From the NCBI RefSeq assembly GCF_022045235.1, contig NW_027266275.1, forward strand, positions 26,350,001 to 26,414,000: a stretch of DNA of 64,000 bases, in the 5' to 3' direction. The stretch is from Haliotis cracherodii (lineage: Eukaryota). The translations under genes and the position numbers were made by a program. Below are positions 1 to 64,000 of the stretch, piece by piece (within the stretch, counting starts at the first letter, position 1; each line of letters opens with the position of its first letter). The notes beneath the pieces were generated by a model. It was not told the DNA's origin. It searched no databases and worked only from the letters and a program-made list of their open reading frames with translations.

Positions 1-139
1 ACTTGCATTAGCTTCAAACAAAATGGCGGCGCCCAGCCAAGACGATCTGATCGATAATCGAAATCTATATTGTTATAAAACTGGTCTTGCTTTGCAAAGT
101 GCATCAAATCACGTGAGCACCTTGATTACAAACATATCT

Positions 140-326
140 GTGCTACACATGCTTTGCAAATCCTGCAATCAACCTAACTCTCCACAGCACTTTACTAACC
201 GGATGTCCATTTTGTTATGCGATTTTGATTAGACTATGAATAGACTTGTTAGTCCAGCCAAAATATTATTCCAGCCTTGTTCGGCAAGGGTGGAAACTCG
301 ACTTTTATAGTCAGTTAACTCCCTTG
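140..326. repeat. Interspersed repeat, inverted copy at ~21078-21280
   Basis: ggcaagggtggaaact..cttttatagtcagttaact versus agttaactgactataaaag..agtttccacccttgcc. Confidence 0.75.
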
Positions 327-1221
327 CCTCAGAAAGATGCGTTGAAGAATTCACTGATATTTTCACACATAATTGCAAATATTCCATAAATATCTGTCCT
401 TTTGTTTTGCAGACTATGGTTAACATTGTTGGAATCAAGGGGTCCTGTGGTGCCTGGGTTTGCTCTCATAGTACTTGAATTTAAGGACACATGAAATAAC
501 TGCTTAAGTTAAACATGATAAATAAACAGACTTTTTATATTTTCCAGGGATGTACACCATCAGAACAATGAGACAAAATTCAACTAAATCATAGTGCTAG
601 TAATGGTCTATGTGGGATGTCTTGTTTGTTTGTTCATTTATGCCACACTCAGCAATATTCCATGCTTATGACGACGGACTGTAAATAATCAAACGTGGAC
701 CAGATAAACCAGTGATTGGGAGGATAACTAGATCTGGAGGCAAACTGACCAGTCCTTCAGGATTATTTATGATATTTGACAAGCATTACTTGTGGACGAG
801 TGCACTTTTTTAATGAGCGACACTTTGTATTATGTCTTTAAGGAGCCAATCCTTAAAGATGGACTCATCTCATTCTGTAAGAATGACACAAAGTTATCCC
901 CTTGGTAGAGAATGTGATACCAGTGTTCGAAATAACAACCTGCCTGTAGTTTCAATGTAAATGGGTCATTATGGCCGGCAGTAATTTTACGTGTCATTTT
1001 TTTGTCACGATAAGCTCCAGTTTGTTAAATGAGGGCCATAAGAGATTAGTCAGGGCCTTCAGTTTCTAAAGTCTGTGGGTCCTGATGGTAGCCTTGCAAT
1101 TTTTTTACTTTCAAACATACTTTTTGGTCATAAACATACGTAATAAAAATTTAATAACAATCTGGTCTTACACCTATGAACACTTTCATTTATTTTTTAT
1201 AAGTAATATGTACAATCATAC

Positions 1222-1304
1222 CGAATATATTTTTCTTTTGTGTATATGTCCATCCCTGTCTTCATATTCCAGCATGAATAATTCTTCCCTATCTTCTCGA
1301 TCAT
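1222..1304 (-). CDS. C2orf68: C2orf68 homolog exon 3
   Basis: ttccgcag|ATGATCGA...TATTCG|gtatga; DDREDREELFMLEYEDRDGHIHKRKIYS. Confidence 0.85.
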
Positions 1305-4300
1305 CTGCGGAAAAAACATTAGTCAACAGTGTCCACAGGTATTCATGGTATAACAATAAAACATGCATAAGCAGTTACAATAACAACTAGTTTTAAGCAT
1401 GCTAAGGGTGACATGTAACTTATCTAGTTTCAAAATGAAGAGCTCTCTACATAATCAACTTTAACTCAGAATCAGAAAAGACTTGTTTTTGTGCTCAAAC
1501 ACATCTTCAAACACATAGAAAGATATTCGAGATGTGACGACATTTTTGTGTTTGACCATCTCATACCTAGAACAACTTCATTTGATTTTGGTGGCCATTT
1601 TGCCCAATATTTTTTTAAGTTGATTATGCATTTTCCTCGTGTTTCAGTAAAGATAAAAGATAAATATTACCCATATAAAAAGTGTCCTGTTTTTCCTGTC
1701 TTCCTCTTCTCCTTCTTGAAAAAGGTGGGACATATGCGCGGGCATCTGGTCTTGTCTTTTTGTTCCTGTCAGTGTGTTTACCTCTGTCTTGGACAGAAAC
1801 CTTTTCTCGTACTTCTTTGTCATAGTTGTCTCTATGAAAACAAAATGAAACCAATAGCTACAATGCAATGTAGATCACCTGAAGTCAGTGAGACAAGGTT
1901 CTTGTCATGAAATGCTACAAGACCAACAGATCTCCACTGGTCAGGGGAGTTTGTTCAAAAAGCTTTTGCTCAGAGATGATGACAAGTACCTTTCAGAAGC
2001 GGATGTGCACTATCATCAGGATTACAGTTGTGAAATCATAGCTACATACTGCTCTGCTTTTACTATCTGACATCAACTAGTTGCTAATACAGTACCATGA
2101 CTAGCTGGGCTCAATAACCACATACAAGATGCACTCTGGTATTGAACAATACAACCTAGTATGTATTTCTACATGCACCTAGTGCATGTAAAAATCGAAC
2201 ACATTTGAAACTGACCCACCATGCAAATTTTTGAACTACCGTATTAGACGTAATAAGCGCCCAGGGCACTCTCAAAATTAAAAATAGGGGGCTCTAATTA
2301 GAATAATATTTTGGTGAAAAAAACAGAGTTGAAAGATAAATTTCGTGGTTTATGCTGACAGCCTGAAATGTTTATATACGACAGATATATTTTTCCAGAA
2401 TTTAAATGCCAATACTTAAGGGTACATATAGCACACGAGTGCGCAGTATACGCGAATAAATAAGTCTTTTGTACATTGACCAATCGGAAGGGGTGCTAAT
2501 TGGGATTGTTCACTGGCCAATATATTAGCAAATATGGCCGTGGGCGCTTATTAGAGAAGGGCGCTTATTACGTCGAATACGGTATGCATATTATTTACTA
2601 TCGAACATTACCATTCTCATTGTTGAGTGTAATTTTTCATTGTTCCTTTACCCAGACACCATCAAACTGTGAACACTTGACGATTATGTGCACAAATAAC
2701 TGTGTCAGAAAGTAATCAAATGAATACTGTTCATAATAATAATAAGACCAGTTAGACTATTCGCCTATAGACGATGCTGTGCATATGTCACTGGGTGTAA
2801 TTTTGTTTATCAGCCATTTCGTTGCCGGTTCAACAATTCGTATCACCTGATTCATACTTATTTATATAACCATGTGCTGTCCGTGTTTTGACAGTGTGTC
2901 ATGTATTGCCTGTTTGACAATGAAAATAACAAAATGCCAGTAAATGGTCTTAAATTACTACCAGTGATATCTTCGTCTTCTTTTCAAAATGTACCTGTGA
3001 CATTTAACAGCAGGATGTTACTAATTATTCTGAAAGCAGACAAGCTGGGTACCACATGATACTTGTGTTGAACCTGGTACCTGGTGCATCAGACCTGTAA
3101 TGCTCCGGGGTAGAATAGGTCTTCAGTAAACCACACTTTCCGTAAAAGGCAACTATGCTTGTTGTAAGAGGCGACTTGGTTGATGCATATCATCGTATCC
3201 TAATTACGTGGATCGATGCTCATGATGTCAATCACTGGATTGTCTGGTTCAGACTCGATTATTTACAGACTGCCGTCATATAGCTGGAATATTGCAGAGT
3301 GCGGCGTTAAACAACAAACAAACAAACAAACAAAATCTGGTGCATCATTTTTCGCTTTAAGAATGAAAAGTAATCATAACAAGCAAAGGGAAGAAACCCT
3401 GAAGCTGCAGTTGTTTTGTGGATGGCTGAGATCCATAGACGGAACATTACAAGGAAGCATGTCTTGCAGACAAGGGGCTGAAAAATCTGCTTGGAGCAGT
3501 GATGATGATATTGACAATGATACTGAATTATATATAAGTAGCTTCACTTATCACTGAACACAATTCCACTGGGATTCCAGTTAAGAATAGGTCCACAGCA
3601 ATGGTTGTCGTAAGAGGCGACTAAATGTATCGAGTAGTCAGGCTAGGTGATTTGGTTGATGACATGTCATTGTATACAAATTGCATGAGTCAATGCTCAT
3701 GATGTCAATCACTGGATTTTCTGGTCTAGACTCAATTGTCTAATGACCTCAGTAATATAGCTGGCAATTTGTGTGTGGAAAAGTGAGGCATTAAACAAAA
3801 AACAACAACCAGTAGGGCTGGGACGATACACCAACTTGTGATCTTATATGTATCTTGATACCTTGCTTACGATTCAATAGGTATCACAATACTTGCATGT
3901 GCTCTTGTCTGTTGTGAGTAAGCTAACTTTTTCATAGACAGGAAGGTCAGATACCTGGCACACTGTCACAGGTGCCTTTGTTTGCTACATGTACCAGTAA
4001 CTGAATTAAACATAAAACATCAACAAATATTCAATAACCAGTCTTGAATATCTGATGACAGAGATTTTGCATAAAAAGCAAATTATCAGTTAAAATTATG
4101 GATCACTGAAAATCAGTGATGACAACAGGTGTTAAAGAAAAGTCAAACGCCTCACTTGCTTGATAACGATGTTAGGACCTACACCGAAATGTTGTTCCTA
4201 ATTGCAATAGAGAAATTGTTCATCCATATATCTTATTCTTGCTTATGCTTATGGATAAATGGTTTGGGGAAAAGGAGGTAGAACAATATTTCTGATTTGC

Positions 4301-5343
4301 ACTCTGATAGATTGTGAGTGAGTGAGTATGTTTTTACGCTGCTTTTAGCAATATTCCAGCAATATCATGGCGGGGGACAACAGGAATGGGCTTCACACAT
4401 TGTACCCATGTCGGGAATCGAACCTGGGTATTTGGTGTGACAAGCGAAAGCTTTAACCACTAGGCTACCGGACAGCCCCTGTTAGATTGTAAAGGCTGCA
4501 ATGATGTGAGGCAAAAATACAAATACTGTGAAAAGGTTTCAATGTCACGTTCAAGATTATTTGATTTACTTGCGTGTACCTGCAGGTACTATTCCCGACT
4601 TGTGACGGTTTTATAGTGCCAGCTCACTGAGTTACCATATGCAGTAGTTCAACATGATACCTGACTCAGACACACAACACAGACTCTGAGCCAACCAACC
4701 ACCTAGTCTTTCTTTTATCCACTTAATGCTGAGCGCCAGGTGGGGCAACAAGTACCATCTTTTAACGTCTGTTGGTAAGGTGTTGTAAGGGGGGCGAACA
4801 ACAGACTTCCTGCTCTCCAGGCAGACACTCTATCCACAACACCGCAGGGGCGCTATGTATTAGCATCCAGCGGATGTTTCATGAAAAAAGTGGTGCAGGC
4901 TGAAACGGCACCGATTTCTCTGGCGAAATTAGCAACGCATTTGGCGAAAACGTCATCTCTATTTTTAATAACAATAAAAACGATTTATGTAGTATATGAT
5001 TTAGGATTTTGAAGACTTCAGAAGATGTGCAAGGAATCCATGTGTATAGTCAGTCAAGGACCCTTTACAAATACATATATAATGGAAAATGTTACAACTT
5101 AAGATATGTTGAATATGATGAAAATGGGACGAAGTCTGATAATTTAAATCAGCCTTTCACGACAGTTTAAACATGTGGACAAAGAAGGGCGAGTTTGAAA
5201 CATTCCTAAAACCACATCTTAACTTCAACAAATGATCGTCGTCTCTACAGAAATCACAATCATTCCTACCGATCAAGTTGGTTCCTTATAATACTTTTCA
5301 TAAAGCCATGCCTCATGTCCAGTTTTCTGTTTGTAGATGACAT
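1222..5343 (-). CDS. C2orf68: UPF0561/C2orf68 homolog, partial; join(complement 5270..5343, 1671..1831, 1222..1304); last exon probably upstream of position 1
   Basis: Spliced translation MSSTNRKLDMRHGFMKSIIRNQLDRDNYDKEVREK...RPDARAYVPP...EELFMLEYEDRDG matches recalled human C2orf68 motifs (LDMNHGFVHHIRRNQIARDDYDKKVK; QLFCLEYEADSG). GT-AG sites, phases 2, 1, 0 are consistent. Confidence 0.85.
1671..1831 (-). CDS. C2orf68: C2orf68 homolog exon 2
   Basis: tttcatag|AGACAAC...TATATGG|gtaata; RDNYDKEVREK...YVPP...DTFYM. Confidence 0.85.
2239..2582. mobile_element. Tc1/mariner-pogo-type MITE
   Basis: 24-bp TIR ccgtatt(a/c)gacgtaataagcgccc (23/24 match), TA on both flanks. Confidence 0.85.
3092..3336 (+). 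mobile_element. SINE-like retroposon family B
   Basis: (caaa)n tail; TSD ctggtgcatca. Confidence 0.88.
3570..3810 (+). mobile_element. Family B (diverged)
   Basis: gtcgtaagaggcgactaa...tcaatcactggat. Confidence 0.75.
4314..4478 (-). mobile_element. tRNA-derived SINE family A
   Basis: A/B boxes, shared body, (actc)n tail. Confidence 0.85.
4590..4852 (-). mobile_element. Diverged tRNA-derived SINE (further family; related copy ~40680-40830)
   Basis: Shared gtac(c/t)atctt(t)taacgtctgttggta block and reverse-strand tRNA-like head. Confidence 0.55.
5270..5343 (-). CDS. C2orf68: C2orf68 homolog coding exon 1
   Basis: ATG at 5343; MSSTNRKLDMRHGFMKSIIRNQLD(R); donor |gtagga. Confidence 0.85.
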
Positions 5344-5687
5344 CTTTCAACATGTTTTGGTTGAAAAATGCTGACAACTATGAAATTCTTGTTTTCGTTT
5401 CTGTCATTTTGGAGATTCCCGTGATCTACGTCACCAGTTGTGAATAAAATGCCTTTCGACTCCGGATAATATATCCGTATCAGACCGATATTTATAACGA
5501 GTTCAATGTATATATCAACACGCCTCCAAATGGTGTCTAAATGGAGGCAGAGTAAAGTCTATAATGAAATAATAGAGTGTAAGGTATTACAACATGTGAA
5601 AACAATTGAATACTTTGAAAGAACCAATTATCCGTAATTTACTAGGCCTATTTCGACAGGAAATGACGTTTACCACACCGGGTGAAA
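5344..5687. promoter_or_regulatory. Bidirectional promoter between C2orf68 and USP39
   Basis: 344 bp between divergent ATGs. ETS/CRE-like CAGGAAATGACG at ~5657-5668 and YY1-like AAAATGGCGG overlapping the USP39 ATG. Confidence 0.65.
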
Positions 5688-5775
5688 ATGGCGGAGGTTT
5701 CGACAAGAAAACGACTTGAGAAATCTCACAATGCGAAGAAACGAGTCGTTGAAGTAGATGATGATGATGACATTG
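5688..5775 (+). CDS. USP39: USP39 exon 1
   Basis: MAEVSTRKRLEKSHNAKKRVVEVDDDDDI; donor gtatgt; phase fits exon 2. Confidence 0.8.
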
Positions 5776-8700
5776 GTATGTCTGTTTTAGCAAAAATATA
5801 GAATATTTATCACTTTACATGATTTGAAACTGGTTTAATTGCACAATTTAAAATAGGCCTTCAGGACAGTACGTAGACTTACACGCGGCAGACTCATGTG
5901 CCCTGTTTTTTTCCCGGTTGCTCGGATCTGTGCTCAAAGCGATTTTAATTTGGGATTTAAATATTTCCCATAACCTCCAATAATCGCCCCCTGACAAATT
6001 TGGATAAAATCATGGGGCCGAAATCATTAGCTGAACGTCTCTCTGTGAACCGTGGCAGCGAAAGAAACTAACATTTTGGTCCACTAGTCCATATAATGGT
6101 AACATATAGCAAACCCCTTAAAAATGGCAAGTTTCTACTGGTCCTTATGATGCCTAAACTATTGGGCAGTTTGGCAAGGACTATAAGGCCAAGTGTCAAT
6201 TTCTATCGCTGCATGATGACCACAGTAACCTTTTTAGTTTGATGGACATCATTTTCTAAACAGCTTACACTTTCAGTGGGCATGTCTGCTTATAGCAGGG
6301 GAATCCTGCCTCGTTCTGGTTCTACAGGGTCTATCATCTATGGAGAATGTAATTTGATACCTGGCTGCAGTTCCGCTGATCAACAAGAAAGTGTTGTCAT
6401 TAGAAATATCTCAATTGCTTAAAAGTTAAAATAAAAAGAGCACCGACTGTTTTACATATGATTCACCTGCAATTACATGTAATTATCAAGACATAATGAT
6501 ACGGCCTGGCTGCAGTAAACGGTCCAAAAGTAATGTGTATTCACGTCCGGTTGTGAAGTTTTGCTCTGTATTTCAAGTTCCATACCGGGATCTTTCTATC
6601 TCAAGCCATATAAGGCATTATTCTACATTTCGTATTGGTTGTTGATGTATTTGGAAAACAGTCAATCACAGAAAAAGGTGGAGCTTTAGTATAGTGTAGC
6701 AATCTGGTTGGTTGAAGAGCATCACCCTTTCTGAGCCATTTCATTCAGAAATAGCTGGTTCTGGAATTCTGTTAGTGTCAACAGTTAAGTTTTATCGCTG
6801 ATATCTGTGATCTTGTTGAAAGACCTGTCACCCTAGGGCACATATAAAGCCTTTGTTATGTTTAAATATCATGATGTCCTCAATTCAAATGGACAGTTCT
6901 TCATTAGGGGTAAATGATGTGACTAGAGGGACACATACTTTGAATCCAGGATCTTTCTATCTCACAAGTGTTATAAACAAAGTGTCATTGCTATACCCTT
7001 ATCGGATAATTAAATAAACAATTAATTAAATTGTACTGACATTGGGTTCCTGTCGAAATGAAGAAAAACATACAGAAGTTGATTCTGCCCTCAAAATTGA
7101 GTGTTTAGGTCACGTGACCAAACCGAGACACCTGATTGGTTGGAAATGTAAAACTGTGGAGGATCGAACTCCTCCATGTTAGCAACACATTACCAAGTGA
7201 CCATGGATGAATGCTATCTCAAACAATTAGTGCTTATTTACCAGGTCATCAACACCCTAATATTTACCTTATGCATATGCGCAGTAGCCATTTTTTGTCC
7301 ACGGAACTTGCAACTTGATAAAAATTGTACAGAATTTCCTTTACTTTGGATTCATTTGTTGAAAGTGATAGTTAACCCATAGCCTACCTCAAACTGACCA
7401 TCATCAAACTGTGGGTACTTCAAGATTATATACTGTACTGCAGCTTTAAGCATAATATGACAGTAGTAACTGTTGTAAAAATTCTTACACAGTCATCAGA
7501 GAACTTAGATTTTATTTTTTTAGATAAATTGATGGGATCAGGGTGCAGCCTGGTTTTGTCTGGTGCAACTAGGTTTTCATGTCAACTTGCACCTGGTGCA
7601 ACTTAAATCTAGTTCCTCAAGTGGAGCCCTGACGTTAGTCAAAATGTGTCACTCATCTTTACATGAATGCTCCAAATACCATTATGTCAATATTTCCCAT
7701 ACTGACCTAATTCTAACTAATAACCAAATCAAAAGTCATCAACATGATCACATAGTAATATTCAAAACAGAAATGAACATCAAACTTACTAGATAGGAAA
7801 ATTTGCAATAGTGGGATTCTTTTCTTGTCTTTGTTCTCTGCAAATAAAACAAAAAGTCTTATTTATATCTAAAAGTAAAAGGAGACGGAAATAATTGAGC
7901 CCTACATGTTAATATAATTATAACTAATGATAGGCCGTGCAGAGGTAACTTGATGACAGACTCATTGAAGAGGAAGCAACTTTAAGTTTAATGCATAGTT
8001 TTACTTTAATGCACTGAATGCAATATCAAAATACCTCAGAATTTAGGAAAATAAGAACTTTGAACAAAGTAATTGCCTGCCAAGGGCACTTGGTTTCAAA
8101 TCCTAAATAAAATCCCTGGTTATGAAGCATGCAGTGTGACAATAGTTCTCAACCCCTGTCATCATAAAAAATTATAAATAAGACTTTTTCATACTGTTCA
8201 TTTATCATGTTTTTTACAAAATATTAATTCATAAAGAATAGGTATTTCAACATGGAAAATACACATGTTATTTACCAGTAACCATGTTCACCAATTATAC
8301 CCTGGTAACCAATTACTGATAGGTTGAAATAAATCGAAAACCATGTTTGTGTCGGAGACTAGTCTGTATGACCGACAGACCTGGGGGATAGTTTCCAAGG
8401 ATGTACCTGGTGTCTAGTTGTCAGGTTTTTTTAAGTGTAATATTACAATGTATTTTTTGTATTTCAGTCCCAGTGAAGGAGCCTAAAATTGACAAAAGTA
8501 GATCTTGTCCCTATTTGGATACTATTAACAGGTATGTTATGACATGTTAATTTTAATGTTTTTGTCTGTGTCCTTTTTTGTTTTAGGATAACAAACACAC
8601 TTTGTATTTATTATCAGTATGTTTGTCTGTGATTTGGATGTTATCAGTATGCTTGCCTATGTTTTGGATATTAGTTTGCTTGCTATGATATTGATGTTAT

Positions 8701-11700
8701 CGGCTTTTCTGTCTTTGAAAGTAAGAATAAGTCAGTATGTCATAACCACTTGTTATCTTAACTCTCCTTGAAGATATGGGTTAGAATTGGTCTTCAGCAA
8801 CCTATGACTGTCTTAACTAATGGTTTCAAGTGGTCAGACTTTATCATATTTCATTTCCATAGATCATCGATGCTCATGATATCAATCTATCAACAGTAGA
8901 GGATGTAACGTGTACATAGCGCTTTAATTACTTTCGCGGAGGTCGCGGGTGACAGCACAGCCACGGTGATTGAATTAATTAGTATCAAGCGCTTCACTGA
9001 GTACTGCGGACCGCACCCGTCTCGCGTACAAGAGACGGCAGAGCCGTCACGCGTACACGTTACGTCTGCAACTGATCAATCACTGGATTGTCCTGTCCAG
9101 ACTCGATTATTTGCAGACGACTATCATATTTTTGGCATATTGCTGAGTGCGGCATTAAACAACAATCAAGCAAACAATATTATCATAACCCTGATGACAT
9201 AGATTTAAAGGGTCACTGGACTCACATGATACTATAACTGCAAACTTCAAGGAGCCCAGGACCCTCTTTTATCATGTTTATTTCTGAGATTGATATTGGT
9301 AATGATATTTTGATTATGACATTTAGTGTTAAATATGATAACATTCTCCTTGTTTCAGATCACTGTTGGACTTTGACTTTGAGAAGTTATGCTCTGTTTC
9401 CTTGTCCCACATCAACGTCTATGCCTGCCTGGTCTGCGGCAAGTACTTCCAAGGTAGGCATCAGTAGGCAGAACACACTTCAATAACGAGCTGATAACGA
9501 GTTTCACCTGGGAAATATCCACATTTATGATGATGTGTGTGAACATTACCCAACTATAGACTTAGGTCCAATTGTTCCTCGGATAGCAACACCCTGTTAG
9601 TTTGAGCCTCATTAATCTGGACTCCCTGCCTTTGTGCAGTTGGGAAATGTCTTCTTGTAGCTACAGTGCAAGTCTCATGGGTACATACAATTTTGCATAT
9701 TTGGGTAGATGTTAACATCCTTTATGCAAATATGGTATTCAAAACATCGAAAGTTGCGCGTAAATAAGAACTTTTAGAGTTATCATGGAATGTGAATGAT
9801 TCTCGGAAGATGAATTGGTGATTTTGGAAGAAGTACAAGTAAACCCCTACCTGGGACGACAATAGTGACGAAAATAATCAGGATGATGCCCATCTTGGAT
9901 GCATAGATTACAAGTGATTGCAAAACACAGATTTTTTCGTTTGTATGGTATAATTTCTCCAAATCACAATATCCTGTTGCTGTCTTAAAATAGCATAACA
10001 GAGATGGAGAAACATGTGATAGACTCTGTGAATCTGTGTTACTTGCTAACATTTAACATAACACAATACACATGGCTGAGTGATTTATGATACCTGGACT
10101 GACTGCTGACATACATTATGCAGTAATCTACTGCAGTTACATGTTGTGAGATGAGTGACTGTAGTTGAGACAAAAACCATTCTGGTTAATTGGCACTGAT
10201 TGGCTACAAAGATAAATTGATGTCTATCTTTATAACAGCACCGTTGAGGGGGAGTGACTAGGTGAAACAAGTACCATTCTTGTTATGTAGCACTATTAAG
10301 CACTAGCACTATTAAGATTCGTTTAGATATTGCGAATGCTGACCTCAAAATACATACTTTTGATTAAGAGCAACAGTGCTCAGTTTACGTTTTCAACAAT
10401 TACACACTTTCTTTCTCGGCCATCATATTATACATCATACTGGATACATAATGATGTAAAAAAACCTATTACTATTTTACATGATACTTGCTCTTGAAGA
10501 GGACATTAAATATACTATTATATAGCAATGGTTAGTTGAACCAAAAATTTGTCAATGAGGATAATTTCAGTGGACAAATAAACAGGCTTCACTGTATATC
10601 CCTGTAAAACTGTTTTGTCATAAGTATGAATTAGGGCTGGCAATCGATATGGATAACAGAGATTGATAATCGTTAACTAAATATCAATCAGTTATCGATA
10701 AATAGGGAATAAGTAACTTTGAGCAGATATGCATAAAGCAGAGAAAAAAATCAACATATTTCATGTCACTAGTGAGTGTGGATACATGTATGCATGGATT
10801 ACTTTATGGACATTTAAAGGGCAAGTTCACACGGAAATGAACCATTTTTTCTTGTACTTTTTCCACATTAAAAGTGTTAACATAGAAGTGTCATAGACAA
10901 AAATATAAAAACATCATATTTAATTAACATATTTTTGGCACTAAAACGATTCATATTTTTCACATTTACCAAGTGTTCTATTTCCATAACAAAAACACCA
11001 TGGCTTATGCCCCTTGCAATATGACGTCATTGGTGCCAATTGATAAACATTATGACGTCATCATGCTTTGTTAGAGCCGCTTCACGTGGGGTAGGTACAG
11101 TTTTGTGATTCTAGCATCTCAGATGCCAGCCAGAATTGTGTTATGCTGAGACACCACTGCGCCGGAGTGTGTCGCAGACCATGTTGTTTTACCGCAAAGT
11201 GGTCCTTGATATCTTTTGCGTTGAGAATAGACAGGGACCCAGTTGAATTGGCACCAATTACGTCATAATCTAAGGGGGATAACTCAGGCCTATTTCGCTC
11301 GTAAAACGAAGGCCTCATAACGGCATATCACTTTCACACTATTGTGAGCTTCCTACTTTCACTTTGAAAAAAAAATGAGTGTATATTTTCAAACACAGAT
11401 ACTAACTAATTCTAAAATTGCGTTTTGTTTAATAAAAGAAAGAAAGTGATTTTTGCGTGTACACTTCCCCTTTAAGATATAACAAAGTCAATTGCTTTCT
11501 GTGAAGTTTGCTTTGGTAACTTAAAACTTCATTGCTTCACAATAGTTTAGGTAAGATATTATTGATGACACAATTTTCATATTGAAAATCGTTAATATTT
11601 CTACCCATCAACGATATCTCCAAATATCAATCTTTTTAGCCAGCCCTATATGAATACTTTCCTGACGCTGTTAATGTGTATCTCTCTCCAGGCCGTGGAC

Positions 11701-14700
11701 CCAACACTCATGCCTACATCCACAGTGTCTTCGAGGGCCACCATGTTTTCCTCAACCTACAGACACAGAAGTTCTACTGTCTGCCTGACAACTATGAAAT
11801 TATCGACTCATCACTTGAAGATATTATTGTGAGTGACAAGGCTTATGTCTTTATCAAGTTTACGTACAAGTGCTTCGTGATTTTTGACCAGTGATTAATT
11901 ATTGATGTATATATATATATGGCTATAAACGTCCAGAGCATTTACAGATATATCCTCACCACCAAAAGATTTGTGAACCATAGAAACATATAGAGAAGTA
12001 TTACGTTCAGAAGAGATGTTTCCAATATAGTGGTTAAAGCATTCACTCAAAGACCTGGGTTCGATTCCCGACATGGGTACAATGTGTGAAGTCCATTTCT
12101 GGTGTCTCCCTGCTGTGATATTGCTGGAATATTGCTAAAAGCGGCGCAAAACCATACCCACTCACTCCAATTTGTACCAATTAATGACAAAACTAACAGT
12201 TGTTCAAGTGTTACCACAGAGTGACTGTATTCTTGTCACAATATGCTGCATGTGATTTCCAAACTTTACATGCTAATCCTGTACAGAACAAATGGTGCAT
12301 GTCAAGTCATGGATCTGTGATGTCACATGTGATGCGTTCATGAGCATCGGTTCACACAAGATACAGGGCGGTCGTGTAGCCTAGTGGTTAAAGTGTTTGC
12401 TCATCACGCCGAAGACCTGGGTTCGATTCCCAACATGGGTACAATGTGTGAAGCCCGTTTCTGGTGTCCCCCACCGTGATATTGCTGGAATATTGCTAAA
12501 AGCGGCGTAAAACCATACTCACTCACTCACTCACCATGCTCACTCACTTACTCACACAACATACAAGTGTGTTCTTTTGTGCATAGAACCAATCTAATAT
12601 CTCTTGATTACGAGTTAGTCTTCATACATTAACTAACATGTATGCTATTCATGTTTGTATTGGCTGTGAGTATATATATGATCCCAGAACAATATCAATA
12701 ATTTCACAAATAGTCATATAGGGTATATGTTCTGATGACTGATCACATGCTGATAGACACAGTTTAACTTCAAATTATAACAGTACATGTAACCATTATT
12801 ACATTTTACTTCATTATGAAAGGCTTGCTGACTTGGTTGATGTATGTCCCTGTATCCCAATTATGTGGATCAATGCTCATGATGTCAGTCACTAGATTGT
12901 CTGTTCCAGACTCGATTATTTTCAGAACGCCGTCTGGAATATTGCTGAGTGTGGCGTAAAACAACAAACAAACAAAATAAAACTTCATTATGAACTAAAC
13001 CTAATTAGGAAATCCAGATGCCAGTAATAAACAAAAATGACATTTAGTTTAGATTTCCTACATAAACAGGAGTTTGGGTTAACTCCAGTGTTTAAAGTGT
13101 TGGCTCATCACACCAAAGAACTGCTGCAGTCTAAATTATAAGAAATGGTACAATGTGTGGCACCCATTTCTGTGTCCCCTGCTGTGATAAGGCTACAAGC
13201 AGTGCACATGGTGTTAAACACTGCCCACTCTCTGAGTCCTACACTGGAGCTATGGAGGCAAGGAGCTTCATCAGTGCACAAGGTTCAAGAGTTCCTCACT
13301 TGATTCTGTTGCTCTTCACTTTCAGTATGTCCTCAACCCGACGTTCACGGACCTGGCTATCAAGAGACTTGACAGAAATCCCAAGATGTCCAGGGCATAC
13401 GATGGCACTACATACCTACCAGGTAGGGCTTGTAACTAAAATCAGTCCAATAAGACTTGCCATTATATTCAGCTGATCTTGCAAAACTTGGGGCGGTCGG
13501 GTAGCCTTGTGTTTAAAGAGTTCGCTCGTCATGCTGAAGACCTGGGTTTGATTCCTGACATGGGTACAATGTGTGAAGCCCATTTCTGGTGTCCCTCGCC
13601 ATGATATTGCTTGAATATTGCTAAATATTACTCACAGTCACTCATTCTTGAATTAAGAAATATAACGAAAAATTAAGGATTACTGACGTTAAATCTGCCG
13701 TTTTATGATGAAAAAGAACCCATATTCCCAAGAATGAATTTATCATATTTTTGTGCACTTTAAAAGACTTTCGTCTTTCATTGATGTATTGGTATATTGG
13801 ATATGTTTCAGGTTATACTGAAAGTTCCAATTATAAGCAGTAATGATATATCCTACTTGTGATTTCTTGCTTTTATCCAGTTGTTGTTTCATTGTGGATT
13901 ATGAGTGTGTTCTCTTTGCCAGGTATTGTTGGTCTGAACAACATCAAGGCCAATGATTACTGCAATGTGGTGCTGCAGGTATGTTGTCGTTTCATACGAG
14001 TTTGGTAAATATGTTAAGTATATGTAATTACAGTTTGATCCTCCGTTAACAATGTTTATAGTTATGTAAGACAGTCATGAATGCTGAGACAAGGGTGGAT
14101 GGGCAAATGTAGGATAGCTATGCAATAAATACACAAAGAACAATGAAGAACGAAGCATGGTTTATTTCATGATAAAATATTGTTCTCTCATGTCATTTCT
14201 AGAGATTCCAATATGCGCTCGCAACTTGATGACGTCATATTTGGACAACATTATGTTTGAGAGGGAAGTGTCGAGTAAGATGTTCCCCATAGATGTAGAT
14301 GGGCTGCGCAGATAAACGCAGTTGATGAACATTGTGGGAGAGATATGACAATCGGTATTATGAGAAAAGGCACAGATTATCGACGTTAGGATTGTGAGAA
14401 TATGCTGGAAATACCAAACTTAACCCACCTGTTTGTAAAAAGGGCTTTTGCAACATTTCCGAGGTCGGATTCTATTCAGGAAGTCATCATTATTTAAATC
14501 TGGGTAAATATTTTCAAAGCTTGTACATTTACATACTTAAAGAGGCTGTACATAATGTTGATATCTCATAGAAGAAATCAACAACTCATGGTCATTGTTT
14601 ATCAGGTTTATCCCACAATAAAACACTATTGCGCTTTTTTGGTCTTAAAAAATGTAGGGCAGTTTGAAAGCAGAATAGAAAACATGGTTATTGGTTAATG

Positions 14701-17700
14701 GCAATATATTGCAGTACATATTGCAATATAAACTTAACATGCTAAGTATTGCAATATAGCATGTATATTGCAGCACATAATTCCAGGCACTACACAGCCC
14801 TACCAAAATATATCCTTTAACTAATGCAGATGTTTTTCACCCTCCAGGCCTTGTCTCATGTGGTTCCACTGAGAAACTATTTTCTCCAGGAGGCTAGCTA
14901 CAAGAAAATCAAGCGCCCCCCTGGCGATCAGGCATTTCTGCTTGTTCAGAGATTTGGGGAGTTGCTACGGAAACTATGGAACCCCCGAAACTTCAAGGCC
15001 CATGTCAGTCCCCATGAGATGCTGCAGGCTGTAGTGTTGTGCAGTAAGAAGCGCTTCCAGATCACAGAACAAGGTTTGTGTGTGGCCCCTGACAAAAATG
15101 TACACCATGTACACCAGCCCCAATCTTTGGTGGATTTTTGCAGTTGACATAAGTCAGTGTTAGAATTTAATTATAAAGTCAAAGGGTGCTTGATTTAAGC
15201 TTAAAAAGATTTAAGGCATCCCTAGATTGAAGTACTGAAGGAACAAGACTTTAAGGACTTGACTGAGAGATATTTTACTTGACTCAGACTTGGGACGAGT
15301 GACCAAAGCCCCAGACACTAGTGGTATGGTGATATGGTATGACAGTATTGTAGTGTATTGGGATGCTGGACTGCCGATATTGGTTGGTTGGGTTGTTGTT
15401 TTACGCCGCACTCAGCAATATTCCAGCCATATGACGGCAGTCTGTAAACAATCGAGTCTGGACCAAACAATCCAGTGATCGATAATAGCATCGATCCATG
15501 CAATTGGGATCGATGACATGCTTCAACCAAGTCAGCGAGCCTGACCACCCGATCCCGTTAGCCACCTCTTATTGTTCAGTCTTATGAATAATGCACAGAT
15601 GTGCAACACCTCATATATTGGAACTTGGACATGTGTCGCTGTTGTGAGGTTATGCGACATTTGACTCTTGGGGCAGCACACGACCATATGCCAATTACAA
15701 GTTACCTGAAACAGCATAGAAGTAGAATTATTTAACTGATCAATTTATGGAAGTCCATAGACTGGACCTGAGAGGGTAAAAAATATTGAATACCCAAATA
15801 AAAATATCAGTTAAATACCCAATGTAAAGATAACATGTGAGTAAATATCCAGTGGCAAATAACATTACCTGGAGCCTTGTCTTCGCAAGCTCCCACGTTC
15901 ATACAGTTTGACCCTCAATCTATGAAGGTTCATACTCCAATGAACTGACACAAGACCCGTGAAGATTCCGGGATAGAATAGGTCTTCAGCAACCCATACT
16001 TGCCGTAAAAGACGACTATGGTTGCTGTAAAAGGCGACTAACGGGATCGGGTGGTCAGGCTCGCTGACTTGGTTGATGCATGTCATCGATCCCAATTGCG
16101 TGGATCGATGCTCATGATATTAATCACTGGATTGTCAGGTCCAGACTCGATTATTTACAGACCGCCGTCATATAGCTGGAATATTTAAACGTTAATTTAA
16201 GCGTTAAACAACAAACCAACCAACCAACCAACTGACACAAAGTGAAAGTCAATTCTTAGTGAGAGAACTGATCAGTTCAGAAGCCTGATCAGAAGCCTGT
16301 TTTGTGTGATATGAAGAACAGTGTTCTGTCTGATGTAGGTGACCCAGTGGACTTCCTGTCATGGCTGCTGAATGCTCTACACACTGCAATGAACGGAACT
16401 CGGAAGCTGAACAGCAGCATCATCAACAAGACATTCCGGGGCAAGATGCGAGTTTACGCCAGGAAGATGCCACCTATTGATATGGTGAGACCATTCAAAC
16501 ACAGGTCTTCCTGTCAGTGTTGACAGATCTATATTGAGACATGTAACATGCACAGCTTTCAGATCTTCTCTGTATAGCATGTTAGGAAAACATATCGAAC
16601 AGGTCCACTGGTAGCAACTGCTATCTTTGCCAGGGGTGATGGTGTAGCTAGTTTTAGAACGCAGCCAGAACTTGGTTCACCGACCCAATTTATTTAAGGA
16701 TAAATTACACCCATTTCTGTGATGATTTCCACACGTTTTTTGTTTGTAATGACAAGTACACACCTTGTGGTTGACACAGTAATTAGGACTAAATTGCATC
16801 AAAAAAATATTTAAATGTATTTGAAGAAATCAGCCTGTTGTGCCTACCATTGGTCAGTCATGATTCCAACATTATCATCCTTCTCCATCTAATCATCATA
16901 ATATATTGCAACACATAGGTAGGCACCTATGAAGTAAAGCAAATTAGGAAAAAATAGTTGTCTTTTTCAAAATTGGGGCTTTTTAAAGTTTGTATTTTGC
17001 TAAATTAAGATTAACATTGGTATTTTAACATTGAACGTAAAACATAGTATTAAACCCTCCTTCTCTTTTAGGGCCGGGACAGGTAACTCGAGTACTTGGG
17101 TCGGGTGGGTACTGAGAAGGACCCGGGTACCCACAGGACAACCTGTGATATATTGTTTAATGACAAAACTTATCAAGAACTTCATGGTTACACAACAACT
17201 CACTAATGTTCGCATTTCTTTCTGACTATGCACGCATTCCTTCTGACTTTTATATGTTTGAATAAAGATAAAACTTAAGTTAACTTCAGTGTATGCATGC
17301 CCAGATTATTTTATGCGAGTATCTAAATAAATTTTGCCAGGGCTACAGTGAAACTATGCCCAATCGGACAATTTGTACCTATCTCCTGAGACCTACAGCG
17401 GATACCTGGGTAGGGTCGGGTAATAGGGTGAAGGGTACCCAGGTAGTAAATTCGGACTCGTCCCAGACATATTCTCTTTATTGATGCTGTTATCAGTGAT
17501 ATACAATCACATCTACATGGCCATCATATTAGTTGTGACTGTAACAGCATGAATTTGTCAATGTGTAATTCCAATTGTTGACTGACACTTGCTGCATGGA
17601 ATGGACTTGGTGTGGAATAACAGCCTCTGGCACGTCTGGGTAAATCCCTGCTCTTATCCCTGACTGTTGTGTTATAGTGACCCAATGACAAGCAGTGTTG

Positions 17701-20700
17701 ATTATGCTATCAACCCCAAGTGTGGCCTAGACTTGATTATTTGAAAGCTGCCTTGTTATGGTTGGAATATTGCTAACAACATTCACTCACTCCTCACTCG
17801 AACTGTAAAGATCCGCGTTCGAATAGGTCTTCAGCGACCCATGCTTGCACTGAAAGTTGACTATGCTTGTAAGAGGTGACAAATGGGATTGGGTGGTTAA
17901 GCTCACTGACTGGTTGATGGATGTCATCATATCCAAATTACATGGATCGATGTTCATGATGTCAATCACTGGATTGTCTGGTCCAGATTCAATTACTTAC
18001 AGACCGGAATATTTCTGAGTGTGGCATTAAACAACAAGCAAAAAACAAACACTCCTCCCTCACCTGTGTCCAGACTGATTATACATTGAATGATGTGTAG
18101 ATGTGTAGACAGCTGCTGTGATACACTCCACTCCACGCAGGGCGTTTAACATTAAGCCATGTGTCCAGGAAGTGAGTGTTGAGCAGCAAGAACAAATGTT
18201 TTGAGATTAGGGACTTTTGATTCGCTGGTCTTATACCTTCATCATTTTGTTTTACAGAAAGAAGAAGAAAAGGAAGCACTAATGCTGACAGAGGATTACA
18301 TGGGTATGTAGTTAAACACTGTGCAGTATCTGGATCACTTGGACAGTTTGGGTATAATGGAAATAGACCACAGCTCAGTCTGGATGAGTGTTCCAAGTAA
18401 CACCTTCAAGTTTGTGACTATGACATCACAGATTGTCCCATCCTAGTGGGAACTCCCTGGTTAAATTTTGGCTGCAGATTCCCTGAAATGGTATACGTTT
18501 AAAAGCCCACTCATATTTCGGCCACTCTTGAATGTTTTTCCAATACTATTCAAACATGGCATCCTACCCTATTCACTTCCAATATATGGCTGGAATGTTG
18601 CTGAANNNNNNNNNNNNNNNNNNNNNNNNNNNNNNNNNNNNNNNNNNNNNNNNNNNNNNNNNNNNNNNNNNNNNNNNNNNNNNNNNNNNNNNNNNNNNNN
18701 NNNNNNNNNNNNNNNNNNNNNNNNNNNNNNNNNNNNNNNNNNNNCAGTAAATGAGAATAAGTTTTCCAGTGGTGCCACAATTTGCTGTGAAGAATTGTGT
18801 CCCCTTAGCTGTGTCAGAATCTGCTTGTTTTTGATTGAATCATGTTTGGCTGTGATCTGGCTGTGTCTGCAGCCTAACTTGGGCTGTGGGGTTTCACAGA
18901 GTAATATTCACATTGTCCAAAACTTATGTAACTCGGGGATTTTCTCACACATTAAGCTCAACCTTGCTGTAGCAGAAATAAGGTTTAAAGCTGCAATAAA
19001 CACAACTCCCTTCCTCACTGATTCTTCCCTCTGTAGAGACGATGGAAGAGATGCCGTGGTTGTACCTGACCTGTGACCTGCCGTCACCGCCGCTGTACCC
19101 AGATGAGTTGAAGGAGAACATCATCCCTCAAGTGCCCTTTGCAACCATCTTGTCCAAGTTCAATGGCGTGTCGGAGAAAGAGTACAAGACCCATAAGGAC
19201 AGCACCATGAAGAGATTTGAGCTGACTCGACTGCCGCCATATATCATCATATACATAAAGGTGAGATTCTGTAGCTCTGTAACAAATGTTATATTTGGGA
19301 TAAAACTTTCTTAGTAACATAAATGGCATTGTGTGTTCATAGCTTTCGGCCATGGGATCCATGCCAATTTACACTTGTCAGAGGGGTACACAAAGTATGT
19401 GATCTAGACTACCAGTTGTCAGACTTTCATTTTTGTGGAAGTCTTGGTGGCTGAGTGGGTTAGATCGCCGACTTTGTGTGCTGGCGATTTGGTGCCTCAC
19501 TCTGGCAGTGTGGGTTCGAATCCAAAACCCAAAAAAGTATGAGAATCTATACTTAACTTAGAAAGTGCTATCCCAAATATAACATTTGTTACAGTTGACC
19601 ACTTTCTAAATTGCATTGTGTGTTCAGTAGCTATGTTGAGACGGGGGTTGGCTGTGTCATGCAATGTCACAGTAATATCATAAGTGTGTGTTCAGCTGGT
19701 ATCTCTGTTAATGTAAGAATAGATCATGGAGAAATCCAGGCTTTTGAAGGAAGACTTTGCTCAATGTTCCAGTGTCTATTTTCTGTCTTAAATCTAGATT
19801 TGAAACTAAGATCATATGGTTGGCAATCAAACAAAGTGATTGTGAACAGGTTGAATTAAGCTTGTCTAGATTGCTAATCACTGGTTGCTCATTATAACGA
19901 CCATTGGCTGAGCTGGCCTGTCATCAGTCATATACAGGCTGCTGTCGTATATCTGGAATGTTGCTCACTGAGGTGTACAGCAACAATCAACAATGTATCC
20001 TCACAGGGCAGTATCATGCACAATCGCAGGCTTCAAGCGTGGGACGTCCTTTGAAGGGTTGCTGTAGGTATGATACATGTGCATTGTCTGCAGCATAAAC
20101 CCTCGCTACACCTGCTGGCTCCTTTTACTTTAGATATTAATAAGACTTTTTGTTTTATTTGCAGAGATTTACAAAGAACTATTTTGTAAGAGAAAAGAAT
20201 CCCACTATTGTGAATTTTCCTATCAAGTAAGTTTGATCTTCATTTCTGTTTTGAATATTACTATATGATCATGTTGATGACTTTTGATTTGGTTATTCCT
20301 TAGAGTTAGGTCAGTCTGGGAAATATTGACATGGTGGTATTTTGAGCACTCCTGTGAAGATGAGTGACATGTATACAAATGTTTATTATAATACCTTTAG
20401 CAATAATTAAAACATTGGCTGTTTCAAACAATTTGTGGTATAATCTTTGCAATTTCTTTATTAAAAACTTATGACACCTTTGTTGTTTAAATTTAGATTT
20501 AATTAGTGCAGATTCATAACTTAAGTTTACCAGCATCAGACACCATTGTGTAGGATTCTTCTGGAAGTTCTTGATGAAGGTCATGGGACTGATGTACTTG
20601 TTTCTGAAGGAACATCGACTTTGGCGACATGCTGTCCACTGAGGTGCGAGCCCAGCACAAGCACACATCGTATGATCTGGTAGCCAACGTAGTCCACGAC

Positions 20701-21907
20701 GGGGAGCCTGGAGCAGGCAAGGGCACATACAGGGGGCACATCCTCCACAAGGTAACACACTCAGCTGTCTACAGCTGTTTGGTAGCTCCATGCTGGAGTC
20801 ATATCTGAATCAGTGTGTGCATTCCGAGAATATTTCCTCTTGAATGACTAAATTGGTGATTTTGTTAGGTCAGGCTTTTCTGTCATCATTCTCTGATTGG
20901 GTGAATCATCACTCATGCTTTCAGTTACTGCTTATTACTTACCCTCCGTGAAGATTCCGGGGTGGAATAGGTCTTCAGCAACCCATGCCTGCTGTAAAAG
21001 GCAACTATGCTTGTCGTTAGAGGCAACTGACGAGATTGGGTGGTCATGCTCGCTGACTTGATTGCATCGTCCCAGGTCAAGGCAGTTAACTGACTATAAA
21101 AGACCAGTTTCCACCCTTGCCGAACTAGGCTGGAATTATGGAGTTATGATTTGGCTGGTCTAACGAGTCTATGCATAGTCAAATCAAATCCTGTAACAAA
21201 AACGACATCTGGTTCATAAACAACATGGCAACTGCAGTGCCGAATTCGTTTGATTGCAGGATTTGCAGAGCATGTGTACATCAACTGGGCATTGACACCT
21301 ATTTTTCAATTATTTTGATGTTTTTTATCATGGTCATCAAGTGATTTGATGCACTTCGTGAGGTAAAACACATTTTATCATGTGTGTATTTCTGACCCCA
21401 GGGAGGTATACACGTGTGTATTCCTGACCTCAAAGAGGTGTACATGTGTGTATTTCTGACCCCAGGGAGGTATACATGTGTGTATTTGTCACCATGGTGA
21501 CCCTGAAGATTCTTGTGTTTTGTGTTGCAGGGTTCTGGGAAGTGGTATGAGCTCCAGGATCTCCATGTAGCTGACATCCTCCCCCAGATGATCACGCTGT
21601 CTGAGAGCTACATCCAGGTGAGAGATGCCCCCACCCCATCCTGTCAAGCTGAAATGCAAAATGAATGTACACTTATTTGTTGAGCTGGTGTAATAAATAA
21701 CACAGAGGGGAGAAGCAGATTTAGTGTTTTGTGGGTCTTCTTTGGGACTAATTCAAGATCATGTTTAAGATTACTGTCTTCATTTTTCAGATTTTTGAGG
21801 TTCGTCGAGACATCGTGAACCCCTTCTACAGTAGTGATGGAACTAAACAGGAGAATATGGACACAGAGGTGCTGGATGCTACCAAGGACAAACCTAATGA
21901 ATCATGA
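5688..21907 (+). CDS. USP39: U4/U6.U5 tri-snRNP-associated protein 2 (USP39/Sad1), 14 exons, 528 aa; join(5688..5775,8468..8531,9359..9453,11692..11828,13326..13422,13923..13978,14848..15073,16339..16484,18258..18303,19037..19260,20165..20226,20610..20751,21531..21617,21791..21907)
   Basis: ZnF-UBP motif CPYLDTINRSLLDFDFEKLCSVSLSHINVYACLVCGKYFQG, plus GIVGLNNIKANDY, KLWNPRNFKAHVSPHEMLQAV, EKNPTIVNFP, KWYELQDLHVADILPQMITLSESYIQI. Exon lengths sum to 1587 nt with no internal stop. Confidence 0.97.
8468..8531 (+). CDS. USP39: USP39 exon 2
   Basis: PVKEPKIDKSRSCPYLDTINR. Confidence 0.93.
8765..9177 (+). mobile_element. Family B interrupted by a MITE
   Basis: Two halves flank 8894-9074. Confidence 0.75.
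8894..9074. mobile_element. 181-bp MITE nested in a SINE
   Basis: 22-bp imperfect TIR (18/22) and ATCAA direct repeat on both sides; interrupts a family-B copy. Confidence 0.75.
9359..9453 (+). CDS. USP39: USP39 exon 3
   Basis: SLLDFDFEKLCSVSLSHINVYACLVCGKYFQG. Confidence 0.96.
10632..11648. mobile_element. hAT-like MITE containing a nested TTAA-flanked element
   Basis: TIR tagggctggc/gccagcccta with tatgaat direct repeat. Confidence 0.75.
10818..11471. mobile_element. Non-autonomous TTAA-TSD element (Kolobok-like termini)
   Basis: ttaa|agggcaagttcacacg...cgtgtacacttcccct|ttaa; internal inverted repeat ~11011-11041/11246-11278. Confidence 0.75.
11692..11828 (+). CDS. USP39: USP39 exon 4
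   Basis: RGPNTHAYIHSVFEGHHVFLNLQTQKFYCLPDNYEIIDSSLEDII. Confidence 0.96.
12028..12168 (+). mobile_element. SINE family A (5'-truncated)
   Basis: ggttcgattccc...gcggcgcaaaaccatacccactcact. Confidence 0.8.
12366..12553 (+). mobile_element. SINE family A
   Basis: gtagcctagtggtt (A box), ggttcgattccc (B box), (actc)n tail, TSD cacacaa(g/c)ataca. Confidence 0.9.
12821..12981 (+). mobile_element. Family B, 5'-truncated
   Basis: 13-bp TSD acttcattatgaa. Confidence 0.85.
13326..13422 (+). CDS. USP39: USP39 exon 5
   Basis: YVLNPTFTDLAIKRLDRNPKMSRAYDGTTYLP. Confidence 0.96.
13489..13645 (+). mobile_element. SINE family A
   Basis: Same head and body. Confidence 0.85.
13923..13978 (+). CDS. USP39: USP39 exon 6 (degenerate Cys box)
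   Basis: GIVGLNNIKANDYCNVVLQ. Confidence 0.96.
14848..15073 (+). CDS. USP39: USP39 exon 7
   Basis: ALSHVVPLRNYFL...KKRFQITEQ. Confidence 0.96.
15381..15570 (-). mobile_element. Family B, 5'-truncated
   Basis: Reverse-strand copy. Confidence 0.85.
15954..16229 (+). mobile_element. Family B, full length
   Basis: Starts gacccgtgaagat; TSD aactgacacaa. Confidence 0.9.
16339..16484 (+). CDS. USP39: USP39 exon 8
   Basis: GDPVDFLSWLLNALH...RKMPPIDM. Confidence 0.95.
17069..17471. mobile_element. hAT-like MITE
   Basis: Perfect 8-bp TSD ttctcttt; imperfect TIR tagggccgggac/gtcccagacata. Confidence 0.75.
17801..18050 (+). mobile_element. Family B (diverged)
   Basis: Same body. Confidence 0.8.
18258..18303 (+). 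CDS. USP39: USP39 exon 9
   Basis: KEEEKEALMLTEDYM; phases 0/1 bridge exons 8 and 10. Confidence 0.88.
18606..18744. other. Assembly gap (N run)
   Basis: Ns. Confidence 1.
19037..19260 (+). CDS. USP39: USP39 exon 10
   Basis: ETMEEMPWLYLTCDLPSPPLYPDELKENIIPQVP...LPPYIIIYIK. Confidence 0.96.
20165..20226 (+). CDS. USP39: USP39 exon 11
   Basis: RFTKNYFVREKNPTIVNFPIK. Confidence 0.96.
20610..20751 (+). CDS. USP39: USP39 exon 12
   Basis: NIDFGDML...YDLVANVVHDGEPGAGKGTYRGHILHK. Confidence 0.95.
21379..21488. repeat. ~32-bp tandem repeat, ~3 units
   Basis: tgtgtgtatttctgaccccagggaggtataca repeated. Confidence 0.8.
21531..21617 (+). CDS. USP39: USP39 exon 13
   Basis: GSGKWYELQDLHVADILPQMITLSESYIQ. 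Confidence 0.96.
21791..21907 (+). CDS. USP39: USP39 exon 14 (stop)
   Basis: ttttcag|IFEVRRDIVNPFY...KPNES*. Confidence 0.9.
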   Translation: MFEVRRDIVNPFYSSDGTKQENMDTEVLDATKDKPNES

Positions 21908-22932
21908 TGACTGCTGGATGCTGTGAGGAATGGAAGTGTTTTTGCCAGTGTGTAGGGACAGGACAGGACAGTGCTTGCACTGGTGTAAAAAAAAATAATC
22001 TTGACCTGAGAAACAAGGAGAGGTTGCAGCTGTAAGATTGATAAGATTGTTGACAATAGTGATCAGATTGTAGACAATTTGGGAAATGTTGTCAGACACA
22101 TGAAAAAAGAGATGGCTTGCTGTCTGTCGCACAACAAAGGATACTGGTAGGTAGCTTCATATCCAATGAATCAATTATCATGACAGTGTCCTGTGAGGAA
22201 TCTGAGATAGAGTCCATTACCTAAAGCTTCTCACCTCAAGGAACCAATGTGACTTTCATGTCTTTTTGTTATGTTATTAACATTGATGGCCTGATCCAGT
22301 TTGGAATTTCCTCCCATGCAGAATGAAATACTTCATCAAAGAGATGTTTAGATCCAACCCTCTCTTTCATTTACTGTGTTTAGCTGAAAGTGTCTATTCA
22401 CAGTAATATGAATTGGATTTCATTGTAGCAGACTGCCATATTGTACCTTGTTATAGTTCAGATATGTTGTTGAATGTTGACATATACATTTGCAAAAGAC
22501 AATAGAAAAATAAGGCATTGTAAGATAATCTATAAATTAACATTTATGTAACTTTCCTTGTAGTCACTTTCGATGGTCTGTATTGGGTGGGTCATCGTGT
22601 TTCATGTGTTTTTTCACATGTGGATTCAGGGTCAGAATGAGACCCCATACCCCTATAATTGTCCTGTGAGGCAACTACTTGGATCGGGTTGTCAGAATCA
22701 CTGTCTTGTTTGATTGCATGTCATTGCGCCCCGATGACGTGGATTTATCACTGGAAGATTTCTGAGGTTGGCTTTATGCAACGAACGAACAAACATCATG
22801 CATGTTTATCATCTTGTTTATTCTTTTGTCCAAATGACAAAATTGTTTACCTGTAATGAGCTACCATACTTGCTATGTTGATGAATTGACTTGGTAGATT
22901 TGCTGACCTTGGGCCATGCTGGGACCTGCTAG

Positions 22933-25100
22933 TATCATCATCATGGCTGTATGTGCCCCAGGGTCTGTGTACCATCGTCATGGCTGTATGTGCCCCAGGG
23001 TCTGTGGACCATCATCATGGCTGTATGTGCCCCAGGGTCTGCTTGTATCGTCATGGCTGTATGTGCCCCAGGTTCTTTATGTATTATCATGGCTGTATGT
23101 GACCCAGGATCTGTATGTATCATCATGGCTGTATGTGCCCCAGGGTCTGTGTACCATCGTCATGGCTGTATGTGCCCCAGGGTCTGTGGACCATCATCAT
23201 GGCTGTATGTGCCCCAGGGTCTGTGGACCATCATCATGGCTGTATGTGCCCCAAGGTCTGTATGTATCATCATGGCTGTATGTGCCCCAGGGTCTGTGTA
23301 CCATCTTCATGTCTGTATGTGCCCCAGGGTCTGTGGACCATCATCATGGCTGTATGTGCCCCAGGGTCTGTGTACCATTGTCATGGCTGTATGTGCCCCA
23401 GGGTCTGTGGACCATCGTCATAGCTGTATGTGCCCCAGGGTCTGTGTGTCATCGTCATGGCTGTATGTGCCCCAGGGTCTGTGTACCATCGTCATGGCTG
23501 TATGTGCCCCAGGGTCTGTGGACCATCATCATGGCTGTATGTGCCCCATGTTCTTTATGTATTATCATGGCTGTATGTGCCCCAGGATCTGTATGTATCA
23601 TCATGTCTGTATGTGCCCCAGGGTCTGCTTGTATCATCATGTCTGTATGTGCCCCAGGGTCTGTGTACCATCGTCATGTCTGTATGTGCCCCAAGGTCTG
23701 TGTACCATCATCATGGCTGTATGTGCCCCAGGGTCTGTGTACCATCGTCATGTCTGTATGTGCCCCAGGGTCTGCATGTATCATCATCATGGCTGTATGT
23801 GCCCCAGGGTCTGTGTACCATCATCATGGCTGTATGTGCCCCAAGGTCTGTGTGTCATCATCATGGCTGTATGTGTCCCAGGGTCTTTGTGTCATCATCA
23901 TGGCTGTATGTGCCCCAGGTCTGTGTGTCATCATCATGGCTGTATGTGCCCCAAGGTCTGTGTGTCATCATCATGGCTGTATGTGTCCCAGGGTCTTTGT
24001 GTCATCATCATGGCTGTATGTGCCCCAGGTCTGTGTGTCATCATCATGGCTGTATGTGCCCCAGGGTCTGTGTGTCATCGTCATGGCTGTATGTGCCTCA
24101 GGATCTGTGTACCATCATCATGGCTGTATGTACCCCAGGGTCTGTGTACCATCATCATGGCTGTATGTGCCCCAGGGTCTGCTTGTATCATCATGGCTGT
24201 ATGTGCCCCAGGGTCTACTTGCATCATCATGTCTGTATGTGCCCCAAGGTCTGTTTGCATCATCATGGCTGTATGTGCCCCAGGGTCTGCTTGTATCATC
24301 ATGGCTGTATGTGCCCCAGGGTCTACTTGCATCATCATGTCTGTATGTGCCCCAAGGTCTGTTTGCATCATCATGGCTGTATGTACCCCAGGGTCTGTGT
24401 ACCATCATCATGTCTGTATGTGCCCCAAGGTCTGTGTGTCATCATCATGGCTGTATGTGCCTCAGGGTCTACTTGCATCATCATGTCTGTGTGTGCCCCA
24501 GGGTCTACTTGCATCATCATGGCTGTATGTGCCCCAGGGTCTGCTTGTATCATCATGGCTGTATGTGCCCCAAGGTCTGTGTGTCATCATCATGGCTGTA
24601 TGTGCCCCAGGATCTGTGTGTCATCGTCATGGCTGTATGTGCCCCAGGGTCTGTGTACCATCATCATGTCTGTATGTGCCCCAGGGTCTGTGTGTCATCA
24701 TCATGGCTGTATGTGCCTCAGGGTCTACTTGCATCATCATGTCTGTATGTGCCCCAGGGTCTACTTGCATCATCATGGCTGTATGTGCCCCAGGGTCTAC
24801 TTGCATCATCATGTCTGTATGTGCCTCAGGGTCTACTTGTATCATCATGGCTGTATGTGCCCCAGGGTCTACTTGCATCATCATGGCTGTATGTGCCTCA
24901 GGGTCTACTTGCATCATCATGGCTGTATGTGCCCCAAGGTCTGTGTGTCATCATCATGGCTGTATGTGCCCCAGGCTCTGTGTGTCATCGTCATGGCTTT
25001 ATGTGCCCCAGGGTCTGTGTACCATGATGGCTGTATGTGCCCCAGGGTCTGTGTACCATCATGGCTGTATGTGCCCCAAGGTCTGTGTACCATTGTCATG
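22933..25100. repeat. 36/37-bp minisatellite (tcatcatggctgtatgtgccccagggtctgtgtacca), ~59 units
   Basis: Direct periodicity; explains the 575-742 aa ORFs. Confidence 0.97.
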
Positions 25101-26599
25101 GCAGCCAGATGTATGCCTGGCTCCATATGGGTTATCTCTACTACATTTGTGCAATGACTACTGTTGTGAATGTAAGTGAAATCAAATAAACAACCATCAA
25201 CTTACTGCGTTTGTACTGATTACAATTGTGTTTGCATGTGCAGGATTGGATAAGTAGGCTCCAATGATCAACAGTACAGGAAGCGAAGTTTGGATGAACA
25301 AAAAGTGTCCTGTTCGAATTCCCAGTTTCAAGTGCACAGAGTAGATTATGGAGGGTATAATCTACTAAACATTTATTTTATACATCCATCTCATCACACG
25401 TGAACATGTGCATATTCATTTTCATTGAATTACTGTCCAAAGTGGACCTTAAACACTATATAAACCATGTAGTTGTGAGCTGGCTCTATGCACTCACTCA
25501 GCAAGGGTGTTTTGCCAGCTGAGGGTGCTAAGTGGTCAAGCGGTTGCCAACGGAACACCTGAGTTTGATCCTCCCATTTGGAATCCTTGTGTCAAGAAGG
25601 CCACTTGTAACAGTTCCATGACTGATTGTGTGTTTCTGTACAACTAGTGTGTGGATAGGTGCTCATGTTGACAGCCCCTCTGGTTCAGACTTCAGACAAG
25701 ATGCCTTGATGTACAAGGCCATAGTTATTTTTTTTTTATGGGGGGGGGGGGGGGGCAAATATTTGTACAAGTATCACTTGTCCCAAACTTGATTCAAATA
25801 AAACTGTTTTCTATAAAAAATCTAGGCAACTGCCCTCCCTGCCCCCCTGGCTGGCTACGGCACTGATGTAGTAAAGGTACTGTTTGTGGGTTAAAACTAC
25901 CATTTGTGATATGTTTCACTGTTGGGCCTCAGTATCCTATGCTCGTAGTTGTCAGCTAAAATGGATCCATCTGTTAAGGCACTGTGACTTGACTGTGTGT
26001 AATCATCTCATCTCATCTCATCTCATCTGTGTCTCAGTTGCATTGTTCAATGCCAACTCTTTAGCGCGCTGGTTTGCCTGGTCTAGACACAATGGTTTCA
26101 CAATGGCTTACAGTTCGCAGCTGCATATTATGCTGGATCTTATGGATCCAGGCTCATGCTGTCAACCACTGGTTTGCCAACAACAATCTTAAATAACTGA
26201 AAAACTGACTGAGGTAAATATACTCACCGACAAAAGAGATGCAAATACCATACATGTTGGTTACAATATGAAGAATTACTCATTTTGAAGAGACATTAGA
26301 TTGGTTGTGTGGACCAACGTTCGTGAAGGCATCACATGTGATGTAATAGATCCATGACTAGAGATGCACCATTTGTTTCATGCAGGATTAGCCTGTAAAG
26401 TTTGGAAATCTCATGCAGCTAGGAATGAGGACACTCTGTGGTAAGACATGACTGATTGTTTTGTCATTAATTGGTACATACTTCTCTATATGTTTCTATG
26501 GTTTGCATTTCTTTTGGTAGTGAGTTTATATTTACTCCCTCACCCATATGTCTGTAAGTGCAAATGAACAGTTGTATGAAGCTGGTGCTATGCAAGTTA

Positions 26600-26600
<1 letters not shown>

Positions 26601-26643
<43 letters not shown>
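26601..26643. repeat. (TTA)n microsatellite
   Basis: ~14 units. Confidence 0.95.
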
Positions 26644-26644
<1 letters not shown>

Positions 26645-27222
26645 CCGCAGCATGTGAACAAAACTACAGTAATATAAGTAATATCAACACCTTGTACATT
26701 TCCTCCATGAACTGGTCTGCTATGAATACAATCCTGCACCTGCCAACTAGAACACAGCTCCACACAATGCCAGTGTCAATTGCGTTTCAAGTGTCAGCCG
26801 TTACAATATAGATAATATAATGTCTAGCAACCTAGCCAGTGCTCACCAGTAGGCTTGACGTTAGTATCAGGTAACCTAATCACTACATAATCCGCTCACA
26901 TACCTATTGCCTGGCTGTCGGAATGGCGGTCCCGTTAACTGCCGTAGATAGTCGTACATTCTGGTAGTTCATACCGAGACCCTGGTGTATATTATAGACC
27001 TCTGATTATGTCCTCTCATAATGGCAGCTATTGGTAGTTGTTCGACATGGTCTGACGGATGTACCGCGGTGGTGCGACCCTGTATATGATTGAGTTATTA
27101 CATGCATGTATAGACTAGGTAACACGGTGTGACTTCAGTGATAGACTGGGAGTGTATCGCTGTCATTTGTTAAGGTATACATGGCAATCTGTGTGTTGAG
27201 GGATGCGTACTGCATGGTTAAA

Positions 27223-27468
27223 GACCCGTGAAGATCCAGGGTAGAATAGGTCTTCGGCAACCCATGCTTGCCTTAAAAGGCGACTAACAGGATCGGGTGG
27301 TCAGGCTTGCTGACTTGGTTGATGCATGTCATCGTATCCCAATTGCGTGGATCGATGCTCATGATGGCAATCACTGGATTGTCTGGTCCAGATTCGATTA
27401 TTTACGAGCCGTCGTCATATAGCTTAATATTGCTGAGTGCGGCGTTCAACTAACAAACAAATAAACCA
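27223..27468 (+). mobile_element. Family B, full length
   Basis: TSD actgc(a/g)tggttaa. Confidence 0.9.
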
Positions 27469-28624
27469 ACTGCGTGGTTAATGCATGAGTGACAAGTAAT
27501 ATTTTAAGCTGAATAGCCACATTTAGAATACATTGTATCGTCAAAATGTTAAAATGCCTCATGCTAATATAGACACGAATTCCGGATATTTCGGTGCCTC
27601 TGTGTCTGTGGTTGAGTTTGCACCAGACGATCCAGTGATTGATCACGCCAGGATACGTTGGCACGCCATCAACCAAGACCCCGAGCCTGACAACCCGATC
27701 TTATTATTTTGAAATGAAAGAGGATATTCCGAAGGGAAAATGATCAATATGTTATTGTCGTCCCTGTCCAAGGTTCTATATGTGTGTATTTAGTTGACCA
27801 CATTTTTGAAGAACCTCCATGGCAATGGTAATAAGGTTTAGAGATAACCAGACAAGGCATCCCTTGACCTTACATTTATTGAGTCGAGACGCCCGATACC
27901 CAGCACTAAACGCGGTCATAGGACCCGCTCATCAGAAAGTTCCGCTGCATTTACTATCACAGCCACAGACCAAAAATCCTTAATTATAACAGTGGATTTG
28001 TTAAATGTTTAAACATTACAAAAAGTCTTAAACAACATTTTTTTCCAATTCAAACGCTTGATAGCTGCAATCGTAATCTTACCTACCTTGTTTTAATATT
28101 AGTTTCAATATTTATAAATCATAAAATATTTCCGACACGTGCTGAAGCATCATGGTTGAACACCACTTCATAACTAATTCTAAGCGCGTTAAATACTACA
28201 CAGTAATGTCAGTCTGTCCTCAAACCACATAAAATCTCGTGTGATAGGTTTAGCTATCGCATGCCGGCTAGCTGCACGGTAGGTAGAGGCCAAGATTTAA
28301 ACAAAACAAGACGTGTGGATTACACGGGGGCCAAATCCTCTAAATGGGTGATCGCTTTAGCGTAGCGGGATTTCTGTAAACCCTATGGGGGAGGAAATAC
28401 GGGCTTCAACGTCGATACATTAGCGAATTAATCACAAGTAGCGGGTAACCCAGGAGTCGTTGCCAATGGCTACCCGTTGTTAGAGCGAGCCCGATGGTAT
28501 CACCACTCCTCCTCGATAGACCGAGCACTACAGCATTCCTATCGCGGACAAGAAAAATAGAGGGATTTCTACAAGTGAACATTAATATTGAAAAACTTGA
28601 CTGAGTGTGCTTGAAGTGGTCGAA

Positions 28625-28994
28625 ATGTCACAGGTAGGATTTTCTCGCCCTGCCACCCAGCTCAGTGGGAGAGTTGGTGTAGGGGTTGGGGTAAGTCTGC
28701 CAGAAATCCAGCACCCTCTTTCCCGAATGAGCAACCCGGGGAATATGGATGTAAGAGGAGTTTCAAGAGCGGGAGACAGGCCAGGTTCGAACCCAGGCCT
28801 CGGTAGGCCTTTAGCGAGTGAAAGTGTCTACCGTTTGAGGAAAAGTACGAGTGCTATGAGTACTGGAGAACGAAGAGAAAGTCGTCTAAGTTTCAGAAAG
28901 GAAGCCATGGCACCTCAAGACGCCATTGACACAATTCCAGAAGGTGTAGAGGTGACCTACGGGAATCCCGACAAGCCGAGGATGCCTGTCTTTG
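28625..28994 (+). CDS. EFCAB6: EFCAB6-like exon 1 (disordered N-terminus)
   Basis: MSQVGFSRPATQ...KPRMPVF; donor gtgagt; phase 1 matches exon 2 across a 16-kb intron. Confidence 0.75.
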
Positions 28995-31900
28995 GTGAGT
29001 GTAATGTCTACAGTGTTTAATTTTGTGTTTGGAATCTCACAAATTAGTGAGAGTCATGTTGGCTGTCAACGTTTATGCCTTCCTTTAAAGGTGTGGGTAA
29101 CGTGCGTGTCGGATCAAGCTGATTTCCATTTGCATCAAATTACTAGTACATTATTCCATGGTGTTAAAAGGCCATGGACAATGTATATTCGTGAGTGTTT
29201 AAAAGGTATGACTGCTATATTTTGTGTAATGCTGAATGAGGATACACACATTTCAGTTGACAATGGTTCATATATCGTTATATGTTATACTATTAGCAAT
29301 ACCAGACCCACTTGGATGGTATATCATGCATTTAATGAGGCTGGTGGAGTGTATCCTCTGTATGGAAAGGGATTGAATGGAATGTGTTTCGTTAAATTAC
29401 AAATATAATATGCATCTTTGATACATGTCATTGTACATTTGGTAGTCACGGTAAATAAAGTTAATCGCACATAACCATAAAACATGCTACACAATAGAAT
29501 CTTATTGCAAGAGTTCAGCGAGATTTCATTGAGTTGGTTGGTTGGTTGGTTTGTTGTTTAACACCGCACTCAGCAATATTCCAGCTTTATGACGGCGGTC
29601 TGTAAATAATCGAGTCTGGACCAGACAATTCAGTGATTAATATCATGAATATCGGTCCACGCAATTGGGACTGATGACATGCATCAACCAAATCAGCGAG
29701 TCTGACCACCCGATCCCGTTAGTCGCCTTTTACGAGAAGCATAGTCGCCTTTTACGGCAAGCATGGGTTGCTGAAGACCTATTCTTCCCCGGATCTTCAC
29801 GGGTCAGATTTCATTGAGGTTGACGCAGTCAATATCTAGATGTTATGAGACTCTGCAGTGAACACAGTTTTATTCTGTAGATTAGGAAAATGGGTTTACA
29901 GTTATATGTTACCACATGGCGGCCATAGAAAATATCCCCGTATTGATGTGTCATGTTTGTTTTTAGGAGTGTTGTGTTCACTCTCGCATACGGGTCACTG
30001 TATAGACCATAACCAACGAATACATCATGTTTTAAATCTTCCTGGTGTTTATCTTCGATCTCTTTTGAATATAGTTTTGAACAACAGCTGGTTTCGTTCT
30101 ACGAAGATTTCAAAGAGCGCCATACAACTCTTGCTTAAATGTTGTTTGATCAGGGTTACAGCGTTCAAGGCTTTTAATAGAAAAGCTTTCGGTAGGTTTT
30201 ATGGTAGATGTGGTGGTAATTTCCAAGTGTGACGCATCAGTGATAAATGCAATGATGTCCGATGCAATTCCCTGTTTTGACTTGTGCCATTAAGTCCCGT
30301 GGGATTTTTTTCAGGTAAACATTTGACTTTCCTTTGCATGTGTTTATTACGGATGCCATCGGTGGGGCAGGATACGCTCACACCTGGTATCATCTCTATT
30401 CATAAACTTATGCTCACAGTTGGAATCGTGAAATGGCCACTGCAGAGCAAGAAGGGAAGATCAGTGTTCATTGACACGATTAGAAATCATTCATGGATAT
30501 TATTAGTATTAGTTGACAAAGTATTCATGGCCAATGCTTAATATTAAAAGACTACATTAGACTGGTTACTTTTATAGACATGCAATAGTATTCACGAACA
30601 AGAAGGATATCATTACTACTATCTGGTTATGTATGCACTTTACATCTAAGAGGGGCGGTCTGGTAGCCTAGTGGTCAAAGCGTTCGCTCGTCACACTGAA
30701 GACCAAGGTTCGATTCCCGACATGGGTACAATGTTTGAAGCCCATTTCTGGTGTCCCCCGCCGTGATATTGCTGGAATATTGCTAAAAGCGGCGTAAAAC
30801 CATACTCATCTCTCTCACTTTACATCTAATCCTTTTTTTTCAAACAATTCTTTATCAATTACAATTTGATAAAACATGTTTCTCATGTCGATAAAATTAT
30901 TTCAGAATCATTTAATTAACGTTTTGAGGCCTCGGTGTCTCACGCTCCTCTGGCACTATTCGTCGTTACGTCAAGATCGTGGTTGATTATGCAGCTGCAC
31001 AGCCTGCCCTACATACCTTATCCCTTGACATTAACAAATCACTTTACTTAAAACAATACGACTCGCTGCGCCCCAGACAAAGCACTCTGTATAAATCATC
31101 AATGATAGATTGTCCAGATCGATATCGACCCCTGTGAATAAAGCCTAGAACTGATCACATATTGCCGGGTAATCGAAAACCAAGTGACAGGCGGGTGCTC
31201 ACAGAGCGTTCAGCGACAGAGACTGTTAGGAACCGGAGGAGAGTGCAATAACCTTCCCCCACATGAGGGCCCAATATACATGGAACCTTGATTTCCCTGA
31301 ACACTGAACGCAAGTGTCGGCTTTAACGCCGGCTTGAGAAATAATCAAGACATATCTGAGGAACAACATGAAAGCTCAGGGACTTAGATTATGTATGCCA
31401 CCCGTAGAAGAAGAAGAAGCTCACAGCTGCACAAAGGCCGAAATGTGATGGTTATGTTTGATTGTTTGTTGTTTAACGCCGCACTCAGCTACGTTCCAGC
31501 TATATGACGGCGGTCTGTAAATAATCGAGTCTAAACAAGATAATCCAGTGATTGATATGATGAATATCGATCTATGCAATTTGGATACGATGACATGCAT
31601 CAACCATGTCAGCGAGCCTGACCACCCGATCCCGTTATAGGCCTCTTACGACAAGCATAGTCGCCTTTTACGACAAATATGGATTGCTGGAGACCTATTC
31701 TAATCCGGATCTTCATGGGTGGATGGTTATGTTCATAATATTCATACATACATGTCATTGTACGACAGTTTATATATGCACATATGTAGATTCATTTGCC
31801 GATACACACTTAACCGACTAGAACGGGGATTGAGATGTCACGATGTGGGACCTGGCTGTTTGTGTGCCACCCGACTCCGTCCGCATGGATCGTGGCCTAC

Positions 31901-34900
31901 TGATTTGTATGGTCATAGTTTAATGGTTTAACTCGCCGATAATGTACCTGACTGCAGCATATAGGAACACTCCCTCCCACACCTACCCACACTTGTGACA
32001 ATTCGCTCTAAGTGACATCCATCCATTCTTCTAAGATTTGCTGGACAGTCAGTATATTCATGTCCGCAATAATTATTTAACTGTTTGAATGGCATTCTAA
32101 CTGTTTGACTATTTGATAATTTTATCATTGAGAATTATTTATTGATAAATAGAATCTGTGTTAAACTTTCTGTGATATGGTTAGTTCGGTACCTTTTAAA
32201 TTGTGTGTGGTTGTTATACGTCTTTGTTATCAGCCCTCGTTATCGAAAAGTAAACTCTGACGAGTTAATAGGCATGAAATAACTGGAGTGCTAGCTAGCA
32301 CAGACTAAACAAAGGTAATTTAAATGTAAACACGTTAAACGACGTGAAGATGTATAAAGCAGCCGCCAGATTTAATTAATTTGATAACTCTGTGAAATTT
32401 GTTCAACATTCCAAATTATTGGCTTAACTGATCCCTATTTTAAAAGCTATCATCACTTTCATGTTTGTAATGACACACACAGACGCAATACGATCTACCA
32501 TTGAAAACACAGCGACCCCCACGAAGTGGAGACGTGTTGTGATATGCCCGCGTTCCACGCTACATTTAACTTTTGGGATATGGCAGGGTTGTCTTCTTTC
32601 TCCTATCGGATTAACGACTGTTGTTAATTTAGCTCATGTGGATGAGATGTGGAATGCCACAGTGTAACCATGAATAGAGTTAAAGTGTCATTTGATACAT
32701 AACAATATATAGGTAATACACATACATAAATTATCTATCTGTTTAAAATAAATAATATCTAATAATGCTACATAGTTTTATCATGTTTATTTAACGATGC
32801 ATCTGCCATCTTAGGGCAATTCTGGTTTATGATTTTTAACCTAAACTTCTCAGACCAGTTATTGACTGAAAATATCAACACACGCAAACACTATTCAAGT
32901 AATAAACGACTCCGTGCTCTTCAGTCTGACACGCTCATACTCTATACATATCTCCTAAATCTGCCGACACATCGACCAGCCAAGCAATATTTGTGTATAA
33001 ATATCGGCTTGAGATCTCCTGTCTGTAAGTTTTATTATGTTGTCGCTCTTGATAACACTGATTTGGTCATTTCCCCTTTCATCTAACTAATAAGGGCTTC
33101 TGATATGTTTTTCGGATAAGTAGGCATTGCACGGGGACATGCTACTGCAAAGTCAACTGCGTACAATAGTGTGAAGATAACCAGATATTGGCTATCATTC
33201 TGGTACAAGTAAATAAAGGCTTCGTTTGCCTGTATGTTGACAATTTAAGCAATAGAAGACATACATGACATATGTGTCGTGTGTGTATTCATTATATGGA
33301 AGGTAATTATTCCTTGACACCCTATATTAATATATCAAAGGAAGGAGACCATACAAAATTATCTCATTTTCAAGTCAATCACAACCAGAAAATAACAAGG
33401 AACGAATGAGATTGGATCACTTTAACATGGTTGTTACCTAAGTCCCGACTATGAAGACTATGAAGCCTCGATAAGGGCTTAGTAAAAGTTTCAATGGTTG
33501 ATATGTGGGGGGAAATTCCGATATTGACGCATCAGTGACAAAAATGATGTCGGATGCAAATAATTATTTTGCCTGTACCATATATATTATTCAAACCAAA
33601 ACTAGCATCGTTTTTGTTTTAACTATGGTTGCTAATTCATTACTTCTGTGATAAACAAACTTAAACTAAACATGACAACTCATCTTCACATGTATACAGG
33701 TTTAATGTTTGCTGTAATTCGTTACTGCTTTATGATGCAAGTGAGATCGTCTACACGGGTCAGCTTCCAACGTTGGGACATAACAATCATAATAAATAAA
33801 CTCCCGGGCAACAGGACGTATACACCTATGTTTGATGGTGGCTAAAGAAAGTATACACCCATGTTTGATGGTGGTTAAAGAAAGTATACACCGATGCTTG
33901 ATGGTGGCTAAAGAAAGTATACACCCATGTTTGATGGTGGTTAAAGAAAGTATACACCGATGTTTGATGGTGGCTAAAGAAAGTATACACCTATGTTTGA
34001 TGGTGGCTAAAGAAAGTATCCACCTATGTTTGATGGTGGCTAAAGAAAGTATCCACCTATGTTTGATGGTGGCTAAAGAAAGTATACACCTATGTTTGAT
34101 GGTGGCTAAAGAAAGTATCCACCCATGTTTGATGGTGGCTAAAGAAAGTATACACCTATGTTTGATGGTGGCTGAAGAAAGTACCCACCTATGTTTGATG
34201 GTGGCTAAAGAAAGTATACACCTATGTTTGATGGTGGCTAAAGAAAGTATACACCGATGTTTGATGGTGGCTAAAGAAAGTATACACCCATGTTTGATGG
34301 TGGTTAAAGAAAGTATACACCGATGTTTGATGGTGGCTAAAGAAAGTATACACCGATGTTTGATGGTGGCTAAAGAAAGTATACACCGATGTTTGATGGT
34401 GGTTAAAGAAAGTATACACCGATGTTTGATGGAGGTTAAAGAAAGTATACACCGATGTTTGATGGTGGCTAAAGAAAGTATACACCGATGTTTGATGGTG
34501 GCTGAAGAAAGTATACACCGATGTTTGATGGTGGCTAAAGAAAGTATCCACCTATGTTTGATGGTGGCTAAAGAAAGTATACACCTATGTTTGATGGTGG
34601 CTAAAGAAAGTATACACCTATGTTTGATGGTGGTTAAAGAAAGTATCCACCTATGTTTGATGGTGGTTAAAGAAAGTATACACCTATGTTTGATGGTGGC
34701 TAAAGAAAGTATACACCCATGTTTGATGGTGGTTAAAGAAAGTATACAACCATGTTTGATGGTGGCTTAAGAAAGTATACACCTATGTTTGCTGGTGTCT
34801 TAAAAAAGTATACACCCATGTTTGATGGTGGCTAAAGAAAGTATACACCCATGTTTGATGGTGGTTAAAGAAAGTATACACCCATGTTTGATGGTGGCTT

Positions 34901-37900
34901 AAGAAAGTATACACCCATGTTTGATGGTGGCTGAAGAAAGTATCCACCCATGTTTGATGGTGGCTAAAGAAAGTATCCACCTATGTTTGATGGTGGCTAA
35001 AGAAAGTATAAACCGATGTTTGATGGTGGCTAAAGAAAGTATCCACCCATGTTTGATGGTGGCTAAAGTAAGTATCCACCTATGTTTGATGGTGGCTAAA
35101 GAAAGTATACACCCATGTTTGATGGTGGCTTAAGAAAGTATACACCCATGTTTGATGGTGGCTGAAGAAAGTATCCACCCATGTTTGATGGTGGCTAAAG
35201 AAAGTATCCACCTATGTTTGATGGTGGCTAAAGAAAGTATAAACCGATGTTTGATGGTGGCTAAAGAAAGTATCCACCTATGTTTGATGGTGGCTAAAGT
35301 AAGTATCCACCTATGTTTGATGGTGGCTAAAGAAAGTATACACCCATGTTTGATGGTGGTTAAAGAAAGTATACACCGATGTTTGATGGTGGCTGAAGAA
35401 AGTATACACCTATGTTTGATGGTGGCTTAAAAAAGTATACACCTATGTTTGATGGTGGCTAAAGAAAGTGTACACCCATTTTTGATGGTGGCTGAAGAAA
35501 GTATACACCGTTGTTTGATCGTGGCTTAAGAAAGTATACAGACATGCCACAACAATAATACCGTCCACGCACCTAAACCCATGTCAGCTGTTTTGCCAAA
35601 TTGATTGGAGTATTTGTAGAAGTCATCTGATTTTTATCTTGACATGTCGTTTGCTTTGTCAGGGCCCCCGATAAACATACGGTTGTCCACACAGAGCTAG
35701 TTATCGGATAGGCAAATATTTACCATAGGACTTAACTACAGCCTTTTTCAACACGGATCTTGGGTTGTTTGCTTTTCTATTCTTTCAGTTAGAACATGTA
35801 TTCAAGGTATATCTGAGGGTAGATGAATTCGAAAAAGGCGAAGGTAGATACCCAAATATATCCATTATATATATTCTGATATGGATTTAAAGCATGTGCA
35901 TAATAGCATCACTTCCTCTATCTCGAGGACTTGGGTCATCTCGAAGTCAATCCGGGGCTCAGACAACGCCTGCATATATCAGCATCACTTCGTCTTTTCG
36001 AGGACTTCGGCCATCTCGATGGTATAAACTGAATGTTAAAAGCGTATCATTATAGAATATAATAGCTAAAATAGATAGAATTATCATTAAACCGCCCGCA
36101 TGTTATCAAAAATGAGCGGGCCTCTTTAACTTGACAATGCCCTCCTATTGCTTGACGACAGGCCATTATCACGCCCGTTGTTAGGTCACGTCGCATCCAA
36201 TAGTGATGTCATCTGTTTTGTTCTATGACGTTTCCATATTTTTAAAGTTGGTCAGTGACAGTTGTGTTGATTGCAGTATATGTTTCAAAACCTATATTGA
36301 ATCTGTTTTATTTGATAACAAAATCTATCCATTCTAGCAATAATAACGGTAACACTATTTTTCAGGGCATTATCATTTGCAGAAGCCCTCGGTTTTTTCA
36401 ACTGCCCTCTTTCGTCGGGCAGTTAATGAAATACCTCGGGCTTCTGCAAATGATAATGCCCTGTAAAATAGCGTTACCCTTATATCGCCTTCAGGTAAAT
36501 GTTTCTTTAAGAAACACCCTTTTAGCTATAATTACTTTTGTTTATGGTTAATTAACCTGAATTTATTTAATTGACGAAAAGGAGATTAATTTGAAACACC
36601 AATTTTCTATATCTCCGTACATAGAATAATTATTTACCAAAGTCGAATTATTACCAAACAATTAAACATTTCATTCGACCTATAAAAATCGACAAACGAA
36701 GTTAGGTTATAAATGTTTTGCAAATTCAACCAAACATTACACTGTGGTATAACCATCAACTGGAATAAAATTCCTGTGGTATTATTCTCAGTGTGTAGCA
36801 CAAAGGTTTTGCTTCTATATCTTGTAATAGCCGCCATTTACACCCACAAACAAGGGGTGTCGCTAAGCTGCTTACAGTACTCCCTTGACACGCAAGGGCA
36901 ATACATTGTAACTTACTCGCCAACAGCGGTGGCGAGAATATGCACTCTTCTTGGACACAGATCTTCGATTCTCCAGTGACTGTTACTGACCTTTGTCCTT
37001 ACTTATATAGACTGTCACACAGAGGTATCCTGACGTATACACGTTACAGTCAATGGTGGTTGGTTGTTCTGATATATGTTACAATCAATGGTTGCTGGTT
37101 GTTCTGATATATTTTTACAGTCAATGGGGGCTGGTTGTTCTGACATATGTTACAGTCAATGGAGGTTGTATGTCCTGATATATGTTAGTCAGTGGAGGTT
37201 GGTTGTTCTGATATATGTAACAGTCAGTGGAGGTTGGTTGTTCTAATATATGTTACAGTCAGTGGAGGCTGGTTGTTCTGATATATGTGACAGTCAGTGG
37301 AGGCTGGTTGTTCCAATATATGTTACAGTCAATGGAGGTTGGTTGTTCTGATATATGTTACAGTCAGTGGAGGCTGGTTGTTCTGATATAAATGTTACAG
37401 TCAGTGGTGGTTGAGTGTTCTGATATATGTTACAGTCAGTGGAGGTTGGTTGTCCTGTTAGAAGGTTGCCAGAGTGATGCGAACATTGTTCTCGTTGTGT
37501 TTTGTATGTTGTAGAAATTAAATTATTTGTCCTGTTTGTATATATCCGAAACGCGGAGCCTCAAAAGCGTATTATCGCTTTGCCTCTTATCCAAAATATT
37601 CTGACAAATATATCATATCAATGTATGGAACCTTCAATTTGATGTTTACGGGTTGTCATTGATCTTGTAGCATGGTTAGGTATCACACAGTTTATTTGAC
37701 ACTGTCAATCATACTTGAATATAGATTAACTAGCACTAATATTAATGTATTCAAAAGTGTATGTTGATATGTCTGTATCGTCATATGAAATATAGACATA
37801 AGTTCTACCAATATGTATTTGTAATTAACATCGATTTACACATAAAACCAGCATCGACCTTCAAGATACGCTATAGAAATAGCTTCCCTATAACAAAACA

Positions 37901-40900
37901 AACATCGATTTATATTTTTTCAAACAAGAATATGTTTACGATTTCCCTGTGGACGTGAGGGTCAATAAGACAAGGCGCGGTGTAAACAGCTGCATTTTCT
38001 CACCCGCAGAGAGAGAGCCAGTCAACTCACTTGAGTTAACCACCCATGCTAGAGTGCTGTCAACTACGTTACGGACGGTATCGCCAATATCACCATCGCT
38101 GATTTCCTTACTTTGATTGGCGTGTTGCGGCTATATGTAATGTGTTGGATCTTTAATCGTTTTGTTTAGTTTTTGGCGGATGGCATGATAAAGGCGAAAA
38201 ATCAAATATGAATTTTCATTTCTTATTTTTGTATATTCTGAAATACCGCGGAGTATGTCATACTTAATATTAGATGAAATCTTGCATATTTTGGGAAGGG
38301 TACAAATTATCAAATGAACTGATAACTGATTTCAAGCTGAATGCTTCTTTCATTCCTTTGAGGAAGATATTCGTTAGTGACAGTTTCGGGTATTTGTAGT
38401 AAGATGAGAATGTTTTGGCTTCAATAAAACATTCATTTGTGTGATATCCACTCACTAGTAGTAGTTTCTTTAAAACTTTTGTGACAAGAGCAGTGGGGCG
38501 GTCGGGTAGCCTAGTGGTTAAAGAGTTAGTTCGTCACGCTGAAGATCCGGGTTTGATTCCCGACATGGGTACAATGTGTGAAGCCCATGTCTGGTGTACC
38601 CCGCCGTGATATTGCTGGGATATTGCGGCGTAAAAGCGGCGTAAAACTATACTCACCCGCTCACAATAGCAGTGTCGATTTGAAAAGAACATGCTTCGTA
38701 TCTGGTATGATATTTTTTATCAAAGGTCGTTAGTCAGAAGTTAAAAAGTCATTGGTGACTAAGGATCAAAGTGTTTTTGTATTATCATTGAATTAATTTG
38801 CTCTTCAGAACGCTTGAAAGAAACTCTTTAACTAATGGACCTTAATCTTAAACGGACCTTACAATGAATGTAACACTTTTATGATACTAGTATATAATTA
38901 TCAGCTCATGTCCTTAAATACTCGCTTGAAACAAATCGGTGATTTATTGTGAGACTGTTGACCATAAAAATAACGTCACTGGTATTGCTCTTACGTTAAC
39001 CATTGAACCCTCAGTCGTCAAGCGAAGTGACGAGAAGTTCCCGGTGTAACGAACTGGAGCTTATATAAATCAGGTAACCCTTCCCTGACGCATAGAGACA
39101 CAGAACGGTGGCAATAATAAGTCAATAACGGCGTCTCCTATATCTGGACCTAACCTAATGGAATACAGTTTGAGAGACTTGGTTCTCGGGCAACCACAAA
39201 GCCCACCATTATCCGAACCCAGTAGAGCTCACACAAGCACACTCGGAGGACATCGGATTTACCTATCGGAAGAGTACCCTCAAAGGATTAAGGCCTCGTC
39301 AACATGGCGTAACAAAATAGAATTCCATGCTCCGTTTTTAACACTGGGGATTACAAGAGGGCTGGCAAGATGATCAATTTTTACGACTGCATTATACACC
39401 GGTTTCATGACATTGCGTGAACAACAGTGTTGTTAAGTTAGATAACCTGGTTGGTTGGTAAAGGGTTCCGATATGAAGTGTAAAGTAATATTGAGTGCTC
39501 ACACTGTTACTCAATTAAGATTTGACATCAATCATTTTGGATCAATTATTCGAGTGTCTGTTTCAATTACACGGCGGCAGAAATATTTGATCTTCTATTA
39601 CTTTGCTATCGTCAATGATATTTTCAAATGAATACCAGTTGATTCAACGTGGAGAAATAATTGACTGAGGGTTTAGTAGAACCATATTGCAGGATCACGG
39701 CATTCTGAACCACAAAAACATATTTGGTTTTATGATTCCAGGCTGCAAATATACGATCGATTATTTTCTACCCACTTGTACGTCATAACAGGGGATGTTG
39801 GGTAGCCTAGTGGTTAAAGCGTTCGCTCGTCACGGCGAAGACCCGGGTTCGATTCCCGACATGGGTACAATGTGTGAAACCCATTTCTGGTGTTTCTCTC
39901 TGTGATATTGCTGGAATATGGCCAAAAGTGGCGTAAAACAATACTCACTCATAATATCAATGGTCATCTTAAGCAATACAACAGATATATAGCTAGTACA
40001 GTAGTTCGTTATATCCGATTTTACATGGGCAGTACTTGGAGTGTACAAAATGCACCGTTATAGTCGATTATTCGTCTTATTTGACTTCTGTTTATCCGGA
40101 GTTGATTATCTTCAAGGATATTGTTATATTCGACATATTCGGTTAAAGTGAATGAGTCAATATGGTTGTATGTATGTTTTAGCACATTCCATATATTACG
40201 ACGGGGGACACCAGACATGTACCCACATTGGAAATTGAACCAGGGTTTTCAGGAGTGACGGGTGAACTATTTAACTGCTGGGCCATCACACCGCCCTTGC
40301 AATAACCCCGACACGGGAGACGTATAGCGCCAAATCTGAATAAAACACAATACCTTAATTGCTATCGTTTAATATACTCTCGTTGATTGTAAGCTGTAAA
40401 CAGTTTGAAGCGTATGGATTTAGTTGAAGTGGCACATTCAAGGTAATTGCACTTATATAGTAACGACGTACATGCACGTCATGATACTGACTCCGAGCCG
40501 TGAGGATTCCGGTTTAGAATAGGTCTTCAGCAACCCATGCTTGCCGTAAAAGGTGACTATGCTTGTCGTAAAAGGCGACTAACGGGATCGGGTGGTCAGG
40601 CTCGCCGACTTGGTTGATGCATGTCATCGATCCCAATGGAGTGCGGCGTAAAACAACGAACCAACCAACCAACCGATCAGCCCGTGTTTCATCCCCGTAA
40701 TGACGGAAGGCAGGCAGGGTATCATCGTGGTACTATCTTTAACGTCTGTTGGTATGATGCAGCCGGGGACCCAACCACAGACCTTCAACATTCCTGGAAG
40801 ACGCTTTATCCACTAGACCACGGAGGCGTGCCTAGACCATGGCGTCCAGTATACGTTAAGGAGAAGAATACCAATTTTATGTCTGTTTCAAAATAGAGAA

Positions 40901-43900
40901 TTACATAAAACCAGGCACGTGTCTCCACATAAACGGGAAACAAATGATTAAACTTGGATTCCTCGTCGAAATTAAATTCCTCTTCAAATCATGAATTCAA
41001 AATTACGTTTTTCCGAGAAATGTAGATGGCACTATACTATCAGATTTGAAAAGAATAAAGGTCACTGTCTTGTATTGGTTTGACCTAAACCTTTAGGGCC
41101 CACCACTAGAACGTTCTATAGCCCTGAACTGAACAAATCGTGTCACGACTACCTGCCAATCAAATGCCATGTCATCATGATGATGAATAACGTAGTGACT
41201 GTCAGTGTATACATAAATCTTACATAGATCTCGTGATTAGCCAGTTACACCACTAGGGCCACACTAGATGTCGTGATAAGCCAGTTACACCACTAGGACC
41301 ACACTAGATGTCGTGATCAGCCAGTTACACCACTAGGGCCACACTAGATGGCGTGATCAGCCAGTTACACCACTAGGGCCACACTAGATGTCGTGATCAG
41401 CCAGTAACACCACTAGGACCACACTAGATGTCGTGATAAGCCAGTTACGCCACTAGGGCCACACTAGATGTCGTGATCAGCCAGTTACACCACTAGGGCC
41501 ACACTAGATGTCTTGATCAGCCAGTTACACCACTAGGACCACACTAGATGTCGTGATCAGCCAGTTACACCACTAGGGCCACACTAGATGTCGTGATCAG
41601 CCAGTTACACCACTAGGACCACACTAGATGTCGTGATCATCCAGTTACACCACTAGGACCACACTAGATGTCGTGATCATCCAGTTACACCAATAGGGCC
41701 ACACTAGATGTCGTGATCAGCCAGTTACACCACTAGGGCCACACTAGATGTCGTGATCAGCCAGTTACACCATTAGGGACACACTAGATGTCGTGATCAG
41801 CCAGTTACACCACTAGGACCACACTAGATGTCGTGATCAGCCAGTTACACCACTAGGACCACACTAGATGTCGTGATAAGCCAGTTACACCACTAGGGCC
41901 ACACTAGATGTCGTGATCAGCCAGTTACACCACTAGGACCACACTAGATGTCGTGATCAGCCAGTAACACCACTAGGACAACACTAGATGTCGTGATCAG
42001 CCAGTTACACCACTAGGGCCACACTTTATGTCGTACTTCCGCCAGCTAGTGATCATCTGTAGTATACTAGACAAGCGTTACACTACATGTCGTAGTTCAA
42101 CCAGCCAACGACCATATGTAATATACTACACAAAGGTCACGCTAGATGTCGTACTCCTATGAACCAATGACAGACTGTAATGTACGACACGAGGACCACA
42201 CTAGAGATGTCCGTCACATCTCCACCCCATCTGTAGCAGCAGGATTATGTAGATCTGTAGACGGGGAGAAGTCAAGTACTCTTGTCACGGGCGCCCTCGT
42301 TACTGGGTGACTACAGGGAGGGTGAAGCGTAATACGCTGTGTATCTCCCGCTGTTGACTTCCTGCTGCTATACGGTCCTGTAGCATTGCACCAGTCTGTA
42401 CTATATGCGGTATATATGTGACATAGGGATATAATATTGTTTATGATGCCTCCTGATACTTGGTGCAGCATTGCTTTATTCCCTTTGTTAAATCTACTCA
42501 TGTACATGAGAAAGACGTTAAGCCTTTACGGGCCTGGCTTTATCCGTCCCTTCCGCATTCAAACACAGAGTGAGACGGTAGTGCTAGTACTTATCTTATA
42601 TCCTGTTAATCTGACTGAAGACGTCACTGGAATATACAAAAATGTATTTTCCTCTTTTGTTTGCTTTTTTTATAACCGCTACAAGTCCCAACCAAAAACC
42701 CAACCAATTCATACTACTTTCGTGTCTACTATCCAAATAATACGGAGAAGTCCACTTGCACGAAACGATCTCAGCACTACGATTACCGGAAGTCTCTGTT
42801 AGAGGATCGATCAGAACGACCATCTTAGCGCTACGATCGCTTTGTTCAAGTGTACCCAGACCCTTATTACAGGTTTAAATTGACCACGAGACCAACAGAT
42901 AATCCAGCTAGCTGATTGAAAGATTAAAACGTGTTTTTTTTATACCAACACATGAATAGTACATAGAGATCACGAGAACGGACGTCATACAAATTGAATA
43001 CTATTCTAGAGAGTCCTTCACAGTGGTGTGTACCGAGCACTTGATTGCTTCAGTAGCGTGTAGCGCCATATCATGGCTGAATCATTTGTTTACAGTTGCT
43101 AAGGAACTGGAAATCAGCTGACGATTAGGAGATTAAAGTCCTTGTCATACGTGCTGACCCTTGTCATGAAGAGCTGCTGGGCTGCTATGTGCCGCTGCCT
43201 AATCCGTTAGTACAAGCACATGATGACCTAGATGTGATGCGATAATCAGGGAAGAGGACAAATTATACTCGTTTTGTTGTGAGATAGGCGTCCTCTGAAG
43301 CCCTCACATCCTGTGCCGCACAATATGGTCCAGTTTAATAACACATCCAGTTTCCTACGGATTATCAGTCTTGATATAAAAAGCATTAACTCTTGTTAAC
43401 TCAAATCCGTTTACCATGCAATAAAAGTGTGCATTATTGTTTAACAAAGTCGGTTCGTGGTCCCTTGACAACCAGTCAACTGTCATCGTTTTCTAATTAT
43501 AAACAAAGCTGGATATAGCTCAGAGTATGTTCTAAATACCGTCAGTTGCCTGTAGATAACCTAGAATTCATTAGTACTCCATTGGAAAGAATTCCCTATG
43601 ATCCCATGTGTTGTAAGATCCGGGATCGGGTGGTCAGGATCGGTGACTTGCTTCATTGCTTCTTCGATGAAAGAAGGACAATTATCAGAAACATATTAAA
43701 AATAATGTTAAGTATTATTCATAAATCTAAATTTGCTAAGGTCGCAATTAATATGTCAACATCTTTCAAGTGTACACGTATCACGATGTTATTGCAATTA
43801 AAAGCGATTGTAAATTTTGAAATAGATTAAGGATTTAATGTAATTTCTATAAATAAGTCAACACGTTTGACCCCTAAATGTTCCTCTGGTCATCCTCCAC

Positions 43901-46900
43901 ATGTCAACTGACCCTTGATCCTAATGGTATATTTGAGAATTATCATCAACCCATTAGCAACTGATAATATAAGCTCATAACACCTCTAAAACGTGACTGT
44001 GTTACGTGATTAATATGATAGTTGTGTGTATCTCTACACATTTAATGCCAGAACTCTCTGAGTAATGCCCTATGTGTTCAAGTCATGCTGTTTGTTATAC
44101 AGGTTTATGAATAATAACTCCCAAGTCTCACTTCTAATCTGAAGTGCTTAGGCAATCATCTCACGTGGCCTCCCGGACAGAGGCGCCATCGATCTTACAC
44201 AGTTATACTGGATTAGCCGCCTCAGCTGGTGTGGCATTCCTGGTGAGAAAGGCCGCTGCTGTCTCATATAGGAATGTTAGTCAACTACCCTGAACGCTGT
44301 TATGAGATAAACTTGATGTGATGAATGGTAATCTGCAACGCACAACAAGCCATCGATTGTCAGCCAAATTAACATTGTGTAATAAGATTTGCAATGAATA
44401 CAACACAAAAACTGACCATTATATAAATCAATAATACGTTGTTGGAAGCGGGGGCGTTGGGGTAGCCTAGTGGTAAAAGCGTTCGCTCTTCACGACGGGT
44501 TTGATTCCCCACGTGGGTACAATGTGTGAATCCCATTTCTGGTGTCCCCCGCCGTGATGTTGATGGAATGTTGCTAAAAGCGGCGTCAAAACAGTACTTA
44601 CACACTGACGGTTTGAAGCGGATGTTTTCCATTATTTGTATATGCATGTGTAGAGATGTTAATGACATTTCTTCATTGACTTTCCATATGGTAGTCGAGA
44701 CTACCATCACAGATAGGTCTCTATTCAGATTCAGATTTGTTTTGTAAAATTTTGTAAAGACCGTCTCGCCCTCCGTTGATAGTGACTAGAACTCAAATCG
44801 TGCAGTGAATGAAGTGTAATGCTTGTTACCAGTATCTCTGTATGTCGGCTTAATGTTTGTGGAAAGTCCAAAAGTGACCAAGGTCGTGGAAGTCTAGTAC
44901 AAATATCCCTGTGCACGCGTGTGGTGATGAGATTAACCAAGGCATATAACCAGGATGGATCTTGGATTTAAACCAACGACCAGGCTATCCTGGCATCCAA
45001 GGAGTCACGGTGACCACTGGACCATCGGGTTCCCTACATCGACCTCATGGATCAAACCATCCCAAATACACATCATTATGTAACAATTTAAAATGTTACA
45101 CATGGTACACGTGATGCACTGGTTTCTTTGTTCCTCAGGAAGCAGAGCTAGCGTCGCTGACCGAGCTGAAGTTCCCCCAAGCCGTGCCTCCACTAGACTG
45201 TCTCGACCAGGCACACAGGCCAGGCTAGAAATAGATGAGGTAGGAGAAACGTCAAGATGATAGAAACTTACATGACATACTGTCTAAATGATATAATAGG
45301 TTTATTGAAAACACAAAATATGTATCGACATTACAAGGGACATCTGAAGTATATTCGATGGTGATGCATTTGATTCGGGTATAAGTGTTTTGGACTTTAC
45401 ATTTGCAGTGTTTCGGTGACTGTTTCCTGCCTTGTAACGTTTTGATAACGTTTGTAATGTTTTGGTCAAATTTAATTTTCAAGTGTATACTTTCTTTTAC
45501 CCAGCACTTTACATAGAGATTTGTGTTGTGTTAGTCAATGGCTGACAGACGGCTTTTAGGGACTATGTTAAATTCCTGTCTGGTCAGAAGAGTGAAACTG
45601 TGAAGATGTCTATATTAAAAGAAAGAGTGAGTTTATATCCAAACAAAGTGGACGTTCAATGACTTCAATCAAACCTGCTGGGACAGCCAATTAATCCAGA
45701 CTTGATCCTACTTTCGTTATAGGAAATATACATTTGGTTGTGATAACGACTGGTTCGCAAATCGCACGTAAGACCGTTCAAGCGACGAGGAGCTACATGT
45801 ACATTCGCTTATAAGCTCCATACTTGTCCTAGTATTAAGACAGATTTGAGCAAATCTAGATCCTTAGGTCCACTAACTATCACAAAGCCATTAACACTAC
45901 AACCCCTTGCCGGCGGGCTACAAGCCAGAACACCATCAAGCTAAAGATAACACATATTGTTATGTCTCCAGCTGGAGTCTTTGCTAAAGGAAAAGCTGAA
46001 AACCAACTACTATGAGGTCAGGAAGAGGTTCAAGGACAACGACCCCGAGGGCAAGGGCAACGTGTCAAGGTCAGGATCCAGTTCATATGTATAAATAATT
46101 TCCACACACACAATGATTTGAATATTTTTTATTTCATATAAAATGCACCTAGTCGACATTATAGTAGCATGTTTGGCATTTAGACAGACTTAAAGAAGAT
46201 ATTCGTTGATGTCATTCTGTGTGTGTAAAATGGACATTGGTTGATGGGTGCAGAGCTAGAGCTCCTTAACGTAGATACATGTCAAGATTCTATCTCCATC
46301 CATAACACCATGGATATATCCTTGTGGAGATAAATTTGGTCCGCAAACCTCTAAGGGCATTCAAGTACATTTGATTTCGAGCAGTTGAAGAAGTACACTT
46401 TCAAAATGTAATTTATTTTGCTACTTTTCAGAGAGGCTTTCTGTCGTATACTAATGCTGGTTCTCAACCGCCCAGTCAGCCAGTCTCAGTTCAACAGACT
46501 GAGTGAGAGGGTAGGCCTCAAGAACAAGAGCGTCGTCTCCTTCACGGAGTTCTTCAGCCACTTCAGAGAGGTGCCTGGGGAATCGGACTATCCTCAGTGG
46601 ATGGATCCCGTCAACAGGACAGACAGAGTCACCATGAGTGCTGCATCTGTCCACATGCATCTCAAGGAGAAGGCCAAGCAAAGGTACGGCCCTAGTAAAG
46701 AGGCGACAAAACCCTTTCCATATTCAAAAGAAATCTCAGCCAGAGCCGATTGTATGATTTAGACTATATCATGAGCATGTGTTTATTAATCACTATCAAA
46801 TGGTGATGCAGCTAGATGTTCGCGAAAAGGTGAGATACCCTGCCCCACAGTGGCACCCGTCACAAACACATGCAAAGGCAAATAAATTGTTCATCTGAAG

Positions 46901-49900
46901 AAAAACCTGAAATAGACAATTTTTTGCATTGCATCGGGCATTGCTTTGGTCGCTGATCCCCCACAACAGACTTTAGTTTAAATTTAGGTAAATAAAAACA
47001 ATCTGTTGTGCCCAGAGAACTTACCACCGATATCTAGTTCAGCTGTGATTACCTGTCCAATGTATCTTGCAATTTTTTGTTCCGCGACGATTGTTGAACT
47101 GATAACTTTACGAGAAGATCTACTGAAATAGATTCACATGTGTCAAGGCAACGAGTGTGTATAGCATTAGGATGCTGTCACCGGTTTCTTATATATAAAA
47201 TATATAATAATTGTTGTTTTAAAATTAGATTCGTAGATGAGTGTTGTGATAGCCTATAATAAACACGTCTAGCCCCCTTGGTGATGACATGTCCTACTTG
47301 AAGACTATGGCCTGCCAGCTGATGTCATAACCCTTGTTTACGTCCTAGATTCCTGGACGTTGCCGACATGTTCCCCCAGATGAACCCTGGCGGGTCTGGC
47401 CGCATCCTGAAGCCCGAGTTCAAGCAGCTGCTTAACAAGATGCTCTTCTTCATGGAGGATGACGAGTTTGATAAACTCTGGAACAGGTAATCGATCTCGC
47501 TGATTTTTTTAAAACTCTGCTTTACAGCGATGTGCGATGACGTCACTTATTGGTATGAGGTAAAATGCCCTATAAAAATCAAACACATTTGTCACATTTA
47601 CTGGATGATTTACCAAGGTACGGGCGTTGTACCTCACAAGTTAAGAGTTAACTCACAATAAATCTAAAACAATCCACATGCTTGCCAAAGGGATTACTTG
47701 GGATTAACCCTATCTCCTAGTCATTTGTCCGTCGCATTTCAAAAGCCTGAATGAGAGTGTAGCAGTAGATCATTCAGCACTATTACAGCTGTATCAAAGC
47801 GACATGTTACATTTCGAGTCTAAACCTACCATGAGTATGAGCAACGGTTCATGGTGAAAGATGACACACGACCAATCAGGTCACAGATAGATAGATATTC
47901 TTTATTTCTTCCAATTGAATGAAGATTACAATATGCAGATATATTTACACATGTTCGTAAACATACAAGTGTTTTAGCAGGTATCGCCATTTCCTTTTAA
48001 AGCGGATTACATTAATTATAACTTCTGCCCAAACATAATACATTCTATTGGACAACCACCAAATAAAAACGCAAGAATAACATCATCATCTTTTTCCCAG
48101 ATCTTAACAAAAACATTTACATCCGGGATATCACATATAGTGTGTTAAAAAGTAAATATAAACACGTGCTTAACAATATCTGATCCTCATTGAGCTAACT
48201 TCTGATCATCATTAGATACTGGGGATTGGAGTAATCACCGAGGTCATTGTCACATCAGTGTTTCAGTGTTGTGAGTAGGATTAACGCTGGTTTAAACAGA
48301 TGTCTGTTATACAAGGCGGGTTAAGTGTATTTTTAGTAGACGCTTTCCATGTTAGTGAAACTCACAGGTACTGCCCGATCAAGGTTCTTAATGGAGATCT
48401 TCATACACTACGTGTAACCGCGCGATTTATACTGGATGCAAATCTTATTTCACATGTTGTATAATCTGCATCTGCTAAGGAGCAGAGCATAGGGTTACAG
48501 TTCACAGTACCCTTAGGTATTCAGGGACGAATTTGAGATGCCGTGGGTATTGTTAAAGGGAGGCAATTTACCACTTGTGGTTTCTGACCCCAGGTATGAT
48601 TCTGAGGGCACGGGTGTGGTCCAGGGCGCCAAGTTCCTCAAGTCCCTGGGTATAGAGTGGAGGAACACTTCCTCGGAGGGGGTGAGGAAATCCCTGTCGC
48701 CGGTCAACGAGGAAGGAGGTGATTGTTTATCTTCATGGAGAATATTTATTATAGAGCGAAAATATTTTTTGTGAAAAATGCTTACACTATATTTTGACTA
48801 AAGATTTATGTGATATCGTTATAGATAAATGCACAGTATTAAAAATGAAAAATGACGCTAGATGTTTACATTTTCAGTTCGGCGTGAGGATTTTATCACA
48901 ATTAAATGTAAACGAAAACTTTCGATTTTTGACTTTTAGTTTAGTATCAAAAACATCGTTCACCTTCACACAAACAAAAAGCTTTGTGTAATAAATAACT
49001 TAAGTCGCTTATGGGTGGCGGGAAATGCCAAAGATGGCATGTTCCAGTGAGCCAGGTCTGGTCAACCGCCGATGACTGCAACTTCCAAGTGTTATTTCGA
49101 GAGTTTTCACTATCTTTGAACGTAAATATACAATGCTACCTGCTAGCTGATCATAGACATCTGCTGTTACCATGGTTACTGTAATAGGCAATGCCATTGC
49201 TTGATGACCAGTTTATTGTCTTCAAATGATAAGATTAGACAAGCGGTTTATCCGGTGTTTGGTTTAAAAGCATCCCCATCATGCACAATGCAACTCTATC
49301 AGCCGTGCCTGTACGTGCATGTTGTTCATAAAGTGGCGGCGGCCTTCCCATGGTATATCAGTTGGTATTAATGAACGTACACATGGCTTTAGTATTCGCT
49401 TCTTTTTCCCGTGAGATACCAAATGATGTAATTCTTTGCTTGAACCGGATTTATGTCTAATCCGGACTGCTCTCTAAACCAGACAAATCCTGGTCCCACG
49501 CAGGTGCGGTTTAGACAGATTTCACTGTATCAGTATACACTACACTTCAACAATAATTTCCCTACCCAAATCGGAATCCAGTCGCATTACGATCGCGATC
49601 TGTTCCTTATAAGACTGTGTTCTGGTCGCGAACGGATCGCAATCATAAGTCGCGAATTGATCACGATCGAGGGTTCGTTAGTTTTAATGCAGGTAGCATC
49701 TAGCCAATGCAAAATGACAATTCCATGACCTCTCTCAAGTACTATTTTCGATTGGCTCTCCTCTTTTCAAAAGGAAATCCGTAAGCCAACAATATTTGTT
49801 GAGTCATGTAAACAGTCCTTACATTGAAGCTTCACTTGTCCACCCTGTCCCAGATGGCGCCCCCGTCTCTGAGCGCCGCACCCCCCGGCGCAAGGAGCAG

Positions 49901-52900
49901 GAGAGGAAGCAGCAGCTGAACATAGAGCGCTGGCTCAAGGACAAGTTCAGGGAGGGTTTCTTCCAGATGAAGGAGTCTTTCGAGGAGCTGGACACCAACA
50001 GCACCGGCGTGGTGAGACATTAGACCTGTAGACACCGAGCTATAGTTCACCATCTCCTGACTTTGGTGGCCATATTTCACATTGAGGTGTTGTTTGTTTG
50101 TTTGTTGTTTAACGCCGCACTCAGCAATATTCCAGCTATATGACGGCGGTCGGTAAATAATCGAGTCTGGACCAGACAATCCATTGATTGACATCATGAG
50201 CATCGATCCACGCCATATGGATACGGTGACATGCATCAACCAAGTGAGCCTGACCATCCGATCCCGTTAGTCGCCTTTCACGACAAGCATAGTTGCCTTT
50301 TACGATAAGCATAGTCGCCTTTTACGGCAAGCATGAATTGCTGAAGACCAATTCTAACCTGGGTCTTCACGGGTCTCATATTGAGGTGAAATGGAAGAAG
50401 AAGATTTCAAAGAGCGTCTTGCGACTCTTGTCCAAAAGTTGTTTGACCTGGTTACACCATTATGCGTATGCTGATGATTTATCCGAAATCGAACAATGGA
50501 GATTTCTTAATATAGAAAGGGTTTTGTCGCTTTTATTATCTCAACATCGTTTATTATAAAATGATTTTCTGATCAAGCATAAGCCACGGTCGCACAACCA
50601 TTTTGATCATATTTAGGTTCATAAGTGCCGACCTTGTCTTAAATGACCCAAGCAATGAAGGTGTCAATAACCCTGGCCATGATCGGCGACAAAATCCAGA
50701 CGGGGAGCTGATTCAATGCTCAGCTGGATGCTGGTACAATAATATACCAAAATAGTAATTGCTATCATTTATATTCCATTAGTTGATGACATATTGACAT
50801 ATGGTAAGTGAAAATGTTTCGATATATTCAGAAAACACTGACTGTTAATGGTATCCATGTTGCCAGGTGTCGTTCGACAACTTCCTAGATGTCCTGAAGC
50901 AGTTCGGGCTGAGTCTCGAGAAGCCCCTGCTGGGGTCCTTCCTAGCTCGGTGCAGCGTCCAGGTTGTAGGAAGCGGTGTGCCCTACAGGGAGTTCCTCCA
51001 CCGGTTCCAGGACCGGAGCGAGAACGGCATGACCCACAACATACTCACCGACAAGAAACACAAGTGAGTCTGCACCCTTGTCAATCCGGACACCGTTGAT
51101 CTGGAACCTCCCCGAGGTGAAATGGGGTTTTACGTCACGTTAAATACTATTTTACTTACATAGCGACGTACATTTTTCGAAAATTGAAATGAAGATTTAT
51201 TTTAACTTAATACCAGCTGGACTGTTCAGATTGAGGAGATGATGTAACAGTAAGTATTGAAGCCTGATGTTACCAGTAGTGATATAACAGCATCCATATA
51301 CTGTCTCACCACAGCGTACGAGTAGCTACAAATACACATCAATTAATGTTTCATTTTTATTTTATTTACTTTTGTTTTATTCACACATTCGAGTCATTCC
51401 TCTGTATTCTATGTTGTAAAATGTTGTAATTTTAAAGGCTGAATATAATGCTGCTTGTCTATGACTATTCCTGTTACTTTCACAATATCAAGAACACTTT
51501 TTCTTAAGGAAGAGAATATATGGAGGTCAACCTCTTTATTATGAGGAACACAACGTTTCGGAGTAAGCATATAGAAGTTGACATCCATATATTCTGTTCC
51601 TTATGTGTATCACTTCTAAATGCCTTTTAAAGACCCTTTTTCTTAGTCTGTACAATTTGGCAGTTCCTATGATCAGTTCAGGAACTATATCACGTCTCTT
51701 TCTATTTTCTTAAGGGAAATAAATTCATTCATGCTGTTCATAGCCTTTAGGTTAAAAACCTGGGTCGGCCGTCCTGAAGGGATGATTAAAGTCTTTATCG
51801 GCAGTATTCCTGGTTTGAATGTGTTCGAATTATAATCAAACGGAAAATATGCATTTTTATTATTTTGAATCACTCAGAATAAATCTGACAAGAAGACACG
51901 CGAAAAAACGACACCCTAACTAATTATACAGTCTTGATATTATATGAATTTTGTTAAAACTTCAAATTCGAGATAGATCCAAAGGTTTTCTGTGTGTGGC
52001 AGTATACCAGTAGTAGTACGCTGTGTATCCGGGCATCTACACACTGTACACACTGTCGTGTTCCAGGTACAACCACCCCGGCAGTGTGGACGGTGTCTCC
52101 ACCGTCAGCGCCATCGAGGCCCAGCTCATGAACATGTTCCAGAGGGACTTCCTGGCGCTCCTCGGCACGTTCAAGTAGGTACCGGTCACATCTGAAGTTA
52201 CGGCATGACATATAAACTAGAGTAATGTGAAAGAACCGGTGATCCTTAACTTCTTTAGAGTAGTATATGTCGTAATTAAGACTCATGTTTTTCTCAGAAG
52301 GCAAACGAAGTGTCGTTCAATTGTTGTGAAATAGCCAATTCCCTTCCACCCTTTTTTCCACCTGAACTAGAAAAAAACCCGCCTCATCTGTTTTCATATT
52401 TAGATATTAGATCTATGCATAGAGATTGAGAGTGACTATCGACAAGACTATATGACAAGAAGGATGACTTCAACTGCCTAATAGTCAACTCTCCCATTAT
52501 GTTGAGCAATATTCCAGCAGCTGCAGTCTTTCAAGTACAATCGAGCATGCTCTTTCTACGAAGATTTCAAACAGCGTCATAGGACACTTGTTCAGAGTGT
52601 TTGTGATAGGTGTTACCGGTGAGGCGGGATAAGCTCAGCATTCGCGAACACACGGTATCGGGTCACATCTATGCCAGTACTGGAGGTGGTGTTGATGTGT
52701 CGTTAATCTATGTTAGTACTGGCGGTTATGATGGTGTGTCGTTAATCTATGTCAGTACTGGAGGTGGTGTTGATGTGTCGTTTATCTATGTCAGCACTGG
52801 AAGTGGTGTTGATGTGTCGTTAATCGATGTCAGTACTGGAGGTGGTGTTGATGTGTCGTTAATCTATGTCAGTACTGGAGGAGGTGTTGATGTGTCGTTT

Positions 52901-55900
52901 ATCTATGTCAGTACTGGAGGTGGTGTTGATGTGTCGTTTATCTATGTCAGTACTGGAGGTGATGTTGATGTGTTGTAGATCTACGTCAGTAGTGAAGGTT
53001 ATGATTATGTGTTGTACATCTACGCCAGTAGTGAAGGTTATGATGGTGTGTTGTAGATCTACGTCAGTAGTGAAGGTTATGATGGTGTGTTGTAGGTCTA
53101 CATCAGTAGTGACGGTTATGATGCTGTGTTGTAGATCTACGTCAGTAGTGACGGTTATGATGATGTGTTGTAGGTCTACGTCAGTAGTGAAGGTTATGAT
53201 GATGTGTTGTACATCTACGCCAGTAGTGACGGTTATGATGATGTGTTGTAGGTCTACGTCAGTAGTGAAGGTTATGATGATGTGTTGTACATCTACGCCA
53301 GTAGTGAAGGTTATGATGGTGTGTTGTAGATCTACGTCAGTAGTGAAGGTTATGATGGTGTGTTGTAGGTCTACATCAGTAGTGACGGTTATGATGCTGT
53401 GTTGTAGATCTACGTCAGTAGTGAAGGTTATGATGATGTGTTGTACATCTACGTCAGTAGTGAAGGTTATGATGGTGTGTTGTAGATCTACGTCAGTAGT
53501 GAAGGTTATGATGGTGTGTTGTAGATCTACGTCAGTAGTGAAGGTTATGATGGTGTGTTGTAGATCTACGTCAGTAGTGACGGTTATGATGATGTGTTGT
53601 AGGTCTACGTCAGTAGTGAAGGTTATGATGATGTGTTGTACATCTACGCCAGTAGTGAAGGTTATGATGGTTTGTTGTAGATCTACGTCAGTATTGAAGG
53701 TTATGATGGTGTGTTGTAGGTCTACATCAGTAGTGACGGTTATGATGGTGTGTTGTAGATCTACGTCAGTAGTGAAGGTTATGATGATGTGTTGTAGATC
53801 TACGTCAGTAGTGAAGGTTATGATGGTGTGTTGTAGATCTACGTCAGTAGTGAAGGTTATGATGGTGTGTTGTAGGTCCATTGACAAGATCGGACAGGAC
53901 ATCATCAGCCAGGAGGAATTCCGTGCCGCCATAGAAAGCCGGTTTAGTCTGGAGCTGACCGACACCCAGTTCGAGGCTTTCACAGACAGAGTACCAATGG
54001 ACGAAGAAGGAAACGTCAGATATGCAGAGTTCATGCAGCTCTTTGACACAAAGTAAGTATCATATGTTCCCATGTTTGTTCAGGTGAATGTTTGACTTGC
54101 CTTTGCGTGTATTTGTGACGTTTGCCCCAAGTGGGAGAAATACATTCACTTTTACACGAACATCTGTTATCATCACTAATTAATAGCGATTAAGAAACAC
54201 ATGTTTATGATATAGTCGGAATCATACAACGGATTTATAATGTCTTATGCTAATGGAAATGGTTTTGTCGCTTGTAATTAAAAAAAAGACTAAACGTTCT
54301 GTAGATCATCTCATGAACTCCATCTCATTGAAATACCATTTGATGAAATAACCTCATTTATATATCATTTGATGGAAATGACCTCATTGAAATCTAATTG
54401 AAATTATGGACATAAACTCATTTATATCTCATTCGATAGTGCCTCATTAAAAACATTCTTGATTACGTGAATAGCTGTTCAGACTGCCATTGTATCATTG
54501 GTATCGCACCTGATGGACATCGTCTAATTAATGTATTTTATTTGTTGGATATTTTCTCAGTGACATCTCATTAAATGGAAACTGTACCGCGGCTTACTAG
54601 ACAACACAAATTTGCAAACTTCAAATAAANNNNNNNNNNNNNNNNNNNNNNNNNNNNNNNNNNNNNNNNNNNNNNNNNNNNNNNNNNNNNNNNNNNNNNN
54701 NNNNNNNNNNNNNNNNNNNNNNNNNNNNNNNNNNNNNNNNNNNNNNNNNNNNNNNNNNNNNNNNNTTTCTCATTTATGTTTTAAATTTACACAGGGGTAA
54801 GGCCCAAAGCCTCTTCCAGGGCAAGCGGAAGACAGTCGATACCCTGACCATCCCTCAGCCCGAGCAGTCCCAGTCTCCCCGCCAACCGCTCCACGAGGAC
54901 GAGTTCGAGGACAACTTCGTCAGGAGGACACCCCAGGAAATTTTCAAGGTCATCAAGGACTTGCTGCACCGCAGGTACCAGGATGTGGAGGCCGCCTTCT
55001 ATGACCTGGACGAGACCAACACCAGACGCTTGACCACAGAGATGATGCACCAGCTTCTAAAGAGGTAATTGTATCTGACAGTGCTTGGTGTTGAGAGTTG
55101 GCTGATGTGAACGTATTTATGAGGGTTAAAGGAGTGGAATAAAAAGAAAACCAAGTGGAGTCTGCGGAGAAGCGTTTTGGTGGTTCATGTGAAGGTTGAG
55201 ATGACGTAGGGTGGAAGATAGAAAAGGTGGATTGTGGAGGCGTAGAATCTGGAGTTTGGAGGAGCGTGGGTGAATGGACAGGTTATGCCAGTAAATTCAA
55301 TAATGTTCTAGGCAGATTTTTTAACATCTAATACAACAAAACTATATCCAAGGATTCTACGGGAATGGTTGAGCATTTCTTTCAGGAATATCACCGCCGG
55401 GGACACCAAGAACCCAGATTCACACAGTTAAACGACTGTGAGAAACAAACTCGTGTCTTCAATGTGATGAAGCAACTGATTAACGCCCTCCTCTCTCGCC
55501 ACCCTGAATATGTTAAACTATTTTGAACTACGTGTTGCACCTGTTACATGTATCTCATCAACGCCACCGACTTACTGGGACAATACCACTGATGTGTTTA
55601 AAGCGTTTGGTACACTTGGTATAAAGTGGAGCGTATTTTACTGCTGTTTCCCTTTATGCAATTGCCTCACGTAATCCCAGACACTAGTGTTATTTTCCCA
55701 GATTCGACATTCAGCCGGAGGTATCCCGACGTGAAATCCGCGACCTCTGGAAGACCTTCATCACCAACACAGACCGGACTCTCGACTACCTGCAGTTTGT
55801 CCGCCATTTCGGCTTCTCCTTGAGGTCCGCCACCTACCCTAACGCCAAACTGAACCCCCCACGGCGGGGGGATGCTGACTACATGCTGAGGTCCAGGAAA

Positions 55901-58653
55901 CTCAACTGTGCATCTGACATGCTGCAAGACAGTCTTCGCTCTAAGGTGAGTTTCAACTAAAGAAGTAAACAGGCTATCGTGTCACGTGATTTGTTAGGTC
56001 CAGACAAGCTTTCACCATATTGTCTGGTCCAGACTCGATCGTGTACAGGCCGAGTGTCGTTTGGCAGCAGTACTGCCGCGTTAGCCAACACACACTTCTT
56101 TTATGCAGACGTTGTGGGTGACAGGTGCTATGGGTAGACATGCTCATGGGGGCTTGTAAGCCTAAACTAGCAGCAAGATTTGTATGGTCACTAACGGGTC
56201 ATAGAACTTAAAAAAAGGATGACCCCGTTGGTGACCATATATATCTTGCTGATAATTTTTGCGTGTGTTCAGATGAATGTTTGACTTGCCTTTGCATGTA
56301 TTTTTAACGTTTGCCCCCGGTGGAAAAAATACATTCAATTTACCTCAATTTTTCAATTTTTGTGTCACAAACCCTTAGGACATGTTTACCCTCGCGAACA
56401 CCTGGGGTTATCAGTGATTTTCAGTGAGTGATCCGTTCATATAATTTTCATCACTCTTTTGTCCTCTACGCCCAGTGGAATATGTTTCGGCAGATAACCG
56501 AGACTGTTTATTCTCTGGCGTCGATGGTTTATATGTAACGGTTGAATCTGTAGACCAATACATCATGATTATCTTATGACTAATACCGTTAATCCGGTAG
56601 CGAACCCCCCAGACCATGTTAATCTGGTAACTTATCAAAGCAATTAAAATGGTGTAATAATTTCCATATCTCTTTTCACCCCTGCCATTAGGTTGACTAC
56701 ATGTGGGAGGACCTACGACGCGAGTTCGTGAACATGGACCCATATAGCACTGGCTTTGTGACCCGGGAGGAGTTTAGGGACGTTCTGACGGAGCTGTGTG
56801 TGCATCTGAGCATGATGGAGCTGGACCAGCTCAGTGAGAGGTTCGACATCAGACAGGACGGCAGGTTAGTTACTGACACCCATGTCAAGTGTACCAGACC
56901 CCGAACATTGTGTAGTATGCTACCACCTTCACTGTATACTGTATGCTACAGCTCTCGCTATGTGTTGTATACAGCTCTTGCAATGTGTTGTATGCAGCTC
57001 TCGCTATGTGTTGTATGCAGCTCTCGCAATGTGTTGTGTGCAGCTCTCGCTATGTGTTGTATGCAGCTCTCGCAATGTGTTGTGTGCAGCTCTCGCTATG
57101 TGCTGTATGCAGCTCTCGCAATGTGTTGTATGTAGCTCTCGCTATGTGTTGTATACAGCTCTCGCAATGTGTTGTGTGCAACTCTCGCAATGTGTTGTAT
57201 GCAGCTCTCGCAATGTGTTGTATGCAGCTCTCGCTATGTTTTGTATGCAGCTTTTGCAATGTGTTGTAAGCAACTCTCGCAATGTGTTGTATGCAGCTCT
57301 CGCAATGTGTTGTATGCAGCTCTCACAATGCGTTGCATGCTACCCCCTTCAATTCAGTGAGCAGCTGAGTGTGGTTGAATATGCTTTTAGCTGTATTCCA
57401 GCAATACAACGGCGCGGGACACCAGGAATGGGGTCACACAGTGTACCCATGTGGGGAATCAAAATCGAACCCGGATTTTCGCGAGCGATCGCTTTAACCA
57501 CCAGGCTACCCTCCCCCTTTCAATTCCGGACACTTTAGAATAATAAATGCACTACTCCCTATACACCCTGTCTCCCTGTTGCTACCAATGTCTCCCTATG
57601 TCTTGCAGGGTGTCTTACGTTGAGTTCTTGAAGCCATTTGCCCTGAGGAAGCAGGTCTGGCGTCATGGAAACAACATGTTGTCGCTACTGCAGCACCCCC
57701 AGCCCGAGCTCCCGATCGCCGATGTTGTAGAACCCCCTCAACAGGGTCTACACGGTATCACAGCCAAACTCAGACAGAAGGTAGGCCTTTCAGCCGGGGA
57801 CCAAAGAAATGGTTAAAGGTGTAGACATGTACAGCTATATATTCTTCTTACTATCTTGCGTAGTTTTCTGTAAATAACTCACAATATATGAAGATGCGCA
57901 GGACCCTTCCCCTCAAACAAAGGTCTGGGCACAAGCTCATGTCACATATGCATGGTTCATTAGTACAGAACCTTGAGACATCCTAAAAAAAAGGTTGTTC
58001 TACCATTTCGGTGACCTGCTAAAGTTCAGTTCTAAAGTTCTTTACTATCAGTGTATGTGCTGATACTGTTCTTCACTGGTGTCACGTCAGATAATGTAAG
58101 TTAAATATATCTGTGTATTATCATTATTATGTTCATAAGGTCATTACAATGGACCATAACTTCTTTTCAAAGCACTGAACTATTATATGCTTGAACAAGG
58201 AGAAAAGGGGCCCAATAAATCCCTAGCAGCCTGGACATGTCTTGTAAGGATCTGGTGATTGTAACCAGGGTGATTGCATGCCATCGAACCCCGACAGGTT
58301 TCATCATTGCTCACAGAACGATTAGCTGGAGGATTGCTGACTGCGGCTAAAAACAACATTCCTTCCCATGTTGTGACGTATTGAACTATTTCTGTTCGCA
58401 GCTGGCGGGTGACTGGAAGAATCTACGCCGCGCATTCCGGAAGTTAGACGTGACCGGAAACGGATATTTATCTGTCCCAGAGTTCCGTTCGGTTCTCAAA
58501 TTGGCGAATGTGCTTCTTGACGAAGACGAGGTTTACCACGTGATGACACAGTTTGATAGAGACATGACAGGCAAAATATCCTACGACAAGTTCATTGATG
58601 AAACATTTAGGCCTGAAACACGACGAAGTGCAAGACGACCATCTCAAAGTTAA
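28625..58653 (+). CDS. EFCAB6: EF-hand calcium-binding domain-containing protein 6-like, 15 exons, ~944 aa; join(28625..28994,45139..45239,45972..46069,46432..46683,47349..47486,48594..48718,49854..50011,50867..51063,52067..52174,53876..54052,54795..55064,55702..55945,56692..56864,57609..57780,58402..58653)
   Basis: Repeated EF-hand pairs (FKDNDPEGKGNVSRE, FEELDTNSTGVVSFDNF, FVNMDPYSTGFVTREEF, FRKLDVTGNGYLSVPEF, FDRDMTGKISYDKF). The C-terminus resembles recalled EFCAB6. All phases are consistent (2835 nt). Orthology versus paralogy was not tested. Confidence 0.85.
29534..29805 (-). mobile_element. Family B, full length
   Basis: TSD agatttcattgag. Confidence 0.9.
30650..30815 (+). mobile_element. 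SINE family A, full length
   Basis: 14-bp TSD cactttacatctaa (30636-30649 / 30816-30829). Confidence 0.92.
31456..31720 (-). mobile_element. Family B
   Basis: Reverse-strand copy; TSD-like atggttatgtt. Confidence 0.85.
33818..35540. repeat. 33-bp minisatellite (tgtttgatggtggctaaagaaagtatacaccta), ~52 units
   Basis: Direct periodicity. Confidence 0.97.
37043..37460. repeat. ~35-bp minisatellite (gttacagtcagtggaggttggttgttctgatatat), ~12 units
   Basis: Direct periodicity. Confidence 0.93.
38495..38662 (+). mobile_element. SINE family A
   Basis: TSD acaa(g/t)agcagtg. Confidence 0.9.
39791..39950 (+). mobile_element. SINE family A
   Basis: Same head, body and tail. Confidence 0.9.
40495..40675 (+). 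mobile_element. Family B with internal deletion
   Basis: 5' part fused directly to the tail. Confidence 0.8.
41225..42035. repeat. 40-bp minisatellite (tagatgtcgtgatcagccagttacaccactagggccacac), ~20 units
   Basis: Direct periodicity. Confidence 0.97.
44450..44605 (+). mobile_element. SINE family A
   Basis: Same head and body. Confidence 0.85.
45139..45239 (+). CDS. EFCAB6: EFCAB6-like exon 2
   Basis: GSRASVADRAEVPPSRASTRLSRPGTQARLEIDE. Confidence 0.82.
45972..46069 (+). CDS. EFCAB6: EFCAB6-like exon 3
   Basis: LESLLKEKLKTNYYEVRKRFKDNDPEGKGNVS. Confidence 0.92.
46432..46683 (+). CDS. EFCAB6: EFCAB6-like exon 4
   Basis: REAFCRILMLVL...VSFTEFFSHF...HLKEKAKQ. Confidence 0.92.
47349..47486 (+). 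CDS. EFCAB6: EFCAB6-like exon 5
   Basis: FLDVADMFPQMNPGGSGRILKPEFKQLLNKMLFFMEDDEFDKLWN. Confidence 0.92.
48594..48718 (+). CDS. EFCAB6: EFCAB6-like exon 6
   Basis: YDSEGTGVVQGAKFLKSLGIEW...NEEG. Confidence 0.88.
49854..50011 (+). CDS. EFCAB6: EFCAB6-like exon 7
   Basis: DGAPVSERRTP...IERWLKDKFREGFFQMKESFEELDTNSTGV. Confidence 0.92.
50089..50375 (-). mobile_element. Family B, full length
   Basis: Three copies of the 22-bp internal module; TSD ca(c/t)attgaggtg. Confidence 0.9.
50867..51063 (+). CDS. EFCAB6: EFCAB6-like exon 8
   Basis: VSFDNFLDVLKQFGL...VPYREFLHRFQDRSE. Confidence 0.92.
52067..52174 (+). CDS. EFCAB6: EFCAB6-like exon 9
   Basis: YNHPGSVDGVSTVSAIEAQLMNMFQRDFLALLGTF. Confidence 0.9.
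52668..53875. repeat. 39-bp minisatellite with two unit subtypes, abutting EFCAB6-like exon 10
   Basis: Subtype switch near 52970; downstream unit is atctacgtcagtagtgaaggttatgatggtgtgttgtag. Confidence 0.97.
53876..54052 (+). CDS. EFCAB6: EFCAB6-like exon 10
   Basis: SIDKIGQDIISQEEFRAAIESRF...DEEGNVRYAEFMQLFDT; the acceptor is the last unit of a 39-bp minisatellite. Confidence 0.9.
54630..54765. other. Assembly gap (N run)
   Basis: Ns. Confidence 1.
54795..55064 (+). CDS. EFCAB6: EFCAB6-like exon 11
   Basis: GKAQSLFQG...VEAAFYDLDETNTRRLTTEMMHQLLK. Confidence 0.92.
55702..55945 (+). CDS. EFCAB6: EFCAB6-like exon 12
   Basis: FDIQPEVSRREIRDLWKTF...LDYLQFVRHF...LQDSLRSK. Confidence 0.92.
56692..56864 (+). 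CDS. EFCAB6: EFCAB6-like exon 13
   Basis: VDYMWEDLRREFVNMDPYSTGFVTREEFRDVL...FDIRQDG. Confidence 0.93.
56940..57340. repeat. 23-bp minisatellite (atgtgttgtatgcagctctcgca), ~17 units
   Basis: Direct periodicity. Confidence 0.95.
57356..57517 (-). mobile_element. SINE family A (diverged)
   Basis: Reverse-strand copy. Confidence 0.75.
57609..57780 (+). CDS. EFCAB6: EFCAB6-like exon 14
   Basis: VSYVEFLKPF...GITAKLRQK. Confidence 0.92.
58402..58653 (+). CDS. EFCAB6: EFCAB6-like exon 15 (stop)
   Basis: LAGDWKNLRRAFRKLDVTGNGYLSVPEF...ISYDKFIDETF...QS*. Confidence 0.93.
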   Translation: MAGDWKNLRRAFRKLDVTGNGYLSVPEFRSVLKLANVLLDEDEVYHVMTQFDRDMTGKISYDKFIDETFRPETRRSARRPSQS

Positions 58654-60392
58654 ACAGGAAAGGCATCCAAGTGACACTGAGTGTATGTAACACATGTGGA
58701 AGTATTGATCAGTATTAATACTACAGTATTGGATTGCTGTCGACATCTCATCAGTATTGGCTATCATACATGTTGTTTTGTACAGAGCTTCATTATTACT
58801 AATCGTGTGTCAACGGGACAGTTACAATCATATTTCAAAGGTAGATCATTATATTGTAAATACTTGTATTTATGAGTCATGATTTCAAATAGAATATATC
58901 GTTTAATTATGATTTGTCCCTATTGTACTCTTTATATTTGTTTTGTATTTAGTGTGTCTGGTTTTGCACGGAAAAGAAAAATAAGTCATTTAGCAAAATG
59001 TGGTGTCAAGTGTTCTTTTAAAGTGGCTCGGACATACCGGCAGTCTTAGCAAACTTGATTCAAGTCTTTGAAACACTACTTTGCCTTTCCGCTCAGTCAC
59101 AGTTTATGCGCCGCAATTCGCTGTGCAGACTTTTCTTCCTTTGGGCAAGCCAGAAACCTATGATTGTGGATTCGAATCGACATTCGTCCTGATTATTTTT
59201 CTAGGTTTCACAGCACCATACGTGTGCTTGTGGGTTTCACAAAATTGGTAAACGCCTGAGACCTGCATTACTAAGGGCCTTCCTTTCACATTAAGCTGAC
59301 ACCCCCCGATGTAGCTGGAAGACTGTTCAAAGCGGCGTTAGACATAATTCACTTACTCACAGTTTGTGATGTATACTAGTCACACAGTTAAGACACCTAC
59401 CTAAATATACAGAGGCAATGCCTCGGTCTCACACAAGGCACTAATTACAATGATTAGGCCTTGGCTGAAATGGGAAACGGATCGTGGAACATAGTCCCCG
59501 TTTAACTTAGGGGTGTTGAATCTATATCCACGACACCTCTCGCCAAATACATTGATACGAACTATCAACGCAAAAGAATGTATATACTTGAAAACTGAAT
59601 TTGTCCGCACAATTACAAACGTCATCAAAACGTTACAAGGCCGAAAACAGTCGCACACTTAAGGTCCAAAACACAACTATAATACTCGTATCAAATACAC
59701 CACCGTCGAATAACCATTTCTTGTTTGTTTCACATTTAAGCTCCATCGAACATGGATGTATATTTTCTTTTGCCCAGCAATTTAGATATGTAAACGTCAG
59801 TGCTATTCAGCGTTTGATACATGATAATAATCCCAGAAACGTATTTAAAATGTGTTTGATGTTACCGTTTGCCCAACGTCCCACCTATATTTTAAATAAT
59901 TCTCCAGCTGTACGATGGTGTTGTTGTAACAGTGTGATTTTATTGTGTTCTTTGTGTTTACATATGCATATTTTGTGATTTATACAGAGAACTCCTCAAA
60001 GAAACTGTGATAATTATATTGTTTATATTTTAAGTGTGTAGTTTGTGGTTTGTTAATTGTTAATCATCCTTTGCTCAACTTCATGCCTGACGTCATCATA
60101 TATATTTTGTAAATCAAGATAAATAAACAATGAAAAATTGATATATGATTTCATTATATATTTTTTTTATTAAATTCTCTATTTAGGTTTCAAAGACTAA
60201 TATCGGAAGGAAAATATATATAACATTAAACATTGGCTTTCGAGAACTAAAAATTGAGAATATACAACCTCCTCTATACCAAATCACGAAAGAAATTTGA
60301 AGACAAGTGAAGCACATCAACTTGATTGAAGCACAGTTACTTCAGGTTCAGGCCATCTACTATCTGCCGTCCAGTAGATGTGTTGTAGACAG

Positions 60393-60540
60393 AGGACGGA
60401 GGGGTAGTATGGTGGCGTGCGCACGTTACGCCCATGGCCCGGGTTCGATTCCCCACATGAGTAGAATGTGTGAACCTATTTCTAATGTCCGCCGCTATGA
60501 TATTGATGGAGCATTGCTAAAGGCGGCTTAAAGCATACTG
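60393..60540 (+). mobile_element. SINE family A (diverged)
   Basis: gggttcgattccccacatg...gcggcttaaa. Confidence 0.7.
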
Positions 60541-60729
60541 TAGTATACAGCATTACACCAATCAAGCACTTGTTGGTATTACCACAAGACACATGAACAT
60601 AAAAGCGACATAACCCTTACCATAATCATAAGAAATCTCTGGTAAAGACAGGGTCCACTGTACCATTCCGACTATAGTATGAGCTTATGTATATCACCAT
60701 CAATTAGTGACGATACCAGGTGTTACTAA

Positions 60730-61080
60730 AAAAGGTGAACGTATCCTGCCCCACGGGTGGCAACCGTCACAAACACATGCAAAGCCAAGTCCACTGTTCA
60801 CCTGGAAAAACAAGGGAGTACGTGGGACAAGTCAAAATCGCTGTGCAGAGTTGCGTCCCTTGGCCACGCCAGAAACCTATGATTGTGGGTTCGAATTCCG
60901 GTTCGCCCCGATTATGTTTCTAGGTTTGTCAGCACCATACCCGTGCTCGTGGGTTTCACCGAAGTGGTAAACGTCTGAGACCTGCATCACTTCGGGCTTT
61001 CCTCCCACATAAAGCTGACACGCCATGATATGACTGGAATACTGTTAAAAGCGGAGTTAAACCCAACTCACTCACTCACT
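60730..61080 (+). mobile_element. Interspersed repeat family C with (actc)n tail; related fragments at ~30270-30390, 46828-46910, 54078-54150, 56268-56345, 59115-59360
   Basis: Shared blocks tgccccac..gtggca..cgtcacaaacacatgcaaag and gccagaaacctatgattgtgg..tcgaat. Confidence 0.75.
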
Positions 61081-61346
61081 GCGAATGGTGGTCATACCCG
61101 ATAATGACAATCGATTCCACGCCACTTTCAGTCTGAGATGACGTTTACGGACGACATATGTTGACAGCGTCATGATGAATTCAATTTAAATTGAAATTTT
61201 ATAGAAAAATAAAAGTTCCCCGAAAATCCTTGAAAAAAGATTATGCTGCAGATTGTTGAAAAAAAAATGCCTGCCTAACAAATTACAGTGTTTTCCTTAA
61301 ATGGTTCAGTAATCTGTATAAGTAGATAGAAAGTAATACCTTCCGG

Positions 61347-61700
61347 ACAAAAGCATTCCTGTGGAGCGTGGAGCACCAACAAAAGCATTCCTGTGGAGCA
61401 TAGAATTTCCAACAAATTCCTGTGGAGCATGGAATTTCCAACAAGAGCATTCCTGTGGAGCGTGGAATTTCCAACAAAAGCATTCCTGTGGAGCGTGGAA
61501 TGTCCAACAAAAGCATTCCTGTGGAGCGTGGAATTTCCAACAAAAGCATTCCTGTGAAGCGTGGAATTTCCAACAAAAGCATTCCTGTGAAGCGTGGAAT
61601 TTCCAACAAAAGCATTCCTGCGGATCGTGGAATTTCCTGTGGAGCAGCATTCCTATGGAGCGTAGAGTAAAGAAACAAACAAAAGCATTCTTGTGGAGCA
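61347..61700. repeat. 33-bp tandem array (caacaaaagcattcctgtggagcgtggaatttc), ~10 units
   Basis: Periodicity directly visible. Confidence 0.95.
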
Positions 61701-61809
61701 TACCACAGAGGCCAGTCAATACCTTTCACACAATAGAAGTTAACAATAACATTCCAGGATCAACGTTTCAACCACTCATAGAATGTATGGTGCGATGAAT
61801 ACTCAGTAG

Positions 61810-61849
61810 CCAATGAAACGCTAAAGGAAGTCAAAGTACACCAATGAAA
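61810..61849 (+). promoter_or_regulatory. Paired CCAAT boxes (CCAATGAAA at 61810 and 61841) upstream of the NADAR ATG
   Basis: Two identical 9-mers 31 bp apart, 120-155 bp before ATG 61965. Confidence 0.4.
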
Positions 61850-61964
61850 TTCAACTTTATGGAAGTTAAGCAGTGTTTAACTGTTGAAGCTTTCATTCGA
61901 GCTTAAACAGCCATCTTGTCAACAAGACGAAATCTTCACGCCAGTATACATCTTGAATCTGATC

Positions 61965-62471
61965 ATGGGAACCCGAACAAATGACAAGTATGTATTTTTT
62001 TACACCAGAACTTCAGTGTTTAGTCAACATTGTTCTACTGAGATTGTTATTGAAGGAATAGCATTTAACTGTGCTGAGCAGTATTACATGTATTAAAAAG
62101 CTTGTATGCTCAGAGATTGGGAAACTGTGCATAAGATTTTAAAGTGTGTTTCTGCTGCCGAACAAAAACGTTTAGGTAGAAGTGAGAGATGTTTTAATCA
62201 ACGTCAATGGGATGTTGTGAGTTCCAATGTGGTGTATGCAGCATCTTCAGCTAAATTCAAACAGTCTGTTTTTCTGAAGAAACAACTGTTAGACACTTTT
62301 CCCAAGATCTTGATAGAAGCGAGTCCATATGATCGTGTGTGGGTTGTGGGTCTATCACTGCATGACCCTAATATTCTTAATCCATCTGAATGGAAAGGCA
62401 GTAATAGACTTGGTCAGATCTTAATGATGGTTAGAAATGAAATAATGAACACAGAGCCAAGTGAAAACTGA
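61965..62471 (+). pseudogene. NADAR/YbiA-family hydrolase, ~168 codons, with an in-frame TAA at 62094-62096
   Basis: Track ORFs 61884..62096 and 62106..62471 are the same frame. Motifs: FSQH, FNCAEQYYMY*KA, QKRLGR, AKFKQ, LIEASPYDRVW, WKGSNRLGQILMMVR. The stop replaces the usual Gln of YQKA (CAA>TAA). Confidence 0.9.
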
Positions 62472-62516
62472 TGGCTTTAAATGTGTTACAGTGATTTAAC
62501 TTGCTATTTTGAACAG

Positions 62517-63132
62517 AGGCAAGAAAACTACATTCTACTCGTGGAAGCATTTCATGCGGATGCCACACACTCTAAATGAGCCAATCATAACACGATCGCC
62601 TGGGTGGTTTCAAGATAGGGAAGAATGCGAGAAAGATGCAAAGAGAAAATTTAAAGATGAATACAAGGCAACAAAGAGAGTCATTATCAAGAAGATGAAA
62701 ACCTTACCACACAACGCTGATGAAGTAGATATGGCTACAAAACTGAAACAAGCAGAGGACCTTCTCACGTTGAGTTACTCTTTAGAAGTGAGTAAAACGA
62801 TCAGCCAGCTCGTGTGTGAAATGTGTATTCCTTGTTTGTTTGATGAAGAAGGTGATCCAATCTTTTTGGGAGAACATTCTTGTCGCATGTCGGAGCAGGA
62901 GCAGGTGGATAAATACTTCAACGCGGCACTTGAGGATAAGGACAATGAACTGGTAATAGGAAAATGGATGAAACTTGTGACTGATGATCCACATCTGTGC
63001 ACAATGCCTGCTTTCCATTTAGTTCCTTACCACTGTAAGGACTATCGTGACAATACATTCAAATCACCTGAATGGGTGAATGGTTTAAAGCAATGCGTTG
63101 TAAAAATGTTGAAGTTGCAAAAACGCTTGTAG
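62517..63132 (+). CDS. Unknown element-associated protein with a CxxCxxC...HxC motif; probably spliced to leader exon 61965..61987 (212 aa)
   Basis: Open 205-codon frame with no ATG at its 5' end, preceded by branch/pyrimidine/CAG acceptor at 62516. AATAAA follows at 63209-63214. Confidence 0.65.
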
Positions 63133-63208
63133 ACTGTTTCCATGTCATATTATTTATCAGTACCAAATGAAATGTGTGTGTGTGTACTTTAGCAATATTC
63201 ATACTATG

Positions 63209-63214
63209 AATAAA
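63209..63214 (+). terminator. Polyadenylation signal for the NADAR/unknown-ORF unit
   Basis: AATAAA 77 bp after the stop at 63132, followed by a T-rich tract. Confidence 0.5.
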
Positions 63215-63313
63215 ACATAAATTATGCTTACATCTTTCTTTGTCTTCCTTTGATAGTTATCTAATGGTTGTTCTTTAATAGGCGTCTGTTGTCAGTGCTT
63301 CTCTCATTTCAAC

Positions 63314-64000
63314 ATGAAGCCACAACAGAGAAAGGTGCTAACAAAGAAACAGGAGAAGATGTTAGAAAGTTACTATTTTAACCCGCTTGAACCGGGAGCT
63401 TTTTATGGTCCTGAGAAACTTCATAGCATTCTGAAATTAGCTCGTCAACAAGATCTCAGACTGAGCACTGTGAAACGTTTTCTGAACAAACAGGACGCCT
63501 ACAGTTTACACAACCACCCAAACAGAGATTCAAAAGGCTGAGAGTTCGAGTGAATTTTATAAATGAAATGTTTGATGTAGATTTGACCGACATGACTCGT
63601 TACAGCAAGGAGAATAATGGCGTGAGTTATTTACTGGTGGCTATTGACATACTAAGTAGGTTTGCTTTTGCCCTGCCTTTAACAAATAAGATACCAGAGA
63701 CAGTACTGAAAGCTTTCAAAGAAATAAATCAGGAACGAAATCCAATGAAAGTGCGTGTGGCTGGTGGTTCAGAGTTTAAAGGAGTATTTAAAGATTTTTT
63801 AGAAAAACACAATATCACTCTGACTGTTGCACATAATGAAAATATCAAAAGTAATTATGTGGAACGATTCAACAGAACACTGAAATCACTTATTACGCAT
63901 TACTTGACCCATAATAACACCAAGTATTATTTAGATGCACTGCCCAAGTTGATGGGCAATTATAACAACACCTTACATTCTTCTTTGCCCAACCTTGCAC
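63314..64000 (+). pseudogene. Polinton/Maverick-type retroviral-like (rve, DDE) integrase, frameshifted, truncated by window end
   Basis: YYFNPLEPGAFYGPEKL...FLNKQDAYSLH, then a 1-nt deletion at ~63512, then PPKQRFKRLRV...FDVDLTDM...YLLVAIDILSRF...VRVAGGSEF...VERFNRTLK...YNNTLHSS. Confidence 0.92.

Follow-up and report, generated by a model that had tools for sequence, protein, structure and literature searches.

NADAR proteins have been described in several systems that are close to the locus reported here. All NADARs tested hydrolysed guanine-ADP-ribose (guanine-ADPr), from DNA, and cytidine-ADPr was an additional substrate for the Glu-bearing NADAR and YbiA families (PMC12945103). In bacteriophages, DarT1 is countered by phage NADARs (PMC11825919). 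A role of viral NADARs against host ADP-ribosylation was proposed before, soluble ADPr derivatives were proposed as the substrates of many viral NADARs (PMC9503650), and the targets of orphan NADARs remain unknown (PMC11543638). Among integrating elements, adintoviruses were previously reported to carry inhibitor-of-apoptosis (IAP) cargo (Starrett et al. 2021, PMC8502044). Here, a NADAR gene that is carried by a Polinton in the genome of the abalone Haliotis cracherodii is described and compared with these systems.

The window, i.e., the whole stretch of 64,000 nucleotides that was analysed (contig NW_027266275.1, positions 26,350,001 to 26,414,000), is closed by the left 2.7 kb of a Polinton with a full length of 20,207 bases. 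The element spans from window position 61321 to C12:26431527, its inverted arms end in AGTAG and CTACT, and both its size and its ends agree with those of Polintons (15-25 kb, terminal inverted repeats (TIRs) starting AG). Target-site duplications of 6 bp were found at all three copies that were read at both ends, the sister copies on C1 and C27 each having their own. The features of the element inside the window are as follows:

61315..61320, no strand: target-site duplication (6 bp), left copy; the right copy lies directly after G000:C12:26431527
61321..61739, plus strand: left TIR, starting AGTAG, with a 33-bp tandem array at 61347-61637
61965..61987, plus strand: shared first exon of 23 bases, with the start codon of NADAR and of spliced ORF2
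61965..62471, plus strand: NADAR, 168 codons, read with the intron retained; Pfam PF08719, E 1.3e-39
61988..62516, plus strand: ORF2 intron, 529 bases, GT..AG, phase 2, containing the NADAR body
62517..63132, plus strand: second exon of ORF2, a helical protein with a CxxC..HxC motif
63209..63214, plus strand: AATAAA 3' of ORF2, probably serving as a common polyadenylation signal for NADAR and ORF2
63314..64000, plus strand, running past the window: Polinton integrase (rve, E 8e-08), frameshifted near 63505-63515

A Polinton-type integrase near the NADAR gene had been claimed by an earlier, sequence-only reading of this DNA, and the rve match, the TIRs and the 6-bp target duplication bear this out; the co-oriented spacing of 0.84 kb given there is also accurate, as 843 bases separate the NADAR stop from the start of the integrase and both genes are read in the same direction. 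The extension of the contig that it recommended located PolB, an A32-like ATPase and the matching TIR in the neighbouring sequence. From left to right, the element contains NADAR, ORF2 and the integrase, then the genes presumed to encode the minor capsid protein, the major capsid protein and the protease, and further the ATPase and a BIR/IAP domain, followed by the polymerase on the opposite strand and a small PC4-like gene. The integrase of the window copy is broken, and both rve and Chromo are above the cut-off in a sister copy. The A32-like ATPase matches Pox_A32 at E 3e-4, just under the cut-off, and was counted as the Polinton ATPase. The polymerase was likewise counted as a Polinton polymerase, being 44-47% identical to that of the sister family B, which itself matches DNA_pol_B_2 at E 3e-21; the polymerase pieces of family A (19 close NADAR copies, three of which belong to one tandem array) gave no PolB Pfam match themselves. 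The proposed search for core genes was thus successful for PolB and the ATPase, and for the protease and the capsids it yielded labels that we presume from gene order, size and motifs: these genes have no Pfam or PHROG match, and the presumed protease compared with ASFV S273R reached only E 0.2.

Over this region, the identity between the window copy and its sisters is about 90-95%. The window copy has lost about 1.5 kb, in which the presumed minor capsid gene and the greater part of the major one would lie, and is a dead insertion. Further observations were made around this and related copies. BIR (inhibitor of apoptosis) domains are present at L011:7204-7503 and L031:3152-3502, in the latter immediately upstream of NADAR. 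The right half of the element on G000:C12 contains, at L012:7174-8990, a frame with threonine-rich repeats as well as a frame containing cysteines and a hydrophobic stretch, on the minus strand; neither has a Pfam match, and they are possibly secreted mucin-like cargo. At G000:C13:16780172-16787294 (L077, L078), the NADAR-ORF2-capsid segment of one copy is repeated three times in tandem in units of 3.26 kb. On the host side, the final exons of an intron-rich gene, with minisatellites in its introns, occupy window positions 52859-58653, and the gene ends 2.7 kb before the insertion. We take the motifs of this host gene to be EF-hand-like.

The NADAR frame itself scores 136.5 bits against PF08719 (cut-off 35.1), its best solved relatives being the Phytophthora nicotianae NADAR 8BAU and E. 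coli YbiA (2B3W), and all the motifs by which a NADAR-family gene had earlier been recognised were found. The frame of the compact gene described at that stage is real, but the gene is not of a plain single-exon type, the NADAR body doubling as the intron of ORF2. In the window copy, the frame is interrupted by an in-frame TAA at codon 44 (62094-62096), of which the earlier reading was aware, and shows one change in a conserved loop near residue 127, while E38, K45 and E118 are kept. The equivalents of E43, K50 and E125 of 8BAU are kept in the window copy, and each of the 14 family copies in which a single alignment spans them keeps them as well. According to the analyst's own mapping, which has a 2-residue offset, seven of the nine ADPr-contact residues named for 8BAU (E43, K50, R79, W89, E125, D130 and W133) are kept in the Polinton NADAR, and the equivalents of D86 and R93 are altered.

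The reading that we prefer, and whose chances we regard as about even, is that this NADAR is an accessory gene nested as the ORF2 intron and probably an N-glycosidase, which would remove ADP-ribose from guanine/cytosine bases of the element itself. Polintons replicate in a protein-primed manner with strand displacement. The substrate would be the ssDNA that is exposed in this replication, or element RNA; the ADP-ribose mark would come from a host transferase; and the choice of splicing would set how much NADAR is produced by this unit, which lies immediately internal to the left end. Also counted in favour of this reading are the BIR/IAP domain of the element and, on the host side, 17 tandem NADAR units and 43 PARP matches.

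As for the origin of the cargo, in a careful tree of 56 rows chosen by the analyst from 160, the NADARs of Polintons group together (support 100/99) and separately from those of animal hosts, whereas a joint clade with the host NADARs, and with it a shared origin in the distant past, is not rejected (AU p 0.18 and 0.11). The Polinton NADAR and an annotated abalone NADAR are 46% identical. A host-gene retrocopy outside the TIR had been named earlier as an observation that would overturn the cargo idea. A recent retrocopy of a host NADAR is ruled out by the separate clades, by the 46% identity and by the location inside the TIR; the host genes have three exons. On C34, 17 last exons of such host genes lie within about 85 kb, and no Polinton gene is found there. 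This array (G000:C34:41512407-41596883; L060-L068, L220) comprises about 17 tandem host NADAR units that have strongly diverged from each other, and in three of the last exons a Tyr occupies the position of the catalytic Glu.

Between NADAR and the integrase lies ORF2 (192 codons; first ATG at 62554, stop at 63132), which was absent from the earlier reading. One start codon serves both genes: when the transcript is spliced, ORF2 is read, and when the intron is kept, NADAR is read. This is concluded from a contig joint, from the N-terminus of an NCBI protein and from conserved splice sites. In run X6, one contig passes directly from position 3034 of a sister copy to a site roughly 530 bases downstream and skips NADAR. 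The joint was seen in this one contig, and the RNA status of the run, like that of the other contig runs, is a guess; the ends of the joint are GT and AG, the junction is in frame with ORF2, and a second contig of the same run covers the NADAR part that is skipped in the first. The NCBI protein P0144 consists of the first seven residues of NADAR followed by ORF2, as expected of the spliced N-terminus. Unspliced contigs over NADAR are present in all three contig runs (RNA status guessed), a small-RNA run contributed seven reads at this sequence, an uninformative depth, and near-identical sequence is contained in the runs of four organisms, three of which were analysed. In the NCBI gene model at a sister copy, the whole NADAR is counted as an intron, and the nesting of NADAR in an intron shows why annotation overlooks such cargo.

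Conservation of the splice sites was followed across the Polinton-type loci. A GT stands at the donor position in 34 of the 40 loci aligned at the N-terminus, or in 8 of 10 lineages in the analyst's grouping, and at the same position in 2/9 host rows and 12/44 non-Polinton NADARs (Fisher p 0.003, a value that overstates independence because the lineages are related). At 37 of 48 loci scored (5 skipped), the acceptor with the highest score has the matching phase, under a scoring rule that was set after the first cases had been seen. The 11 exceptions consist of seven NADAR-less loci, three of which (L096, L098 and L100) have an in-frame ATG of their own, and four damaged or misaligned ones. In family B, the acceptor persists although NADAR is missing; of the upstream exon of this family, one candidate donor was found in L089 and none in L092, and reading through the candidate donor of L089 revealed no NADAR remnant. 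In the slot before ORF2, this NADAR-less locus (L089:3956-4582, G000:C31) contains a frame of 209 codons with a CxGC..HPSQ..HxC motif and no Pfam match; the motif resembles that of ORF2, and the frame is perhaps an ORF2 paralogue.

ORF2 is a conserved gene of this Polinton clade whether NADAR is present or absent. It matches no known family or fold: comparison of its model (mean pLDDT 62) with BFVD and with PDB representatives gave nothing significant, and Atlas matches were zero. A fixed pair with ORF2 as the toxin partner of NADAR is rejected because NADAR-less families also carry ORF2.

The association of NADAR with the element was examined in further copies. ORF2 adjoins NADAR in all 19 family-A copies, NADAR is common to all family copies with an intact left end, and an unbroken frame of 168 codons is kept in eight of the 19; these observations, with the position inside the TIRs, substantiate the earlier claim that NADAR is cargo of the element. 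One family-A integrase without NADAR (G000:C23:40833103) was set aside, that copy missing its entire left end. More distant NADAR loci have ORF2 or integrase within 10 kb in 21 of the 31 cases inspected and some Polinton gene in 23 of 31, and in older Polinton lineages NADAR stands beside ORF2 or integrase at 40-60% identity. At L030, NADAR is conserved between lineages at 54%, compared with 50-55% for integrase and capsid. The earlier expectation that a lack of NADAR in other copies of the integrase family would refute the cargo has a divided outcome: family A contains no such case, but the sister families B and C do lack the gene. The closest sister is family B, represented by about 45 integrase matches at 67-75%; many of these have open frames, and five of the loci were inspected. 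On an integrase tree of 25 rows, from which nine short or missing rows were dropped, the presence and absence of NADAR require five changes. NADAR is accessory, since related Polinton families thrive without it, and from its distribution it is seen as a long-standing accessory gene in the clade that was lost or exchanged several times. Among NADAR loci from IMG/VR and metagenomes, 0/105 had a match to these Polinton proteins, so the link between NADAR and Polintons is established in this genome only; these collections are poor in animal DNA, and the figure therefore says nothing about other animals. The presumed capsid likewise has no relative in IMG/VR, which contains little animal DNA.

Estimates of selection on NADAR differ with the depth of the comparison. 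The dN/dS is 0.15-0.28 in all eight between-lineage pairs and 0.27-1.33 across five pairs within lineages. Within family A, NADAR variants present in at least two copies comprise three synonymous and nine non-synonymous ones (w 0.84), whereas the core genes in the same test have 78 synonymous and 46 non-synonymous variants (Fisher p 0.014, NADAR vs core), with shared-variant w of 0.10-0.28 for integrase, capsid, ATPase and ORF2. These values, together with the NADAR-less families B and C, would fit a gene that was once useful and is now a near-neutral passenger under loss, its intron position allowing it to decay or drop out with ORF2 unharmed. We consider this unlikely: the NADAR count is tiny (12 variants) and w falls to 0.28 for variants in at least three copies (three synonymous, three non-synonymous), the putative protease gene likewise looks unconstrained in this test, the catalytic triad is kept in 14/14 family copies spanned by one alignment, and unspliced NADAR contigs occur in every contig run, with RNA status guessed.

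The nature of the substrate is touched on by fusion proteins. A profile search retrieved P0159, whose NADAR groups in the Polinton clade, and its cluster mate P0294, both from short contigs. The N-terminus of P0294 is 35% identical to the small gene of family A (E 6e-15), and its model matches the ssDNA-binding domains of human PC4 and MoSub1 with probability 1.00 and E 0.006-0.03, with a Pfam PC4 match of only E 0.094. The PC4-fold domain and NADAR are connected by a low-confidence linker in both proteins, and no PC4-NADAR fusion was found among the matches in G000. The fusion of NADAR with an ssDNA-binding domain of PC4 fold in a member of the clade, as judged from this model, suggests a nucleic-acid substrate for Polinton-clade NADARs. 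This observation, and the removal of guanine-ADPr on DNA by every NADAR tested (PMC12945103), argue against the alternative that the enzyme acts not on element DNA but on RNA or on small molecules such as ADP-ribose-derived signals and damaged nucleotide or riboflavin-type intermediates. That alternative is quite unlikely in our judgement; it draws on the cleavage of reactive riboflavin intermediates by YbiA, on the unknown targets of orphan NADARs (PMC11543638) and on the soluble ADPr derivatives favoured for many viral NADARs (PMC9503650).

Candidate sources of the mark were sought among host ADP-ribosyltransferases (ARTs). A search of the host for the Scabin/pierisin-like family (PF22596) gave 0 matches and is insensitive, as its controls were blank too. 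The host ART matches have C-terminal hydrophobic tails and look like cell-surface protein ARTs, and PARP matches number 43. The host ART genes are located at L121-L123 (G000:C4:22.14-22.16 Mb, C34:61.69 Mb); the C34 gene and a NADAR fragment at C34:61663320 are 31 kb apart, a proximity that is probably fortuitous. The earlier proposal of a counter-defence module is upheld as far as the cargo is enclosed by TIRs, retains its catalytic residues and is not a recent retrocopy; the search for the host ART it invoked found nothing, with the controls blank. The absence of NADAR from the closest sister family and the ambiguous signal of recent selection also speak against a counter-defence that would be essential to the element.

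The same empty result, weak for the same reason, would be compatible with a NADAR that shields the host cell, and hence the element residing in it, not from an antiviral enzyme of the host but from toxins that modify guanine and stem from bacteria or other co-infecting agents, a role that was proposed for sponge, coral and sea-cucumber NADARs, and ladybird NADARs are cited in antibacterial defence (PMC12945103). This explanation seems decidedly improbable, as the host already possesses 17 tandem NADAR units, and a benefit to the host cell poorly explains the PC4 fusion and the coupling to the ORF2 start codon. Returning to removal of ADP-ribose from the element's own bases, a more specific and rather doubtful extension can be put forward: an undescribed abalone immune enzyme would ADP-ribosylate ssDNA bases of replicating Polintons, the 17-unit host NADAR array would guard host nucleic acid, and the element would counter with its own NADAR through intron retention, in one lineage tethered to an ssDNA-binding domain. 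If true, the conflict between immune enzyme and NADAR would be the animal counterpart of DarT1 and AdfN.

The case bears on whether animals use DNA-base ADP-ribosylation against viruses and mobile elements. A base-specific eraser under purifying selection on an integrating element would point to such a pressure, and the element NADAR and the host NADAR array would serve as reagents for finding it. In the literature searched, including passages of PMC8502044, bioRxiv 10.1101/2023.08.22.554363 and PMC11071296, no pairing of NADAR with Polintons was found, and supplements, GenBank annotations and Repbase could still contain it. NADAR inside a Polinton thus appears new, while viral NADARs and the idea of action against ADP-ribosylation are already in print.

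Compared with the adintoviruses/Mavericks of PMC8502044, the abalone Polinton is alike in its length of about 20 kb, its TIRs, its 6-bp target duplication, the integrase with rve and chromodomain, the protein-primed PolB and the A32-like ATPase; it differs in the presence of NADAR, nested in the ORF2 intron. The available text of that source has no mention of ADP, macro or splicing, and its supplement, as far as available, is without NADAR, YbiA or DUF1768. The NADARs of NCLDV, insect iridovirus, ascovirus and invertebrate RNA viruses are alike in being carried by eukaryotic viruses of invertebrates (PMC9503650); the available part of that survey leaves Polintons, adintoviruses, Mavericks and transposons unmentioned, and the abalone case, unlike those viruses, concerns a small integrating element that is inherited through the germ line.

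The layout of the two genes has a parallel in polyomaviruses, in which small t and large T share one start codon and one of them continues past the splice donor into intron sequence, while the intron is removed for the other. In the NADAR/ORF2 unit, in contrast, the shared exon is limited to seven codons and an entire enzyme is encoded within the intron, and this layout shows how a compact Polinton can gain or drop an enzyme while the neighbour gene is left undisturbed.

In its proposed function, the Polinton NADAR resembles AdfN of phage T4 (gp30.3), which likewise stands alone as a NADAR, is encoded by a mobile DNA genome and has the conserved Glu and Lys, and phage AdfN, too, is a patchy accessory gene (PMC11825919). 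AdfN-T4 has a His at the catalytic position where the Polinton NADAR has Glu at 118, and its opponent, DarT1, is known, whereas the abalone element has an animal host, splicing-dependent expression and no opponent found in a search with blank controls. The predicted Polinton NADAR may work like AdfN, yet it is not a member of the AdfN-T4 family.

Follow-up and report, generated by a model that had tools for sequence, protein, structure and literature searches.

Near the right end of a 64,000-nucleotide stretch of Haliotis cracherodii DNA (the window), the ATG at position 61965 opens a frame for a NADAR (YbiA-type) protein that is followed by a second frame, ORF2, raising the question of whether one start codon serves two unrelated proteins, the coding sequence of one lying inside an intron of the other. 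The features of this leftmost gene unit and its surroundings are as follows (window coordinates):

61315-61320: 6-bp target-site duplication TGTATA, repeated right past the far end of the element at G000:C12:26431528
about 61321-61739: left terminal inverted repeat of a Polinton, with a 33-nt repeat array at 61347-61704
61810-61845, + strand: two CCAAT boxes, a putative promoter
61909-61987, + strand: exon 1, with an approximate 5' end taken from contig 27 of sequencing run X8
61965-61987, + strand: coding part of exon 1, seven codons plus 2 nt, common to both products
61988-62516, + strand: 529-nt GT-AG phase-2 intron with the NADAR coding sequence inside, from junction contigs of runs X8 and X9 and RefSeq model P0012
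61965-62471, + strand: NADAR (YbiA-type) frame of 168 codons, with a stop at codon 44 (62094-62096)
62517-63132, + strand: coding part of exon 2 (ORF2), giving 212 aa once joined to exon 1
63209-63214, + strand: AATAAA, a likely shared poly(A) signal
63314-64000, + strand: Polinton integrase (rve), the next gene of the element, frameshifted in the window copy

The unit belongs to a Polinton/Maverick that extends from 61321 to G000:C12:26431527 and carries 33-nt repeats in its inverted ends and TGTATA on both flanks; in the comparison of the two ends, 61317-61739 matched the far end in inverted orientation. The length of about 20.2 kb falls within the 13-25 kb given for such elements with terminal inverted repeats in the available text of bioRxiv 2023.08.22.554363, and the 6-bp target-site duplication falls within the 5-8 bp range of Polintons. 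Pfam searches identified a retroviral-type integrase (rve, E 9.6e-8) and a protein-primed PolB (DNA_pol_B_2, E 3.6e-15), both interrupted in the window copy like its NADAR, so that several genes of this copy are broken. Matches to Pox_A32 (packaging ATPase) and Peptidase_C5 (adenain-like protease) stayed below the cut-off at E 0.008, the protease reaching E 1.1e-5 in one sister-lineage copy; the candidates for capsid proteins are ORFs of the right size and place that gave no Pfam or PDB sequence match. The element also carries a BIR/IAP gene. Frames in the upstream 33-nt repeats were considered as an exon and rejected as part of the terminal repeat.

Several further observations were made on these elements and on the insertion site. 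A further small gene, marked by a CxGC..HPSQ..HxC motif, is present at L133:6074-6724 (+) and L031:4789-5403 (-); its L133 version can be aligned to ORF2 (hhalign 93.9%), and an acceptor-like AG stands one base ahead of the ATG there, a hint of leader splicing in other Polinton genes. A long Thr-rich mucin-like repeat frame lies within the element at L032:3171-4331 (-) and is shorter or absent in sister copies. The insertion site is about 2.7 kb past an EF-hand exon (window 58351-58653) and about 6.5 kb from a Piwi-domain exon (L033:4991-5359 (-)), and two copies of a 229-nt dispersed repeat are found to its left (window 59132-59360 and 60851-61079).

A sequence-only reading of the window had proposed a donor GT at 61988, 23 nt after the ATG at 61965 and in phase 2, an AG ending a 529-nt intron at 62516 with phase-2 entry into the ORF2 frame, a NADAR nonsense codon inside that intron, and a single AATAAA at 63209 behind both frames. 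All of these positions hold in the sequence, and AATAAA is present in 12 of 14 copies of the window's family, and 31 of 36 copies have a CCAAT no more than 200 nt ahead of the NADAR start. Splice motifs alone are weak evidence. GTATGT occurs 1.3 times per kb in the window and a pyrimidine-rich YAG 3.6 times per kb, and the GTATGT donor is itself a by-product of K-Y-V codons at the NADAR N-terminus. It is the junction in contigs, the RefSeq model and the conservation described below that lift the prediction above chance. Two points of the reading called for correction. The branch-like ATTTAAC exists in the window, but 11 of 13 mapped copies read ATGTAAC there, and ORF2, described as having no 5' ATG of its own, does contain an in-frame ATG at 62554, but this comes after the invariant residues F6, W9 and K10. 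Unspliced RNA would be a NADAR message in the family, but not in the window copy, where the NADAR frame is broken, so any dual output belongs to the family rather than to this insertion.

Splicing was looked for in six of 17 likely-RNA sequencing runs (X1, X2, X5, X7, X8 and X9, the last two being samples from a single study) and in one of six large unlabelled runs (X17), the RNA status of the runs being a guess and all data being assembled contigs, which show presence, not absence. A contig of X8 passes from 61987 to 62518 with one letter between (depth 5.1); the extra letter is explained by a variant at 62517, so that this junction is the predicted 61987|62517. The same joint was found in an X9 contig on a sister copy, skipping 529 nt between GT and AG (depth 7.9). 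The junction expected by the sequence-only reading is thus present in related copies. It is not listed in the DNA-like X17 of the same organism, although X17 covers all 30 bins, nor among the contigs of the other four of the six likely-RNA runs (X1, X2, X5 and X7). A GT-AG junction in likely-RNA runs with none listed in the DNA-like run is what is expected of a spliceosomal intron. Contigs with and without the junction differ from the window and derive from sister copies with a NADAR uninterrupted at codon 44. Cover in the likely-RNA runs is low or nil over the integrase and upstream of exon 1, where X17 continues, an observation that was not counted as evidence.

Unspliced contigs crossing both donor and acceptor are also present in X8 (depth 7.1) and X9 (depth 10.6), and spliced and retained forms vary among the six runs, contigs being unable to measure levels. 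The unspliced contigs of X1, X2 and X5 start upstream of the CCAAT boxes and may thus be read-through, pre-mRNA or DNA. Apparent retention would also arise if copies simply differed, some splicing fully and damaged ones never, with pooled reads mimicking a mixture. The family is indeed multi-copy and 1-6% diverged, and the donor is damaged in copies L005, L006 and L053; however, the retained-intron contig of X9 has five differences but an untouched donor, and for donor and NADAR both to be under selection across lineages, a single unit must make both products. We regard this explanation as improbable.

Splicing could also be real with NADAR made from a shorter RNA ending within the intron, the read-through contigs being precursors. 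The gap between the NADAR stop and the acceptor is just 45 nt and RNA ends are invisible in contigs, which leaves room for such intronic polyadenylation. Against it, the intron has no AATAAA or ATTAAA in seven of eight copies, the NADAR frame reaches or passes the acceptor in three divergent copies, and retained contigs span the acceptor in X1, X2, X5, X8 and X9. This alternative appears unlikely, if by a little the least unlikely of the four weighed here.

One run departs from the pattern. An ORF2 contig of X5 (depth 52) starts at the acceptor AG (window 62515) with no joint to exon 1 listed, at an intron depth of 10, which points to another 5' partner. Spliced-leader trans-splicing, reportedly seen in a mollusc, was considered for this role. 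It was dropped, the available text of PMC7986045 making no mention of molluscs and no other support being at hand. More generally, ORF2 might be made mostly with another 5' partner, a host or element exon joined to the same acceptor, leaving the NADAR mini-exon a minor form, and RefSeq model P0004 does have a different first exon. The sum of junction and retained depth in X9 (7.9 + 10.6) nevertheless matches that of exon 2 (18.3), although contig depth is a poor measure, and the agreement in phase is conserved. Predominant use of another first exon accordingly seems slightly less probable than a mixture of differing copies.

Protein databases supplied independent models of the spliced product. 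The intact 212-aa protein predicted from the sequence is identical, letter for letter, to P0012, an uncharacterized H. cracherodii protein in RefSeq, and seven of 11 members of the P0012 cluster are 212 aa long. RefSeq models of this kind usually rest on RNA alignments. P0026, a RefSeq model of H. rubra, places a divergent ORF2, with about 55% identity to the best matches here, behind a NADAR-type first peptide MGTRVTD, and P0027 carries a mini-exon of the sister-lineage type described below. The exact sequence of the intron-nested NADAR is absent from the protein database, where its best match is 57%. A NADAR (P0013) and an own-ATG ORF2 (P0028) each lie on a Logan contig of 1582 nt and, if this is one contig, would be two tandem genes with separate starts.

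Genome matches in G000 number at least 150 for ORF2 (150 of 150 scored, from 203 candidates) and 108 of 136 for NADAR. The window's family comprises 14 loci, 13 of them mapped for splice sites, of which 11 retain the donor GTATGT, all 13 the acceptor and eight an open NADAR frame; divergence among its copies is 1-6% and dN is close to dS, which fits a recent spread and subsequent drift. Four further lineages, with NADARs 41-58% identical, share the layout. Among 46 NADAR-bearing loci, four duplicate loci having been left out, 36 have a readable 5' end and 32 of these have GT at start+23; two lineages have a weak donor, GTTCGT. The G of the donor GT falls on the third position of codon 8, which reads AAG, AAG, AAG, AGG and CGG in the five lineages; the two Arg lineages may share one change and are not fully independent. 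Third-base G is found elsewhere in 18 of 54 Lys and three of 41 Arg codons, codon 8 is the sole G-invariant third position among 92 codon columns, and fourfold sites across the five lineages are only 20-54% identical. For 74 loci with an anchor motif, a simple custom acceptor score placed the best acceptor in phase 2 for 29 of 30 copies with NADAR, for 27 of 28 of the sister lineage and for only six of 16 from the remaining NADAR-free, mostly own-ATG lineages. The NADAR lineages L061, L064, L067, L069 and L070 have an ATG just past the acceptor. GT, AG and phase are thus kept in sister copies, as the sequence-only reading had anticipated.

This pattern bears on a further alternative, in which the K-Y-V codons create the donor by accident, the junction reflects splicing noise and translation of ORF2 reinitiates at its own ATG. 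The motif does follow conserved NADAR residues, GTATGT is common in the window and an ORF2 ATG is available at 62554. This ATG, however, would omit F6, W9 and K10, the synonymous donor G has been kept through saturation, and the NADAR-free sister lineage retains both the mini-exon and the phase. We consider an accident the least probable of the alternatives, and very improbable. It is likely, in our judgement, that one start codon and a coding intron yield two proteins, a 212-aa cysteine-motif protein from the spliced RNA and, probably, the 168-aa NADAR from the retained form.

Pfam NADAR matches both halves of the window frame (E 0.01 and 7.5e-30) and an open-frame sister copy with 149 bits against a cut-off of 35. 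Between lineages, NADAR dN is 0.27-0.58 at a dS of 1.66 to saturated, so that the protein has been under purifying selection while inside the intron. Residues were mapped by alignment to the numbering in the available text of PMC11543638, and the counterparts of E43, K50, E125, D130 and W133 in the solved oomycete NADAR are retained: E118, K45, D123 and W126 in five of five lineage representatives and E38 in four of five. The YbiA-type glutamate in the last strand and the main ADP-ribose contacts are thereby conserved, and the element NADAR shares both the Pfam domain and this catalytic glutamate of the YbiA subfamily with viral and YbiA-type NADAR hydrolases. A guanine ADP-ribosyltransferase, CARP-1, occurs in clams. 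NADARs take ADP-ribose off guanine in DNA, according to the available texts of PMC11543638 and PMC11125620, and viral NADARs have been proposed as a counter to ADP-ribose defences (available text of PMC9503650). The element NADAR probably acts by removing ADP-ribose marks that the host has placed on the nucleic acid of the element. Elsewhere in the genome, a host gene cluster at G000:C34:41.51-41.60 Mb (L120-L123) contains tandem NADAR domains, each over three exons, and three tandem partial copies of NADAR and the ORF2 start lie 3262 nt apart at G000:C13:16780235-16787410.

ORF2 has a confidently predicted fold (pLDDT 84) of a small beta/alpha N-terminal domain and a helical domain with CxxC...HxC, and its invariant residues include F6, W9, K10, C103, C106 and H120 (alignment A1). 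It has no Pfam family and no usable Atlas match; Foldseek found no structural match at E 0.001 in BFVD or PDB, the best VIA Z was 5.3, and no relatives were found among viral or metagenome contigs. The ORF2 profile is matched by 180 representatives at E 0.001, and a PC4 single-stranded-DNA-binding domain in two of 22 scanned homologues (P0064 and P0110) is the sole functional hint for the family. A regulatory role, for example as a nuclear regulator, is possible but doubtful.

The history of the intron is reflected in a sister lineage (L015-L030) that lacks NADAR and has a mini-exon of 11 nt with the ATG, followed by a plain, AT-rich intron of about 210-220 nt in two unrelated versions and by a phase-2 acceptor. 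The elements of L133-L134, in this NADAR-free sister lineage, have another gene order, with PolB upstream on the same strand, and inverted ends of about 1.2 kb. An ORF2 tree of 34 of 68 rows, from which near-duplicates and long branches were dropped and which has no firm root, placed L015-L030 as sister to the window's family (99/96) and the two together as sister to own-ATG copies (100/96), with the other NADAR lineages outside, requiring at least four changes of NADAR presence. A single clade of NADAR-bearing ORF2 lineages was rejected (p-AU 5.7e-7), and one clade of the five intron-nested NADAR lineages alone was weakly rejected (p-AU 0.016). The NADAR tree set all element NADARs and P0013 on one side against 11 outside proteins (99/94), which were chosen by likeness to one lineage, host multi-exon NADAR genes being left out. 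An early gain of NADAR with several losses, or shuffling of modules, may each fit the tree. The D-K/R-Y/F-V codons of NADAR form the donor, so a likely origin of the intron is recruitment of a splice site within a NADAR gene lying upstream; in most NADAR lineages, ORF2 would then have come to rely on the NADAR start codon.

The coding-intron unit would then work as follows. One promoter, presumably at the CCAAT boxes, would give one RNA ending after 63214. Splicing, as seen in contigs of sister copies, would give ORF2 carrying seven borrowed codons; retention, an RNA form present in the contigs, would give NADAR with ORF2 as the 3' untranslated region. The retained RNA would run to the common poly(A) signal without a further predicted junction downstream and so escape junction-dependent decay. 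The host spliceosome would act on a deliberately incomplete intron, NADAR may serve early, in the nucleus and in counter-defence, and intron retention may be a regulated switch.

The sequence-only reading had likened the unit to adenovirus, and the closer analogy is segments 7 and 8 of influenza A. The M1/M2 and NS1/NEP pairs have a common start codon and about ten residues in common, with overlap of the two frames beyond the acceptor. Unspliced and host-spliced RNAs of one unit there encode different proteins (available text of PMC3516560). Influenza is an RNA virus, whereas the Polinton unit belongs to an integrating DNA element and its unspliced gene lies almost wholly within the intron. 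The coding sequence of one product is also removed as the intron of another in polyomavirus small t/large T, papillomavirus E6/E6*-E7 and P-element intron 3; there, the T antigens have an entire domain in common, E7 starts at an ATG of its own and P-element retention truncates the same protein, whereas the Polinton unit encodes two unrelated proteins with just seven codons in common. Adintovirus/Eupolintoviridae accessory genes (Oncoid, Adintoc, IAP) come from the same element class, with a small Cys-motif gene and BIR/IAP (PMC8502044), but Oncoid as described by Starrett et al. has LXCXE beside a paired CXXC, while ORF2, inspected by eye in alignment A1, has CxxC and HxC and no LXCXE. Reported eupolintovirus introns are non-coding introner insertions, unlike the coding intron here (available text of PMC12166617).

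The main text of PMC8502044 mentions neither NADAR nor splicing, its supplementary gene tables being a place where a Polinton NADAR could be listed, and the main text of the PMC9503650 survey of phages, NCLDVs and RNA viruses does not mention Polintons, from which its supplements could differ. We found no literature precedent for an intron-nested NADAR, and no report of a NADAR or dual splicing unit in Polintons in the available main texts of PMC8502044, PMC11071296, PMC12166617 and bioRxiv 2023.08.22.554363. RefSeq already contains the spliced protein, without a name; no description appears to exist of the nested enzyme or of the conserved dual layout.

The available texts of the Polinton papers searched treat genes as simple ORFs and are silent on expression, and the present data give direct evidence that splicing in an animal Polinton is conserved and productive. 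NADAR is a counter-defence candidate unlisted for Polintons and gives reason to think that host ADP-ribosylation acts on them. Tentatively, and at somewhat less than an even chance, mollusc Polintons may possess an early unit under splicing control, with the host spliceosome balancing an anti-ADP-ribosylation enzyme against a regulator. The same reserve applies to the life history of the intron that the family may record, with a donor recruited from the upstream gene's codons, a downstream gene losing its own start and one lineage left with a plain intron. The sister lineages, with coding and plain introns, allow intron origin or nested-gene loss to be tested. The spliced product is in RefSeq, while searching the protein database did not turn up the nested enzyme, an annotation blind spot; if the reading is true, annotation pipelines would hide an accessory layer of Polinton genes inside introns.
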